A DNA stretch of 64,000 bases, from contig JANLSU010000078.1 in the NCBI GenBank assembly GCA_031362565.1, forward strand, positions 1 to 64,000, written 5' to 3'. The notes below the pieces were generated by a model. It made no database searches. It had not been told where the DNA came from and saw nothing but the letters and a program-made list of their open reading frames with translations. The translations under genes and the position numbers were made by a program. This DNA is from a bacterium. GTDB taxonomy: Bacteria > Krumholzibacteriota > Krumholzibacteriia > G020349025. Positions 1-64,000 of this stretch are shown here, piece after piece. Positions within the stretch are counted from its first letter, which is position 1; every line of letters begins with the position of its first letter.

Positions 1-1113
1 GACCGCTTTCAAAGCCAGTGCGCCGCGATTTTTGCCGTGCATCCGTTTCCGCTCCTCAAGGTGCGCTTCTACCTACACGAGGACGAATGGAAGATCGGGC
101 AACTGAACCCCATGTCGGTCGCGCAACTCGATCCGGCCGAGTTGACGCTGCTCGAACGAGAGCTGGCGGCACCGCGCTGCTTCGATCCACCGCCCCAGCC
201 CACGGCCGGTCAACTCCGGCGCGTCGCGTGCCTGTGGGATCCGGATGACCGTTTCGCCGCCTCCGACCGCGAAACCTTGGCGCGGTTCGCCGCCGCCGCA
301 CCGCGGCACGGACTGCTCTTCGAGCGCATTGGTTGCGACGATTTGCCGCGGCTCGCCGAGTTCGATGCGCTCTTCATCCGCACCGTGACGGCCATCGACC
401 ACTACTCCTTTGCGTTCGCGCAGGCTGCCGAAAGCCTCGGGATTCCAGTCATCGACGATCCGCAATCGATCCTGCGCTGCACGAACAAGGTGTACATGCA
501 CGAAGCCTTCCAGCGTGACGGCATCGCCTCGCCGCAGACGGCGATCATTTCACGCCGCTCGTCGTTCGAAGCCGCGCGCCGCATCGGTTTCCCGCTCATC
601 GTCAAGATGCCGGACGGGACTTTTTCGCAGTCGGTCAAGAAGGCCGACAACGAAGCTGAATTCGATGCGATCACCCAGGAGATGTTCCGGCGCTCGCCGC
701 TGCTGGTGATTCAGGAATTCCTGCCGACGGCCTTCGACTGGCGCATCGGTGTCCTGGCCGGCCGGCCGCTCTTCGCCTGCAAGTACCATATGGCCGAAGG
801 CCACTGGCAGATCGCCAAGATGACGCGCGACGGCGAGTCCGAATTCGGGCACGTCGAGGCGCTCGAGATCAGCGCCGTGCCGGCTCCGGTGCTGGCGCTG
901 GCACTCCGCAGTGCAGAAGTCATTGGCGATGGTCTGTATGGCGTCGATCTCAAGGAGACGCCTGCGGGGCCGGTGGTCATCGAGATCAACGACAACCCCA
1001 ATTTGCAAGTCGGCTACGAGGACGGTGTCGAGGGCGAGCGCGTCTACGATGCGATCTTGGCGGCGTTCGCGGCCCGCATCCAGAACCGGGCCGGCGCACG
1101 GGAGCACGCATGA
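1..1113 (+). CDS. RimK-family ATP-grasp ligase (5' end truncated by window)
   Basis: Frame open from base 1. ATP-grasp motifs CTNKVY, PLIVKMPDGTFS, IQEFLP..DWRIGV, LYGVDL..VIEINDNP. Confidence 0.9.
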   Translation, partial: DRFQSQCAAIFAVHPFPLLKVRFYLHEDEWKIGQLNPMSVAQLDPAELTLLERELAAPRCFDPPPQPTAGQLRRVACLWDPDDRFAASDRETLARFAAAAPRHGLLFERIGCDDLPRLAEFDALFIRTVTAIDHYSFAFAQAAESLGIPVIDDPQSILRCTNKVYMHEAFQRDGIASPQTAIISRRSSFEAARRIGFPLIVKMPDGTFSQSVKKADNEAEFDAITQEMFRRSPLLVIQEFLPTAFDWRIGVLAGRPLFACKYHMAEGHWQIAKMTRDGESEFGHVEALEISAVPAPVLALALRSAEVIGDGLYGVDLKETPAGPVVIEINDNPNLQVGYEDGVEGERVYDAILAAFAARIQNRAGAREHA

Positions 1114-2411
1114 GCGTCGATGCAACGGCCGTTGCCCCAGCGGGCCGGACGGCGAAGGGTGCAGCCAAGAAGCCCCTTTACCGGCTGTTCGAGGTGACGG
1201 GTCTCGAACTCGAGTATGCAGTCGTCGATGCGGCGCTCGAGCCCCAGTGCTTGGTCGAGAAAGCGTTTCGCGCTATTGCCGGACGGCCGACGTCCGACGT
1301 CGACTTCGAGACCATCGGCTTCTCGAACGAACTCGCGGCGCATGTGTTCGAAACCAAGACACTGGACCCGGTCGCCGACTTGGCCGACGCCGAACGGGCG
1401 CTCGTCGACGGCATCGGACGCTTTGCGGCGGTGTTGCGTGAGCGCTTCGGTGCCCGGTTGCTGCCCACCGCGATGCATCCATTCATGAAGCCGAGCGACA
1501 CGCACTTGTGGCGCCGCTCGGGGCGCGCCATCTACGAGACGTACGCGCGGCTCTTTCCAATTCACGAGCATGGCTGGCTGAACGTGCAAAGCTGCCAGGT
1601 CAATCTGCCGTTCGGGGTCTCCGAGGCGGAGACCGTCGCGTTGCACAACGCCGTCGCTTGCCTGCTGCCGTACCTGCCGGCGCTCGCCGCCAGTTCGCCT
1701 ATTTACGAAGGGCGATTCGGGCCGAGCGTCTGCAATCGGATGGCGTTCTACAAGACCAACCAACGCCGCGTCCCGGAGATTGCCGGGCGCATCGTGCCCG
1801 AATACATGACTTCGGTGGCGCAGTACCGGCGGGACGTCTTCGAACGCATCTATGCGGCGCTCGACCGCATCGAGGGGACGGCGCGGATCCGTCACGAGTT
1901 CGTCAACTCGCGCGGTGCGATCCTGCGCTTCGACCGCGATGCGATCGAAGTGCGCGTTATCGATCTGCAAGAATGTCCCAAGATGGATGTGGCGATCGCG
2001 ACCTTCGTGCGCCGCGCCGCCATGGCGCTCGTGCGCGCTTTGCAGGATGGGCGCTTGCGGTTGCCGGACCACGCGATCCTGGTCGAGGACTACGACGCTT
2101 GCGTGGTCCACGGCCGCGCCGCCCGGGTTTTCGCGCCGCACCTCGTGCTGGAAAGCCGCGCCACGGGCGGCACCGCGTCCGCCGAAACGGCGCTCACCTG
2201 CCTCTTGGACATGGCGGGCCGCGATGCGACGGCAAGCGAGGCGGCGTACCTGAAGCTGGTCGAGATGCGCTTGCGGAGCGGCAATCTCTCGGAGCGGATT
2301 CGCGCCGCGGTCGAACGCCGTGGGTCGACTGACGCCGCGCGCGCCGACGCCATTCGCGGCGTGTACACCGAACTCGCCGGCTGCCTCGACACCAACACGC
2401 CCTGGAACTGA
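1110..2411 (+). CDS. Glutamate--cysteine ligase family 2 (GCS2) carboxylate-amine ligase
   Basis: GLELEY, SNELAAHVFE, LLPTAMHPFM, HGWLNVQSCQVNLPF, RFDRDAIEVRVID. ATGA overlap with upstream gene. Confidence 0.88.
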   Translation: MSVDATAVAPAGRTAKGAAKKPLYRLFEVTGLELEYAVVDAALEPQCLVEKAFRAIAGRPTSDVDFETIGFSNELAAHVFETKTLDPVADLADAERALVDGIGRFAAVLRERFGARLLPTAMHPFMKPSDTHLWRRSGRAIYETYARLFPIHEHGWLNVQSCQVNLPFGVSEAETVALHNAVACLLPYLPALAASSPIYEGRFGPSVCNRMAFYKTNQRRVPEIAGRIVPEYMTSVAQYRRDVFERIYAALDRIEGTARIRHEFVNSRGAILRFDRDAIEVRVIDLQECPKMDVAIATFVRRAAMALVRALQDGRLRLPDHAILVEDYDACVVHGRAARVFAPHLVLESRATGGTASAETALTCLLDMAGRDATASEAAYLKLVEMRLRSGNLSERIRAAVERRGSTDAARADAIRGVYTELAGCLDTNTPWN

Positions 2412-3142
2412 TGCGATTCCGACCCGAACACTGTGTCGTGACCTGCGAACACGCGTCGAACCGCGTGCCGAAGGGCTATGGCCGGTTGGGACTGCCGGCC
2501 AGGCGGCTACGCGAGCACATCGCGTGGGATCCGGGAGCCGCCATCATGGCGAAGCGACTCGCGGCCGAGCTCGATTGTCCGCTGCATCTGGGCCGTTGGA
2601 CGCGCTTGCTCGTCGACCTGAACCGCAGCCTCGGCCACAAAAAATTGATGGCCGAGGAGAGCTTCGGCATCGCCGTCCCCGGCAATGCGGCGCTCTCGGC
2701 CGCCGAGGTTGCGCAGCGCATCCGCACCTATTACCGGCCGTATCGTGCCGCGACGACCGCCTCCATCGCCACGACCCTGCGGGAGACGGGGCGCTGCCTG
2801 CATCTCAGCATTCATTCGTTCACGCCGGTCGTCGGTGGTGTGGTGCGGGACTGCGACGTAGGGCTCCTCTATGACCCGCGCCGGCCGCACGAATTGGCCT
2901 TCGCGCGCGCCCTGCGTCCGCATCTCGCCGCCCAGGGACTGCGCGTCCGCATGAACTATCCATACCGCGGCACCGATGATGGTTTCACGACCCGGATTCG
3001 CACGACGCTGCCCGCCGCGTGGTATGCCGGCCTCGAGATCGAAACGAATCAGAAGTTCCTGAAGACTCCTGCCGGTGCAGACAAGCTCGGCCGGATCCTG
3101 GCGACGGCGGTCGCCAACGTCCTGGCCGCCGCCACCTGCTAG
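2411..3142 (+). CDS. N-formylglutamate amidohydrolase family protein
   Basis: VTCEHASN, HIAWDPGA, TRLLVDLNRS, LSIHSFTP, NYPY, EIE. TGATG coupling with upstream gene. Confidence 0.88.
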   Translation: MRFRPEHCVVTCEHASNRVPKGYGRLGLPARRLREHIAWDPGAAIMAKRLAAELDCPLHLGRWTRLLVDLNRSLGHKKLMAEESFGIAVPGNAALSAAEVAQRIRTYYRPYRAATTASIATTLRETGRCLHLSIHSFTPVVGGVVRDCDVGLLYDPRRPHELAFARALRPHLAAQGLRVRMNYPYRGTDDGFTTRIRTTLPAAWYAGLEIETNQKFLKTPAGADKLGRILATAVANVLAAATC

Positions 3143-5793
3143 TCGACCGGCAGCCAGTAGGTCAACTTCGCCGCCAGGACGTCATCGCCGGATGCCGAAA
3201 GTGCGTCCCAGAGATCGCCGGCGCGCGCCAGGCGGCGCGATTGTCCGAACTGCGACCGGTCGTTCTGCCAAATGAGAAAGAACGTGCTGCCCGCACGCCA
3301 TTCCCAGCGCAGTACCATGTTGCTGCGGAACGACAGGCTGCGGAAATCGCCGAGGTAGTCGCCGCCTGAGGCAAGAAAAATAGTGTCGGCCCCATCGGTG
3401 ATTGTGATGTTGCCGTCGGCGTCGCGGTCGAAGGTCGTACCATCGGTGCCGTAGTAGCGGAGCGCATTGGTACGCGCCGCCCGCAATTCTCCGAAGCGGG
3501 CGAATCGCCCCGTGGCGACGAACGGCTCGGCATAGGCTTCGAGGGTCAGGTCTTGGTTGAAACCGTACGTCGCGCGCACCTGGGCCGAGACCGTACTGCG
3601 GTCGAGACGCGCGAAGATAATTCGCTGCCCGAAGGCGGCCGCAGGGCCGTTGTCGCGCCGGGCAATGAACTGGCGCCCGGTGGCGCCATGGTCATAGAAC
3701 GGCGCCACGCTCAGCTCCCAGCGGTCGCCGAGCCGGCCGCTCAGGCTCGCGCCGATTTGCCAATCGTATGATCCGATCTCGTTGTGCGCCCCGTTCGTGT
3801 AGACATTCCATTGGCGCGTCGACGCAAAGTTGCCGTTCACTGAACCGCCGAGGTTCAGGATCCGCGGGTAGAGAAACAACGGCCCGCCGCGGGTCTGATC
3901 GTCGTTCAGGGCCCGGATGGAGTAGCCGGCATAGGCGGAGGTGTGAACGAAATTGGGCCAGGTCACGTCGGCGTCGAATTCGCCATAGGTGCGCTTGCGC
4001 GCCCCGCCGAAGTTGAAATCGTTCTGGGCGACGAGCCCGAACTCGTAGTCGCGCGTCATGCGCCCCGGCTTGGTGTTGCGGTAACGCAGGTTGAACGATT
4101 GGTCGATATCGTCGGCGCTCGAGAGCCGCCCGGCATCGTTCAGTTCGAGTCCGGGAGATTCGAAAACCGTCGAACCGCTCCACAACCAGTGCGTCCCGCT
4201 GCGGCGCGCGCCGCGGATGTTCGCGGTCCAACCGCCGAGGCTGGTGCGGGTCGGGTCGAATTTGACGTGGCCCGCATCCGGACGCTGAAAATAGCGCGCC
4301 GACGCGGTCTGGACGCGGGCAATCGCCGCGGGGCTGCCTTCGACCCAGCTGAATCCTGCATAGCCGCCGAATTCGTATTCGCCGCCCTTGAAGCGCAGCA
4401 GCCAGTCGCCGCCCCCCGAGTAGGCGTGCCGCGTCACCCGGTCTGCAAGCGCGTCGCCGGCACGCAGGTCACGGCTGACGCCGGTCCAACTGAGGCCGAC
4501 GGTGGATTTTGACGCGCCGAATTCCTGCTGCGCGCGGAGGACACCGTAGCCGGTGCGCGGCGCCACCTTGATGCGGTCATGCACTCCACCGGTCGACACC
4601 TTCGCGAACTCGCGGTCGGTGAGCGCCGACAGCACGCCGAGCGAAGCGCCGTTCGCAAGCCGCCCGGTGACTTTTGCGGCGCCGAGAATGGTGCTGGTGC
4701 GCGGAAAGTCGACGAAATCGCCGTTTGCGACGCCGGGGGGGGCGGCGCCGATGCGCCGTGAATAGAAGTAGTTCGCGCCGTTGCCGTTCAGCAGTTGGCT
4801 GCCCTCGGTGAAAAACGGCCGCCGTTCGTCGAAAAACGTTTCGAAGGCGGTCAGGTTCACTTCGGCGGGGTCAGCTTCCACTTGTCCGAAATCGGGATTC
4901 ACCGTGCCGTCGAGCGTCAGGTTTGGACCCAGGCCCATCTTGAGATCGCTGCCGGCGCGGCCGGAGAACTCCGCCGAATCGCGAAACGGGTCGGCGGGGT
5001 CGACGTTGTCGCGGAAGTTTCCGTCGCTCGCGACATACGGCAGCAGTTCGAGCCGCCGCGAGGGCTTGATTCCTTCAATGCCTTCCAGATCGCCGAAATG
5101 CGATGCCCAACCGGTACCGTTCTTCGGCGTGTAGATCCAGAAGTCGTCTTCGTTGCGCGCCGGAACCCAGCGGTTCAAGTTCAGGCCCCAGCGTTGAGAC
5201 GGCGCATCGTTGAAGCGGAGCTGCGAGAAAGGGATCCGAATTTCCGTCGTCCAGCCGGCCGAATCGATGGCGGTGTGTGCATCCCAGACGGGATTGTACG
5301 TGTGGTCGCGGGTGTACTCGTCGTCCACCGGATGGTAGTACTCGGAGCGCACACCGGCCACGGACACCGAGAAACTGTAGGCCGTACGCCGGTCGCCGTA
5401 GGTGTCGAGCGACACGATGATGCGCTCGGTGTTTCCCGGCTTGTCGTGGCGGCTCATGAGCAGGCGGATGTCATTGGGATTGTTGCTCGACATGCGTGCC
5501 CCGATCCAGAGGGCGTCCGAGTCGTACAGGATGCCGACCTCGGTGCGCTCGCCGCACGGTGCGCCTTCTTTGGGGTCCTTCTGCAGAAAATCGTCGATCC
5601 AATGCGCCGATTGCCAGGCGGACTCGTCGAGCCGGCCGTCGAGATGCAATGATCGGCCTTGAATGCGTACCGCTTGGGCGCGTTTGCGTTGGCCGTTCGG
5701 CAGGTCCTGGGCGTTCGCATACGGAGCGACGGTGAGAAGTACGGCGGCGGCGGCCATGCCGCACCATCCCACGATTGCAGCTCGAGCCTTCAA
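3139..5793 (-). CDS. DUF5916 / CBM9-like domain outer-membrane protein
   Basis: Signal peptide. LDGRLDESAW, EIRIPFSQLRF, TVNPDFGQVEAD, ETFFDERRPFF, C-terminal KLTYW. TTG start with GAGGGG upstream. Confidence 0.85.
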   Translation of the reverse strand: MKARAAIVGWCGMAAAAVLLTVAPYANAQDLPNGQRKRAQAVRIQGRSLHLDGRLDESAWQSAHWIDDFLQKDPKEGAPCGERTEVGILYDSDALWIGARMSSNNPNDIRLLMSRHDKPGNTERIIVSLDTYGDRRTAYSFSVSVAGVRSEYYHPVDDEYTRDHTYNPVWDAHTAIDSAGWTTEIRIPFSQLRFNDAPSQRWGLNLNRWVPARNEDDFWIYTPKNGTGWASHFGDLEGIEGIKPSRRLELLPYVASDGNFRDNVDPADPFRDSAEFSGRAGSDLKMGLGPNLTLDGTVNPDFGQVEADPAEVNLTAFETFFDERRPFFTEGSQLLNGNGANYFYSRRIGAAPPGVANGDFVDFPRTSTILGAAKVTGRLANGASLGVLSALTDREFAKVSTGGVHDRIKVAPRTGYGVLRAQQEFGASKSTVGLSWTGVSRDLRAGDALADRVTRHAYSGGGDWLLRFKGGEYEFGGYAGFSWVEGSPAAIARVQTASARYFQRPDAGHVKFDPTRTSLGGWTANIRGARRSGTHWLWSGSTVFESPGLELNDAGRLSSADDIDQSFNLRYRNTKPGRMTRDYEFGLVAQNDFNFGGARKRTYGEFDADVTWPNFVHTSAYAGYSIRALNDDQTRGGPLFLYPRILNLGGSVNGNFASTRQWNVYTNGAHNEIGSYDWQIGASLSGRLGDRWELSVAPFYDHGATGRQFIARRDNGPAAAFGQRIIFARLDRSTVSAQVRATYGFNQDLTLEAYAEPFVATGRFARFGELRAARTNALRYYGTDGTTFDRDADGNITITDGADTIFLASGGDYLGDFRSLSFRSNMVLRWEWRAGSTFFLIWQNDRSQFGQSRRLARAGDLWDALSASGDDVLAAKLTYWLPVD

Positions 5794-5925
5794 GCTTCCC
5801 CCTCGATCGGTATGGCGACGAGCTAGTGTACGCGAAGCTCAGGGGCCGAGTTCCGAACCGGATTTGTCGCCGAGACGTAAAAATGCGAATCTGACACTGG
5901 AACACTGGACCGAACGGAGGCCGGC

Positions 5926-6417
5926 ATGGCTACCCCAGGCGAATCGGTCGGAGTCGCTTTCCAGGATGTCACAGGCGGCGGCGACGTCGAACGCGTGCGC
6001 GAACTCTTCCGCGAGTACGAGGCGGCGCTCGGCATCAGCCTTTGTTTTCAGGGTTTCAACGACGAACTCGCAGGTTTGCCGGGTGAATATGCGCCGCCGG
6101 GCGGCCGCTTGCTGCTGGCGCACTCGGCTGGGCGTATCGCCGGCTGCGTCGCATTGCGCCGCATCGATGCCGCGACGTGCGAAATGAAGCGTCTCTTCGT
6201 GCGGCCGGAATTCCGTGGCCTCGGGCTGGGACGGCGGCTCGCAACCGAATGCCTTGCGACCGGCCGCCGGCTTGGATATGCGCAGTTGCGGCTCGACACC
6301 TTACCCATCATGCGCGAGGCCCGGGCGATGTATCGCGACCTGGGTTTCTACGAGATTGCGCCGTATCGAGCCAATCCGGTCGAAGGCACGCTGTACTTGC
6401 AGATCGACTTGGGCTGA
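5926..6417 (+). CDS. GNAT family N-acetyltransferase
   Basis: [48 protein letters not shown]. Confidence 0.92.
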
Positions 6418-6426
6418 GCGCGGCGG

Positions 6427-8871
6427 TCAGCGAAGCACGGTGACTTTACGCGTCGACGCGCCGCGCTCCGTCACCAGGTGCATGAAGTAGATGCCGGTGG
6501 GAGCGGGTTCGCCGCGGGCGTTACGCAAGTCCCAGGCCGCGTGCGCCGGACCACCAAGTGCATCCACTCGCAAAACGGTATTCACGAGCCGGCCGCGCGC
6601 ATCGTAGACCACAAGCCGCACCGGTCCCGGCGCCGACAACGTCCAACTCAGCTCGACAGGTTTGCGGGCGGGATTGTGCACCGCTCCCAGTTCGTCGAGC
6701 CGGCGGATGGTGCGCAGGCCGGCGCCGTTCCAGGCGGCCAGACCGCCGGTGGGTTTGTCGCCGGCGAGGCTCTGGTTGGTGCCGATATACAGCATGCCAC
6801 GCCATTCCGCCGCCAGCTGCTCTTCCTCGTAGGAGGAGGAGTACTGCGTCCCGTTCCACAGTCCCGACCCCGGTCGCAACCAGTGCACTCCGTCGAAAAG
6901 TGCCATCGTCGACGGCGGGGCCAGGCGTTGGTCGGGGTTCGTGACGACGAGCCAATCGCCGTAGGTCGTGACGTCCGTGATGAACCGATTCGGCGGCGCG
7001 ATCGCCACCCACCGCGCCCCGTTCCAGGTGGCAAGACCATGCGTCTCGCGTCCACCCGCGAGGAGGAGGTCACCGCTCGCCAGCACCAACTCGCCACGCC
7101 ATTGGGTGAGGTGCGGGTTGTACTGCAGGTAGGAATCGAACTCGAGTCCGTCGTCGAGCCGCTGCCAGTCCCGTCCATCCCAACGTGCGACCACACGGGC
7201 CCGGCCTTCGCCGGCAAATTCGAACCTGCCGCAAGCGATGAGTTGACCGTCATAGATCTCGAGGGACGACACGTCGTGCCAACTCCCACGGACGCCGCGC
7301 CCCAGGGGATGCCACGTTTGTCCATCCCACACTGCCGTCCGATCGACGAGATCGGCGCCGATGCGCCGGAACGACCCGGCCGCGAACAGCCGGCGGCCGT
7401 CGCTCGCGAACGCCAGCACTGCCCCCTCGCTTACACCCTCGCCGAGGGAGGACCAGCGCGTCCCGTCCCACACCGCAACATCGTTCACCTTCAGGTCACC
7501 CGCGGCGGTGAAGTCCCCGCCGGCAACGACTCGGTCACCGTGCACCGCGAGCGCGGTCACTGGACCATCGAATCCGCCGCCGCGCAACGACCAGTGCACT
7601 CCGTCCCAGGCCCCCACGGCGTTCAAATAGTGAGTCGAGTTCGCAGCTCGAAACACCCCCGCCACGAGCAACGCCTCCGGCGTCGAAAGCAATGCGCGTG
7701 CTTGTACGAGAAAAAGTGGGTTCGAGTCGGTGGCATTCCAGCCCTGCCCATCCCAGAGTGGGATTGGAATTCCGGGCCCGGAATTGAACAGCGTGTTGCG
7801 CGGCCGGATTTCTCCAAGCGCGCGCACACCCTCGGTCTCCTCGACGAGTCCCGTTACATCGCCGAATCGCATCGGCTCCGGCACATCAAGCGCATTCCAC
7901 CGCTGCCCGTCCCAGCGACGGATGTCGAATCCGTAGCGGTTGAAGGACGCCGCGGCCAAGAGGTCGTTGCCCTGCCGGGCCACTGCGTAAACGACCCTCA
8001 CTGAATCCGGTGCGAACCCAACTCTCTGCCACGCAGTACCGTCCCAGGCCGCGAGGGGCCCCGTCGGGGAGTCGCCGAACCGGTCGCAGTAGCCGCCGAC
8101 CAGGAGTCGACCGCGATCCACATGCAGAGTATTCAGGACGTCGTTGGCATCGCCGCCGAGCTGGGACCAATGACCCTCCACCGTTCGTTCGAGCACGCAA
8201 TTGTGAGAACCGATCGAATCAACAACCCGACCACACACGTGGGCTCGATCCTCGAACGACACGAGATCACGGACCGCAATACCGGTCCAAAGCTCCGCGC
8301 TCCAGTCATCCCATGAGTGCCCGTTCCAGCGGCCGACCCGCATCGTTGTCGGACCGGCAAAGAGACCTGCCGCCACGAGGTCGGTCCCGCACACGGCAAG
8401 CTGGTCCACGCTTCCAGTGGTGGAACCAACAGCGCGCCACGCCTGGCCATCCCATGCCATCACGGCGCTCGAATCCGTTGGCCCCCACCCAGCGGCGATC
8501 AGCCAATCGCCCCAAACCGCGAGGCACACAATCCGCTCCGTGAACGGCGGGCGCCGCGGGTCCCCGAGCGGTGCCCAGCCGACACCGTTCCAGACCGCGA
8601 CGTGCGGGACCTCGACCCCGTCGGCGCGATCGAAGTCCCCGGCGGCGACGAGCGCACCGTGGTAGCGCGCCACGTCATTCACTCTGGCGCGCGACGAACC
8701 TTGGGTCGTAAATCCGTGCGGCGGCAGCCCCCACCACGCGGAGTCATCGCCGACAACGCTGTCGGCGCCGGCGCTCGCCGGCAACACGCCGGCATCGGCG
8801 ACCAGAGCGTGCACGGCGAGAACTATCCAAGCCGCGACGGCCGTGCGATTCATTGCCATGAGCCCACGCAT
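6427..8871 (-). CDS. Secreted beta-propeller-like repeat protein (WDG/WNG repeats) with C-terminal FlgD-Ig-like domain
   Basis: Signal peptide after ATG 8871 (AGGAAGG RBS). Many (A/R)W(D/N)GxxW..LG repeats. C-terminus VYDARGRLV..WDLRNARGEPAPTGIYF. Confidence 0.75.
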   Translation of the reverse strand: MRGLMAMNRTAVAAWIVLAVHALVADAGVLPASAGADSVVGDDSAWWGLPPHGFTTQGSSRARVNDVARYHGALVAAGDFDRADGVEVPHVAVWNGVGWAPLGDPRRPPFTERIVCLAVWGDWLIAAGWGPTDSSAVMAWDGQAWRAVGSTTGSVDQLAVCGTDLVAAGLFAGPTTMRVGRWNGHSWDDWSAELWTGIAVRDLVSFEDRAHVCGRVVDSIGSHNCVLERTVEGHWSQLGGDANDVLNTLHVDRGRLLVGGYCDRFGDSPTGPLAAWDGTAWQRVGFAPDSVRVVYAVARQGNDLLAAASFNRYGFDIRRWDGQRWNALDVPEPMRFGDVTGLVEETEGVRALGEIRPRNTLFNSGPGIPIPLWDGQGWNATDSNPLFLVQARALLSTPEALLVAGVFRAANSTHYLNAVGAWDGVHWSLRGGGFDGPVTALAVHGDRVVAGGDFTAAGDLKVNDVAVWDGTRWSSLGEGVSEGAVLAFASDGRRLFAAGSFRRIGADLVDRTAVWDGQTWHPLGRGVRGSWHDVSSLEIYDGQLIACGRFEFAGEGRARVVARWDGRDWQRLDDGLEFDSYLQYNPHLTQWRGELVLASGDLLLAGGRETHGLATWNGARWVAIAPPNRFITDVTTYGDWLVVTNPDQRLAPPSTMALFDGVHWLRPGSGLWNGTQYSSSYEEEQLAAEWRGMLYIGTNQSLAGDKPTGGLAAWNGAGLRTIRRLDELGAVHNPARKPVELSWTLSAPGPVRLVVYDARGRLVNTVLRVDALGGPAHAAWDLRNARGEPAPTGIYFMHLVTERGASTRKVTVLR

Positions 8872-8938
8872 CGCGGCCTTCCTGGACACGCCAAAACCTC
8901 GGTGGGCCCGAATCGTAACACAGGCGTGGAGGATAGAG

Positions 8939-10408
8939 TCAGAGCGCGACCGGCGCGTAGCGCTGCACGTAGTCCGCGACATGGAATTTGCGGGCGGTGT
9001 TCTCGGACGTCATGTAGCGCACCGTGCCGTAGATCGGCCGTTCCGGGCCCCAGGCGCGGTCGAAGCGTCCGAGCACCCAGAAGATGCCGCTGTACGAATT
9101 CGGATTGCGACCATCCAATGCCCAGCGATTGTTGAGTTCGACCAGAGTCTCTAGCGCTGCTTGCGGGGTAGGCGACCATTCGAGAATTTTCTTGCCCCAG
9201 AGCATGCGCAGATAGTTGTGGATGCGGCCTTCGCGTACGAGTTGCGTTTGCGCCGCGTTCCACAAGGGATCATGCGTGCGAGCGTTTTCGAATGTTGCAT
9301 GATCGTACTTGTAGGCGCGGCGGTCACGCGCGTGCTTGGCGAGGGTCGCGAGCGCCCAGCCGGGCAATGACTCGAATTGATTGTAGTCGGCACGATGCCG
9401 GCAAAATACGTAGCCCAGTTCACGCCAAGTTACGAGTTCGTCCAAAAAGGATTCGGTTGCGGCGCTCGTGCCCCACCAACCTTGGCGTTTGCCACTGGCT
9501 TGGCTCGACACGTCCCGCGGCGTCCAGTCCTCGCGTTCGAGGACCGCATGTGCCACGGCATGTGCCGCAACATGTCCAAAATGCAGGTACGGCGAGAGAC
9601 CACTTGTGACATCTGCTTCGGGCTCCGAATGCTCGTCCAGGTAGCGCGGCAAGATCGGCAGGAAGGCGTCGAGAGCACGCGCGGCCGCAACAGCGCCGCC
9701 CTCCGTCGCCGACTCCGGAACGGCGTGGTCGATGGGAAACGCCGCGAGCGAACCGCCGGCCAGCAATTGCGGCGTCGCCTGCGGCCAGCGTTGCGCCACG
9801 TCGCGAGGGATGGAGCACGCCTCCGCCAACCGCACCCGGTACAACGGATCACGTTCCGGAAATGCTTCGAGATGCGGACGCAAGTTTTTCTGGAGAAAGC
9901 GCCGGAACGCGTAGGCGGTCGGAAAGTCTTGCGATGTTTCGCTGAGCGGCAACAGGCCGTTCGAATCGACGGCTTCGAGTCGCACCGGCATCGTGCGTGC
10001 CGCCGCTTCGACCATGCGCGGCAAGAAGAAGCACGGAAAATCGTCGGTCACAACGTGGCAGGCACGCGACGCAAGCGCTGCCAACAAGCCTTTGCCGGCG
10101 CCGCGTTGCGGCTCGACATACGGGTAGTACACGATCCCCGGCCGCTCGAGCCGTTTGGCGTTGTCACGCATCCCCTGCAAGACGAACCGGTGCAGGCGGT
10201 CGCTGGCCCAGCGGTAGTCCGAGCGTAATCCTTCGAGCACCACGAGTGGCTTGCCCAGCTCCCGCGCGCGGTGCACGGCATGCTGCAATCCAAAGTTCCA
10301 CGTCGTGCGCCGGGCGGCGATCATCCAGTACAGGACGTAGTCGCCATCGGCGCGCACCGGCGCGCGATTGCAGACGGCGATGCGCCCGGCTGGGATGGCG
10401 GTGGTCAT
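8939..10408 (-). CDS. Deoxyribodipyrimidine photolyase, class II type
   Basis: YVLYWM..ARR..WNFGL, SGLSPYLHFG, THDPLWNAAQ, GRIHNYLRMLWGKKILEW, LDGRNPNSY. Confidence 0.92.
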   Translation of the reverse strand: MTTAIPAGRIAVCNRAPVRADGDYVLYWMIAARRTTWNFGLQHAVHRARELGKPLVVLEGLRSDYRWASDRLHRFVLQGMRDNAKRLERPGIVYYPYVEPQRGAGKGLLAALASRACHVVTDDFPCFFLPRMVEAAARTMPVRLEAVDSNGLLPLSETSQDFPTAYAFRRFLQKNLRPHLEAFPERDPLYRVRLAEACSIPRDVAQRWPQATPQLLAGGSLAAFPIDHAVPESATEGGAVAAARALDAFLPILPRYLDEHSEPEADVTSGLSPYLHFGHVAAHAVAHAVLEREDWTPRDVSSQASGKRQGWWGTSAATESFLDELVTWRELGYVFCRHRADYNQFESLPGWALATLAKHARDRRAYKYDHATFENARTHDPLWNAAQTQLVREGRIHNYLRMLWGKKILEWSPTPQAALETLVELNNRWALDGRNPNSYSGIFWVLGRFDRAWGPERPIYGTVRYMTSENTARKFHVADYVQRYAPVAL

Positions 10409-10452
10409 GTGAAGTCCCGGCGACAGCGTCTACGGACGGTGTGGATGCGAAG

Positions 10453-10944
10453 TCACGTGGGATCGGCGGGTGGCACGCCGGCGTCCCCGGGCGGTGCGCC
10501 CGTATCCCGCGCCTCGACCCAGCCGCGGACGGCGTTCCGCACCGGTCCCGGCAAGTAGCGCGTCGCATAGTCACTGATCGTGTGGATGATGTGAACGACG
10601 TCTTCCGGTCCGTCCCAATGCTGCCGGATCTTGGCTTCGCCGCTCCGGTTCAAGAGCCGCAGCAAACACAGCGCCACCAAGTACGCATCATCCAATTGAC
10701 CGATCACCGGCACGACGTCGGGGATCAAATCGAAAGGACTCAGCATGTAGGCCACGGCGCCGGCGATGAGCAGTTTGTCGGTGCTCGACACTTCGGGGTC
10801 CGCGATCAGCTTGCCGAGCATCACCGCGAAGCGCGGCAAGAACAACACGACGTCGCGCAAACCTTGCGGCAGACGCGGTCCGTCGCCGGGATCCGGCTCC
10901 GAGGCGAAGGGCCGTTCGTCCGGTGGGCCGTTGGGATCGTGCAG
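10453..10944 (-). CDS. DUF1232 (YkvA-like) protein; start uncertain, possibly CTG
   Basis: YMLSPFDLIPDVVPVIGQLDDAY motif. AGGAGG lies 6 nt before the in-frame CTG at 10944. Confidence 0.8.
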   Translation of the reverse strand: MHDPNGPPDERPFASEPDPGDGPRLPQGLRDVVLFLPRFAVMLGKLIADPEVSSTDKLLIAGAVAYMLSPFDLIPDVVPVIGQLDDAYLVALCLLRLLNRSGEAKIRQHWDGPEDVVHIIHTISDYATRYLPGPVRNAVRGWVEARDTGAPPGDAGVPPADPT

Positions 10945-10963
10945 GGTGCTCCTCCTTTGCGCT

Positions 10964-11037
10964 TCGCCTTTGCGGCGAGCGGGGTCTGGTGTAGGGTACC
11001 CGCTGCACGCTCGTTCGTCCAATGCCGGTGCGGGACC
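10964..11037 (+). repeat. 74-bp perfect direct repeat, copy 1
   Basis: tcgcctttgcggcgagcggggtctggtgtagggtacccgctgcacgctcgttcgtccaatgccggtgcgggacc is identical to 14124-14197. Confidence 0.95.
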
Positions 11038-11391
11038 GCCTCTGACGTACCGATTCAGGGGCTCCTGAGCCGGCGCAGAACGGGCTCGTCCCACGGCGGA
11101 CCTACCGATGCCAATCGGTTTAGTCGCCCGTATCAGGCGTGGGTGTCGCTGACGCCAACAACGTTAATCATGCCAAGAAGGCGAGCCTGTCTCCGAGAAC
11201 GCGTTAAGCAAGATGGCGGCGCGGCATACGCTACGGGCGGAAAATCGGCCGGGCCACTCGCCCGCCCTCGCGGATCACCGATGCAGAAGAACGACCCTGC
11301 TGGAAACGGCTGTCGCTGGGTCGCCCTCAACGAGCAACTTGAGGGGTGAGTCCGCGAGGACTATCACCTGAAACGCGACGCCTCGAACCCC

Positions 11392-12045
11392 CTATCTCGC
11401 GAGCAGCACCTTCTGGTTCAGAACGTCCCGGCCGACTTGCAACCGGACGAAATACACGCCGACAGCCGCATCCGCACCGCCCCCGTCGCGTCCATCCCAG
11501 GCAATGCTGTGCGCACCGCGATCGAACGCGCCTAGCACCAGCGCGCGGACGAGGCGCCCCGATACGTCATAAACGCTGATTCCAACCTCTGGAGCATCGG
11601 CAGCAAGACCGAACTCGATCGAAACGATCGCACCGATCGCAGGCCCACGCCCGATTGCCTGCTTGCCTGGTCCGGCCGGAATCCGCACCGCGACGTAGTA
11701 GGTTCCTGCTTCGGATACGACGACCGGCGTCGGCCACAAGACGGTGACGCCCCCACCAGAACTCTCTTGGACGTTGGCGACAGAAGCGATGACCGTCCCC
11801 TCGGACACGCTGCCGAGGGACCCACGGAGCAGGACGACCGACGGGAATAGAGTTGCTCGATCGTTGTTCGCGAACTGCGCTCCAGTAATGGTCGTGCCCG
11901 CGCGCACGGAGAATTGATTGACGAGCATCGCAACACCGTCGGAGGGCACGAGCCCCAGCATCCGGTCCGTCGCCTGACCACCGGTTGCTATCACAACAGT
12001 GCCCATCGCAGCCACCAAAACCGGTCTCCACAACATGGCTCGCAT
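11392..12045 (-). CDS. Secreted protein with C-terminal FlgD-Ig-like domain
   Basis: AAAGGAGG RBS before ATG 12045. Signal peptide. SVYDVSGRLVRAL..WDGRDGGG..GVYFVRL. Confidence 0.75.
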   Translation of the reverse strand: MRAMLWRPVLVAAMGTVVIATGGQATDRMLGLVPSDGVAMLVNQFSVRAGTTITGAQFANNDRATLFPSVVLLRGSLGSVSEGTVIASVANVQESSGGGVTVLWPTPVVVSEAGTYYVAVRIPAGPGKQAIGRGPAIGAIVSIEFGLAADAPEVGISVYDVSGRLVRALVLGAFDRGAHSIAWDGRDGGGADAAVGVYFVRLQVGRDVLNQKVLLAR

Positions 12046-12296
12046 GACTCCTCCTTTCGTGTTCCCGCCTTCAGTCGACGCAGTTGGTGATCTTGAAAGT
12101 CTTCTGATCACTGCTGCGCGGTGTGAACCCCACTCGCGTGCTCTTCACGGTGTACGTCCAATAGCCGGTTTCGCATGTGCACGTCTGAGTCACGGAATGG
12201 CTCGTCGTTGCGGTGCACGGTGTCATCACGGGTGACGAGACGGTAGACGATGCGCCCCATCGGGAGTAACCTTGAATGGCGTGACTGGAGTTATTT

Positions 12297-13802
12297 ATGA
12301 TCCGCTCCATGTGCAACCAGGTCGCGAGGGTATTCGCTCTGTTCCTGTGTGCGACCTCTGGGCGGGCCGCCGATCACGGTGTGCTGCCTCTGCCGATTCA
12401 TCCTTTCGCTCCCATGCAGGCACTCAGAGTGATGGCCTCGACCCCACCGACTTTCGCGGCTGCAGATACTTTTCCGCTCGCTTTGCTCGCAAACCTGGAA
12501 TTCTCGTATTCCGATGGAATGAGCTTTGGAGATACGGACCACGACGGCGCGATCGAACTGGTTTTCGGGGGCGGGTCGTTAAACTCCTGGAGAATCTGGG
12601 AGTATCGGGGCACCAATACGTACGCCCTTGAGGACAGTGGGATCTCGGCCTTGATTCCGTACGCTGTGGGAGATCTCGACCAGGACGGGCGAAGCGAGAT
12701 CGTCGGTCAGACGTCCGGCTACGTCGAGGTCTTCGAGAGCCTCGGCGCGGGTGTGCACCCTTCGCAGCTCGTCTGGTCCTCGCCGTACCTCTCGAATACC
12801 ACTGGGCACACGAAGATCGGGGACACGGATCGCGATGGGCGAATGGAAATCATCCAATCGGTGAACCACGACGGGGGATCAACTTGTGGACTCGTCATCT
12901 ACGAAAACACGGGTGACAACACCTATGCCCCGGCGTTCAACGCCACGCTCGTGGGACCTTCCGCAACCGGCGACAAGTTGATCGCCGATCTGGACGGCGA
13001 TGGCAACCTGGAGATTGCATTGTGCGGTAGTCCCGGCTGGCTGCACATATTCGAGTCGTCGGCCGACAACACCTGGGCCCTTACATTTCGAGTTTGGACC
13101 GGGTTGTACAACGCCTACACGATCGCTGGTGGTCAAGATACCGACGGCAATGGTAAGCTCGAGATCTTCGTGACAGGAACTCTATTCTCCAGTTCGACAG
13201 CCAACTACTGCACGATTGTCTATGAGAGCACGGGTGACAATACCTTTGCTTCAGTCGACACTCTGATCGCGGACGCAGGAGTGGGCGCGGGCGCAAGCGC
13301 TGTGTGCAATGTCGATGCGTCCGGCGGCGACGAGTTCCTATTCAGGGCCGGCGGGACTGGTATCCGTGTCTTCCGCGCCACGTCGACTGGCAAGTGGGAC
13401 TGGGTCGGCATGGCATATGGCCCGGGGGGCGGCGTACGCACATTCGACCTCAATGGGAATGGCATCCCCGAGGTGATCTGGCAGTACTTCACGACGCGGA
13501 TTTTCGAGTACCCGGGAACGCCCACGGACGCGGTGCTGACGTGGCAGCCGACTACGCTCGACATATTTCCCAACCCATGCCGAGGTCAAGCGACGCTACG
13601 ACTCGCACTCGGACCCGCGACCGCAGCCCGACTCGCCGTCTTCGACGTTCGCGGCCGGTTCGTCGAGCAACGCAACGTCGAGGCCTCGGGCGCATCGTTT
13701 CTCTGGCGGCCTCAAGCCCTTCCCGCGGGTCAGTATTTCATACGGCTCGAGGACCTGCGAGGCCGCGTGCTCGCAAGCGGCAAGGGGACGATCGTGCGCT
13801 GA
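12297..13802 (+). CDS. FG-GAP/VCBS repeat secreted protein with T9SS-type-A-like C-terminal domain
   Basis: Repeated GD(T/L)DxDGxxE(I/L) motifs. Signal peptide. C-terminus IFPNP..VFDVRGRFV..PAGQYFIRL. Confidence 0.85.
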   Translation: MIRSMCNQVARVFALFLCATSGRAADHGVLPLPIHPFAPMQALRVMASTPPTFAAADTFPLALLANLEFSYSDGMSFGDTDHDGAIELVFGGGSLNSWRIWEYRGTNTYALEDSGISALIPYAVGDLDQDGRSEIVGQTSGYVEVFESLGAGVHPSQLVWSSPYLSNTTGHTKIGDTDRDGRMEIIQSVNHDGGSTCGLVIYENTGDNTYAPAFNATLVGPSATGDKLIADLDGDGNLEIALCGSPGWLHIFESSADNTWALTFRVWTGLYNAYTIAGGQDTDGNGKLEIFVTGTLFSSSTANYCTIVYESTGDNTFASVDTLIADAGVGAGASAVCNVDASGGDEFLFRAGGTGIRVFRATSTGKWDWVGMAYGPGGGVRTFDLNGNGIPEVIWQYFTTRIFEYPGTPTDAVLTWQPTTLDIFPNPCRGQATLRLALGPATAARLAVFDVRGRFVEQRNVEASGASFLWRPQALPAGQYFIRLEDLRGRVLASGKGTIVR

Positions 13803-14123
13803 ACGGGGCCTGAGGTGCGCACACCTTCGGGTGAACTCAGGACGTTTCCGTACCGGGACGCGTGGCGACGCATCGCGCTCTCGTTCGGTGCCTCAGCAAC
13901 ATTCCGCACCGTGGCGACCCGTGTCTTGGTCTAGACCGCTCCCAAAACGACCTCTGCACTGAACCGCCATGAATAATCCAAGTCAGACGGTCGCTGGCTG
14001 ATGGTCACTCCCGGCCTAGACCACCAGGACGATGGTGGGCAAGGCTGGTGGGAAAAGCGAGAACTGTGGCGGCGCCAGTCGCGAAAACCGGTCGAACAAC
14101 GCACTGCGGCGCGAGGTCGCGCA

Positions 14124-14197
14124 TCGCCTTTGCGGCGAGCGGGGTCTGGTGTAGGGTACCCGCTGCACGCTCGTTCGTCCAATGCCGGTGCGGGACC
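14124..14197 (+). repeat. 74-bp perfect direct repeat, copy 2, containing a sigma70-like promoter (TTGCGG...TAGGGT) upstream of fbaB
   Basis: Identical to 10964-11037 at an offset of 3160 bp. Confidence 0.95.
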
Positions 14198-14286
14198 TCC
14201 CTCCCCATCGGGTGCCTGCGGACTCTAGGACTACAGGGCCAAGGGGCCGGCGCGTGGCCGTGGCCCGCTCTACGGAGGAATTTCCG

Positions 14287-15339
14287 ATGCCGATCGATAT
14301 CGCCGCGCTGCTCGGCGACCAAGCGACCTCGTTGCTCGAGCACCAGTGCCGCACCGTCGCGCGTGATCAGCTGCACCTGCCGGGTCCCGACTACGTGGAC
14401 CGCGTGCTGGCCGCATCCGACCGGTCGCCGGCCGTGCTTCGCAACTTGCAGATGATTCTCGACCACGGCCGTTTGGGCGGCACCGGCTATGTCTCGATCC
14501 TGCCCGTCGACCAGGGCATCGAGCACTCGGCGGGTGCCTCCTTTGCGCCGAATCCGATCTATTTCGATCCCGGCAACATCGTCAAGCTGGCGATCGAGGG
14601 CGGCTGCAACGCGGTGGCGTCGACTCTCGGCGGACTCGGCGTTGTCGCGCGGCGCTACGCGCACCACATTCCGTTCATCGTCAAGCTGAATCACAACGAG
14701 TTCTTGTCGTATCCGAACACCTACGACCAGATCATGTTCGCGAGTGTCGAACAAGCCTTCGAGATGGGCGCGGTCGCAGTCGGGGCAACGACCTATTACG
14801 GCTCCGAGGAATCGCACCGGCAGATCGAAGAGGTGCGGGCGGCGTTCGAGCGGGCGCACGAACTCGGGATGGTCACCATCCTGTGGTGCTACTTGCGGAA
14901 CGCCGCGTTCACGACACCGCAGGCCGATTACCACACGGCGGCGGATTTGACCGGCCAGGCGAATCATCTCGGTGTCACGATCCAAGCCGACATCATCAAG
15001 CAGAAGATGCCGGAGCGGAACGGTGGTTACACGGCGCTCAAGTTTGGCAAGACGGACAAGCGGCTCTATGGCGAACTCTGCACCGACCACCCGATCGACA
15101 TGTGCCGGTACCAAGTCGTGAACTGCTACATGGGGCGCATCGGGCTCATCAATTCCGGTGGTGCATCGGGTGCCAACGATGTCGCCGACGCGGTCAAAAC
15201 CGCCGTCGTCAACAAGCGCGCCGGTGGCATGGGGCTCATCTCGGGGCGCAAAGCGTTCCAAAAGTCGATGCAAGATGGCGTCGCGATCCTGAACGCCATT
15301 CAAGACGTGTACCTGGCGCCGCAAGTCACGATCGCCTGA
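14287..15339 (+). CDS. fbaB: Class I fructose-bisphosphate aldolase
   Basis: [62 protein letters not shown] before ATG 14287. Confidence 0.95.
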
Positions 15340-15344
15340 GCCCC

Positions 15345-15384
15345 AAAATCAATCCGGGCGGTCCGCTTCGACGGGCCGCCCGGA
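15345..15384. terminator. Hairpin terminator between convergent fbaB and csp
   Basis: tccgggcggtccg-cttcga-cgggccgcccgga with an A-rich tract on the left (U-tract on the minus strand). Confidence 0.7.
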
Positions 15385-15436
15385 ATGCGACGAAAGTTGT
15401 GTGCCGGGGCTTGGGTCGCGCCGGCAGCGCGAAACG

Positions 15437-15643
15437 TCAGGCCGGCTTCATGACGTTAGCCGCCTGCAAGCCCTTCGGCCCGTCCTTGACCTCGAATTCG
15501 ACTTCCTGGCCCTCGAGCAGCGTCTTGAAGCCGTTGCCATCGATGGCAGAATAGTGTACGAACACGTCCTCACCCGTATCGCGGGTGATGAATCCAAATC
15601 CCTTTGTGTCGTTGAACCATTTCACTTTGCCAGATGCGCGCAA
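15437..15643 (-). CDS. Cold-shock protein (CspA family)
   Basis: [39 protein letters not shown] before TTG start. Confidence 0.95.
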
Positions 15644-15760
15644 ATTGGGTACCTCCTTCGGTGCCACGTACCGCGGCGCAAGCTTCGCGGTACGCGACGA
15701 TGTCAACTCAGGCATGCGCCGCCATGCGCGGGCTGCAGTTCCTCGGTATCGAATGCGGCA

Positions 15761-15790
15761 ACGCTAGCACGCTCGCGCCGGGGGTGTCAA
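15761..15790 (-). promoter_or_regulatory. sigma70-type promoter for csp
   Basis: TTGACA-N18-TAGCGT with a TGn extension on the minus strand. Confidence 0.55.
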
Positions 15791-16947
15791 TCAGGCCGGG
15801 CCTGCAACGTTTGCGTGGCGGCGCTGCCGAGCATGCTGCGCGCGGCCTGCAGCACCGCGGCGATTTCCACATCGGCAATCGAACCGCTTGCGGACTGCAC
15901 CGCTCGGACGTGATCGCCGCGCGGCTTCCACCGCTGAACGTCCGTCGGGCCAAAGATCACCACGAGTGGCGCGCCGACTGCGGCGGCGACATGCGCCATG
16001 CCCGTATCATTGCTGACCACCAGGGTGGCCTGTGAAAACAGCGCCAGGCTTTCCGGCAGCGGCGCATTCCACCGCACGGCGCTGGGCACGCCCCGCGCGA
16101 CCGCATCCACGGCAGCCGCATCGCGCGGTCCTTCCACGAGCACGACGCGCGCCCCGAACTCGCGCTCGAGCGCCTGCAATGTGGCCGCGAAACGCTCGCT
16201 GGGCCAGACGTTGGGACGCTTGCCGGCACCGACGTGCGCCACGACGAGCGGCCCGCTGCCGGGCGCGTCCTGGGCCAACCGGTGGCGCGCGCGCTGCAGT
16301 GCGGCGGCGGCCGGTACGAGTCGCGGCCGCTCCACCGCCGTCGCGATTCCCAGCCCAGCGAGCGGCGCGATGTTGTGTTCCACCTCATGAATCCCCTCGG
16401 GTCCCGGCGGCAGCTCGAGGTGATAGATGGCTCGCGACAGCCGTGAGCCGAACGGCAGGCTCGAACCGCCGGCGCGGCACCGTGCGCCCGACACCCACGC
16501 GAGTAGCGCGCTCGTCGTCGAGAACGACACCGTGGTCATGACGACCGCAAGATCCGAACGCGGCACCCGGAGCCGCCACAAGAATGCCGCCAGGCGCCAC
16601 GGACGGCGCGCGTCTTGTTTGCGAAACACGAGGAGTTCGTCGACATCGGCATGATCGGCGAGCAACGCCTCGCTGAGCGGCGACGCCACGAAGGTCAAAT
16701 GCGCCTCCGGCCAAGCGCACCGCAACGCGTGCAGCGCCGGCAGGGCGCACACCATGTCACCGAGTTGATTGTGTGGGCGGAGAACGAGCAAACGCCGAAT
16801 GGGCCGTTGTGCGAGCCCGGCGGCATCGATGGCGCGCGGCCGCACGATCGCGGCGAGCAACCTCGACAGGGACCGTTTCGCGGCACGCTCGAACCGCCGG
16901 GACGCCGTCGTGGGACGCGCCGGGCCCGGCTCGACACGCTCATTCAC
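15787..16947 (-). CDS. Glycosyltransferase family 9 (LPS heptosyltransferase-like)
   Basis: LVLRPHNQLGDMV, HVGAGKRPNVWP, VSNDTGMAHVAAAVG. GTGA overlap at 16944-16947. Confidence 0.88.
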   Translation of the reverse strand: MNERVEPGPARPTTASRRFERAAKRSLSRLLAAIVRPRAIDAAGLAQRPIRRLLVLRPHNQLGDMVCALPALHALRCAWPEAHLTFVASPLSEALLADHADVDELLVFRKQDARRPWRLAAFLWRLRVPRSDLAVVMTTVSFSTTSALLAWVSGARCRAGGSSLPFGSRLSRAIYHLELPPGPEGIHEVEHNIAPLAGLGIATAVERPRLVPAAAALQRARHRLAQDAPGSGPLVVAHVGAGKRPNVWPSERFAATLQALEREFGARVVLVEGPRDAAAVDAVARGVPSAVRWNAPLPESLALFSQATLVVSNDTGMAHVAAAVGAPLVVIFGPTDVQRWKPRGDHVRAVQSASGSIADVEIAAVLQAARSMLGSAATQTLQARPD

Positions 16948-18005
16948 GGCTTGGCTCCGGACGAATCGGCCCCCGGTGCTTCGACAGCGGTGCCTGCGGC
17001 GGCACCGCGCCGCGTCGCCGCCAACAATCCTTCGAGAGTGTTTCTCTGCCGGACCAGGGTGCGTTGCTCGTCGGGATCTTGAGTCAACTCCCGCGCGATG
17101 TCGACTTCCTCGAGCGCCTTGTCCAGGCGGCCAAAGTTCGCAAAAACCTTTTGGCGCAACTGGTGCACGGAATAGTCGCGCGGCGCCAACCGCAACGCCT
17201 GATCCGAGACCGCGAGCGCCTGGTCCCGGTGGCCCACTTCGAGGAGCAAGAGACCCTTCGTCACCAAGAGCGAGACGACCGACGGATGCCGCCGGAGCGC
17301 GGCGTCGATGTAGGTGAGGCCTTGCGGCACCTGCCCCTGCCGCCACATGGCCCGGGCGGCGAGCGAATAGGCGCCGTAGGCAGTGTCTTCGAGTGCGGTC
17401 GCACGCTGCGCCAACTGGCTGCACAACACAAATTGCTTGTTCTGGTAGTAGACGAAAGCCACATCTTCGTAGTTGCGGGCCGTGCGCCCGCAGATCCGCA
17501 GAAACCGCGACGCGGTGCTGTCGGCTGCAACCTGATCGTTCATGCGTCCCAATTGCAGGTCGAGAAGCCGCGTGTGGAGCATCGAGCGCTGCGGATCTTC
17601 GGCAATGGCTTGCTCGAGTTCGGACGCGGTCTGCGGCCAGTTCTTTTCGGCGTATGAAATCTGCGCCAGTTGCAGGAATTCCTCGGCGCGAACCTGGTTC
17701 GCCTGCGGTCCGTCGGATTGAGCGGCGCGCTGGAAAACTGCCCGCGCTTCCGGCAACCGTCGTTGCTGCACATAGATGACACCCAAATTGTGCAGCAGCA
17801 CGCCATTCTTCGGCTGGAGCGCCAGCGCCTTGGTCAGATTCGCCTCGGCGTCGGTGAGATTGCCGGCCTTCATCGCCGCGCCGGCGGCAGCCACCAGCCG
17901 GTCGCTCTTTTCGTCCTTGCTCTCGCGGAACACGAACCACCACACACCGGTGGCGACCGCCAAGACCACCAGGACCGGCACGAGCCATGGCATTCGTTGC
18001 ATCAT
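16944..18005 (-). CDS. Membrane-anchored tetratricopeptide repeat protein
   Basis: N-terminal TM helix and multiple TPR motifs (ALALQPKN..HNLG). ATGA overlap with the rsgA stop. Confidence 0.82.
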   Translation of the reverse strand: MMQRMPWLVPVLVVLAVATGVWWFVFRESKDEKSDRLVAAAGAAMKAGNLTDAEANLTKALALQPKNGVLLHNLGVIYVQQRRLPEARAVFQRAAQSDGPQANQVRAEEFLQLAQISYAEKNWPQTASELEQAIAEDPQRSMLHTRLLDLQLGRMNDQVAADSTASRFLRICGRTARNYEDVAFVYYQNKQFVLCSQLAQRATALEDTAYGAYSLAARAMWRQGQVPQGLTYIDAALRRHPSVVSLLVTKGLLLLEVGHRDQALAVSDQALRLAPRDYSVHQLRQKVFANFGRLDKALEEVDIARELTQDPDEQRTLVRQRNTLEGLLAATRRGAAAGTAVEAPGADSSGAKP

Positions 18006-18967
18006 GAATCGGATCTCCCCTTGCGCCGGCGGCCTTCGCGATCGGCGCCGGGCGCTTCGTTCAGCTCGGTCAGCATCGCGAGATAACTGCGATAGCGTGA
18101 TGAATCGATGTTGCCGTCCTGCACGGCCTGTTGCACGGCGCAGTCGGGTTCGTGCGAGTGGATACAGGTCGGATAGTGGCATGACGGCTGCAGCGGCCGA
18201 AACTCCGGAAACAAGTCCCGCAACTCCAGCGGCGTGAGTTGCCAGGCGTTGAAGTCCCGCACCCCCGGTGTGTCGGCGAGCAGTGCTCCAAACGTAGTGC
18301 GGTGCAAATCGACCCGGGTTGTCGTATGCCGCCCCTGTCTCGACTTGTCGCTCACGTCACCAGTTCGCAATTCGAGGCCGGGCTCGAGGGCGGTGATCAG
18401 ACGGCTCTTCCCTGCCCCCGACGGCCCCATGAACGCACTCGTGTGGCCGCGCAACTCGCTGCGCAGATCCTCGAGGCCGGCCTGGGTCACGGCCGATGTG
18501 GACACGATGCGATAACCGGCGCGCTCGTAGACCGCGCGCACCGGATCCAATTCGCCCGGCGCCGCCAAATCGATCTTGTTGAAACAGATCACGGCGCGAA
18601 TCGCGATCCGCTCGGCGACGGCAAGCAGGCGATCCAGTAGGCCGCGGTTCAGCGTCGGGTCGCGCACCGCGATCACCACGACGAGTTGTTCCAGATTGGC
18701 AACCACGACGTGTTTCGAACCGAAACGCGACCGGCTGATTTCGCTGCGGCGCGGCCGGACCGCTTCGATGATTCCTTCGCGGCGCGCCGACGCCCCGGTC
18801 AAAAGCCCCCACTCGACCTCATCGCCTGGAACCGGAAACTCGGGCCAGTCCGTGCTGGGGCGCTGCAGGCGGCGTCGCGCGCGGCATTCCGCCGTGCCTG
18901 TTTCGTCCAGCACGACGTACAGGCCTGACTGCGCGCGCAATACGATGCCGTGGTGCGCCGTCGTCAT
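18002..18967 (-). CDS. rsgA: Ribosome small subunit-dependent GTPase A
   Basis: NKID, GPSGAGKS, GRHTT, DTPG, C-terminal CxxxxCxHxxEPxC zinc site. Confidence 0.95.
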   Translation of the reverse strand: MTTAHHGIVLRAQSGLYVVLDETGTAECRARRRLQRPSTDWPEFPVPGDEVEWGLLTGASARREGIIEAVRPRRSEISRSRFGSKHVVVANLEQLVVVIAVRDPTLNRGLLDRLLAVAERIAIRAVICFNKIDLAAPGELDPVRAVYERAGYRIVSTSAVTQAGLEDLRSELRGHTSAFMGPSGAGKSRLITALEPGLELRTGDVSDKSRQGRHTTTRVDLHRTTFGALLADTPGVRDFNAWQLTPLELRDLFPEFRPLQPSCHYPTCIHSHEPDCAVQQAVQDGNIDSSRYRSYLAMLTELNEAPGADREGRRRKGRSDS

Positions 18968-19172
18968 GATCTCCTTCCAGGTGCGTCCACACGGCCGAAT
19001 TATGCCAGATCCGCGCTGCGAAAGGGCTGTTGTGGGGCAAACCACGCGCGCGCCGGCCCCAAGCCCACCGCACGAAGGTTGCCGTGGAACGCCATGCGTG
19101 TTAAGGTGGGTTTGCTCGAGGTTGGCGATGTGGAGCCCCTTCCGTCCGCTCGCCGGCCACGCAGGAGATTTC

Positions 19173-19640
19173 ATGAACGGCCCCGAACTCCTTCGCCTCT
19201 TCGATCCCAAACTCTGTCTATTCGATCTCAAAGGTACGACCAAGGACGAAGTCCTCGTTGAGATCGTCGCGCGCGTTGCGCCGCCCGGTTCGCCCAATCA
19301 CCGGCTGGTGCTCGAGATGCTGCGCAATCGCGAACAGCTCGGCAGCACCGCCGTCGTCAAGGGCGTGGCGTTTCCACACGGCCGCTCGCTCGCCGTGTCG
19401 AAACTCATGGCGGTTTTTGGGCGTTCAACGCCCGGTGTGCGGTTCGATTCGATGGACGGTGAACCTTCGCACTTGTTCTTCGTTCTGTTGGCGCCGCCGC
19501 AAGACCGCGCCAATCAGTACTTGCCGGCGTTGGGCCGTCTCGTCGAGATGATCCAGGATGACCACTTGCGGGACCGGTTGATGACGGTGAATGCGTACGA
19601 GGACTTTGCGGCCGTCATCCAAGGAGACCTACCCAAATGA
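19173..19640 (+). CDS. PTS EIIA protein (PtsN/fructose-mannitol type)
   Basis: REQLGSTAVVKGVAFPHGR, GVRFDSMDGEP. AGGAG RBS. Confidence 0.88.
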   Translation: MNGPELLRLFDPKLCLFDLKGTTKDEVLVEIVARVAPPGSPNHRLVLEMLRNREQLGSTAVVKGVAFPHGRSLAVSKLMAVFGRSTPGVRFDSMDGEPSHLFFVLLAPPQDRANQYLPALGRLVEMIQDDHLRDRLMTVNAYEDFAAVIQGDLPK

Positions 19641-19975
19641 ACGCGCAAGAGCAGATTCTCATCGCGCTGCAGGATTTGGATCTGATGCTGAAGGAAACGA
19701 CCGACAGCAAAGAACAGTTCAAGAACATGGGGTTCGAGACGAGCGGCGTGGACGAATTGCGCCGCGCCCGCACCGTGCTCCTGGACAAGTTGGAAACGAC
19801 CCACGCCCAGCACTATGAACGGATGCAGCAGCGCTACGGCCGCGCCGTCACCCCGGTGACGAGCGACATGTGCCTCGGCTGTTTCGCCAAGGTACCACCC
19901 GTCTACCGGTCGACGACCTACGAGACCAAGGTCCGCATGTGCCAGAGCTGCGGACGGATCCTGTACTTCCCCTGA
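19637..19975 (+). CDS. C4-type zinc ribbon (DUF164-like) protein
   Basis: LIALQDLD N-terminus, CLGC and CQSCGRILY. ATGA overlap. Confidence 0.82.
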   Translation: MNAQEQILIALQDLDLMLKETTDSKEQFKNMGFETSGVDELRRARTVLLDKLETTHAQHYERMQQRYGRAVTPVTSDMCLGCFAKVPPVYRSTTYETKVRMCQSCGRILYFP

Positions 19976-20004
19976 TTCGCCCGCATTCAGGCCCTGCCGT
20001 GGAG

Positions 20005-20033
20005 TTGACAGACTCGGGGCCGCACCATACTTT
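20005..20033 (+). promoter_or_regulatory. sigma70-type promoter
   Basis: TTGACA-N17-TACTTT with no credible downstream ORF. Confidence 0.65.
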
Positions 20034-20040
20034 CAGGCCA

Positions 20041-20236
20041 GCCATCCCCCCGACAACGAAGAGCGTGTGTCCCAGCCGTTGGATTCGTCCGCGGGCTCGG
20101 ACCGACTCTCCGGCCGCGGGCGCCGTGAATGCGGGTCGCCGTGCGCGGATACCGTGTCTCTGCAGGTCTGCGCCGGAAGCAACGCACACGCGCCAAGGTG
20201 TGATGCACACGCAATGGATCGTGTCGGTGGGGATGC
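20041..20236 (+). ncRNA. Structured ncRNA candidate (6S RNA-like)
   Basis: The 5' end catccccccgacaacga..gcgtgtgt pairs with the 3' end gcacacgc..tcgtgtcggtggggatg, giving a ~195-nt rod just after a promoter. Confidence 0.45.
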
Positions 20237-20382
20237 ACAAGAGGGTCGGTCGTGTGGGATGCCGCTCCGTGGTGCGGGGCGACGCGACCGGCTGCTCGCC
20301 CGGGGGCGGTGCGGCTCCTGCCTTTGAAGCGCACGCCCCTGGGCCTTCTTTTCTGCCGGTGCACGCTGCGGCCACCCGCATC

Positions 20383-21474
<1,092 letters not shown>

Positions 21475-21500
21475 TCAGAGCGGCGGCACAAAACGGCCCG

Positions 21501-21536
21501 AAAGTGGAGAGGGAGAGCTTGCGCTCTCCCGCCTCC
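21501..21536 (-). terminator. Intrinsic terminator downstream of the tandem peptide genes
   Basis: Minus strand GGAGGCGGGAGAGC-GCAA-GCTCTCCCTCTCC-ACTTT. Confidence 0.6.
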
Positions 21537-21625
21537 TAAGGATGTTCGTCAATGATGTCGGATCCTGTTGTCGTACCGATCTCGGCTCCGAGGGTGTGCC
21601 GGACGCATTCCTTGGGAGCGCGGGA

Positions 21626-21688
21626 TCAGAAAGGCACGTAACGGGGCGCGAGGCGCTTCTCCAACTTGGTCACCGTCAACTTCTTCAT
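21626..21688 (-). CDS. 20-aa peptide MKKLTVTKLEKRLAPRYVPF, downstream copy (candidate RiPP/pheromone precursor)
   Basis: GGAGGTGA SD then ATG. Same protein as 21754-21816 with only synonymous differences. Confidence 0.85.
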   Translation of the reverse strand: MKKLTVTKLEKRLAPRYVPF

Positions 21689-21753
21689 TCTTCTCACCTC
21701 CGGCGTGTTTTTTGGTCCCTGTCGCGATTCGGTTCACTGCGATCCGGTTCGGT

Positions 21754-21816
21754 TCAGAAAGGCACGTAGCGGGGCGCGAGGCGCTTCTCCAGCTTGGTCA
21801 CCGTGAGCTTCTTCAT
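21754..21816 (-). CDS. 20-aa peptide MKKLTVTKLEKRLAPRYVPF, upstream copy
   Basis: GGAGGTGA SD then ATG. Part of a 128-bp tandem unit. Confidence 0.85.
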   Translation of the reverse strand: MKKLTVTKLEKRLAPRYVPF

Positions 21817-21877
21817 TCTTCTCACCTCCGGGTGGTCTTCGGGTCTCGGTGTCTGTCGCTTCCTGGTTCTTACCTAA

Positions 21878-21893
21878 AGCATCCTGGATGCCA
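21878..21893 (-). promoter_or_regulatory. sigma54 (-24/-12) promoter candidate for the peptide genes
   Basis: Minus strand TGGCAT-CCAGG-ATGCT with exact GG-N10-GC spacing, about 60 nt upstream of the first ATG. Confidence 0.6.
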
Positions 21894-22132
21894 TTTCCGC
21901 TTCGCGACCGGCCGAACCCGGTCGAAGAGGCCCAAGTAATTGCGATGACGTCCGTTAACTTCCACGAATCGGAGCGGCGCGCGGCCGAATTCCGGCGCAT
22001 GGAGAGCGACGCTTGTCGTCTATCGACGACGCAGCAGCCAACGCACTGCGGGGTATGTGCTGTAATCTACTGTTGTGCAGCGAGTTGCGCTGTGTGTCGT
22101 GGATCGTTGTCGCGGCTGGCCGTGTTGACGTC

Positions 22133-23869
22133 TCAACGTGACGTCGGAGCGGGGTTTTTCAGCTCCGCGAGGCGGGCGCGGGCGGGCTCGAAGGCGGGGT
22201 CCAGCCGGAGTGTGGCGCGCCACGCCTGGGCAGCTTCCGTGGTCCGGCCGCGCTCGGCCTCGATGACGCCCAGGTTGTAGATGACGGTGGGCTCTGCCGG
22301 CCATTTGCGCGCGGCCTGCTCGAGAAGTTGTTCGGCCCGTTCCAAATCCCCCGCCGCGCCGCGCTCGCTCCAATAGAGCGCCAAGTTCACCTGCACCTCG
22401 AAGCGCCCGGTCAATTCGGCGGCGGCGCGTTCTTGGGCCGCGATCGCGTCACCAAGCGCGCCCGCGGCGTAGAAGCGTTCCGCCATTTGCGCCTGCTCCC
22501 AACCGCTCGCACCGCGTGCCGGCTGGCCGCCAAGCCGCGCCGCGAGGGCGAGCGGCGCAACTGCCGCCACCTGCCACGCCAAGCGCCGTATTTCTCGCTG
22601 ACGCAATCGCTCGACAACCGCCGCCACGCCCGCACCCGCCAGCAGCGCTACCTCCGGAGCCGCAATCAAGCGATGGCGCGCGGTGACGAAAAACACCAGG
22701 CTCGGAACGAGGAGCGCGGCAATCCAAACACCGATCGCCGCCGTCTGCGCGGCCACTTTGCGGCGCGCCCGCCACACACCCAATGCCGCGAGCGGCCAGA
22801 GCCATCCGAAATCCACCGCGCAGGCGCGCAACATCGGCATCCGGTGGGCTTGGAACGAGTAGCTCTCGATCTGCGAAATTTCACGGCCTTGCAACAGCAG
22901 CCAAGCCTTGCGCAACGGCAACGCCAGAGCGTCGGACGGGTGCGCCCGCATCCAAGTCCGCGCCCGTTGCATCCACACCGCCGATTGCGCCGCTTCGTCG
23001 GTGCCGGCCGCCGCGCCGACTGTCAGGGCGCGGGCGGCAACCGCGGGCGGCAGGTTCGCATCGTGCGCCGCCGCGTCGAGGACCGGACTGCGAAAAAACG
23101 TCACGCCCTCGGGTTCGTGAAAGCGGCCGTTGGCGTCTGGCCCGTTGCCGGCGAAAAAATTCACGCCGCCGTTGGTCGTGATGACGAAGCCGCCGCCAAG
23201 GCGCGCATTCCGCACCAGCACCGGCAAGATGACGACAAGACAAGAGACGGCGCACAGCCCGGCGTGTTGGAACCGCGCCGGCCCGCGCGCCGGCTTCGAC
23301 GCGATCCACGCCGCGACCGGCACCACGAGCAACGCCGTCGGCCGCAAGAGCGCCGCGGCTCCCAACGACGCACCGGCGAGTCCAACGCGCAGCGCGGGCC
23401 GGCCGCGCTCCGCGAGCACGAGCCAGAGCGCCAGAAGTGCGAGCGTCGTCAGCGGCACGTCCGGCACGAGAATGCCTTCGTAGAACAACTGCGGGCCGTA
23501 CAACGCGAACGCCACGGCCGCCGCCAGACCGGCGACTTTGCCGAACACGCCCGTCGCGAGATGCAGAACGAGCGCCACGTCGATGACGCCCAAGAGACTC
23601 TGGGCGATGCGCACCACGAATGGGTCGGCGCCGAAAATCCGGTACAACCACGACATCGCGTGCGGGTAGAGCGGCGCGAGAAAATACGGTCCCACAAAAT
23701 CGCCGTGTCCGGCCGCCAGCGAACGCGCCCAAACGTGATAGAACGCGCCGTCGAGATACGGGACGCGAAACACCGGATCGCCGTGCGTCAACGCCACGAA
23801 GAGCGCCCGCTGTGCGACGGCGGCGGCGACGACGACGCTGCCCCAACCGAAGCGCCGTGAACTTGCCAA
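22133..23869 (-). CDS. GT-C membrane glycosyltransferase (GT39/ArnT-like) with C-terminal TPR
   Basis: Multi-TM protein. PYLDGAFYHVWA, YFLAPLYP, LLRP, VRN..TTNGGVNFFAGN. TPR tail. Confidence 0.8.
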   Translation of the reverse strand: MASSRRFGWGSVVVAAAVAQRALFVALTHGDPVFRVPYLDGAFYHVWARSLAAGHGDFVGPYFLAPLYPHAMSWLYRIFGADPFVVRIAQSLLGVIDVALVLHLATGVFGKVAGLAAAVAFALYGPQLFYEGILVPDVPLTTLALLALWLVLAERGRPALRVGLAGASLGAAALLRPTALLVVPVAAWIASKPARGPARFQHAGLCAVSCLVVILPVLVRNARLGGGFVITTNGGVNFFAGNGPDANGRFHEPEGVTFFRSPVLDAAAHDANLPPAVAARALTVGAAAGTDEAAQSAVWMQRARTWMRAHPSDALALPLRKAWLLLQGREISQIESYSFQAHRMPMLRACAVDFGWLWPLAALGVWRARRKVAAQTAAIGVWIAALLVPSLVFFVTARHRLIAAPEVALLAGAGVAAVVERLRQREIRRLAWQVAAVAPLALAARLGGQPARGASGWEQAQMAERFYAAGALGDAIAAQERAAAELTGRFEVQVNLALYWSERGAAGDLERAEQLLEQAARKWPAEPTVIYNLGVIEAERGRTTEAAQAWRATLRLDPAFEPARARLAELKNPAPTSR

Positions 23870-23957
23870 TCGAGGCCCCCTTCGTCGCCGTCCAGCGGCG
23901 GACGGCGCAGTTTACGACACCACCGTCTTTCGCGGCTCGTTGGGGTAGAATGGCCGC

Positions 23958-26900
23958 ATGACCGATTCCGATCCGCTCTCCCGGCCCGGCGCGCTGCAGA
24001 CTCAGGAAGCCGCCGAATTTCGCCTCCTCGAACCTCTCCGCCATGAGATCGAGCGCGTCGGTTCGTTCGACCGTCTGATGCATGTCGTATTGCGCCTCGT
24101 GCAACCGCACTTTGGTGCGGCGCAAAGCGCCGTGCTCGCACCGGAGCGTGCAGGCGCCGCACTGCGGGTCGTACACCAGGTCGGCGCCCCCACCTGGGAG
24201 CCGCGTTTCGTGCAGCAAGTGTTGGAAAGCGGCCGCGCCGCGGCCCCGCCCGGCACGCTGTACGCCGTGCTGCGCGAGCACGGCCGTGCCATCGCCGTTC
24301 TACTGCTCATGCGCGCCGCACCGTACGGGCGCGCCGAACTGCGTTTGCTGCTCCGCGCCGCCGACATCGTCAATGCACGTCTCGACGCGCTTGCCGAAGC
24401 GCGTGTGGTCGACGTGCTGGCGCGCATCGATCTCAAAATCTCGCGTGAGCTGCGTACCGTCGACTTGTTGTACCAGATCCTCGATGGACTCGAGTTGCTG
24501 ACGCGCTACGACCACAGCGGCGCCATTCTGCTCTTCGACCGCGAGCGCAGTTGCCTCGAGGTGAGCGCCGAGCGCATCGTCTGGCGCAAAATGAAGAGTC
24601 CGAGCATTCACGCTATCGTACCGTTGCCGCGCGACCTCGCCGACCTCCTGCATCGCGACAACCGCGCTTTCATGCTGCGGCGCGGTGCGCCGTCCGAGGC
24701 CGGCATCGCCACCACCGTCTCGACGGCCGTGCACCCGCTCTGTGAAGTCTGGGTCGGCGACCACACCGTGCTCGACGCGTCCGAGGCGGGGGTCGCGACA
24801 CTCTTCGACAAATTGCATTACGGCGGCGGACCCGAAGTGCCGGACGAAGGCGGCATGCTGGTGGTGCCGCTCTTGTTCGGGCCGCGCTTGCTGGGGTTGC
24901 TCAAGCTCTCGGCACTGCGGCCGGACGCGTTCACGCAAAACGACGTGTATGTCGTCGGCCGGTTCGTCGAGAAGATGAGCACCAATATTCGTAATGCCAA
25001 CCTGTATGGCCGGCGGCTCGCCGAACTGCGGGCCATCAACGACATCGGCAAGCTGGTGACGCGGCCGTTGCCGCTCGAGCACACGTGCACGACGATTCTC
25101 GACATCGTGCTGCGGGTCATGAATTTGGCCACCGGCTCCATCGAGCTGATCGACCGGGACGGCGGCCGGCTGCGGCTGCTTGCATCGCGCGGCTACGCCG
25201 AGGGCAGCCACGAGGGCCTGCCGCTCGGCGAAGGCATCACGGGCTCCGTAGCGCAATCCGGCCAGCCGGTGGTCGCGAACGATGTGTCGCGCCACCCGCA
25301 ATACGTGTTGCGCAATGCCGAAACCCGTTCCGAACTCGCGGTGCCGATCGTCTTCGAAGCTGTGACGGTGGGCGTGTTGAACGTCGAATCCCTGGCGTCC
25401 GGCCGTTTCAGCGGCCGCGATCTCGATTTCCTGTCGATCCTGGCGGACAAGACCGCCGTGGCTCTGGAGACCCTCGATCAACGCGAACACCGGCGGGCGA
25501 CGCTCGATTTGTTGCATGAACTCGGCGCCCAGCTCGTCGTACCGGAAGAACTTCCCAAGCTCTTGCAACTGGTGGTGGATCTCACCCGCAAGCATTTGGC
25601 GTGCGAAGTGGCGTCCATTTTCTTGTTCGAGTCCGGGCGGTTCCGCCGCCGGGCGACGTCCGGACTGCCGGAAGATTGGTTCAGCAGCGAGAGCTACGGC
25701 ACCGGCGAAGGACTGACCGGGCTCGCCGCCGCACCCAGCGGGGCAGCGCACCTGCAAGCCCTGGTCGAAAACGCGGTGTCGCAAAACGCGCGCGTGCAAC
25801 GCGACACCTTGCAGCGCTATTCACAACAACTCGCTACCGGCCGCATCGCGCACCTGGTGGCCGTGCCGCTCGTCGAAGGCGACCGGCCGGTCGGTATCTT
25901 GCGGGTGCTGAACCGCCTGACGCGCGACGGCAGGATCGTGCCGGGCGGTTTCAGTCCGTCGGATGTCACCCTCATGACGACCATCGCGAGCCAGGTGTCG
26001 CTCGCCATCGCCAACTTCCGCAAACGCGAACGCATTCAGCGCATGAGTGTGAAGCTCGAGACCCAGGTGCGGCAACGCACCGAGGAAGCGCACCGCCTGG
26101 CGTCGCTGGTCGAAAATGCGCCGCTGGCGATTTTGGAGGTCGACGCCCAGGGCGTCCTGCGATTCATCAATGAGGCCGGCGAAAAGATGTTCGGCTACCA
26201 AGCGGCCGAACTGCGCGACCAACAGATTTCGGGAGCCGGGCTGGAACTGCTGGGCGACGCTTTCGAGGACCTGGTTCGAGTCGTCGAATTCATGGGCTAC
26301 TGGTCCGGCGAAGTAACTTACCGGCGCAGTGACGGCACGAAGTTGCCGGCGCTGTTGTCGGCGCGCGCCGTGCGAGACACCGCCGGCGTGATGCGCGGCG
26401 TCGTCATGTTCGCGCGCGACATCAGCTCGCTCAAGGATCTCGAGCGCCAACTCCTCGAGGCCGAGGGCAAGCGTGCCATGGCCGATTTGGCCGGCGGTGT
26501 GGCGCACGATCTGAATAATGCGCTCGGTTCGGTCTTGCCGATGATTCAGGCGCTGCAGTCGGACCTCGAAGAGGGCCGCTTCGACCGCGAGCAGTTCTTG
26601 ACGGACCTGCGCCAGATCGAGAGTTACACGCGGCTCTCGGTCCGGATCTTCCAGGGCATGCTGCAGATGAGCCGCGGCACGTTCGCGATCGACAAGATGG
26701 TGAGCGTCAACGAGCGCATTCGCACCGCGCTCGATCTCTTGAGCTTGCGCCTCGACAAGGCCGGGGTCCAAGTACGGCTCGAGCTGCAAGCCGACCTGCC
26801 GATGACCCTCGCCCACCCGGGACGCCTCGAGCAGGTCTTTCACAACTTGATCAACAACTCCGTCGAGGCCATGCCCGAAGGCGGCGCGCTGACGTTGCGC

Positions 26901-27164
26901 ACCTGGAGTAGCGGCCACGCGATCTTCGCCGAAGTCGAAGACACCGGTGAGGGGATTCCGGAGGAGAAACTGGCGCGCGTGCAAGAGCCGTTCTATACCA
27001 GCAAGCGGCACGGCACCGGGCTCGGACTCTCGGTGGTGCGAAGCATCGTGTGGGAACACAACGGCAAGCTCACTTTGCGGAGCGAAGCGGGCAAAGGCAC
27101 CACAGTGCACATCGAACTACCGATTCGTAACCTTGCTCCCCCCAACGACGAGGAATTGGTGTGA
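23958..27164 (+). CDS. Cytoplasmic multi-GAF + PAS sensor histidine kinase
   Basis: Several GAF domains (GEGITG, SELAVP), PAS domain, H-box GVAHDLNN, N/G boxes NLINN, DTGEGI, GTGLGL. Confidence 0.92.
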   Translation: MTDSDPLSRPGALQTQEAAEFRLLEPLRHEIERVGSFDRLMHVVLRLVQPHFGAAQSAVLAPERAGAALRVVHQVGAPTWEPRFVQQVLESGRAAAPPGTLYAVLREHGRAIAVLLLMRAAPYGRAELRLLLRAADIVNARLDALAEARVVDVLARIDLKISRELRTVDLLYQILDGLELLTRYDHSGAILLFDRERSCLEVSAERIVWRKMKSPSIHAIVPLPRDLADLLHRDNRAFMLRRGAPSEAGIATTVSTAVHPLCEVWVGDHTVLDASEAGVATLFDKLHYGGGPEVPDEGGMLVVPLLFGPRLLGLLKLSALRPDAFTQNDVYVVGRFVEKMSTNIRNANLYGRRLAELRAINDIGKLVTRPLPLEHTCTTILDIVLRVMNLATGSIELIDRDGGRLRLLASRGYAEGSHEGLPLGEGITGSVAQSGQPVVANDVSRHPQYVLRNAETRSELAVPIVFEAVTVGVLNVESLASGRFSGRDLDFLSILADKTAVALETLDQREHRRATLDLLHELGAQLVVPEELPKLLQLVVDLTRKHLACEVASIFLFESGRFRRRATSGLPEDWFSSESYGTGEGLTGLAAAPSGAAHLQALVENAVSQNARVQRDTLQRYSQQLATGRIAHLVAVPLVEGDRPVGILRVLNRLTRDGRIVPGGFSPSDVTLMTTIASQVSLAIANFRKRERIQRMSVKLETQVRQRTEEAHRLASLVENAPLAILEVDAQGVLRFINEAGEKMFGYQAAELRDQQISGAGLELLGDAFEDLVRVVEFMGYWSGEVTYRRSDGTKLPALLSARAVRDTAGVMRGVVMFARDISSLKDLERQLLEAEGKRAMADLAGGVAHDLNNALGSVLPMIQALQSDLEEGRFDREQFLTDLRQIESYTRLSVRIFQGMLQMSRGTFAIDKMVSVNERIRTALDLLSLRLDKAGVQVRLELQADLPMTLAHPGRLEQVFHNLINNSVEAMPEGGALTLRTWSSGHAIFAEVEDTGEGIPEEKLARVQEPFYTSKRHGTGLGLSVVRSIVWEHNGKLTLRSEAGKGTTVHIELPIRNLAPPNDEELV

Positions 27165-28312
27165 CGGTTCCACCGACGCCCGCGGCCTCCGAGCCGGTGC
27201 CGCGCGCCCGCATTCTCATCGTCGACGACGAGCCGGGCCTGCAGAACACCGCGCGCCGGATCCTGGCGCGCAAATACGATGTCGAGGTCGCGTCGTCGGG
27301 TGCGGAAGCGCTGGAGATCCTGGCTCGCGACCCGCAGGACCTCGCGATCGTCGACGTGCGTATGCCCGGCATGAATGGCTTCGAGCTGCTAAAGGCCATC
27401 AAAGCCGCGTACCCCGACACCGAAGTCATCATCATGACCGGATCGATCTCGAATCCGGAGGAGAAGCTGGTCGAAGCGTTACGCCAGCGCGCCTTTTATT
27501 TCATTCGCAAGCCCTTCGAGAAGACGGTGCTCGAAACACTCGTCGACCGTTGCCTCGAGCGCCAGCGTCTTGAACGCGAAAAACGCCAATGGACACAGGC
27601 ACTCGAGCACGACCTCGAGCAAGCCCGCCTGTTTCAAAAAATGCTTTTGCCGCGCAGCTTCCCGCGCGTACGGGGTTTGCGCGGTGACGCCGTCTACGTA
27701 CCTTCGGAGCGCTTGAGCGGCGATTTCTACGATTTCTTCGATCTGGGCGCATCGCGGGTCGGCATTCTGATCGCCGACGTCTCGGGCCATGGCGTGTCGG
27801 CGGCCCTCTACACCGGCATGGTGAAGTCGGAAATGCTGTTGGTGCGCGACGAATTCGAACATCCCGACGCACTCTTCGCGGATATCAGCGAGCGGTTTGT
27901 GTCGACGGCGCGGCGGCGCTACGTCACCGCGCTCTTGTTGCTGATCGACTCCGAGGCGCGGCGCATCCGGTACGTGAACGCCGGCCATCCCGGTTTTCTG
28001 GATGCCGACGGCATTTCATGGGAGTCGACCGGACCGCCCTTGGGGCTCTTGGCGGGGGCAAAGTACGAAATTGGCGAACTGCCGTTGCGCGACGGCGAGC
28101 GGTTGCTTCTGTATACCGATGGTGTCAGCGAAGCCATGCGCACCGACGGCGCCGAGTTCGGCGTCGAGCGGATCCGGGACGCTTTTTTGGCAACCGCCGG
28201 CACGCCACCCGACGCGGCAGCCCGCACCGTCGTGAACGCCGCACGCGAGTTTACTGCCGCCGCCGGATTCACCGACGACGCCACCGCCATTCTGCTCGAG
28301 TTCGGGCCGTGA
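27161..28312 (+). CDS. Response regulator with SpoIIE/PP2C phosphatase domain (RsbU/RsbP-like)
   Basis: REC domain (IVDDE, VDVRMP, KPF). PP2C motifs SGDFYD, ADVSGHG, NAGH, YTDG, DD. Confidence 0.92.
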   Translation: MTVPPTPAASEPVPRARILIVDDEPGLQNTARRILARKYDVEVASSGAEALEILARDPQDLAIVDVRMPGMNGFELLKAIKAAYPDTEVIIMTGSISNPEEKLVEALRQRAFYFIRKPFEKTVLETLVDRCLERQRLEREKRQWTQALEHDLEQARLFQKMLLPRSFPRVRGLRGDAVYVPSERLSGDFYDFFDLGASRVGILIADVSGHGVSAALYTGMVKSEMLLVRDEFEHPDALFADISERFVSTARRRYVTALLLLIDSEARRIRYVNAGHPGFLDADGISWESTGPPLGLLAGAKYEIGELPLRDGERLLLYTDGVSEAMRTDGAEFGVERIRDAFLATAGTPPDAAARTVVNAAREFTAAAGFTDDATAILLEFGP

Positions 28313-28447
28313 CCGGCGCCGGGACCCGTGGCGTCTGTCCTGTAAAAGTGCTACCCTCCCCGTGTCATCCCCTGATCGATCGCGGCCGAGATACGCCGAT
28401 CCATTCACAGCAGGGCCGTCAGGTTCGTCACTGACGGAGGAATCGGT

Positions 28448-29047
28448 ATGCGCTCTCGCGACACTCTGGTCGCGCTCGCGGCCTTCGTTTGCCTTGCAAC
28501 GGTTTGCACGCTTCCGGCCGCCGCCAACGACGGCCTCTTGGGCGTGTTTTTCGACCGCAACGGCGCTTCCTGCTCCGGGAACGTTCCAACGGCGTCGCTG
28601 GCCACTTTGCACGTAGTGCTCCTGACCGACGGCTCGACCTTTGCCGGCGTCACCGGCGCCGAACTGAGCATCGAACCCAGCGCGGCGGGGGCTTTCTTCC
28701 TCCAGGGCGAGGAAGTGGAGGCTGGCGGCCTGCAGCTCGGCAACGCGCTCCGAGGTGGGGCGACCATCGGGTTCTCGACCTGCCGTTCCGGCGCCGCGGT
28801 TTCCATCATGAGCTTTCAAGCCTTCAACCTAGGCGGCGCCCCAAACGATATCGAACTGCGTGTCCGGGCGCGGGGCACGCCCACCAACCCGTTCATGCGT
28901 TGTCCGCTGGCCGTGCTGTGCGACGACCCGCACACCGCGGTGTGCGTTACGGGGTCGAAAGCGATCCTAAACCCGAGCGCCAACCGGACCTGCCAAGGCG
29001 GGCGCGAGTCCGCCGAGTGGAGCCGGATGAAAGACCTCTATCGCTGA
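28448..29047 (+). CDS. Secreted Cys-containing protein with C-terminal WSxMKxLYR tail
   Basis: GGAGG RBS, signal peptide, ends ESAEWSRMKDLYR. Confidence 0.8.
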   Translation: MRSRDTLVALAAFVCLATVCTLPAAANDGLLGVFFDRNGASCSGNVPTASLATLHVVLLTDGSTFAGVTGAELSIEPSAAGAFFLQGEEVEAGGLQLGNALRGGATIGFSTCRSGAAVSIMSFQAFNLGGAPNDIELRVRARGTPTNPFMRCPLAVLCDDPHTAVCVTGSKAILNPSANRTCQGGRESAEWSRMKDLYR

Positions 29048-29192
29048 CCGGTTGGCCGCCCCCCCGGCCCGCCCGAAACTTCGCTTGCGTCACATTCAGT
29101 TCTCGACGCGTCGATTGAGTTGTCGCTAGAATCACCCTGCGATCGCCCCTCGGTCGTCAGGCTCGCCATGGACGGCGGGCTGGGGGTGTCGC

Positions 29193-29903
29193 GTGCAAAC
29201 GCGCGTGTTGATCGCAGATTCCACTCCTTTATGCCTGTATGGGCTCAAAGCCCTCTTGTCGCATGATCCAGAGATCAGCATTCTGGAAACCGCGACCGAC
29301 GGCGAGACTGCACTGCGCCGGGCGCTCTCCTTACAGCCCGATGTCTTCCTAAGCGAAGTCGACTTGCCGCGCCTGGGCGGGATTGCGGTGTTCGCGCGCG
29401 TGCGCCAGACCCTTCCTGCCGTGCATGGCATGTTCCTGACCACGCGGAGCAACGTCCGCCTGCGCCAACTCGCAGCGCAGGTCGGCGCGGCGGCATTCCT
29501 CACCAAAGATTCGGATCTCTCGAACTTGGCTTCGATGATCCGCAAAGTCCACGCGGGCAGCGATTACTTGCGTGCGGAGGACCCAGGGCGCGGCGCGCGA
29601 CTCGATCCGCCGCACGGAGACGTGGCGCACTGGCGTTCAGTGTTCAGCGACCGCGAAATCTTCGTCCTGCGGCAGCTCGTGCTGGGCCGTACCTCGCGCG
29701 CGATCGGCGCCATGCTCGGGCGCAGCCATCGCACCGTGGACAAGCAGCGCGAAAGCCTGCGTATCAAACTCGATCTTCACAACACGGCCGCGCTCGTGGC
29801 GTTCGGAGTCATTTTTTTACCGCAGCTCGACTTGCTCGCAAACGACCCCGAGGCGCCGATCATCCCTGACGTCTGGACGCGTCCGGAAGAGTCCGTGATT
29901 TGA
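29193..29903 (+). CDS. NarL/LuxR family response regulator (atypical receiver)
   Basis: REC domain plus LuxR HTH (FSDRE..GRTSRAIG..TVDKQRESLRIKL). Confidence 0.85.
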   Translation: MQTRVLIADSTPLCLYGLKALLSHDPEISILETATDGETALRRALSLQPDVFLSEVDLPRLGGIAVFARVRQTLPAVHGMFLTTRSNVRLRQLAAQVGAAAFLTKDSDLSNLASMIRKVHAGSDYLRAEDPGRGARLDPPHGDVAHWRSVFSDREIFVLRQLVLGRTSRAIGAMLGRSHRTVDKQRESLRIKLDLHNTAALVAFGVIFLPQLDLLANDPEAPIIPDVWTRPEESVI

Positions 29904-29988
29904 CGTAGTGCATTCGTGCAAGCCATTCCAGGTTCTCGACTTGGAGCGATGCTTGCTCGCCTGAAGTGGCTTCTGATGGAGGTGGACC

Positions 29989-30408
29989 ATGTCGCTCGAA
30001 GCGCTCGTCCTCAGGACAGGCGACGATGCGCCGGTGGCTGTGCTCGCACTGTACGGTGAAGTGAACAGCGAAACCGTGTCCAAGATGGATACGCACGTCG
30101 CGACGCTCATGCGCCAGTTCGGGAAAGTCGTCGTCGACTTCACGCATACCGTGTACGTGAGTTCCGCCGGCTGGCGCGGACTCATGGACGAATCTTCGAA
30201 AAAGGGACCGGCGCGCCTGGCCGTCGCGGGCATGCAGCCGTCGGTGCGTGACGTGTACGACTTGCTCGGGATGGCGTACCTCATCACGGCCTATGACACG
30301 GTACGTGAGGCGGTCGTGGGTGTCGCAGGCGCCGCAGGTGTCGCGGGCCCCGTCCCCGGCGCTCCAGCGCCGCGCAACGCCAAGACCGGCATCACCTCGG
30401 CGTCATGA
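29989..30408 (+). CDS. STAS domain anti-sigma factor antagonist
   Basis: LYGEVN, VVVDFTHTVYVSSAG, VRDVYDLLGM. GGAGG RBS. Confidence 0.85.
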   Translation: MSLEALVLRTGDDAPVAVLALYGEVNSETVSKMDTHVATLMRQFGKVVVDFTHTVYVSSAGWRGLMDESSKKGPARLAVAGMQPSVRDVYDLLGMAYLITAYDTVREAVVGVAGAAGVAGPVPGAPAPRNAKTGITSAS

Positions 30409-30418
30409 GATCGTGACC

Positions 30419-30691
30419 ATGAGTGATCCGATCATCGACGACGTGCAGGAGCAGATCGACGCCTTCGTGGCGCGCGTGCGTGAGACGTTCGACGTCGCCC
30501 GCTATCCGGGAATGACGGACAGCAAGCGATTCGACCGCGCTTGTGACGACGCGGAAGCGGCGTTCGAGCGCTTGAAATACATGTTCAACGACTATTTGGT
30601 GACGCGCTGGGCCGCCGAAGCGGCTCCCTTGTTGGAAAGTACGGCGCGCCGCTCGCAACATCGGGCCGCGAAGGAACGGGATTCCGCATGA
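30419..30691 (+). CDS. Hypothetical helical protein (90 aa)
   Basis: Protein-like composition from MSDPIIDD. Stop overlaps the next ATG. Confidence 0.6.
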   Translation: MSDPIIDDVQEQIDAFVARVRETFDVARYPGMTDSKRFDRACDDAEAAFERLKYMFNDYLVTRWAAEAAPLLESTARRSQHRAAKERDSA

Positions 30692-31638
30692 CGTTGGCCC
30701 CGGCGCCGCCGCGCCCACCGCTGGGCGCCGTGCCCACCGCCGCAAAGTCGGCGGTGCGTGCGACCGAAGCCGGCAAGGTGAAACTGCCGGCCGCGCAGAC
30801 CGCGCTCCCGCCCGATACCCGGGCGCTCGACCGCCGCATTTGGGCCAACTGGCTGCTGATCGCCGGCATGTGCGTCGTCATCACGGTCGGCCTGGCGGCC
30901 GGTGTACTGCCGCTCGTGCGCGCCCACACCGACAGCCCGTGGCCGTGGCCCGAGACCGAGTCGGGGCTCATTCTGGCGCTGACGGTGGCGGTTTTCGCCT
31001 TGACCGCCTTTCTCACCTGGCAGCAACGCCGCCTGAACCGGCTCCGCAACGAACTCGAGGCGATGCACGAAATGGCGCTGGTCCGGATGCGCCGTCATTA
31101 CGACCGGCTGATGGCGCTGCTGAGCGTCAGCCAGATCATGGGCTCCGAAACCGACGTGCAAACGATTTTCGACACCATCACCAACACCTGCATGCAGACC
31201 TTCGACTGCGAACAAGTGTCGCTGATGATCGTCGACACGGATTCGCAGGAGGTCGAGTTGGTCGTGCGCTCGGCGGCCGGCCACACGGACCGCGACGCGA
31301 TCCTGGGCGCACGGCACCGGGTCGGCGAAGGCGTTTCGGGGTGCGTCGCCGAGAGCCGGACGCCGCTCATCCTGGGGCCGAATCCGATTCCGGCGCGCCA
31401 GGTCGGCACCGAACACCAGGCCGCAAGCCTCACCGCCGCCATGGTGGTTCCGATCTTGGTGCGCGGCGAACTCGTCGGCGTGCTGAACGCCGGCACCCGC
31501 CGCTCAGAAGCACGCTACGACGACGAAGACCTGCGCGCCCTGCAAGTCTTCGCCGAAAACGCCGGCACGTGCATCCGCCACGCCGAGCAATCGCACTGGA
31601 TGCGGCAGACCATCGCGTCGCTGCGGGTCGCGCACTGA
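30688..31638 (+). CDS. Two-TM protein with GAF domain
   Basis: Two TM helices, coiled coil, GAF domain (GEGVSG, MVVPI..GELVGVLN). Confidence 0.8.
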   Translation: MTLAPAPPRPPLGAVPTAAKSAVRATEAGKVKLPAAQTALPPDTRALDRRIWANWLLIAGMCVVITVGLAAGVLPLVRAHTDSPWPWPETESGLILALTVAVFALTAFLTWQQRRLNRLRNELEAMHEMALVRMRRHYDRLMALLSVSQIMGSETDVQTIFDTITNTCMQTFDCEQVSLMIVDTDSQEVELVVRSAAGHTDRDAILGARHRVGEGVSGCVAESRTPLILGPNPIPARQVGTEHQAASLTAAMVVPILVRGELVGVLNAGTRRSEARYDDEDLRALQVFAENAGTCIRHAEQSHWMRQTIASLRVAH

Positions 31639-31836
31639 CGGACTGCTGAACAAATCGCGTCGCCACTGCCCATGGCAGCGCCGGCGCTCCAGCTCGAAAC
31701 GGCTCGAGGCGATCATCGGATCGCGTGGGATCGTCGCGAGTCAGGCGGTGGGGAGGTGGCGCGCGGGGCGTACTTCGCACAGCTGCGCGCCAACCAGAAG
31801 GCCGTCACGCGACGCGTCGTGCTCCGGCACCGGTAG

Positions 31837-32670
31837 TCAATGCACCAACGAAGCTTGGGCCGAGTCCACGGCGGCGACCGCCGGCACTGGCGGTGCGGCG
31901 TCCTCGGCGGTGGCGCGGCGCAGGTCCTCGACCGGCTCGTTGGGATTGAGCTCGGTCAGCACGATGTCGACACGGCGGTTGCGGCGGCGGCCTTCGGGCG
32001 TGTGATTGGTGTCGACGGGACGGGTGTCGGCGTAGCCTGCGACACTCAACCGCTTCTCGGGAACGCCGGCGAGTTCGTGCAGTACATCGACCACCGCGAC
32101 AGCGCGCGCAGTCGACAGATCCCAGTTCGAGCGGAAGTGCGGTGAGCGAACACGAATCGAGTCCGTGTGGCCCTCGATGCGAATGGGGTACTGCAAGTCG
32201 AGCACCGCGTCACCCAACGTACGCAAGTCTTCGACGCTCTCGGCGGTCAAGGTCGCGGAACCGGTTTCGAAGAAGCCGACGTCCTGCAAGCGCACCACCA
32301 GATTGCCGTGCTCCACTTCGATCGAAATGCGACTATTGACGATGGCGCTCCGCAGTTTTTGCCGCAGGAGTTCGCGGATCTGCCGTAGATCGACACCGCT
32401 CGTGCGGCCGGTAACGACGACATTCGTCGGCGCGATGGAAGACGATCCGCCGCTCTTGCCGCCGTCGGAGCGCGCCGGCGTCAGTGGCGGCCCGTTCCAC
32501 ATCGTTACGGCGCGGACCGATTCGGTGAATCGGCCGACCTTGTTGCTGTCGACTTGCGACACGGCAAACATGACGACGAAGAACGCAAACAGCAGCGTAA
32601 TGAAGTCGGCGTACGAGATCAGCCACCGCTCGTGGTTGACATGCTCTGGATGTTTTTTCTTTCTTGCCAT
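31837..32670 (-). CDS. motB: Flagellar stator protein MotB
   Basis: WLISYADFITLLFAFF and OmpA domain IEGHTD, SNWDLS, NRRVDI. Confidence 0.95.
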   Translation of the reverse strand: MARKKKHPEHVNHERWLISYADFITLLFAFFVVMFAVSQVDSNKVGRFTESVRAVTMWNGPPLTPARSDGGKSGGSSSIAPTNVVVTGRTSGVDLRQIRELLRQKLRSAIVNSRISIEVEHGNLVVRLQDVGFFETGSATLTAESVEDLRTLGDAVLDLQYPIRIEGHTDSIRVRSPHFRSNWDLSTARAVAVVDVLHELAGVPEKRLSVAGYADTRPVDTNHTPEGRRRNRRVDIVLTELNPNEPVEDLRRATAEDAAPPVPAVAAVDSAQASLVH

Positions 32671-32715
32671 GGCACGCTCGGGCCTCCTTGCCCGTCCGGC
32701 ACCGAACGCAGGCGG

Positions 32716-33501
32716 TTATTTTTCGGCGGCCGGCTTGGCGGCCTTCTTGCCGTGGCCATGGCCGGCGAAAAAGCTCTCGAGCTTGTCCTTGATGGTGGCG
32801 GGGTTCTGGCCTTCCTGGATGCCGATCGCGCCCTCGATGATCATCGCCAGACCCATCGTTTGGTTCGCCGCCAGCAGCTTGAGTTTGTTGGCGGCCGGCA
32901 GAAAAAAGATGTTGGCGGTAGCGACGCCGTAGATCGTCGCAACGAACGCCACGGCGATACCCTCGCCGACCTTGGCGACGTCCGACAGGTTCTGCATGAC
33001 GTGGATCAGGCCCATGACGGCGCCGATGATCCCGACGGTCGGGCAAAAGCCGCCGGCTGCTTCCCAGACCTTCGCCGACTTCTCGGCTTCTTCTTCCGAG
33101 TGCGACATCATGAGTTCCAGATTTTCGCGCATAGCGTTCGAGTCGGCGCCGTCGATGGCCATCATCATCGCCTTCGTGAGGAAGGGATCGCTGGCTTGTT
33201 TGACCGCACCTTCGAGCGACACGAGGCCGTCACGCCGCGCCTGCTGGGCAAACTCGGCGATCTCCGCGACGAGTTTGTCGAGATCCCGCGGCTTGTGCAT
33301 GAAGATCAACTTCATGTCCTTGCACGCCTTGAGAAAAACCGGCAGTGGAAAGCTGATCATCGTCGCGCCGATCGTGCCGCCTAGCACGATGATGGCGGCG
33401 GTGAGTTGCAGCAACGACTGCAGGTGGCCGCCTTCCATGGCATTGCCACCCAAGATGCAGCCTAATCCGACGACGAGGCCCAGAATGGTCGCGAGATCCA
33501 C
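32716..33501 (-). CDS. motA: Flagellar stator protein MotA
   Basis: ARRDGLVSLE, AGGFCPTVGIIGAVMGLI, AFVATIYG. Confidence 0.95.
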   Translation of the reverse strand: MDLATILGLVVGLGCILGGNAMEGGHLQSLLQLTAAIIVLGGTIGATMISFPLPVFLKACKDMKLIFMHKPRDLDKLVAEIAEFAQQARRDGLVSLEGAVKQASDPFLTKAMMMAIDGADSNAMRENLELMMSHSEEEAEKSAKVWEAAGGFCPTVGIIGAVMGLIHVMQNLSDVAKVGEGIAVAFVATIYGVATANIFFLPAANKLKLLAANQTMGLAMIIEGAIGIQEGQNPATIKDKLESFFAGHGHGKKAAKPAAEK

Positions 33502-33504
33502 GCG

Positions 33505-33741
33505 TCACTTCCCGGCCGGTAGCGAACGTGACCCCGCATGCTGCGGGTCGGAGGCGAACGCCGCGACGAGGGCGCGGCGGAACCCGATCACCAAATCGAC
33601 GATTTCCTGGATGGATTCTCGGACGACGACGGTGTCACCGTTCGTCAGGCGCACGACAGAGTCCGGCGTTTCCTCGACACTGACGATGAGATCCGGGTTG
33701 ATGGCCAAGACCTGACCCTTCAACCGTGTCAGCATGATCAC
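33505..33741 (-). CDS. flbD: Flagellar FlbD family protein
   Basis: MIMLTRLKG..INPDLI..VEETPDSVVRL. Confidence 0.9.
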   Translation of the reverse strand: MIMLTRLKGQVLAINPDLIVSVEETPDSVVRLTNGDTVVVRESIQEIVDLVIGFRRALVAAFASDPQHAGSRSLPAGK

Positions 33742-33773
33742 GGTTTCCCCTCCTCCCATCGGCTTCGCCGGCT

Positions 33774-34133
33774 TCAGCTCGGCCGTTTCAAGCCCAGTAG
33801 TTCGAGCAGGCGGTCGGTGATCTCTTGCGTCACTTGCCGCGTTTCGTAGTATCCGGTCTCGACACGGCCGCGGATGGACTCGATCTTGGCACGATCGAGT
33901 TGCGCCTCTTCGCCGCTGTTGGCACGTTCGAGCGACGCCGGGCCGCGCTCTGTCTGAGCTGCGTGCAGGCCGCGTGCCGTACCGGAGATTTCAATGCGGT
34001 CGTTTCCAGCCGCGGGCGCCGCGGCGTCCTTGGCTTTGTCTTGTACCTGCGGCTCCACGCCGCGCGCCGGGTCGACGTCCGCATTTTGACGGCCCACCTT
34101 GCGCATCGGACCCTCACCGTTCGTAACTTTCAT
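33774..34133 (-). CDS. flgM: Anti-sigma28 factor FlgM
   Basis: DRIEIS and KIESIRGRVETGYY..ITDRLL; position in flagellar cluster. Confidence 0.75.
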   Translation of the reverse strand: MKVTNGEGPMRKVGRQNADVDPARGVEPQVQDKAKDAAAPAAGNDRIEISGTARGLHAAQTERGPASLERANSGEEAQLDRAKIESIRGRVETGYYETRQVTQEITDRLLELLGLKRPS

Positions 34134-34158
34134 GTCGTTCTCCCAGACCGACGCCCTG

Positions 34159-35589
34159 TCAGAACGCGGTCATCGAAGCCAAGACGCCCAGCATGGAGCT
34201 CATCGACTGCTGCATGGCAGACGCCTCCTGGATCGCTCCGTACTGCTGAGTCAGCCGGTCGCGCTCCAAGTCCTGCAAATGTCCGAGCTGTTTGATCCTC
34301 GCGTCGAGCATTTTCTTCTGAATCTGGACGCCGTCGCTGCTGGACGCGAGAACGCCGCCCGACCGCGTGTAGCTGTCGAGCTCCCTCTCCAGACGTTTGC
34401 CGATGCCGTTCGTCGAGTCGAACAGGCTGGCCAGACTGTCCAACTTGCCGTCCAGAGCCGCATCGAACTTGCTGGCGTCGCTGATGGTGAAGACGCCCGC
34501 CCGGTCGGAGGTGATTCCAACCTGCGCCAGTGCGATCATGTCTGGGTTGCTTGCCGTGCTGACGTCGCCGGCCAGCCCAACGCGGATCTTCTGGGCCAGC
34601 GTCGTATACCCATAGTCGCCGGCTAGTGCACCGCGCTCAAGGGTGTTGCGATCGACCGCGGTCTTGCTGGTCAAGTAGGAAGCGACCGCGTTGTACGCAT
34701 CCAGGAAGCCCTGGACCTTGGTCTTGATCGAGGCCGTGTTGACGCCGACTTTGACCGAAACCGCAGCATCCGATACCGCCTGAGCCGCCTTCAGTGTCAA
34801 GGTGGCGCCGGAGATGACGTCCGTCAGGACGTTCGTCGAGCGGGTGATCTGAATCCCATCGACGGTCAATTTGGCGTCGAGCTCGTGATTCCCCAGGTCG
34901 GCGTGCAGGTACCCGCCGGCTGTCGCGCCGGCGGCCGTCGTGTTGGTGAGCCCCATCGCTCCCAACAGGCCGCTGGTGTCGGTGAAATGCATCCCGTGGG
35001 CGCTGCCGGTGTCGCCGCTCGTCAGCGATAGGCGCGTCGTGGTGTCGGAATCGGCGATGGCGGCAGCACGCGCGCTGCTGCCCGTGACGGAATTGATCGC
35101 CGTCGCCACGGATTCCATGATCGATTTGTTGGTCTGCCCAGCAGTGATGTTCACGCTGACGACGAACTGGTGGTCGTCGACGGCGACGGTGAAGGTCTTG
35201 GTCCCAACCATCGTCCCGGCGAGCGTCGTTCCCGACGCGCTCAACTGGTCCGAAAGGACCGAGTGGGCCTGCGCCAGTTGGTCGACGTGCACCGCGTGGC
35301 TCAATTTGGAGGCCGCAGTCGTGACGCTGACGGCAAGAATCGCGTCGTTGCTCACCGTAGCCGTCCGCGCTGCGAACGGTGACAGGGCACCCGACGACGA
35401 AAAATCGGTAGCGATGCGTTTCAAGGCGGTGAGCTTGGTCCGCAGATCCGTGAAGATCGCCGACCGCACGTCGAGTGCGTCGCGATCGCCCTGCGTCTTC
35501 TTGACGCGCGAGTTCGACTGCGCCATGAACAAACTCAAGAACTGCACCAGCTCCGCCGACTGCACGGATTGCTGGCCACTGATGTTCAT
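34159..35589 (-). CDS. fliD: Flagellar filament cap FliD
   Basis: VDQLAQAH, DAKLTVDGI..RSTN..ISGATLTL, FLDAYN. Confidence 0.9.
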   Translation of the reverse strand: MNISGQQSVQSAELVQFLSLFMAQSNSRVKKTQGDRDALDVRSAIFTDLRTKLTALKRIATDFSSSGALSPFAARTATVSNDAILAVSVTTAASKLSHAVHVDQLAQAHSVLSDQLSASGTTLAGTMVGTKTFTVAVDDHQFVVSVNITAGQTNKSIMESVATAINSVTGSSARAAAIADSDTTTRLSLTSGDTGSAHGMHFTDTSGLLGAMGLTNTTAAGATAGGYLHADLGNHELDAKLTVDGIQITRSTNVLTDVISGATLTLKAAQAVSDAAVSVKVGVNTASIKTKVQGFLDAYNAVASYLTSKTAVDRNTLERGALAGDYGYTTLAQKIRVGLAGDVSTASNPDMIALAQVGITSDRAGVFTISDASKFDAALDGKLDSLASLFDSTNGIGKRLERELDSYTRSGGVLASSSDGVQIQKKMLDARIKQLGHLQDLERDRLTQQYGAIQEASAMQQSMSSMLGVLASMTAF

Positions 35590-35948
35590 GCTTCGCTCCA
35601 CTCACGCGGGGCGGGCGCGTTGCCGCCCTTTGCTAGAACCTCGGTCCAAGAGGTACGTAGTTCTTCGAGTGTCGAAAGTGCCATCGAGAACTCGCCGCTG
35701 CGTACTTGCTCGAGAACGTATTCGTAGACGCGGTACAGCGGCCCGGATACATCGAGATATGTCAAATCGAGCGCGCCCATCAGTTCAACAAGGCCGCGGC
35801 GAGCGTTGGCGACGTCAGCGCGGCGGCAGCAGCCGATGGTGTAATCATAAAGAATGAGCACGAGCTGTCCGGGAGAAGCACCGGCGATTTGGCTCGCGGC
35901 GTAAGTCCCGACGGCTTCGCGCGCGGTAATTCCCCGTTCATCGCTCAC
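35586..35948 (-). CDS. fliS: Flagellin chaperone FliS
   Basis: ASPGQLVLILYD, ELMGALD, LYRVYEY, ELRTSW. Confidence 0.88.
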   Translation of the reverse strand: MSDERGITAREAVGTYAASQIAGASPGQLVLILYDYTIGCCRRADVANARRGLVELMGALDLTYLDVSGPLYRVYEYVLEQVRSGEFSMALSTLEELRTSWTEVLAKGGNAPAPREWSEA

Positions 35949-35966
35949 GATCGCTCCTCCGGTGGA

Positions 35967-35995
35967 AACCCGGGGGGCTCAACGCCCCCCGGGTT
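35967..35995 (-). terminator. Hairpin after flagellin
   Basis: aacccggggggc-tcaac-gccccccgggtt perfect 12-bp stem. Confidence 0.7.
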
Positions 35996-36011
35996 CGTCT
36001 CGAACTTGCGC

Positions 36012-36857
36012 TTAACCCTGCAGAATCAGGCGCATGACGCCCTGCGGCGCGGCATTCGCCTGGGCCAACATCGCGGTTGCCGCCTGTGACAACAGCGAGT
36101 ACTTCACGAGCTCAACCTGCTCCTGCGCCATGTCCGCATTCATGATGCGGTTGTGCGTCGCGAGCTGGTTGTTGATCGCCGTGGAGATGTTGCCTTCCTT
36201 GATTCCGACGCGCAGCTGCGTCGAACCAAGCGTCTGCAGACTCGAGTTCACGGTCGTGATGGCCGCGTTGACCGCCGCCAGGGCCGTCGACGCGTTTGAA
36301 GTCGAGTCGACCGCGAGTGCCGCGTCGTTGACGCCGAGGCCGGTGGCGCCATGGTTCTGCGACACCGAGAACGACAGCGTGTCGGTCGAACCCTGGCCGA
36401 CCTGGAACTGCTTGCTCGTGAACGTGCCGTCGAGCAGCTTCTGGCCGCCCCACTGGGTCGTGTTCACGATGTCGTCGACTTCGCTCGCGAGCTGGTCGAG
36501 CTGGCTCTCCACCGCGGTGCGCTCGTCCGTGCCGAGCGTGTCACTGGCGGCTTGGAGGACTTTTTCCTTCATGACCAGGAGGATCTCGTTGATCGACTGC
36601 ATGCCGCCTTCGGCCGTCGACACCAGGTTCGACACGTCACCGATGTTGTCACGCGCGACGACCAGACCACGCGTCTTCGACTCGAGGTTCTTCGCAAAAA
36701 CCAACCCTGCCGGGTCATCGCCAGCCTGGTTGATGCGCTTGCCGGTCGCGATGCGGAGCTGATGCATCGCCAGGTTCGAGTTGGCGTCGCGGAGCGCCTT
36801 CAACGCGTTCAAGGCGCCGATATTGGTATTGATCCGCGACAGATCCGGGCCTGCCAT
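36012..36857 (-). CDS. fliC: Flagellin (short, 281 aa)
   Basis: RINTNIGAL, RIATGKRINQAGDDPAG, TAEG, RIMNADMA, MLAQAN. Confidence 0.96.
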   Translation of the reverse strand: MAGPDLSRINTNIGALNALKALRDANSNLAMHQLRIATGKRINQAGDDPAGLVFAKNLESKTRGLVVARDNIGDVSNLVSTAEGGMQSINEILLVMKEKVLQAASDTLGTDERTAVESQLDQLASEVDDIVNTTQWGGQKLLDGTFTSKQFQVGQGSTDTLSFSVSQNHGATGLGVNDAALAVDSTSNASTALAAVNAAITTVNSSLQTLGSTQLRVGIKEGNISTAINNQLATHNRIMNADMAQEQVELVKYSLLSQAATAMLAQANAAPQGVMRLILQG

Positions 36858-36978
36858 GTGGGTCCCCTTTCACAATTTAGGACGCAGTCCGTGCCAGGAG
36901 CTTGGGCGCCGGTGAGCGGCGCCGGCTGCGAAGCGTCCGTGCCTTCTGGCCGGTGCGTCGCTCTTGGCTCCAGGGACT

Positions 36979-37005
36979 TCATCGCAAGCCTGAGCCCGAA
37001 CTTGA
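36979..37005 (-). promoter_or_regulatory. sigma28-like promoter candidate for fliC
   Basis: TCAAG-N14-TGCGATGA on the minus strand, an imperfect match to the sigma28 consensus. Confidence 0.35.
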
Positions 37006-38655
37006 GCCGTCTGGACGTGCAGCACCGCGGAATGAATCGGCAACCACAGGATGCGGCCCACCCGCATTGGCAACCTGCGGATCCCCTGCCATCGGTGCGG
37101 GCAGTGCATCCGGCACTGCGACCGGCGTCCGGCGTGGTGCCGGCAGTGTTTCCGGCAGCAGCACGCCAAGCTTGGCAGGCATCACCGGCGACGTTGGCGG
37201 CGCGCCGGCCGGCGCCGGCGTATCGGCCATGACTCGAAAGCCATCCTTGTCGATGTGATAGTCGACGATCTGCTTCGAGTGGTCGCTGCCGGCATGCTTG
37301 GTCACCGCAATGACGCGCCGCGACCAGTCCTTGTGCGTCGAAGCCGTGAGCCGAATGACCGTGTTCGCCAAGTAACTGTAGTCCGGCACGTCACCCGCCT
37401 GGATGCCACCCAATTGCCGGATCTCGTTCAACACGATCGACGTCGTTCCAGCCGCCTGGAACAGTGCTGCAAGCACGAGGACGTAGTCACGGACGCGATC
37501 CTCGTCCTTCACCGCCGCCCACAAGTCGTCGATGCTGTCGAGAACGAGACGGCGCGGCTGCGTGGTCCGCAGATCGCGCATCAGGCCATCGATCATTTCC
37601 TCGACGCACAGGGTCGTGGGATCGTGGTGGCGAATGAGCAGCGCGCCACTGCGATACGCCGCCGACCAGTCCATTTGCAGCGATTGAGCCTGGGCCAGAA
37701 TCTGGTCCGGCGTATTCTTGATGCTGAGCAAGAGGCAATTCTCGCCGGCGCGTAGGCCGGAGTCGATGAAGTGTTGCGCCAGCACGGATTTGCCGGTCCC
37801 GGGCGGGCCGGAGACGAGGTTCAGCGAACCATTCCAGAGCCCGCCATCCAACATCGCGTCGACACCGCGGACGCCCGTCGACACGCGGGTGCGATCGGGC
37901 TTTGCCAGGTCGCCCATGATGCGATGCACGTCCACCGGGCGCAGACGTGGATACACGACGACACCTTCAGGCCCGAGCTTGAAAGGATGGCGCCCCGAGA
38001 GATGCGGTTGGCCGCGCGTCTTCCGCACCTCGATTTGGCGCAAGTTCTCGCCCCCGCCCGTCGAGTTGACGTTGTGCAGCCGGATCGACGCATCGACCAA
38101 GTACTCCTCGAAGGCGATCGTTTCATCGTTCAGACGGTCGAGTTCCTTGACCAGGATGGACGTGATGCCCCGCAGCTTGAGAGCGTTCAGAATCTGGCCC
38201 AGTAGTTCGCGCAAGCCTTGCTCTTCGGCGGTGACACGCCGGAAGTGGGTGATGCTGTCGATGACGAGCCGGCGAACGCCGATTTCCTCGACGATCTTGT
38301 CGACCAGATCCAGCTTGCCGCTGAAACTCTTCAGAATGCGCGCCGGCGGCGTCCACACCAGACGCAGCAGGCCGGCGGCTTCAAGCGGCTTCAGGTCGAT
38401 TCCAAACTGCAGAGCCTCGAGGTACACCTGGCGCGGAAATTCTTCGAAGGTGATCATGAGTGCCGGCTCGGAGTATTTGACGATGCCTTCGTAGAGAATC
38501 CGCATCGCGACGCTGCTCTTGCCGCTGCCGGGTGGGCCCTCGATGAGCAAGCTGTTGCCGCGCACGAGGCCGCCGTCCAGGAGGTGGTCCAGTCCGGCGA
38601 TGCCGGTCGGCATCCGTTCAAAACCTTGCCCAGGGTCGGTGATCGCGGTGCGCAT
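36979..38655 (-). CDS. Double-domain KaiC-like (RAD55 family) ATPase
   Basis: TGIAGLD..GG, GPPGSGKS, TFEE, IDS, KTRG, then a second domain TGVRGVD, GPPGTGKS, LDS. Confidence 0.9.
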   Translation of the reverse strand: MRTAITDPGQGFERMPTGIAGLDHLLDGGLVRGNSLLIEGPPGSGKSSVAMRILYEGIVKYSEPALMITFEEFPRQVYLEALQFGIDLKPLEAAGLLRLVWTPPARILKSFSGKLDLVDKIVEEIGVRRLVIDSITHFRRVTAEEQGLRELLGQILNALKLRGITSILVKELDRLNDETIAFEEYLVDASIRLHNVNSTGGGENLRQIEVRKTRGQPHLSGRHPFKLGPEGVVVYPRLRPVDVHRIMGDLAKPDRTRVSTGVRGVDAMLDGGLWNGSLNLVSGPPGTGKSVLAQHFIDSGLRAGENCLLLSIKNTPDQILAQAQSLQMDWSAAYRSGALLIRHHDPTTLCVEEMIDGLMRDLRTTQPRRLVLDSIDDLWAAVKDEDRVRDYVLVLAALFQAAGTTSIVLNEIRQLGGIQAGDVPDYSYLANTVIRLTASTHKDWSRRVIAVTKHAGSDHSKQIVDYHIDKDGFRVMADTPAPAGAPPTSPVMPAKLGVLLPETLPAPRRTPVAVPDALPAPMAGDPQVANAGGPHPVVADSFRGAARPDGSSSGSGLR

Positions 38656-38681
38656 GTGGGTGCCGTTTCGTTGGTTTGGAT

Positions 38682-40796
38682 CTATCGCGTTTCGCAGCCG
38701 CAATAGGGGCAGGCTTGCCACTCCGGGCTTTGCGGGGCATTGCACTGGGTGCAGTAGGCTTGCTTCCAGTCGCGCTCGATTTCGTTGCCGCAGTGGGCGC
38801 AGACTTCCCAGTTCGCTTCGACCGGCCGGGTGCACGTCGGACAGCTCTCGCGCAGCACCGTCTTGCAGTACGGGCAGTTGGCGTATTCGATACTGACGAG
38901 CTGCTTGCAGCCGGTGCACAGGCGCTCGTGCGCTTCTTCCGACAGCAGGCAACGCTCGACCTCGGCGATCGTCGTGATGCCTTCCAAGACGGCACGCTTG
39001 CCGTATTCGCCCAAGGTCATCATGCCGTCGCGGCGCGCCGCATTGCGCAGCGCCGAGGAGGAGGCACGTTCGAGCACCATGCGGTGGTATCGCTCCTCGA
39101 GCCGGAAGTATTCGAAGACCGCCAGGCGGCCCCGATAGCCGGTGAAGCCGCATTCGGTGCAGCCGAGGCCGCGGTACAACTGCGGAACGTCGGTTCCGAG
39201 CACGGCGATCTCGGTGGGACTCGGCACGTAGGCTTCCTTGCACGGCACACAGATCGTGCGCACGAGCCGCTGCGCCAAAACTCCGCGCAGGGTCGCGGTG
39301 ATGAGATACGGCACACAGCCCATGTCCACCAGGCGCGCCACGGCTTGCGTCGCGTCGTTGGTGTGCAGCGTGCTGAAGACCTTGTGGCCGGTCAGTGCAG
39401 CTCGACACGCAATCTCGACGGTGTCATTGCTGCGAATTTCGCCGACCAGCACCACATCCGGGTCCTGCCGCAGGATCGATTGCAACGCCCGTTCGAAGGT
39501 CAAACCGGCCGGTTCATTGATCTGAACCTGGGTGATGCCCGCCAGCGAATACTCGATCGGGTCTTCGATGGCGACGATGTTCTGCGATTCCCGGTCGAGT
39601 GCCGCGAGCGTCGCGTACAGCGTCGTCGTCTTGCCGCTGCCGGTCGGCCCGGTGACCAGGAAGAATCCCTGCGGGTTTTCGATCATGTCGCGATGCAGGG
39701 CCCGGATTGCATCCGGCATTTGCAGCTTGGTGATGTCGAGAAGACTCATGTCCTTCTTCAACAGGCGCACGACGATCTTTTCACCGAACTGCGATGGCAG
39801 GCTCGAGACCCGCAGGTCGACGAGGATGCCGTCGCGCTGCATCGAGAAGCGGCCGTCTTGTGGCATCCGGCGCTCGGCAATGTCCATTTGCGACATGACT
39901 TTCAATCGTGACGTGACCGCCGGGGTCAGCGCATCCGGCAGTGACGCAACATGATGCAGGATGCCGTCGATTCGAAAGCGAATGCCGAGCGCGCCAAGCC
40001 CCGGCTCTACATGCGCGTCGGTGGCATCCATCGAATATGCCGCGCTCAACATTTCCTCGACGATATCGGTCGCATTCGCGGCGTGTTGCTTCAGCCGTTC
40101 TTCGATGTCGAAACGGCCGGCGTGTTGCGACGCCTGGCCGGACACCGCCGGCGCCGAGTCGAATTCGTCCCGCGCCGCCGCCGGCAGGGGCCGTGCAGTT
40201 TCGACGCCCGGCGCTGGACCAGTGGCGGTCGATGCCCACGGCGTCGGTCCGGCGGCCGCCGTGGCTTGCACCGCCGGCGCCGGGGCGCGTCCGCGTCCCA
40301 TCTCAGTGTGCGTGGCCTCCGACTGGGCGACGAGTTCGGCGACCTTGGCGTAGTGCGCGTCGATGACTTCGCAAAGATCGCCGGGCAGCGCTACGAAGCT
40401 GCGCAGCTTGCGCTGCAGCACTGCCGTCACGGCTTCCAGTGCGGCTTCGTTGTCGGGCCGCGCGAATGCGACGCACACCGTGTCGCCCTGAACACCGACG
40501 ACGAGCGCTTGATGCCGCTTGGCAAGGCGCGACGGCAGCATGCGCACGAGACGCGCATCGTAGACGACCGCATGCACGTCGATCGCCGGGGAGAAATAGT
40601 AGTTCTCGAGCACCTGGAGGAGCTGGCGGCGCGACATGGCGCCTTCGCGGACGAGCAACGCCTCGATGGAGATCTGTTCGTCTTGCGCCACCGCCGCCCA
40701 CAAGCTGGCGCGTGGTTCATCGAGAATCTTGCAATGGATGAGAATGGCGTCGAGCCCGACCTCTTCGGCGGATCGAAGCGCTTCGGTCAACGGCAT
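38682..40796 (-). CDS. GspE/PilB-family ATPase with N-terminal MshEN-like domain and C-terminal zinc ribbons
   Basis: DIAERRMPQDGR, TGPTGSGKTTTLY, EDPIEY, LRQDPD, STLHTN, CxxC pair, multiple C-terminal CxxC motifs. Confidence 0.92.
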   Translation of the reverse strand: MPLTEALRSAEEVGLDAILIHCKILDEPRASLWAAVAQDEQISIEALLVREGAMSRRQLLQVLENYYFSPAIDVHAVVYDARLVRMLPSRLAKRHQALVVGVQGDTVCVAFARPDNEAALEAVTAVLQRKLRSFVALPGDLCEVIDAHYAKVAELVAQSEATHTEMGRGRAPAPAVQATAAAGPTPWASTATGPAPGVETARPLPAAARDEFDSAPAVSGQASQHAGRFDIEERLKQHAANATDIVEEMLSAAYSMDATDAHVEPGLGALGIRFRIDGILHHVASLPDALTPAVTSRLKVMSQMDIAERRMPQDGRFSMQRDGILVDLRVSSLPSQFGEKIVVRLLKKDMSLLDITKLQMPDAIRALHRDMIENPQGFFLVTGPTGSGKTTTLYATLAALDRESQNIVAIEDPIEYSLAGITQVQINEPAGLTFERALQSILRQDPDVVLVGEIRSNDTVEIACRAALTGHKVFSTLHTNDATQAVARLVDMGCVPYLITATLRGVLAQRLVRTICVPCKEAYVPSPTEIAVLGTDVPQLYRGLGCTECGFTGYRGRLAVFEYFRLEERYHRMVLERASSSALRNAARRDGMMTLGEYGKRAVLEGITTIAEVERCLLSEEAHERLCTGCKQLVSIEYANCPYCKTVLRESCPTCTRPVEANWEVCAHCGNEIERDWKQAYCTQCNAPQSPEWQACPYCGCETR

Positions 40797-42271
40797 GACA
40801 TGCCTCGCGTTTCAGCCGCCGGCGCCATCTGCTGGAGATGCACGCGCGCCTGATCGTCGTCGCCCAACTTGTGATACAGACCCGCGAGACGCCGGTGTGC
40901 TTCCTCGCACGTCGCGTCGATCTGCAGCACGTTTTCGTAACTCTCGGCAGCCGCCGCGAGTTGGTTCAAGCCCATGCGGAGCCGCGCTTGCAAGCGGAAC
41001 AACTCCGCATCGCGCACCTGCTGCACGGCTTCACCCGCGGTGGTGAGCGCCGCATCGAGATCGGTGTCGGCGAGCGCGCACACCAGTTCGCACCAGCCGC
41101 CCGCCAGGTCGGGCTCGAGCTGTGTGGCGCGCCGCCAGTGCGTGAGCGCTGCATCGTGCGCGCCGCGCTGAGCTGCGAGGCGCGCCAGGAGGCGCTCACA
41201 CGGCGCCCACCCGGGCCGGGCTGCCTGTACCTCTGCTGCAGCCTCTGCCGCCTGGGCCCAATTCCCGGCGCGGAACTGACACTCCGCCAAAATGAGCCAA
41301 GCGCGCGGTGCGTCCGGCGCAAAGCCCAGGCTCGAGCCGCTAGCGGTTCCACGCGCGCACTGCCGCAAGTACGCCTGCGCGTCGGCGCGCGCGGCATCGA
41401 AGGCACCTTGGCGCGTCCGCGCTGCGGCACGCACCAAGAGCGCCATCGCCGTCTGCGGGTCGATCCGCAGCGCTGCATCCGCCGCGGTCACCGCCTCAGC
41501 CAATCGTCCGAGTTTCAGCAAGACACTCGCCAGGTTCTGGTACGCGGCGGCGCGGTGTGCCGAATCGAGGCTGTTGGTGCGAAGCGCCGCCTCGTAGTAC
41601 GGCACGGCTTCAGCCGGTTGCTGCAGCAAGGATTGCGTCTCGGCCAAGTGATACAGCACGAATCCATCGCCCGGGCGGTCGGCAAGATCGAGTTCGAGAA
41701 GACGAAGATTGCGCTCCAACTTGATCCGTTTGGGTCCCGTGTCGATACAGTAGCCAGAATGCACGAGCACAATATCGCTCCTGCCGATCACGCACCCGGC
41801 GGCGGCGAGCGATGGGGTCACTTGTTCGTGAACGCGGCCCTGGAATCGCACCCCGGCGAGATTGCGGAACAGGCGCGGGTAGCGATGGACGAATTCCTGG
41901 CCTGCCTGCGAGCCGGCAAGCGGGCTGCGAATCGCGACCAGCCAAGCACCGGTATCGGCACGGCGCAGGCACTGTCGCAACGCCGCCTCTTGGCCCGGCG
42001 CCAACTCTTCGTCGGCGTCGAGACACAGGATCCAGTCGCCGGTTGCGGCCGCCAACGCTGCGTTGCGTGCCGCCGCGAAATCCTCTTGCCATGGCACTTC
42101 GAGGACGCGCGCCCCGTGTGCTTGGGCGATCGCAATCGTCGCATCGGTCGAACCCGTGTCCACGACGATGATTTCCGGCGCGACGTCGCGCACCGAGGCC
42201 AGCGCCTTCGCCACGACCGCAGCTTCGTTGCGGACGATCATGCAGATGGAGAGATTGCTGCCGCGATGCAT
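40787..42271 (-). CDS. GT2 + TPR glycosyltransferase (probable flagellin glycosylation)
   Basis: LSICMIVRNE, VDTGSTD, DFAAARN, LDADE, GRVHEQ, H.GY, then TPRs. AAGGAG RBS. Confidence 0.88.
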   Translation of the reverse strand: MHRGSNLSICMIVRNEAAVVAKALASVRDVAPEIIVVDTGSTDATIAIAQAHGARVLEVPWQEDFAAARNAALAAATGDWILCLDADEELAPGQEAALRQCLRRADTGAWLVAIRSPLAGSQAGQEFVHRYPRLFRNLAGVRFQGRVHEQVTPSLAAAGCVIGRSDIVLVHSGYCIDTGPKRIKLERNLRLLELDLADRPGDGFVLYHLAETQSLLQQPAEAVPYYEAALRTNSLDSAHRAAAYQNLASVLLKLGRLAEAVTAADAALRIDPQTAMALLVRAAARTRQGAFDAARADAQAYLRQCARGTASGSSLGFAPDAPRAWLILAECQFRAGNWAQAAEAAAEVQAARPGWAPCERLLARLAAQRGAHDAALTHWRRATQLEPDLAGGWCELVCALADTDLDAALTTAGEAVQQVRDAELFRLQARLRMGLNQLAAAAESYENVLQIDATCEEAHRRLAGLYHKLGDDDQARVHLQQMAPAAETRGMSCR

Positions 42272-42285
42272 GGCGGACTCCTTCG

Positions 42286-42735
42286 TCACGCGTCGCCACG
42301 CCGCGCTTGCAGCGCGTCGAGGACCCGGTAACGTGCTGGCCAGCGATCACCGGGAAGCACGATTTGAACGCCACGGCGGCGCTTGGGATTGACGAGAATC
42401 GGCCCCTTCAAATTGGCGGTCATCTCGCCCGGGTCATCGGGAATACCGACCGTGACCAGTACCATCACGCCCGAATCTTCCCACCAGTGCACCGCGGCCG
42501 CGTCGGCTTCGGAAATCTCGACGGTGTAGTCCGGGCAAATGAGGAACGGCTCGATGACGACGAATGCCAAAGAGGGGTCTTGCAGCGATTGCAGCAGCCG
42601 CAGCGGCGACTTCGGGCCATGCTCGAGCAGTACGTAGCGATGCTCGTGCTCGAACCCAAAGAGGCCGCGCTCGAACTCCAAGACATCCGCCTCGGAGACC
42701 TCGACCACACCGTATCGCTCCGTCTGCACCTGCAT
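42286..42735 (-). CDS. fliW: Flagellar assembly factor FliW
   Basis: GLFGFE, LQSLQDPSLAFVVIEPF, MTANLKGPILVN. Confidence 0.93.
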   Translation of the reverse strand: MQVQTERYGVVEVSEADVLEFERGLFGFEHEHRYVLLEHGPKSPLRLLQSLQDPSLAFVVIEPFLICPDYTVEISEADAAAVHWWEDSGVMVLVTVGIPDDPGEMTANLKGPILVNPKRRRGVQIVLPGDRWPARYRVLDALQARRGDA

Positions 42736-42768
42736 CGAAATCCGACGCCCCTTCTTCCCCCAAAGGAA

Positions 42769-43878
42769 CTACCGCAGGAAGTTCGTGAGACTCATTTGAA
42801 ACATGCGCGAGGTGGCCGCGAGCGCCGCCTGATAGGCGTTCTGTTGCGCCTGCAGCCGCACCATCGTCTCGGGCAGATCCGCGTCCCGCACCTGGGACAG
42901 GTGGTCTTCGAGCGCCAGGTGGTCGCTGGCCAGGAGTTGGCTCTGGGTCTCGAGCGCCGCCGACCGCGCGCCGAGCAATCCGACTTGCTTGCCGACGTTG
43001 GAAATCGCCGTGTCGATGCCGCTCAAGAGCGAGCGCACCTTGTCGCCGTCGTTTTTCCACAGGGCGTTCTTGAGATCGATGGCGAGTTGAAACAAATTGC
43101 TGCCGTTGGTGAAGACTTCCGGCCCGGTGAGATTCACGGGTTCGGTCCGTTCCGGGCCGATCTGGCGCAAGATGTCACCCGTCAGCGTGCCTTGAGCCGG
43201 TACGGCGCTCGTCGTCTGGGTCGTGTAACTCGCGGTGTAGTCCGTGCCGTCGAGCATCGCGCCGCCCGGAATCGCTTCGATGCGGCCTTTGTCGTAGTCG
43301 ATGCGGTAGTCGACGCCTTCGCGATAGGTCACCGCACCGTTGGTCGATCGCACCACGACCGATCCGGCGGCGAGCTTGGCGTTCGCCAGGTCGACCTCAG
43401 TGGCGATTCCGGCGCGAAACGTCTCCGAAGCGACCGCCGTGCTCTTGGCATAGGGCGCTGACTCGCTGCGGAAACCACCAAAGAGATACCGGTCGCCATC
43501 CGTGGCGTTCGCTTGCTCCACCAATTCCTGCAGCAACTGATCGACGGAAGTGCCCAAGGTGCCGCGTTCGCCGTTCGAGTCGTCGCTGCCGCGGAGTGCG
43601 ATCTCCTTGAGCTTCGACAAGAGTTCCTGCACGGTGCCCAAGGGATGCTCGGTCGCCGCCACCCAATGCGCCCCGTCGTCGACATTGGCCTGGTACTGCG
43701 CGTTGCGCTCCAGGAGCGCTTGTAGCTTTTGCGACAGCATCGTGCCGCTCGGATCCTGCGACGGCCGCGCGAACCGCCGTCCCGTGGCGATTTCCTGCTG
43801 GTATTCGTTGATCTGGCCGAGGGCCCGCGCAACGTTTTGGCGCATCGAACGATGCATCTGTGCGTCGGTGACTCTCAT
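42769..43878 (-). CDS. flgL: Hook-associated protein FlgL
   Basis: MRVT, IATGRR..PSQDP, RYLFGG, QQNAYQAAL, SLTNFL. Confidence 0.93.
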   Translation of the reverse strand: MRVTDAQMHRSMRQNVARALGQINEYQQEIATGRRFARPSQDPSGTMLSQKLQALLERNAQYQANVDDGAHWVAATEHPLGTVQELLSKLKEIALRGSDDSNGERGTLGTSVDQLLQELVEQANATDGDRYLFGGFRSESAPYAKSTAVASETFRAGIATEVDLANAKLAAGSVVVRSTNGAVTYREGVDYRIDYDKGRIEAIPGGAMLDGTDYTASYTTQTTSAVPAQGTLTGDILRQIGPERTEPVNLTGPEVFTNGSNLFQLAIDLKNALWKNDGDKVRSLLSGIDTAISNVGKQVGLLGARSAALETQSQLLASDHLALEDHLSQVRDADLPETMVRLQAQQNAYQAALAATSRMFQMSLTNFLR

Positions 43879-43888
43879 TCGGGCCTCC

Positions 43889-45256
43889 TCACATCCGGAC
43901 GATGGAATCGAGCATCTGGTCGATGGTCGTCGTGACGCGTACCATCGCCTGGTACGCATGCTGCGTCGCCATCATCTGGGTCATTTCTTCGTCGAGCGAG
44001 ACGCCGCTGACGTCGGCGCGCTGCGCATCGATCTGGTCGAGGATCGCGCCTTGCGCGTCCTGAAACGATTGCGCTTGGCTGGTGTCGAGGCCGATACGGC
44101 CGACCATGCTGCGATAGGCCGAACCCAGCGTCTCGGTGCCGTTGCCCAGCAGTTTCGAGCCGGCGATCTGCGCCATCGCAAGCGCCTGGCGCCCATCGCC
44201 GCGCTCGCCGCCGGCCGATGCGGCGATGAGGTTGACGTCGCCCTCGATCGCGGCGTCGATCCGGATGTCGCCGGCGTGGACGCGCGTCGGATCAAAGAAA
44301 TTGTGTCCGGTCGACCCATCGAGCCTGGTGCCCGCCGCATGGATCCGGTTGGTTTCGGCGATGAGGCCAGCCGCGATGTCGTCCAGGGCCTGGCGATAGG
44401 CGGCAATTCGGTCATCGCGCGTCGTGAGAAGTCCGCTCAGACGTCCGCCGGCGAGAACGGGTGATTGCTTCGTATCCTGCCAACGGATGGCGGTGGAGCC
44501 GCTCCCCGGATCCGCGACTTCCAAGGCGCGTGCTTCCGGCCCCTGCACCAGCACCTCGGAGCCAAGATGCACCGTGATGGATCCGGCGGCGTTCTCTTCC
44601 ACTTGCACGTTGGCGAGGCCGGCGAGTTCATCGACCAACCGGTCGCGCTCGTCGAGCAGGCCGCTCGGTTCGTCGCCATTCGATTTGGCGGCCACGACCA
44701 TGGCATTGAGAGCGCCGAGACGTGTCGCGATCGAATTGACGCGGTCGACGCCCGTGCCGATCTCGCCGTTGATGTCTTCGACCAGAGAGTCGAGATGCGA
44801 ATCGAGCCGCTTGAAGGTGTCGGTCAGCGCCCGCGCTTTCTCACGCACCGCGATGCGTGCCGAACCACTCTCGGGCTGGTTCGCGAGGTCGCTCCAGGAC
44901 TTCCAATACTCGGCGAGTGCCGGTCCGAGGCCGGTGCTGTCGTCGGCTGGAAAAGCGCTTTCGACCCGCGACAGCGATTCTTGCATCGAACCCCAACGCC
45001 CGAAATCGGTGTGGTGGCCGCGATACGACTTGTCGAGAATTCCATCCCGGGCCCGGCTCACGCCGACCACGTCGACGCCGGTGCCCATGCTGCCGGAGGG
45101 CGTTTGAATATCCATTCCGGGCCGCAATTCGGCGCGCCGGCGCGAGTAGCCGGGCGTCTCGACGTTGGCAATGTTGCCGCCCAGCACGTTCAGCGTCAGC
45201 TGATGGGCCCGCAGCGCGCGGCGCGCAATCTCCAAGCCTGCCGATAGACCGAACAC
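43889..45256 (-). CDS. flgK: Hook-associated protein FlgK
   Basis: NIANVETPGYSRR, LLDERDRL, SGVSLDEE. Confidence 0.94.
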   Translation of the reverse strand: MFGLSAGLEIARRALRAHQLTLNVLGGNIANVETPGYSRRRAELRPGMDIQTPSGSMGTGVDVVGVSRARDGILDKSYRGHHTDFGRWGSMQESLSRVESAFPADDSTGLGPALAEYWKSWSDLANQPESGSARIAVREKARALTDTFKRLDSHLDSLVEDINGEIGTGVDRVNSIATRLGALNAMVVAAKSNGDEPSGLLDERDRLVDELAGLANVQVEENAAGSITVHLGSEVLVQGPEARALEVADPGSGSTAIRWQDTKQSPVLAGGRLSGLLTTRDDRIAAYRQALDDIAAGLIAETNRIHAAGTRLDGSTGHNFFDPTRVHAGDIRIDAAIEGDVNLIAASAGGERGDGRQALAMAQIAGSKLLGNGTETLGSAYRSMVGRIGLDTSQAQSFQDAQGAILDQIDAQRADVSGVSLDEEMTQMMATQHAYQAMVRVTTTIDQMLDSIVRM

Positions 45257-45268
45257 GGCGTCCTCCGT

Positions 45269-45781
45269 TCAGGCACTGTGATCGACGAGAGTGTCGATCT
45301 GGCTGCGAGTCAGCGTTCCCGAGGCTTGGTACGTCGGTGCTGCCGGCGCGCGGCCGCTTGCCGCCGCCAGCATCGTTTCGATGAATTCGAGCGACTGCTC
45401 GATGAGACGGCGGTTGTCGTTGTTGACCCGCGTGACGATCGCGAGCGCTTCGCGGCCGGTCGTCGAGAGCGACTCGAGCTCCTGGCCCAGCGTGCCACCC
45501 AACGCGCCCGCCAGGTCGCGCAGTGTCGCCTTGCCGGCCTCGAGTCCCAATCCGGCCGAAAGCTGGGTCAGGACGCGGGTGCGTTGTTCGTCGGCGGTAC
45601 GGAGCTTGTCGAGCACTGCCGTCTGCTCGGCAAGCGATGCCAGAACGGCCTCGACATCGCGGCCGATAACCGCGGTTTGCTGCTGCCGCAAGGTCGCTTC
45701 GAGCTTGCGCAGGTGATCGACCTGTTGGTTGACCAACGTCGCGAGTTCGCGCGCCAGTTCTTCGTGCCGGGAGCCGGTCAT
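45269..45781 (-). CDS. flgN: Flagellar chaperone FlgN
   Basis: Coiled-coil protein with N..N..LIEQSL and a C-terminal TY..SG; position before flgK. Confidence 0.8.
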   Translation of the reverse strand: MTGSRHEELARELATLVNQQVDHLRKLEATLRQQQTAVIGRDVEAVLASLAEQTAVLDKLRTADEQRTRVLTQLSAGLGLEAGKATLRDLAGALGGTLGQELESLSTTGREALAIVTRVNNDNRRLIEQSLEFIETMLAAASGRAPAAPTYQASGTLTRSQIDTLVDHSA

Positions 45782-46173
45782 CGCTTGCCTCCGTCTGGCG
45801 CGTTCAGGGCGCCGTCCGCGGTCGCTGCGTGGCGCTTCGATTGCGCTTCGAGTTGCTGGCCCAAGTCGTGGCCAAGGCCGATGCCGCCGCGATGCGCCAA
45901 CGCCACCGACAAATGCTCGTCCATGACATCGCGCATGAGCCCGTTGCCGGTCGGTGCGTCCGAATCCTCGGCCATCGCCTCGGTCGAGGCGCGCATCGTG
46001 CGCAGCATCGTCGCCAAGAGCAGCGACTCGAAGTCCTGCGCCGAGCGCTCGAGCTTCAGACGGTCGGCCGCATGCGGTTCGGCGGCGCGTTCCGCCGGCA
46101 AGCCCGCGGACGGCGCCTGCAAGGGGATGCCCGGCGGGCGCTGCAGCGGCACGAACGAAATAGGTCCGGGCAT
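45778..46173 (-). CDS. flgJ: Rod-binding protein FlgJ (short form, no muramidase domain)
   Basis: AQDFESLLL..ML..MR, D..L...GGIGL. Confidence 0.85.
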   Translation of the reverse strand: MPGPISFVPLQRPPGIPLQAPSAGLPAERAAEPHAADRLKLERSAQDFESLLLATMLRTMRASTEAMAEDSDAPTGNGLMRDVMDEHLSVALAHRGGIGLGHDLGQQLEAQSKRHAATADGALNAPDGGKR

Positions 46174-46180
46174 GGTGACC

Positions 46181-47323
46181 TCACAGAATTCGCAGCTCGG
46201 CGCGCAATGCGCCGGCTTCTTTGAGCGCCTGGAAGATGGCGATCATGTCGCGCGGTCCGACACCGAGCGCATTGAGCGCCCGCGCCAGATCGCCGACGCT
46301 CGCCGATTCCTGCAACGGGAACAGCCCGCCGCCATCTTCACTCGCCTCGATCTGGTTTTCCTGGGCCACGACGGTCTCGCCGTGCGCCAACGAGCGCGGC
46401 TGCGAGACGACCGGCTTCGAGTCGATCTTCACCGACAAGTTGCCATGCGCCACCGCCACGCTCGCGATCGACACGTGTTCGCCGGCCACGATGGTGCCGG
46501 TGCGCTCGTTGACCACGAGACGCGCCGCGATATCCGGTTCCACATCCAACGATTCGATGCGTGCCAGCAACGTGACGCGAGCCGCGCGGCCGTCCAGGGA
46601 CGAGTCACGAATCGCCGCCGCCGGAACTTGGATTGTTCCGGCATCGATGGCGCGCGCCGTCTTGCCACCCAACTCGCGATTGATTGCCGCGGCAACGCGC
46701 AGCGCGGTGGTGAAATCGGGTTCGTCCAGAACAACGGTGATGCCGTCGCTGATACGCGGCGGATTCCATTCGCTTTCGATCGCACCGCCGCCGGGGACGC
46801 GGCCGACAAGCACGTAATTTTGCGCCACCTTGCTGTCGCCGCCGCGCGCACTGAAGCCGCCGACGGAAACCGGCCCCTGGGCGCTCGCGTAGACGAGACC
46901 CTCGGGGGTCGCGAGCGGCGTGTACAGGAGCGTGCCACCTTCCAGGCTCTTGGCGTCACCGAGCGACGAGACGCTGACGTCGAAACGCGCGCCGCGGCGC
47001 TGATACGGTTGCATGCGCGCCACCACCATGACGGCGGCGACGTTCTTGACCCGCACCTGGCCTTCGGGAACGGTCACTCCGAGGCGCGTCAGCATGTTGC
47101 CGACCGATTGCATCGTGAATGTCGAGGAGCGGGAGTCACCGCTGCCGTCCAAGCCGACGACGATGCCATAGCCCACGAGTTGCTGTTCCGCACCCGGATC
47201 GATGCGCGCCATGTCTTTCAGACGGACCCCGGCCGTTGCCGGCGCTGCCATGCCGAGCATGGCGGCGATGGCGGCCGCGATCAACAGTGCCACGTGACGC
47301 GGGGTACGAATCGTCCGGCGCAT
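46181..47323 (-). CDS. flgI: P-ring protein FlgI
   Basis: RLKD, LVGYGIVVGLDGSGD, KNVAAVMV, NERTGTIV. Confidence 0.95.
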   Translation of the reverse strand: MRRTIRTPRHVALLIAAAIAAMLGMAAPATAGVRLKDMARIDPGAEQQLVGYGIVVGLDGSGDSRSSTFTMQSVGNMLTRLGVTVPEGQVRVKNVAAVMVVARMQPYQRRGARFDVSVSSLGDAKSLEGGTLLYTPLATPEGLVYASAQGPVSVGGFSARGGDSKVAQNYVLVGRVPGGGAIESEWNPPRISDGITVVLDEPDFTTALRVAAAINRELGGKTARAIDAGTIQVPAAAIRDSSLDGRAARVTLLARIESLDVEPDIAARLVVNERTGTIVAGEHVSIASVAVAHGNLSVKIDSKPVVSQPRSLAHGETVVAQENQIEASEDGGGLFPLQESASVGDLARALNALGVGPRDMIAIFQALKEAGALRAELRIL

Positions 47324-47964
47324 CAGAACAACCAGCCTAGGACGCGGGCGATGACGTTGGGCTTGGTGCCATTCGTCATCTGGCCCTTGCCTTTGTAGAG
47401 GATTTTGGCGTTGGCGATGTCGGATGAGAACACGACGTTGCCTTCGCGAATGTCGATCGGGCGCACGATGCCCGAGAGCTGCAGGATCTCCTTCTCGTCG
47501 TTGATCTGCACTTCGTGCTCGCCGCTGATCCCGAGATCGCCGTTGGCGCGCACCTCGTTCACGGTGACCGCCATGCGCGCCGTCAGCCGGCCCTCGCGGC
47601 TCAGTTGTCCGGCGCCCGTGTGGTCGCTGCCAAGATCTGCCGACATGCCGAAGTCGGGCAGGAACTTCAGCGCCCCGGTCCCGGCATCGGCTTTGTTCTG
47701 GAACTTGCTTTTGCGGCTGGTGGAAATCGTCGAGGAGTTGCTGGCACTCGCCCGCTCGACAATCGCCACAGTCAAAATGTCGCCCAGTGCGCGCGCATGG
47801 ACGTCGGCGAAAAGCGACGCCTGGCGCACGGTGCGCGGGCCGTTCGCTGCGGCGGGTGCGGCTGTGGCTGTGGCCGGCACCGCGGTGTTGGTTTGGATTT
47901 CGGCGGCGGCGCTCTGCGCCAGTATCGCGCCGACCAGACTGACCAGGAACCCATGGCGAATCAT
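47323..47964 (-). CDS. flgH: L-ring protein FlgH
   Basis: SLFAD..A..GDILTV, NGDL.I.G, GIVRPIDI, S..IANA. Confidence 0.92.
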   Translation of the reverse strand: MIRHGFLVSLVGAILAQSAAAEIQTNTAVPATATAAPAAANGPRTVRQASLFADVHARALGDILTVAIVERASASNSSTISTSRKSKFQNKADAGTGALKFLPDFGMSADLGSDHTGAGQLSREGRLTARMAVTVNEVRANGDLGISGEHEVQINDEKEILQLSGIVRPIDIREGNVVFSSDIANAKILYKGKGQMTNGTKPNVIARVLGWLF

Positions 47965-47967
47965 CGT

Positions 47968-48696
47968 TCAGCCTCCGATCGCGTTGTCGTCGAGCTCGAT
48001 GCGGACACTGCCCGGGCCCATGACGGTGGCCTGCAGGCGGCGGCCGCTGCGGTCGTTCTTGATCGCGACGCGTTGTCCGACGGCGCCGTCATCGAGAGCG
48101 ATGCCGCTCACCGTTACGGTGATGCCGCCCAAACCGAGGGTCGCCATGACCTTGTCGCCGCGCCGGATAACGGGCAGTGGTTCGAGATCACTTGGATGGA
48201 CCGTTTCGCCGGCGCTGAAGCTGCGCCGCAGGCGCATGCCGCGCACCGATTCGACGCTCGCCACCACAGTGTCGCCGTCGGCGGCTGCCTCGCGGCGTTC
48301 AACGCTGAACTGTTCGGGAGCGGCCGCGGCGCCGCGGCCGATGGGTGCGACCGCGACCAGCACACTGCGGTAGACACGCAATTGCACGGACACCGAGCGT
48401 TCACCGATCTTCGTGCCATCACGCCACATCTCGAGCGCCACCAGGGTCGGCCCGGAGGCACGCCGGGTGCCGAGAACGCGGCCGTGAATCTCGGCTTCCT
48501 GACCTTGCAGTCCACCCAGCGCCGGCATCGGGCCGCAAACGACCTCGACGTCCGCACCGGTTCCGAAGGCGGACCGCGCGGCATCCTCGGCGGCCAGCGC
48601 CAGGGCGCGGGCATCGAGGACCACGGCGGCGGCGCGCGGCGCAGCCACGAGCGCCAAGAGCGCCACCAGCAGCACCAGTTTCGAGAGTCGTTGCAT
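47968..48696 (-). CDS. flgA: P-ring formation chaperone FlgA
   Basis: Signal peptide and SAF-like domain IRRGDKV..ALDDGAVGQ.V...N..SG. Confidence 0.85.
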   Translation of the reverse strand: MQRLSKLVLLVALLALVAAPRAAAVVLDARALALAAEDAARSAFGTGADVEVVCGPMPALGGLQGQEAEIHGRVLGTRRASGPTLVALEMWRDGTKIGERSVSVQLRVYRSVLVAVAPIGRGAAAAPEQFSVERREAAADGDTVVASVESVRGMRLRRSFSAGETVHPSDLEPLPVIRRGDKVMATLGLGGITVTVSGIALDDGAVGQRVAIKNDRSGRRLQATVMGPGSVRIELDDNAIGG

Positions 48697-48710
48697 CGCG
48701 GGCTTCCTCC

Positions 48711-49499
48711 TTACCGTGCGAGATCGTTGGCCATCGTCATCATCTCGTCCGATGCTTTGATGGCCTTGGAGTTGATTTCGTAGGCGCGCTGCGCGGTGAT
48801 CAAGTTGATCATTTCTTCGACGATCTCGACGTTGGAGACCTCGAGCTGGCCCTGCGCGATGCGGCCAAAGCCCTGCGTGGTCGGAGTTCCGGACACCGGC
48901 TCACCGGAGGCTCCGGACAAGACGAACAAGTTCTGACCCTGGGCCGACAAACCGGCGGCGTTCATGAAGCGCACCAGCTCGATCTGCCCTACCGACTGCG
49001 GCGTGGCGTCGCCCGGGACGCGCACCGAGACCGCGCCGTCGGCCCCGACCAGGACTTCCTTCGTGTCGTCGGGCAACGTGATGTCCGGACTCAATGGATA
49101 GCCGTCGCTGGTGACGATGCGGCCCTCGGCCGAGACCTTGAAGCTGCCGTCGCGCGTGTAGGCTTCCGTTCCATCAGGCATCTGCACCCGGAAGAACCCG
49201 TCGCCCATGATCGCCAGGTCGGTGGCGTTGCCGGTCTGTTGGGTTTCGCCCTGCGTGAACATGCGCTGCGTCGACACCGGTGTCGCGCCGTAACCGATCT
49301 GCACCGATGCGGGTGCGACGATACCGGTCGAACCGGCGCCGCCGACGCCACGCATCTGCTGATAGAAGAGATCCTGAAACTCCATCCGGGCCTTCTTGAA
49401 GCCCGTGGTGTTGACGTTCGCCAGGTTGTTGGCGATGTTGTCGACGTTGAGCTGCTGCGCCTTCATGCCGCTCGCAGCGGTCTGCATGGCTCGAATCAT
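48711..49499 (-). CDS. flgG: Distal rod protein FlgG
   Basis: ANNLANVNTTGFK, EFQDLFYQ, YTRDG, LEVSNV, QRAYE. Confidence 0.96.
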   Translation of the reverse strand: MIRAMQTAASGMKAQQLNVDNIANNLANVNTTGFKKARMEFQDLFYQQMRGVGGAGSTGIVAPASVQIGYGATPVSTQRMFTQGETQQTGNATDLAIMGDGFFRVQMPDGTEAYTRDGSFKVSAEGRIVTSDGYPLSPDITLPDDTKEVLVGADGAVSVRVPGDATPQSVGQIELVRFMNAAGLSAQGQNLFVLSGASGEPVSGTPTTQGFGRIAQGQLEVSNVEIVEEMINLITAQRAYEINSKAIKASDEMMTMANDLAR

Positions 49500-49518
49500 G
49501 GCGTCCTCCCGTGCGGCC

Positions 49519-50235
49519 TCACCGCTGGATCAACTCGTTGACCGTGCGCCCGAGAGCATCGCTCTGCAGGCGGACCATGCGCTGAGATGCTTCGTATTCA
49601 CGCATGAGAGTCATCATGCGAACCATCTCGTCCATCGTTTCGACGTTCGATCGCTCGAGACTCTTCTGGCGCACGTGGGCGGTTGTGGGTGCCGGCTCGA
49701 GCGTCGTGCCCGGCCGCGGCGCGAAATGGCTCTTGCCTTCGCGTACCAGGCCGGCGGTCGAAGCGAAATTCTTGATCGCCAAGCGCCCTACCGACTGCTC
49801 GTCCACGAACACTTCACCGCTCGCATCGATGGCGACGCGATTGCCGGTCAGGGTCATCGGACCGGATTCGGACAGCACCGGCGCACCGCTCGAATCCACC
49901 AGCGTGCCGGCCGGATCGAGCGAGAAGTTGCCGTTGCGCGTGTAGCGCTCGCCTTCCGGCGTGTCGACGGCGAAGAATCCCGGGCCCTCGATCGCCACAT
50001 CCAGGTCGCGCCCGGTCGGCTCGACCAACCCTTGAGCGAAGTCCGTGAAGATGTGCTGTTTCTTCTCCACGTCGCGAATCGATTCGGCCGACTGGATATC
50101 GGTCAATTCCTCGGAGAAAACCCGGGTCGCCTTGAAGCCGGGCGTCGAGGTGTTTGCGAGGTTCTCGCTCACCGCGTTCTGCCACACTTGGCGCGCCACC
50201 ATCGCGGCGCCCGAGGTGTACATCCCGTCCGACAT
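49519..50235 (-). CDS. flgF: Proximal rod protein FlgF
   Basis: NLANTSTPGFK, TGRDLDVAI, YTRNG, LERSNV. Confidence 0.88.
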   Translation of the reverse strand: MSDGMYTSGAAMVARQVWQNAVSENLANTSTPGFKATRVFSEELTDIQSAESIRDVEKKQHIFTDFAQGLVEPTGRDLDVAIEGPGFFAVDTPEGERYTRNGNFSLDPAGTLVDSSGAPVLSESGPMTLTGNRVAIDASGEVFVDEQSVGRLAIKNFASTAGLVREGKSHFAPRPGTTLEPAPTTAHVRQKSLERSNVETMDEMVRMMTLMREYEASQRMVRLQSDALGRTVNELIQR

Positions 50236-50281
50236 GTGCGCCGCCTCCCGCGGTTTCCGTACTCGTCCAGTGGTCGAACGC

Positions 50282-50297
50282 TGCAGACGACGTGCCC
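50282..50297 (-). promoter_or_regulatory. sigma54-like promoter candidate for the flgF-flgG operon
   Basis: Minus strand GGGCAC-GTCGT-CTGCA with GG-N10-GC spacing. Confidence 0.4.
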
Positions 50298-50477
50298 AGC
50301 GCGTCGATTCAACCTGCTTCAGCGCCGGCGCCGCTCGGCGGCTGTCGTCGCGCGTCGAGACGCGCAGCACTTGTTCGGCCCCTGTCCTATGCTCGTGTAC
50401 GTCCGGCGACGTACGCGTGCAGTGCGTCCGGTGCGCTGCACGATTCCGATCCGCACCGGCGTGGCCGTTTTCCGGCC

Positions 50478-50681
50478 TCAGGCCTCGACGTCGAGTTTGT
50501 GGCCTGAATGCTCGTCGGCCGGCGCCGGCCGCGATTCTTCTTCGTCGGGCGATTCGTGCGGCGCCCCGTCAGGGTTCTGCTGGCGCGGCGCATCGTCGCC
50601 GACCCGCGGTGTCCGTCCGATCCGCTGGATGAGCGGCGCTCCCGGCCGCACGGGTGGTACATCGAATCCCGCCGCGCTCAC
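50478..50681 (-). CDS. Small disordered flagellar-operon protein ending GHKLDVEA
   Basis: GTGA coupling to the fliA stop. C-terminal G-x-x-(L/I)-D-x-x-A tail. Confidence 0.6.
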   Translation of the reverse strand: MSAAGFDVPPVRPGAPLIQRIGRTPRVGDDAPRQQNPDGAPHESPDEEESRPAPADEHSGHKLDVEA

Positions 50682-51424
50682 GAGTCATCTCCAAAGCCGA
50701 GGGTGACGCACAGCCGCGCGCGCAGCGCGGCCACGGCCGCGGTACGGATCTGCGACACGCGTGACTCCGTGACGCCCAGCACCGCACCGATTTCCTTCAT
50801 TTTAAGCTGCTCGTGGTAGTAGAGCGCCAAGACCAGGCGTTCGTTGCGCGGCAACTCTTCGATCCAACGCATGACAAGTGCTTCGACCTCGCGCTGCTCG
50901 ACTTCACCAAGCGGGTCGAGCTTGCTTTCGTCGATCTCTTCGGGCAGCGAATCGCTGCGTTCCAGGAGTTCTTCGATGGAGTACAGCGGCACGCGGGCGG
51001 CGGTGTCGAGAAGGTCGACGACATCCTCGGGCGTGCTGCCGATCTCGGCGGCAATTTCCACCGGCGTGGGGGTGCGCTTCAACGTTTGCGACAAGGACGC
51101 CGCGGTGCGCTCGACGCGCCGCACCTTGACGCGCGTCGAGTACGGCAGCGGATCTTGCGCCCGCAAGTGGTCGTACACGGCGCCGCGCACATACTGTGAC
51201 GCGAAGCTTTCGAAGCGCGTGCCGCGCCCGGGGTCGAAGGCGTCCACGGCGCGAATCAGTCCGAGCATTCCGGCGCTCACGAGGTCGGCGGCGTCGACGT
51301 GCCGCGGCACCGCGGCGGCGACGCCGTGCGCGATCCGCTTTACGAGCGGCATGTGCTGCAGGATGGTTTGCTCACGATCGGCCCGTAGCGCCGCGTCGTA
51401 TGCTGTGCCTTCCATCGCCTTCAC
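50678..51424 (-). CDS. fliA: RNA polymerase sigma-28 factor
   Basis: DLVSAGMLGL, FDPGRG..F, LYY...KEIG.VLGVTESRVSQ. Confidence 0.93.
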   Translation of the reverse strand: MKAMEGTAYDAALRADREQTILQHMPLVKRIAHGVAAAVPRHVDAADLVSAGMLGLIRAVDAFDPGRGTRFESFASQYVRGAVYDHLRAQDPLPYSTRVKVRRVERTAASLSQTLKRTPTPVEIAAEIGSTPEDVVDLLDTAARVPLYSIEELLERSDSLPEEIDESKLDPLGEVEQREVEALVMRWIEELPRNERLVLALYYHEQLKMKEIGAVLGVTESRVSQIRTAAVAALRARLCVTLGFGDDS

Positions 51425-51448
51425 ATCCCCTCACTCCCCCAAAGGCCC

Positions 51449-53545
51449 TCAAGCGGCTGCCGGCACCGGCTCTAATACGGGTTCGGCGCTGCGCGCCGCA
51501 GCTAGGCTCAGGACGCCCACGGCGCGGACATCGATGTCGGTCGCGAGCTCGTGATACGCGAGAACCGGCAGAGTCGGAAACGACGCCTCGAGCAAGCGGC
51601 GGACCGCGATGCGCACCCGCGGCGCGCACACGACCGCCGGCCGTTCCTGGCGATCCAGAATGGCGCGCACGTACCGGCGCAGGAGCTGGAAGAGCGCCTG
51701 AGTATCCTGTGGCGGCATCGCCACGACGCCGTCGCGCAAGGACTGCTGCAGCAGTTGCTCGAGCGCCGGATCGAGTGAAACGACCTCGAGTTTGTGTTCC
51801 GCGGATGCGCAAGCTTCGCAGATGGCGCGCGCCAGTCCAGCCCGCACCGATTCCGTGAGCGCATCGACGTCGCGCGTTTGCGGTGCGTAGTCCGCCAAGA
51901 TCTCCAAGATGCGCCCCAGATCCCGTACCGGCACGCGTTCGCGCAAGAGGTTCTGCAGCACGCGCTGTAGAATGCCCATCGACACGATGTCGGGCACGAC
52001 GTCCTTGACGAGCGTCGGGCTGTCCTTGCGGAGCTCCTCGAGCAGCGATTGGACGTCTTGCCGGGACATGATTTCGGCGGCTTGCGACTTCACGACTTCG
52101 GTGAGATGCGTCGCCAAGACGACGCTGTTCGTCACGACGGTGAGTCCCTGGTCTTCGGCGCGCGGCTTCACCGCGCCGGTGACCCATTTCGCACTCAGCC
52201 CGAACGCCGGTTCCTTGGTCTCGACGCCGTCGATGCGCCCGAGCGCCGCCAAGTCGCCCATCGCCAGCCAGTAGCCGGCCAGCAAGCGCCCGCCATCGAC
52301 ACGATGGCCGCGGATCCGGATCTCGTAGTGGTCCGGACGCAGACGAATATCGTCGCGGATGCGAATCTTCGGGATGATGATGCCGAGCTCGGACGCCATC
52401 TGGCGCCGCATCGTGATGACGCGGTCCAGAAAATCGCTGCCGCCATCCTTGTCGAGCAGCGGGATCAGACCGAAGCCGACCGCAACCTCGAGCCGGTCGA
52501 CGCGCAGGAATTCTTCCGGCGTCTCTTCGTGCTTCGGGACCGGAGCCGGAGCCGCCGCCGCCGCCGAACGCTTCTTTTCGCGCCGCGCCGCAGCCTGCCC
52601 CAAGAGCGCCAATGCGCCCGCCAGCACCAGGAGCGCCATGGACGGAATGCCGGGAACCAGTGCCAGCACGCACAACGCGATCGCCACGATGTTGAGCGGC
52701 CGGCGGCGGTCGAACAACTGGTGGCCCATTTCGGCGCCCAGCTTCTCGCCCGCGGCGGCACGGCTTACCACGATACCGGCGGCGGTCGAAACGATCAGCG
52801 CCGGAATCTGGCTCACCAGGCCGTCGCCGATCGTCAGGCGCGTGTAGGTGCGCAGCGCTTCCCCGGGCGCCATCTTGAGCTGCAGCACGCCGATGATGAA
52901 ACCGGCGAAGATGTTGACGAGCGCGATTACGATACCGGCGATCGCATCGCCTCGGACGAACTTCGACGCGCCGTCCATGGCGCCATAGAAGTTCGCTTCG
53001 CGCGACAGGTTTTCGCGCCGGCGCAGCGCTTCCTTGTCGTCGATGAGGCCGGCGTTGAGATCTGCGTCGATGCTCATCTGCTTGCCAGGCATCGCGTCCA
53101 AGGTGAAGCGCGCCCCGACTTCGGCATTTCGCTCCGTACCCTTGACGATGACGAAAAACTGAATGATGACCAGAATGATGAAAATCACGCTGCCGACGAC
53201 GTAGTTGTCCTTGACGACGAAGGTGCCGAAGGCGGAAATCATCTTTCCGGCGTAGGCCTGGCCCAGGATGAGGCGCGTCGATGCGACGTTGAGCGCCAGG
53301 CGGAACAGAGTCAGGACCAGCATCAAGCTCGGGAACACGGACAGTTGCAGTGGCTCCTTGGCATGCAGGGCATTCACCAGGACGATGAGCGAGAAACTGA
53401 TGTTGAAGGCGAGCATGATGTCGATCAAGAACGTCGGCACCGGAACGATCATGACGCCCAGGATGCCGATGACGGCAAATGCCAAAATGGCATCCGAGCG
53501 ATTCCCGAGGCCGAGAACGGCCGGAGTTTTTGCGACGGCGCTCAT
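51449..53545 (-). CDS. flhA: Flagellar export protein FlhA
   Basis: AEVGARFTLDAMPGKQMSIDADL, FYGAMDGASKFVRGDA, TIGDGLVSQIP. Confidence 0.97.
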   Translation of the reverse strand: MSAVAKTPAVLGLGNRSDAILAFAVIGILGVMIVPVPTFLIDIMLAFNISFSLIVLVNALHAKEPLQLSVFPSLMLVLTLFRLALNVASTRLILGQAYAGKMISAFGTFVVKDNYVVGSVIFIILVIIQFFVIVKGTERNAEVGARFTLDAMPGKQMSIDADLNAGLIDDKEALRRRENLSREANFYGAMDGASKFVRGDAIAGIVIALVNIFAGFIIGVLQLKMAPGEALRTYTRLTIGDGLVSQIPALIVSTAAGIVVSRAAAGEKLGAEMGHQLFDRRRPLNIVAIALCVLALVPGIPSMALLVLAGALALLGQAAARREKKRSAAAAAPAPVPKHEETPEEFLRVDRLEVAVGFGLIPLLDKDGGSDFLDRVITMRRQMASELGIIIPKIRIRDDIRLRPDHYEIRIRGHRVDGGRLLAGYWLAMGDLAALGRIDGVETKEPAFGLSAKWVTGAVKPRAEDQGLTVVTNSVVLATHLTEVVKSQAAEIMSRQDVQSLLEELRKDSPTLVKDVVPDIVSMGILQRVLQNLLRERVPVRDLGRILEILADYAPQTRDVDALTESVRAGLARAICEACASAEHKLEVVSLDPALEQLLQQSLRDGVVAMPPQDTQALFQLLRRYVRAILDRQERPAVVCAPRVRIAVRRLLEASFPTLPVLAYHELATDIDVRAVGVLSLAAARSAEPVLEPVPAAA

Positions 53546-54636
53546 CGCGTGCCTCCGTCACTCGTCGAGACCCGGCCCTTGAGCCGGTAGACGTAACCCA
53601 GGACCTCAGCCACGGCGCGATAGAGCTCGCCCGGAATCTCGGCGCCCACCGGCGCCATGCGGAAGAGCGCCCGCGCCAGCGGCTTGTCCTCGATGACCGG
53701 CACGCCGTGCTGGCGGGCGAGATCCTTGATGCGCTGCGCGATCAAGCGTTCACCCTTGGCGACCACTCGTGGCGCACCCATGGACCCTGCGTCGTACTTG
53801 AGCGCCACCGCCAAGTGCGTCGGGTTCGTGAGCACGACGTCGGCGGTCGGTACCGCGTCCATCATCCGGCGCCGCGCCAGGTCGCGCTGGCGGCTGCGAA
53901 TGCGGGACTTGATGATCGGATCGCCCTCCGCTTCCTTCTGTTCTTCTTTGACTTCTTGGCGGCTCATGAGCAGATCTTGGTTGTAGCGGCGGCGCTGCCA
54001 GAGCCAGTCGACGACTCCCGAAGCCACCAAAACCAGCGCCACCCGCAACGCGATCGAACCGGCGAGATCCTCGACGCGCCCAAGCAATGAGGGCAATTCG
54101 AAGTCGAGGCCGGCCGCCATCGTTGTCATCATTTCGCGGATCCCGACCCAGCAGACCGCACCGACGACCGCCACCTTCAGCAGATCGCGCAAAAGCGAGA
54201 AGCCTGTCCCGGCCGAGAACATGCGGCGAAATCCGGCCAACGGATCGATGCGCGACAGATCAGGCATCGCCAAACGCGGCACGAACAGCAGCCCGCCTTG
54301 CAGCATCGCGGCAGAACCCGCCGCCGCGACGGTGACGATGCCGAAGAGCGGCAGCAGCAACTGCACCGTCCACACGAACCAGGACTGCGCGAGCAGCGGC
54401 AGTTCGGCGGCCGCCAGCGACTGGCGCGAGATCAATTGCAGGCACTCCGACCAGCGGTCCATGGTGCGCTGCATCATCCACGGCCCCACCGTCCGCAATC
54501 CCAAAACTGCCAGGAACAGGATGACCGACGATTGCAATTCCTTGCTGCGAATGACCTGGCCGCGGTCGCGAGCTCGCTTCTTATGCCTTCCGGTAGGCTG
54601 TTCGGTCCTGTTGCTCTGTTGCTCGGCCACTGCCAT
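53542..54636 (-). CDS. flhB: Flagellar export switch protein FlhB
   Basis: TEQPT, EGDP, TNPTH autocleavage motif. Confidence 0.96.
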   Translation of the reverse strand: MAVAEQQSNRTEQPTGRHKKRARDRGQVIRSKELQSSVILFLAVLGLRTVGPWMMQRTMDRWSECLQLISRQSLAAAELPLLAQSWFVWTVQLLLPLFGIVTVAAAGSAAMLQGGLLFVPRLAMPDLSRIDPLAGFRRMFSAGTGFSLLRDLLKVAVVGAVCWVGIREMMTTMAAGLDFELPSLLGRVEDLAGSIALRVALVLVASGVVDWLWQRRRYNQDLLMSRQEVKEEQKEAEGDPIIKSRIRSRQRDLARRRMMDAVPTADVVLTNPTHLAVALKYDAGSMGAPRVVAKGERLIAQRIKDLARQHGVPVIEDKPLARALFRMAPVGAEIPGELYRAVAEVLGYVYRLKGRVSTSDGGTR

Positions 54637-54687
54637 TCACCTCGCCGTCGCCGGTTTGCAAGCTTTCCCGTGCCGTAGCGTGCGCGC

Positions 54688-55467
54688 TCAGTGCGCCAGC
54701 GCCGCCACCAATCCGTCGACCGTGTTTGGAACCGAGATCAGTGTCCGTTGGATCAGGGCGAAAGTCGCCGGCAACGCCAGGGCCGCCACTGCGATCCCGA
54801 TCACGATGCGGACACCGAATCCCACGCTGAACAAGTTGAACTGCGGCACGCTGCGCGACAGCAACGCCATCGCCAGTTCCGCCAGAATCACACTCGCGAC
54901 CACCGGCGCGGCGATTTGCACCGCGATGACGACCGAGTTCCCGAACAACGCCAGGAAGGCCTCGGCAAGGTGGCCGGAAAACTGCGCCTGTCCCACCGGC
55001 ACGATCGTGTAGCTGCGGCCGAGTCCGGCCAAGACGACCCGGTGCGCACCGGTCGTCACGAACAGGGTGACCGCGAGCAAATCGTGCAGGCGGTCGAGAA
55101 TGACTTCCTGCTCACCGAAATTCGGGTCGACGCTGGCGGCAAAGCCGAAGCCGATTTGGGCGCCCGCCAGCCGTCCGCCGTATTGCGCCGCCGAGACCAC
55201 CACTTGCACCGCGAGGCCGATGAGCACACCCATGGCGGCTTCGCGCGCCACCAAGAGCGCCAGGCCGAGCGGATCGCTGGGCACCGTCACGCCGGCGCCG
55301 GCCACCGGCAGCAGCAGGACGGCGATCATCAGCGACAGCCAGACGCGCAGCGCCGGCGGCATGAGCCGCGACGCGAAGCAAGGTGCCACGAACAGCAGCG
55401 CCCCGATCCGCACCGCGATCAGCAGCAGGAGCGGTACTTGTGTGAACCACGTCTCGAGTGACGACAC
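54688..55467 (-). CDS. fliR: Export gate protein FliR
   Basis: Multi-TM protein with GAQIGFG and LSRSVPQFNLF. Confidence 0.9.
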   Translation of the reverse strand: MSSLETWFTQVPLLLLIAVRIGALLFVAPCFASRLMPPALRVWLSLMIAVLLLPVAGAGVTVPSDPLGLALLVAREAAMGVLIGLAVQVVVSAAQYGGRLAGAQIGFGFAASVDPNFGEQEVILDRLHDLLAVTLFVTTGAHRVVLAGLGRSYTIVPVGQAQFSGHLAEAFLALFGNSVVIAVQIAAPVVASVILAELAMALLSRSVPQFNLFSVGFGVRIVIGIAVAALALPATFALIQRTLISVPNTVDGLVAALAH

Positions 55468-55479
55468 GGTACGAACTCC

Positions 55480-55749
55480 TCAGCGCGCGAAGGCGGCAAA
55501 ATCCCCGAACAACAGCGTCGTGAAACCGACGAGCTTTTGAATCATCCACGGGGCGCATATCAAGAAGGCGATGCCGACCGCGATGGCCTTGGGAATGAAT
55601 CCCAGGCTGGTTTCCTGAACTTGCGTCACGGCTTGCAGGACACTCATCAGGATGCCGACGAGCATTCCGAACAGCAGCATGGGGCCGGCGAGCTGCAGCG
55701 TGAGCATCAGCGTCTCGCGGGTCAGGCCCATGAGCATCTCTTCGGTCAT
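55480..55749 (-). CDS. fliQ: Export gate protein FliQ
   Basis: LQAVTQVQETSLGFIPK. Confidence 0.95.
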   Translation of the reverse strand: MTEEMLMGLTRETLMLTLQLAGPMLLFGMLVGILMSVLQAVTQVQETSLGFIPKAIAVGIAFLICAPWMIQKLVGFTTLLFGDFAAFAR

Positions 55750-55759
55750 GTCCGCTTCC

Positions 55760-56527
55760 TCACCTGAAACTCGTCACCAGCGACTGCACGACGAGGTGCC
55801 ACCCATCCACCAGGACGAAGAGCAAGATCTTGAACGGCATCGAAAAGGTGATCGGCGGCAGCATCATCATGCCCATGGACATCAGAACGCTTGCCACCAC
55901 GAGATCGATCACCAGGAATGGAATGAAGAGCATGAAGCCGATCTGGAAGGCAGTCGTCAGCTCGCTGACGATGAAAGCCGGCACGACGGCTTGCAGCGGC
56001 ACGTCGGCGACGCTCTTGGCGTCGTGCACTCCGGCCATGTTGGCGAACAGGCCTAGATCTTTTTCGCGCGTCTGCCGCAGCATGAAGCCGCGCACCGGCT
56101 CAGTGGCGCGATGCCAGGCGTCGATTTCCGAGATCTCGTGGCGCACGAGCGGCTGCAGTGCGTTGTCATTGACTTGCTTCCAGACCGGCGCCATGACGAA
56201 CGCGGTCAGAAAGAGCGCCAGACCCACCAGCACTTGGTTGGGCGGCGTTTGCTGCTGGCCGATGGCGTGCTTCAGGAAACCGAGCACGATGACGATCCGC
56301 GTGAATGACGTCACCAGCACCGCGAGTGCCGGCGCCAGCGACAGGATCGTCAGCAATACGACGATGCGCAGCGTGACCGGCAAACTCGCCGGGTCACCCG
56401 TGCCGTCGACGTTCAACGACACCTTGGGCAGCGCCCAAGCGGCGCTCGCGCCTAGAACGAGGACGAGTCCCGCCAAGGCCGCGATGCGCGGCGTACTGCA
56501 CACGCGCCGGCGGCCGGGGAGCCTCAT
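55760..56527 (-). CDS. fliP: Export gate protein FliP
   Basis: TSFTRI, QQTPPNQ, PAF.VSEL, MGMMMLPP, LFVLVDGW. Confidence 0.96.
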   Translation of the reverse strand: MRLPGRRRVCSTPRIAALAGLVLVLGASAAWALPKVSLNVDGTGDPASLPVTLRIVVLLTILSLAPALAVLVTSFTRIVIVLGFLKHAIGQQQTPPNQVLVGLALFLTAFVMAPVWKQVNDNALQPLVRHEISEIDAWHRATEPVRGFMLRQTREKDLGLFANMAGVHDAKSVADVPLQAVVPAFIVSELTTAFQIGFMLFIPFLVIDLVVASVLMSMGMMMLPPITFSMPFKILLFVLVDGWHLVVQSLVTSFR

Positions 56528-57030
56528 GGCGCACCCGCCTTCTGCGTCACGATGTGCAGGAGGCTCGCGAACGCCGTACCGCGCGGTGCATCACCGGGCG
56601 GGTAGAGCGTTGCTGCCTCTTCCGGCGACAGCTCGAACACCGGTGCGATGGACGTTTCCGTGACGCCGACCACGACGACGCGTGACCCGGCACGTACGCC
56701 ATAGAGCGCCCGCTTCGGGGCCAGGTCCAGGCGGTCGACGATTTGGAGTCGGCTGACGCCGGCCGTGCCGCCGCGCGTGCCCATCGCCCGCCGCAGCACG
56801 AATCCGGCACCGAGGATCAGCGCCACGATGAGGGCCAACGCGAGTCCGAGCCGCAGCGACAACGACGCCAAGCCGCCGCCCGGGACACCGGGCGGTGTGG
56901 CCGATACGCCGGCGCCCGCGACTCCGGTGGCTGGCGGCGTCGTGCCGGTACTGCACCAAACCAAGAGCGCCGCGCAGCAACACGCCGCGACGGCGATCCA
57001 AAGCCAACGGCTGCCGCGCAACGGCTTCAC
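56524..57030 (-). CDS. fliO: FliO family protein
   Basis: TM helix followed by LQIVDRLDLAPKR..VVGVTE; located between fliN and fliP. Confidence 0.8.
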   Translation of the reverse strand: MKPLRGSRWLWIAVAACCCAALLVWCSTGTTPPATGVAGAGVSATPPGVPGGGLASLSLRLGLALALIVALILGAGFVLRRAMGTRGGTAGVSRLQIVDRLDLAPKRALYGVRAGSRVVVVGVTETSIAPVFELSPEEAATLYPPGDAPRGTAFASLLHIVTQKAGAP

Positions 57031-57479
57031 TTCTTCTCCACGTTCGGGTCGAGCAGTTCGGTAACACGAATTCCGAAGCGGTCGTCCACGACCACGACTT
57101 CACCGCGGCCCACCAGTTCCCGATTGATCAAGATGTCTACGGGCTCGCCCAAGGCGCGTTCGAGACGCACCACCGATCCAGGGCCAATCTTGAGCGCATC
57201 GCGGAGCGGTATCGAGGCACCGCCAAGCACAACGGTCATCGTGACCACCACGTCCATCAGCAGGCCGATGTTGTCGCGGCCTTCCGGACTCGCGCCGGCT
57301 TGCAGCGGTTGAAATTGCGCCCGCCGCACTTCAGTCGTCGCGGCGTCGCCGGCGGCCGGTGCTGCGGCCCCGACTGGCGGCTCTGCTGCCGGCGCCGACA
57401 CCGGCACGGCCGCCGCGACGGCGGGGCGGGCCGGATCCACGACCGGGCGTCCGGCGGGTTGTGCTGTTTCGTTCGCCAC
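57027..57479 (-). CDS. fliN: C-ring protein FliN
   Basis: NIGLLMDV, GSVVRL..GEPVDI, GEVVVVDDRFGIRVT. Confidence 0.92.
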   Translation of the reverse strand: MANETAQPAGRPVVDPARPAVAAAVPVSAPAAEPPVGAAAPAAGDAATTEVRRAQFQPLQAGASPEGRDNIGLLMDVVVTMTVVLGGASIPLRDALKIGPGSVVRLERALGEPVDILINRELVGRGEVVVVDDRFGIRVTELLDPNVEKK

Positions 57480-57551
57480 GATTCCGTTCTCCTTCCCTTT
57501 CCCTGGCGCGTTCGACCGGCGGGCGTATTGCCGCCGCGCCGACGCCGCGCT

Positions 57552-58409
57552 TCACACCGAGCGCGTGATGCGGACTCCGAATGCGTCCTCGACCGAACCG
57601 GGATGGCCCCGGAATGCGACTCGGTCGCCGATCATCACCACGAGTTCGTCGCCGAGCTTGTGCTCCAGATGAACCACGTCACCGACGCGCAGCGCCGCCA
57701 GATCGCGGATGCGGATCGCCGTCGGCGGCCACTGCACACGAACGTGCACGCCGACGTTCTCGACGTGCTGCCACGTGAGGCCTTCGCCGTCCTTGACGGT
57801 CGTCGCTTCCTCGCCGATCGCCCGGCCGATTTCACCGTGCGAATAGAACAATTCGACGACGCCGGCTGCGTCGCCGACTCGCACTTCGAATGTCGCCGCC
57901 ACACCTTCCGTTGCTTCGGTCGCGTGGCGTTCTTCGGCAGCAACGAGCACCGCGGGATGCCCAGGTGCCGGCGGCACATTCCAGGCCGTCGCCAGCGCCT
58001 TGCGCACCGGGTCGGCGGTCAGGGTCAGCAACGCCGACTCGATCTCGGTCGGCTCGCGCGCCACTTCGCGCACCGCGCCCATGCCACCCAAGAGCCGGTC
58101 GACAAAGGCCTGCGATAGTTGCGCATCGACGCGCAAGAGGATCTGGCCCGCGTCCGTGAACGGTGCGAGCCGGAAAACGGGGTCGTACGGTGTCTCGAAG
58201 AGCTGCGCCGAAGCGCCTTCGCCGGCGCTTCGCAAGGTCACGTCGCAGGTCACTCCCAGCCGCTCACCGAGTGCCGCGGCGAGCGGCTTCACGAGAGCCG
58301 TCTGGTTTTCCGACAAGCGCTCGCGGACTCCCGCCGTAATCCGCACCGGCCGGCGAAAATCGTAGGCCTGTACTTCGTTGGCTGTCGCCGCCGCGCTCTC
58401 GGTCACCAC
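57552..58409 (-). CDS. fliM: C-ring protein FliM (short N-terminus)
   Basis: YDFRRP, DRLLGG, REPTEIE, C-terminal SpoA domain. Confidence 0.85.
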   Translation of the reverse strand: MVTESAAATANEVQAYDFRRPVRITAGVRERLSENQTALVKPLAAALGERLGVTCDVTLRSAGEGASAQLFETPYDPVFRLAPFTDAGQILLRVDAQLSQAFVDRLLGGMGAVREVAREPTEIESALLTLTADPVRKALATAWNVPPAPGHPAVLVAAEERHATEATEGVAATFEVRVGDAAGVVELFYSHGEIGRAIGEEATTVKDGEGLTWQHVENVGVHVRVQWPPTAIRIRDLAALRVGDVVHLEHKLGDELVVMIGDRVAFRGHPGSVEDAFGVRITRSV

Positions 58410-58418
58410 CAGCTCCGC

Positions 58419-59015
58419 TCACTGAAGGACGAACCGCACGAAGTAGATCGCGCCCACTTCTTCTTCCGGAAGCAACCGGTCGACCTCGGCTTGGATTTCC
58501 TTGCGGATCGTCTCGCGCTGCGAAACGTCGGCGAGTTCTTCGACGGTCTTCGAACTCAAGATTTGAATCAGTGCATCCTTGATGGGTGCGTCCTTGGTCT
58601 TCATGTCGTCGAGAAACGTCGGCAGCCCGGACTGCAGACCAACGCTGGCGGCGAGATAGCGGGTACCGCCGCAGCCGGCGGGATTCACCACCAGGTCTTC
58701 GATGAGGTAGACGCTGCCGGCAACGGTGCCGCCGGATTCGCTTTCGCCATGGCCCCCGCCGTGTTCCTGACTCTTTTTCTTGCCACCCTTGTGCGCTTCG
58801 CCGCCGGCGGACGCCGGCGTAAAGGCGCCGCGCTGCCCCGACGGCGGAACACTGGCCATCCCCGGCACCACGACGCGCTCCACCAGCGCCGCCGCACCCA
58901 GCGCCGTACCGACGTACAACGCGATGACCAGCGGCAACATCTTGTTGCTCTTGGCCGGTGGCGCGGCGATCGCTGCCGCGTCCCCAGAGCCTGCTGCCGG
59001 TGCTTGATCGGCCAC
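58419..59015 (-). CDS. fliL: Basal-body protein FliL
   Basis: TM helix, VVNPAG..RYL, IKDALIQILSSK, IYF..FVLQ. Confidence 0.9.
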   Translation of the reverse strand: MADQAPAAGSGDAAAIAAPPAKSNKMLPLVIALYVGTALGAAALVERVVVPGMASVPPSGQRGAFTPASAGGEAHKGGKKKSQEHGGGHGESESGGTVAGSVYLIEDLVVNPAGCGGTRYLAASVGLQSGLPTFLDDMKTKDAPIKDALIQILSSKTVEELADVSQRETIRKEIQAEVDRLLPEEEVGAIYFVRFVLQ

Positions 59016-59065
59016 GTTGCATCACCTCCGAAACCGATGGCGGCGGCGCGGTTGCCGCCGCTTCG

Positions 59066-60991
59066 TCACTGCTTCAGGTTGATCAAATCACTCATGATCT
59101 GATCGCTGGTCGTGATGACGCGAGCGTTGGCTTGGAATCCACGCTGCGCGACGATCATCGACACGAATTCTTCGGACAGGTCGACGTTCGATGCTTCGAG
59201 CGATCCGGATTCGATCGAGGCGGGAATCGTCGACCCGGCGGCACCGACGATCGGGTCACTGGTATTGAGCGAGTTCTGGTACAGGCTGCCCGACACCCGC
59301 TCCAGGCCGTCGGCGTTGTTGAAGCGCGCCAGCACCACTTGGCCGAGCGTGCGCAGCACGCCGTTCGTGAAGTGGCCGGCGATCACTCCGGTCGCGTCGA
59401 TCGACAGCGAGCTCAAGGAGCCGGTCGCCGACCCGTCTTGGGCGTTGGCGCGAGCCGTGAACGCCCCGGAGAGTTGCGTCAGCCCGTCGAACGCCGACGC
59501 CGTTCCGGCGTCGAACTTGAGAGTCATCGGTTCCGCACCCGGATCGGGGCTCAAGGCCAGCGCATCCGACCCGCCGTCGTACATCCACGACTGCATGGAA
59601 CCATCGGTGTTGAACTGCACACTGCCGGAACTACCGGACGTCACCGTCTCGCCGCCGTCGAAGCCGGCCTTCCAAGACCAAAGACCCGGAGTCGCGGTGC
59701 GCGTGAATGTCATGTTCAGCGTGTGCGAGGTGCCGAGCGAGTCATAGACGAGGGTCGACGACTTGTGTTCGGTGGCCGCGGTGTCGATGGTCGCGATACC
59801 TGCCGCGAGCCCGCTCGCCGAGGTGACTTCGACGTCGCCACCGCCCAGTTTCTCGAGGCCGTCCGCGACACCCGTCGTCTCGTTGAAGTGGATGGTGAGC
59901 GCCACCGGCGACGCCGCCTGGCCGCCCGTCGGCGTGAACACATCGGTCGCCTGTAGGGTGCTGGCGGTGCCGTTGTTGGCCTGGAAGCTGGCGCCCACGC
60001 CGGCGCCGAACAGTTGGCGCGAGATGTTGCCGGCGACGCCGTTCGACGTGACGATGTTGTTCACGGCGCCATCACCGTGCATGTCACGCGACAGCTGCAC
60101 TTCACCATTGACGATCGAGGCCGTCACACCCTTGACGATGCTGTTGATGCTCGATATGAGATCCGCGACGGTTGACTGCCCGGTGAGTCCAGTGACCGAC
60201 ACCGGTGTCCCGCCGTCGATCGTGAGACTGAAATCGGCGGCATTCGTGACCCCGAGCGAGGCCAAGGTTTCGACGCCCGTGAGCCCGCCTGGCACCAGCA
60301 GGTTACTGCCAGCCGCCGTGCTCGAGGTGGCGCCTGTCCCGGTGATCGTCACTGCATGCTGGCCGCCGGCGCCGTCTTTCGCCTTCCCAGAGGTGCGGGT
60401 GATCCCGGTCGTGCCGGCCGAGTTCATCGTCGCAATGCTGTCGGTCGCGCTCGCATTGAGATTCGCCTTCAACCCAACGGTGGTCGAGGCGGTGCCGGGA
60501 ATGCTCAGATCGAGCGGCAGGTGCAAGCCTTCGAGCGGCGCGCCGGTCGGAATTGCGCCCTGGCTGTCGGCGAGCCATCCCTGGACGACATGGCCCGAGC
60601 CGCGGTTCACGAGGCTGCCGTCCTTGTCGAACGTGAACGTGCCGGCGCGCGTGTAGAACTTGTCGTTGCCGTTCGCCAGAACGAAGTAGCCATCGCCGCT
60701 CACCGCCATGTCGGTAAGAATGCCCGTACTCTGCATCACGCCCTGAGTGCGGTCGGTGTCGACGCTCGCCACTTCCATCCCGAGTCCGAGCTGAATTGCG
60801 TTCTGTCCACCCAGGTTGCCGGAGGGCGCCGAGGCGCCGCGCAGCGTTTGCACGAGCGCTTCACGGAACGTCGTCCGGTTCGACTTGTAGCCGGGTGTGT
60901 TCGAGTTCGCGATGTTGTTACCGATCACGTCCATGCTGAACAGGTGGCCTTTGAGGCCGGAGATCGCGCTGTACAACGCTCCGAGAGCCAT
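59066..60991 (-). CDS. flgE: Flagellar hook protein FlgE (641 aa)
   Basis: GNNIANSNTPGYK, YTRAG, VYDSLG, LEASNVDL, QRGFQAN. Confidence 0.95.
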   Translation of the reverse strand: MALGALYSAISGLKGHLFSMDVIGNNIANSNTPGYKSNRTTFREALVQTLRGASAPSGNLGGQNAIQLGLGMEVASVDTDRTQGVMQSTGILTDMAVSGDGYFVLANGNDKFYTRAGTFTFDKDGSLVNRGSGHVVQGWLADSQGAIPTGAPLEGLHLPLDLSIPGTASTTVGLKANLNASATDSIATMNSAGTTGITRTSGKAKDGAGGQHAVTITGTGATSSTAAGSNLLVPGGLTGVETLASLGVTNAADFSLTIDGGTPVSVTGLTGQSTVADLISSINSIVKGVTASIVNGEVQLSRDMHGDGAVNNIVTSNGVAGNISRQLFGAGVGASFQANNGTASTLQATDVFTPTGGQAASPVALTIHFNETTGVADGLEKLGGGDVEVTSASGLAAGIATIDTAATEHKSSTLVYDSLGTSHTLNMTFTRTATPGLWSWKAGFDGGETVTSGSSGSVQFNTDGSMQSWMYDGGSDALALSPDPGAEPMTLKFDAGTASAFDGLTQLSGAFTARANAQDGSATGSLSSLSIDATGVIAGHFTNGVLRTLGQVVLARFNNADGLERVSGSLYQNSLNTSDPIVGAAGSTIPASIESGSLEASNVDLSEEFVSMIVAQRGFQANARVITTSDQIMSDLINLKQ

Positions 60992-61081
60992 GGGTGAAAC
61001 TCCTTTTTTGTCGTACGCCCGTTCGGACCCCGAACGGGTTTCCTGTCGATCGTTCGCCGGCCGTGGCGCGGCGCAGCACAG

Positions 61082-61840
61082 TCACTGTTCGTGGCCGAAA
61101 ATCCCCAGCCGCAGTGCGGCATGTACAAGGCCGGCTTCGGTATGCACGTCCAGCTTGCGCATGATGTGCGCGCGGTGCGTGTGGACCGTCCGGGTGGCGA
61201 TGTTCAGTTGGGCGCCGATATCGCGCGACCCTTTGCCGCTCGCGACCAAGCGCAGAACTTCGCGTTCACGGTTCGTCAACGGCCGGCGATGCGGCGCGCC
61301 GCCGCGTTCGACGTAGTCGCGCACCACGACCCGCGACGTCCCCGCCGACAAGTGGAAGCGTCCCGCGTGGACGGCGCGGACGACCGCCGGCAACTCGTCG
61401 ACGTTCTCGTCCTTCAAGAAGTAGCCGGCAGCGCCGTGTTCGAAGGCGGTGCGCACGGCGTCTTCGGACCGGCGCTGTGAAAGCACAACGGTGCGCGTGC
61501 CGGGACAGGCGCGGCTCACCTCATCTAAGACGTCGAGGCCGCCGCAGCCTGGAATCGCCAGGTCGAGAACGATGACATGCGGCTGCGTGCGCAGCGCCAG
61601 CGACAGCGCCTGCGCGCTGTCATGTGCCTCGCCGACGATTTCGAAGTCGGGGACGCGCGACAGCACGAAGCGAAGGCCGGCGAGAACCAGCGTGGTCCCA
61701 TCGGCCAGCAGCACGCGGATCGGCGTCGTCGCCGCGGCGCGCGCCGGCTGAACCTCGGACTCGGTCCAGAGCCATGGCCCGAATTCGCGTCCCGCCGCTG
61801 GAGACTCCCGTGCTGGTTCGTATGCGAGTGGCGTTTTCAT
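61082..61840 (-). CDS. NarL/LuxR family response regulator (start uncertain)
   Basis: REC domain (VLDLAIP, GYFLK) plus LTNRE..TVHTHRAHIMRKL. Confidence 0.88.
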   Translation of the reverse strand: MKTPLAYEPARESPAAGREFGPWLWTESEVQPARAAATTPIRVLLADGTTLVLAGLRFVLSRVPDFEIVGEAHDSAQALSLALRTQPHVIVLDLAIPGCGGLDVLDEVSRACPGTRTVVLSQRRSEDAVRTAFEHGAAGYFLKDENVDELPAVVRAVHAGRFHLSAGTSRVVVRDYVERGGAPHRRPLTNREREVLRLVASGKGSRDIGAQLNIATRTVHTHRAHIMRKLDVHTEAGLVHAALRLGIFGHEQ

Positions 61841-62440
61841 TCTGGGACGGCATTCAGCAAGGTCTCTGCCACGCGAGTGATTCTCATCGTGTGATAGGGG
61901 TTCCGACTTGAGCACTATCGTGATCCGACGTATGCGACGTACGACTGGCCGTGCTGCGCGTTGTTGCGACTGCTCGATTCGGAGGCGCGCGGGCGGGCTT
62001 TCGATCGTTCCGGCGCTCAGTCTCCGCCACCATCATTTGCAGGACGTGATCGAACGCAGTCCAATTGGATGAACCACAGGCGGGTGTTCAGAGGATGTCT
62101 GGATGAGTGATTTGAACTACGGGGGGGCACGTGGTTCCGGGGCGCGGCGCCGCCGGACCGACCTGGATCGCGCATTTCTACGCCACTCAGCCTCTAGAAT
62201 CCGGCGAAATCGTAGTTTAGCGTAGTTCTTCTGAATGATACGCCGCTTGGCCGTTCGCCCGATACCGACCCCCCGTACACACGATTCCGAGGGCCGTCAC
62301 CGTCCTGTCCCGTTTTATGCGTCCTCTATTTGACAACTCGCGGGGATGAGGTATATGCATCCCGTCAATCGCCCCTCGCGGGATGTGTGCGGGCAGACCG
62401 GAACTGCCCAGGACCGGGAACTCGGATGGAGGGGTTCGCA

Positions 62441-63172
62441 GTGCCTTATCAGTCGACCGTGAAGGTGGAATCGCCTGGTTCCGCGCGTGTCGAGCACGAG
62501 ATCGTGACGCCGGCGCCATTTGGATCTCCGTGCCCGCCAGTTCGTGTGCTTGTCGTAGACCGCCCCGGGTGGGTGTATTTCGGTTCCGCAGCAGTGGCGA
62601 GTGACAACGCCTCTCTCGAGGTCGTGGGCCGGGCGCTCGATGCGTCCGACGCGGCTCGCTTGGCGTTGCAAACCCGGCCGGACGTGCTCGTGGTCAACTT
62701 GCCGTCCGATCCGCGCCGTGCCATCGATACCATTCAGGAACTGAAGCGTACCCTTCCCGACACCCGGATGGTCGCCTTTGCGTCGATCGGCAGCGGGCCG
62801 TTCGTACGCGAAGCGTTCGAGGCCGGCGTCGCCGCGCTGCTTTTCCGCGACGACGATCCGGCGATGCTGGCAGAGGTCATCCGCACCGTGCGGAGCGGGA
62901 AGTTCGTGGCGCCGTTCGTGTCGGAGATCTTGCGCGACGACGCGGCCCGCGCTGTCGAGCAGGAGTCGTTCGTGAATGTTCTGACCCGCCGGGAGTGGAG
63001 CGTTCTGAAACTGATCGCCGAAGGCCTCAACTCGCGCCAGATGGCGGGCGGCCTCGGTATCAAGCTCACCACCGTGCACGCGCACCGGGCCAACATCATG
63101 AAGAAGCTGAACATCCACAAGGCGGTTCAGCTCTCGCAGTACTACTTCCGGTACGTGGCGTACGTTCGCTGA
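62441..63172 (+). CDS. NarL/LuxR family regulator with pseudo-receiver domain
   Basis: GGAGG RBS before GTG 62441. REC-like domain and LTRRE..TVHAHRANIMKKL. Confidence 0.85.
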   Translation: MPYQSTVKVESPGSARVEHEIVTPAPFGSPCPPVRVLVVDRPGWVYFGSAAVASDNASLEVVGRALDASDAARLALQTRPDVLVVNLPSDPRRAIDTIQELKRTLPDTRMVAFASIGSGPFVREAFEAGVAALLFRDDDPAMLAEVIRTVRSGKFVAPFVSEILRDDAARAVEQESFVNVLTRREWSVLKLIAEGLNSRQMAGGLGIKLTTVHAHRANIMKKLNIHKAVQLSQYYFRYVAYVR

Positions 63173-63240
63173 CGCCGGCGGTGGCTCGGAGGGGCGGCGC
63201 GCCAACGAGGTCGCGCGCCGGAAGCCCAAGCCCGCCCGGT

Positions 63241-63299
63241 ACAGACCGCCAGACGAGTCCGCGAGCCGAGTTGCTCGCCGGCTTGTACTGGCGGTCCGT
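63241..63299. terminator. Long imperfect hairpin between the convergent LuxR gene and flgD
   Basis: gaccgccag...gcgagc-cgagtt-gctcgc...ctggcggtc. Confidence 0.55.
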
Positions 63300-63303
63300 G
63301 CTT

Positions 63304-63987
63304 TCAGGGCAGGATTTCGTCGATGTCGCTCAAGCTGACTTCGGTCGCACCGAGAAGCACGCGGGCGGTCCCGTCCTTGTAGCGAATGCCGCTCACTCGC
63401 GCCACCAACAGTCCATGCGACTCGATTGTCGAACCGTCGGCACGCGTCGCCGCGACCTTGAACGTATAGTGTCCTGACGCGGCCTGCACGCCGCTGTCGT
63501 CTTTTCCGTCCCATTCGAGGCCGTGCGCACCGGTGGAGCCGGCATCTGCGCCGTTCGCCTCGATCGTGCGGACCAGTTTCCCGGCGTCGTTGTAGACCGA
63601 GACCGTGACCTTGGTCGCATCACCGTCCAACCGGTAACCGAGCGGCGCCGGCTGGCCGGACTGGAGGTCGAACGAGTCCGCCACGACATGCACCTGCTTG
63701 CCGATGAGGCCGGTCGACATCGTGTTACTGAGCAACTGGCCGAGCGCCAGGTTGACGTCGAGGTTCTGTTGCAAGGCCGTGCTCATGTTCTGCAGTTGCT
63801 CGAGAGAACTGAACTGCGCCAGTTGGGCGATCATATTCTCGTTCTTCATCGGTTCGAGCGGATCCTGCAGCTTCATCTGGGTCACGAGCAGGTTCAAGAA
63901 CGCATCGCGGCCCAACGCTGAACCGGGCGCCGGTGTCGTACCGGCGTTCTGCTGAGTCGAAGAATTCATGATCGATTGCACAGCCAT
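63304..63987 (-). CDS. flgD: Hook capping protein FlgD
   Basis: FLNLLVTQMKLQDPLEP, AQLAQFSSLEQ, FlgD-Ig domain. GGGAG RBS. Confidence 0.95.
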   Translation of the reverse strand: MAVQSIMNSSTQQNAGTTPAPGSALGRDAFLNLLVTQMKLQDPLEPMKNENMIAQLAQFSSLEQLQNMSTALQQNLDVNLALGQLLSNTMSTGLIGKQVHVVADSFDLQSGQPAPLGYRLDGDATKVTVSVYNDAGKLVRTIEANGADAGSTGAHGLEWDGKDDSGVQAASGHYTFKVAATRADGSTIESHGLLVARVSGIRYKDGTARVLLGATEVSLSDIDEILP

Positions 63988-64000
63988 GTCCGAACTCCCT

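Follow-up and report, generated by a model that had tools for sequence, protein, structure and literature searches.

The two neighbouring minus-strand open reading frames (ORFs) described here are true, conserved 20-codon genes, and their product in this uncultured sediment bacterium is most likely a small released peptide. They lie in a stretch of 64,000 nucleotides that was analysed as a whole and is referred to as the window. The explanation best supported by the data, to which we assign a probability of about 60%, is a leader-guided cleavage system: the peptide would consist of a leader and a tail, and the two ORFs of the window would be extra gene copies of its precursor. A third paralog in the same genome belongs to a type of locus in which the peptide gene is followed by the gene of a membrane-bound metalloprotease, a homologue of the leader peptidase of the daptides.

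Two tandem genes encode the same 20-residue peptide

The following features of the window define the two genes:

21754..21816, minus strand: putative precursor peptide gene, copy 1; 20 codons and stop, encodes MKKLTVTKLEKRLAPRYVPF
21626..21688, minus strand: putative precursor peptide gene, copy 2; also encodes MKKLTVTKLEKRLAPRYVPF, three synonymous codons apart from copy 1
21817..21829, minus strand: ribosome-binding block GGAGGTGAGAAGA of copy 1, directly before the ATG
21689..21701, minus strand: ribosome-binding block GGAGGTGAGAAGA of copy 2, directly before the ATG

An initial annotation, made from the window sequence, had described two 63-nt ORFs on the minus strand, 128 nt apart and each preceded by GGAGGTGAGAAGA, and both were found; the distance of 128 nt is that between the two ATG codons. 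The ORF listing starts both at an upstream GTG inside the ribosome-binding block; the ATG start is kept in all relatives, and a GAGGTGA-like block stands 5' of most of the 22 ORFs of the peptide family (see below). The coding parts of the two copies are identical at 59 of 63 bases in the alignment and the four differing bases fall into three codons (Leu4 CTC/TTG, Leu9 CTG/TTG and Arg16 CGC/CGT), all synonymous, while the flanks outside the ribosome-binding block have diverged (45/60 identical upstream, with many gaps, and 29/52 downstream); the earlier description of the pair was thus accurate in this respect too. Searches with the peptide against Pfam and NCBIfam gave no match at E up to 10, so that the peptide also fails any daptide precursor model held in NCBIfam, and Rfam had no match to positions 21000-22500 of the window at E up to 1.

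The peptide belongs to a small family under purifying selection

Leader-motif ORFs were searched for in the same genome and in relatives, together with their neighbours. Across the genome, only three paralogs and one unconvincing ORF on contig C71 combine small size and a strong ribosome-binding site with the pattern [LIVM][ED]xxxAP; the third paralog, on contig C79, reads MKNLSIIKLEKRIAPRYVPFGR. A regular-expression search of 44 records identified 22 complete ORFs, each 19-22 residues long, which are spread over 13 records and number one to three at each locus; L047 has a truncated peptide ORF. A metagenome scan found 11 loci with the peptide. Among 208 genomes of the phylum, genuine hits occur only in this genome (G000) and in G002, which belongs to the same family. 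In all, 57 of the 208 genomes 'match' the peptide profile at E up to 1, and those outside G000 and G002 have E-values of 0.0198 or worse and partial ranges; they were treated as noise and not inspected singly. A pattern scan of the genome contigs returned 24 stretches, of which three passed tblastn and one was real. The other two were rejected: L007 sits within an FtsA-like ORF of 538 aa and L008 is antisense to an ORF of 465 aa.

The conserved motif of the family is KLE(K/R)R(I/L)APR(Y/W)xPF. Within the 13 C-terminal codons of 16 non-redundant ORFs (L037, L041 and L045 are left out as duplicates of L038, L039 and L044), the numbers of variable sites at codon positions 1, 2 and 3 are 3, 2 and 11, nine of the 13 residues are invariant and the changing ones are restricted to K/R, L/I, Y/W and V/L/M. 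Pairwise codon differences in this set are synonymous in 467 cases and non-synonymous in 130. From this third-position-biased variation and this excess of synonymous differences, the ORFs of the family are protein-coding genes under purifying selection. The initial annotation had concluded purifying selection from the window pair, for which the relatives are much stronger proof, and had named non-synonymous drift in relatives as evidence against a functional peptide; most of the variation seen in the relatives is at third codon positions.

The last five residues are conserved as strongly as the leader, and the second and fifth positions of this tail keep an aromatic residue. Each of the 22 ORFs has Pro-Phe as its end, in some cases extended to Pro-Phe-Gly-Arg; because the two-residue C-terminal extension is found in one paralog type (C79, and also a contig from an RNA library, see below), the peptide has no strictly fixed C-terminus. 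The five-residue tail predicted here (positions 21754-21771 and 21626-21643 of the window, and L004) resembles the arthropod neuropeptide proctolin closely, sharing four of five positions in one G002 copy, which we take to be most likely a coincidence.

Peptide genes occur in two genomic settings

Window-type loci (the window, L039, L041, L043, L044, L045 and L047) have, where flanks are present, two to three copies of the peptide gene between a PMT_2/TPR glycosyltransferase gene and the gene of malate dehydrogenase (mdh). In five of six genomes of the same family the glycosyltransferase gene is directly followed by mdh, with neither a peptide gene nor a sigma-54 motif, indicating that the cassette is an insertion into an older intergenic region. 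Glycosyltransferase and malate dehydrogenase were considered as partners of the peptide and rejected, since relatives have both adjoining without the cassette; as neighbours they are probably incidental. In one window-type locus, about 4.8 kb are inserted between the peptide genes and mdh (L043:344-5186), encoding an ORF of 466 aa without family and an ORF of 910 aa with a FlgD_ig-like end.

The remainder of the window contains several other gene groups. A flagellar cluster extends over positions 31837-63999 (MotA/B, FliD, flagellin, FlgK, rod and hook genes, FlhA/B, FliP/R, a FliA-like sigma factor and FlgD), and positions 1-3142 hold a row of RimK-like ATP-grasp, GCS2-type glutamate-cysteine ligase and N-formylglutamate amidohydrolase genes. 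Divergent from the glycosyltransferase, positions 23958-29903 encode a GAF-GAF-PAS histidine kinase (1068 aa), a receiver-SpoIIE phosphatase and a receiver-GerE regulator. Comparison of the 61 window ORFs with Pfam identified no radical SAM, P450, YcaO, Lan or ABC protein, in agreement with the initial annotation, which had seen neither a maturase nor an exporter in the window.

Activator-type loci (n = 7: C79 of the same genome, L004, L037, L038, L040, L042 and L046) have the gene of a sigma-54 activator with GAF, AAA+ and HTH_8 domains directly upstream of the peptide gene in 7/7 cases. The next gene after the peptide encodes a membrane protein in which an M50 protease is joined to a predicted leader-binding domain (RiPP recognition element, RRE), called the RRE-M50 protease below, in all four loci with enough downstream DNA (L038, L040, L042 and L046). 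In the genome of the window, contig C79 ends 38 nt past the stop codon of the third paralog, and the protease is the first gene of contig C102 (G000:C102, 775 aa); a divergent HU gene follows the protease in both C102 and L042, and C79 and C102 are therefore probably adjoining. An activator-type locus is thus composed of activator, peptide, protease and divergent HU gene only, and in none of 14 loci does a modifying enzyme adjoin the peptide.

Where enough DNA is available, in two loci (L050:2185-5460, corresponding to G000:C79, and L038:2601-5630), a divergent gene beside the activator encodes a kinase-STAND-TPR protein of about 1000-1090 residues. Between these loci, the kinases share 57% identity over 1014 residues and the activators 51%. 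This kinase is a possible sensor of the system. In G002, the candidate for this kinase was discarded: the upstream gene encodes a TPR protein only, with 27% identity over 205 residues.

The window copies are far from the protease gene. The initial annotation had suggested that processing would act in trans, and this fits, as the genome has a single RRE-M50 protease, on another contig.

A sigma-54-type promoter precedes both types of loci

Upstream and downstream of the two window genes, the following elements were identified:

21879..21893, minus strand: sigma-54-type -24/-12 element TGGCATCCAGGATGC; GG-N10-GC, 77 nt before the ATG of copy 1
21933..21942, minus strand: A/T-rich CAA-N4-TTG, candidate IHF-type bending site about 49 nt upstream of the promoter
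22015..22030, minus strand: dyad GTCGTC-N4-GACGAC, candidate activator-binding site about 137 nt upstream of the promoter
21506..21536, minus strand: stable hairpin some 90 nt downstream of copy 2, where the transcript probably ends

Alignment of the upstream regions placed TGGCA(T/C)-N6-TGC at a distance of 61-80 nt from the first ATG in 12 of the 13 loci, which include both types; in L043, the one locus without it, the upstream DNA amounts to only 152 nt. The motif at a fixed distance, the presence of rpoN in the genome and the adjacent activator all point to a promoter of the sigma-54 type, and since both locus types have it in common, the window copies may answer to the same activator in trans. 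The elements further upstream are less widespread: CAA-N4-TT(A/G) is found 39-49 nt upstream of the promoter in five of nine loci, and a dyad like GTCGTC-N4-GACGAC at -134 to -138 in four of nine (3/3 window-type, 1/6 activator-type). A brute-force search of the nine upstream regions found no 10-mer (up to one mismatch) common to more than four, and dyad and bending site thus remain candidates only.

The initial annotation had credited the gene pair with its own promoter and terminator, which has to be corrected; it had not recognised the promoter as one of the sigma-54 type. A simple scan of positions 21250-22150 identified neither a sigma-70-type promoter nor a canonical terminator; what the region does have is the sigma-54-type element and the hairpin, the latter with a folding energy of -53.5 kcal/mol (z -2.89) for a 138-nt fold. 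A further sigma-54-type promoter of the genome, on the minus strand of G000:C123 at about position 107785, has an extended sequence like that of the peptide loci and an A/T-rich block before it; it is followed by about 80 nt and then by a strong hairpin with a T run and no ORF, and is a candidate for driving a sigma-54-dependent small RNA.

Peptide genes are present in RNA libraries

Four RNA libraries from four studies, out of 20 listed runs, were compared with the window. Each has a contig of 164-209 nt with one to six differing letters on positions 21499-21748; copy 2 is wholly inside these contigs in three of the four runs and partly inside in the fourth. A further contig, from library X11, agrees with copy 1 in 52 of 60 letters. 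Its unaligned ends, compared by eye, fit the sequence on either side of the C79 paralog and, as in C79, its stop codon stands two codons past Phe; the two extra residues differ from those of C79. Apart from a partial piece of 36 letters in X17, no RNA contig covers the promoter region, the greater portion of copy 1, the glycosyltransferase part or the mdh part at 21300-21429. Such contigs give no strand, ends or level, DNA can occur in these libraries, and an uncovered part proves nothing; the 16 other listed runs, which have small shares, say nothing about habitat. The initial annotation had stated that a lack of transcription would speak against the genes: the contigs of four studies do cover copy 2, as presence in RNA libraries and not as proof of transcription.

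In activator-type loci, the neighbouring gene encodes a predicted RRE-M50 membrane protease

Family match, catalytic motifs, structure model and fold search together indicate that the membrane protein encoded next to the peptide is an RRE fused to an M50 protease; RRE-containing maturases had been recommended as a target by the initial annotation. The protein matches the NCBIfam family NF041824 ('daptide biosynthesis intramembrane metalloprotease') with an E-value of 1e-61 over model positions 9-367 of 379, at a score of 209 bits (201.5 for the copy of the window genome) compared to a curated cut-off of 300. A weaker match is to the YydH/LiaK epipeptide protease family (NF058609, E 1e-9). Pfam PF02163 matches these proteases weakly; many homologues are recorded with this family, and several with PF05402. 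Across 48 homologues, the motifs HExxH and N-x-x-P-x4-D-G have H195, E196, H199, P291, D296 and G297 invariant, and N288 and N290 nearly so.

The AlphaFold2 model of a 407-residue form (pLDDT 92.5, pTM 0.87) has an N-terminal domain (residues 9-93) of three strands (16-22, 25-32, 37-42) and three helices (43-50, 58-67, 75-87), followed by membrane helices. Foldseek hits, every one of which was at E >0.001, included for the N-terminal domain leader-bound TbiB1 (5v1v_A, target TM 0.70), 5v1u_B, the lasso protein B1 (6jx3_B), LynD (4v1v_B), PqqD (5sxy), TigE and 8vpo, with most of the best rows at a probability of 0.97-1.00; for the remainder, the site-2 proteases 3b4r_A and 8vjl_A were best, with a probability of 1.00. 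The modelled strands and helices are thus those of a PqqD-like RRE, and the modelled S2P fold together with the zinc-ligand motifs of M50 are features of a site-2 protease. Charges of leader and predicted RRE are complementary: the leader has five K/R versus one D/E, the RRE stretch of P0001 has 16 D/E versus seven K/R, and a similar acidic bias is seen in most of the close orthologues that could be anchored.

In L038 and in the copy of the window genome, the protease is continued by a HlyD-type periplasmic adaptor. Three close orthologues (P0001-P0003, 404-407 aa) are without this HlyD part, which therefore cannot be a general route of export; neither a transporter of the inner membrane nor a channel of the outer membrane was identified. 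No protease was found in G002, a genome that is 71% complete and in which the peptide contig ends 238 nt after the second ORF.

Strong homologues of the protease (E below 1e-40) are present in nine of the 208 genomes of the phylum, none of which has this peptide. A regular-expression search beside 8-11 sister proteases of the phylum found no small ORF with the leader motif, which does not show that precursors are absent. Of four sister loci examined, two have radical SAM genes beside them; in one, the protease and HlyD genes are separate and a SecA-like gene lies between the two. In L084 (G086), two B12-binding radical SAM genes are near the RRE-M50-HlyD gene; L085 (G057) has three radical SAM genes, one of them B12-binding and another with a SPASM domain, and two ORFs of 85-87 aa; in L087 (G099), a PqqD-M50 gene is followed by the SecA-like gene and then by the HlyD gene. 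A phmmer search with the protease retrieved 6764 representative clusters at E up to 1e-10, of which 1256 remain when the limit is set at 1e-30. Among the best 150, the majority have 700-850 residues, the length of the HlyD fusion, and match from about residue 10, and most of them therefore include the RRE. In our literature searches, we found this protease architecture described only in daptide papers.

Comparison with known peptide systems

Daptides are among the closest known systems. According to Ren et al. 2023 (PMC10036551), this class came to light through RRE domains that are joined to the N-terminal end of an intramembrane site-2 protease; daptide precursors have ELExMEAP before the core, with Pro as residue -1, and MpaP removes the leader. 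The systems share tandem precursor genes, a leader end (here putative) of the form xLExxxAP with Pro at -1, and, in the peptidase (MpaP/DapP), an N-terminal RRE with a site-2-type M50 domain (E 1e-61). KLEKR(I/L)AP and ELExMEAP, placed in register, agree in L, E, A and P at -7, -6, -2 and -1; the other three of the seven specified positions (-8, -4 and -3) differ, with a change from acidic to basic, and Met at -4 is described there as essential for processing by MpaB/C (PMC10036551). The initial annotation had divided the peptide into a leader ending in KLEKR(L/I)AP and a five-residue tail, a division that gains from the RRE-M50 protease next to the third-paralog type and from this likeness to daptide leaders. 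In contrast to the daptide precursors (MpaA/DapA), the peptides have no invariant C-terminal Thr and end in Phe or in Pro-Phe-Gly-Arg instead, and they have a predicted five-residue tail rather than a long aliphatic core and a basic rather than an acidic leader. Also unlike in daptides, the protease is often fused to HlyD, control is probably by sigma-54 and a GAF activator, and the host is of an FCB-group lineage and not of the Actinomycetota or Bacillota. Genes of the types DapB (DUF-RRE), DapC (oxidoreductase), DapD (aminotransferase) or DapM (methyltransferase) were not found among the neighbours of any locus. The C-terminal Phe in place of Thr and the lack of DapB/C/D/M-type genes indicate that the peptide is not a daptide.

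Epipeptides (YydF/YydH, EpeX/EpeP) likewise pair a small ribosomal peptide with an M50 membrane protease of its own, which has weak homology to the one described here, and a review states that EpeP is thought to both cleave and export (PMC10885120). They differ in needing a radical SAM epimerase and in having longer precursors (PMC10885120), and in the accessible parts of this literature we found no description of an RRE fusion of the epipeptide protease. Cittilin had served as the model for the initial annotation and is not the closest analogue: the accessible part of the preprint supports only a precursor (CitA) of 27 residues with Pro before the core, with a remote prolyl endopeptidase as a candidate enzyme (bioRxiv 10.1101/2020.05.25.114512). 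The very short precursor, the Pro before a short aromatic C-terminal core and the remotely encoded processing are alike, but cittilin needs the P450 CitB and the methyltransferase CitC beside its precursor, and nothing such is near the genes described here.

PqqA is a precursor of about 20 residues that is read by a PqqD-fold domain, as the peptide of this study would be, and PqqD (5sxy) is among the Foldseek hits; here, however, there is neither a radical SAM PqqE nor a Glu/Tyr cross-link motif, and the PqqD fold is part of the protease.

Firmicutes have pheromone circuits based on Phr/Rap pentapeptides and on SHP/Rgg peptides that are processed by the M50 protease Eep, with TPR receptors. 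Tiny precursor genes beside regulators, a short product (here predicted) and, in some, an M50 protease are shared features, and here a kinase-TPR protein is encoded beside the activator. The system described here differs in its precursor, which has no Sec signal and is not hydrophobic, in its predicted recognition by an RRE, in its sigma-54-dependent output and in the diderm envelope. Sensing of the peptide in this bacterium is pure conjecture.

Proposed mechanism and alternative explanations

The mechanism that we propose for leader-guided cleavage would start with transcription of the window copies by sigma-54 RNA polymerase from the -24/-12 promoter, most likely activated by the GAF-domain enhancer-binding protein that is encoded beside the third paralog on the other contig. 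Residues 1-15 of the peptide (M-K-K-L-x-x-x-K-L-E-K-R-I/L-A-P) would be the leader, whose strand-like start and xLExxxAP end would be bound by the N-terminal RRE of the G000:C102 protein. The M50 zinc protease would then cut after Ala-Pro and free R-Y-(V/L/M)-P-F, or R-W-M-P-F in one lineage, and in lineages with the HlyD fusion the product probably leaves the cell. Binding, cut site, export, modification and function of the peptide are in this scheme what we infer from sequences and models.

A possible but unlikely extension of this mechanism is a peptide-signalling circuit in a bacterium with two membranes. The sigma-54 activator and the kinase-STAND-TPR protein would switch on the multi-copy genes, the RRE-M50-HlyD protein would release unmodified or lightly modified R-Y-(V/L/M)-P-F, and a TPR or GAF sensor would read the peptide back in a positive feedback. 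The equal conservation of tail and leader fits a signal that is constrained by a receptor; it fits a peptide that acts at full length equally well.

We consider it rather improbable that the same leader-guided system yields a true RiPP, with the tail modified before or after cleavage by a remotely encoded enzyme, for example by cross-linking or hydroxylation of Tyr/Trp, Pro or Phe. RRE domains are typical of RiPP pathways according to the daptide paper (PMC10036551), the aromatic tail residues at positions 2 and 5 are conserved and the sister RRE-M50-HlyD genes of L084 and L085 are flanked by B12-binding radical SAM or radical SAM-SPASM genes, but the lack of any modifying enzyme next to the peptide in the 14 loci and the bare composition of the activator-type locus argue against such a modification.

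Similarly improbable is an uncut 20-mer that acts as a small basic protein and would, for instance, regulate or inhibit the RRE-protease or the signalling proteins nearby, or serve them as a bait. Cleavage is what the RRE-M50 architecture and a leader motif with Pro at -1 point to, and the two-residue C-terminal extensions of one paralog type are also at odds with an uncut peptide, even though the equal conservation of leader and tail, the tandem copies, which suggest that high dosage matters, and the lack of linkage between window copies and protease would all suit it.

Removal of the leader by a soluble prolyl endopeptidase, with the RRE-M50 protein having another substrate, is very improbable. 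Pro does precede the proposed tail, as it precedes the core of cittilin, for which the accessible part of the preprint has a remote enzyme as candidate (bioRxiv 10.1101/2020.05.25.114512); however, the protease is the immediate downstream gene in 4/4 informative loci, and apart from the three paralogs and one unconvincing hit the genome has no other small ORF with a like motif. It is barely conceivable that the two ORFs, which are upstream of mdh on the same strand, are attenuator leader peptides regulating malate dehydrogenase, as in the other locus type it is the protease gene, unrelated to mdh, that follows the same peptide, five of six same-family genomes have the glycosyltransferase directly before mdh with no peptide or sigma-54 motif, the conservation is of an amino-acid sequence and not of a run of one codon, and a stable hairpin stands between copy 2 and mdh.

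Implications

If leader-guided cleavage holds as the explanation, a leader of 15 residues and a tail of five would rank with the smallest substrates of RRE-dependent proteases, and the system would offer a minimal, testable model of how such proteases read their leaders. The predicted product is simple: it can be synthesised and sought by mass spectrometry. The family of the daptide peptidase would then reach well beyond the daptides (6764 clusters at E up to 1e-10).

The link between sigma-54, GAF activator and kinase-TPR protein suggests a regulated release of the peptide, and possibly cell-to-cell signalling, of which we know no case in this uncultured phylum. Should the signalling circuit be true, its logic would be like that of the pentapeptide pheromones of Firmicutes, built from RiPP parts, and the module would stand as one well-resolved example within a very large class that has yet to be described (1256 clusters of the protease at E up to 1e-30).
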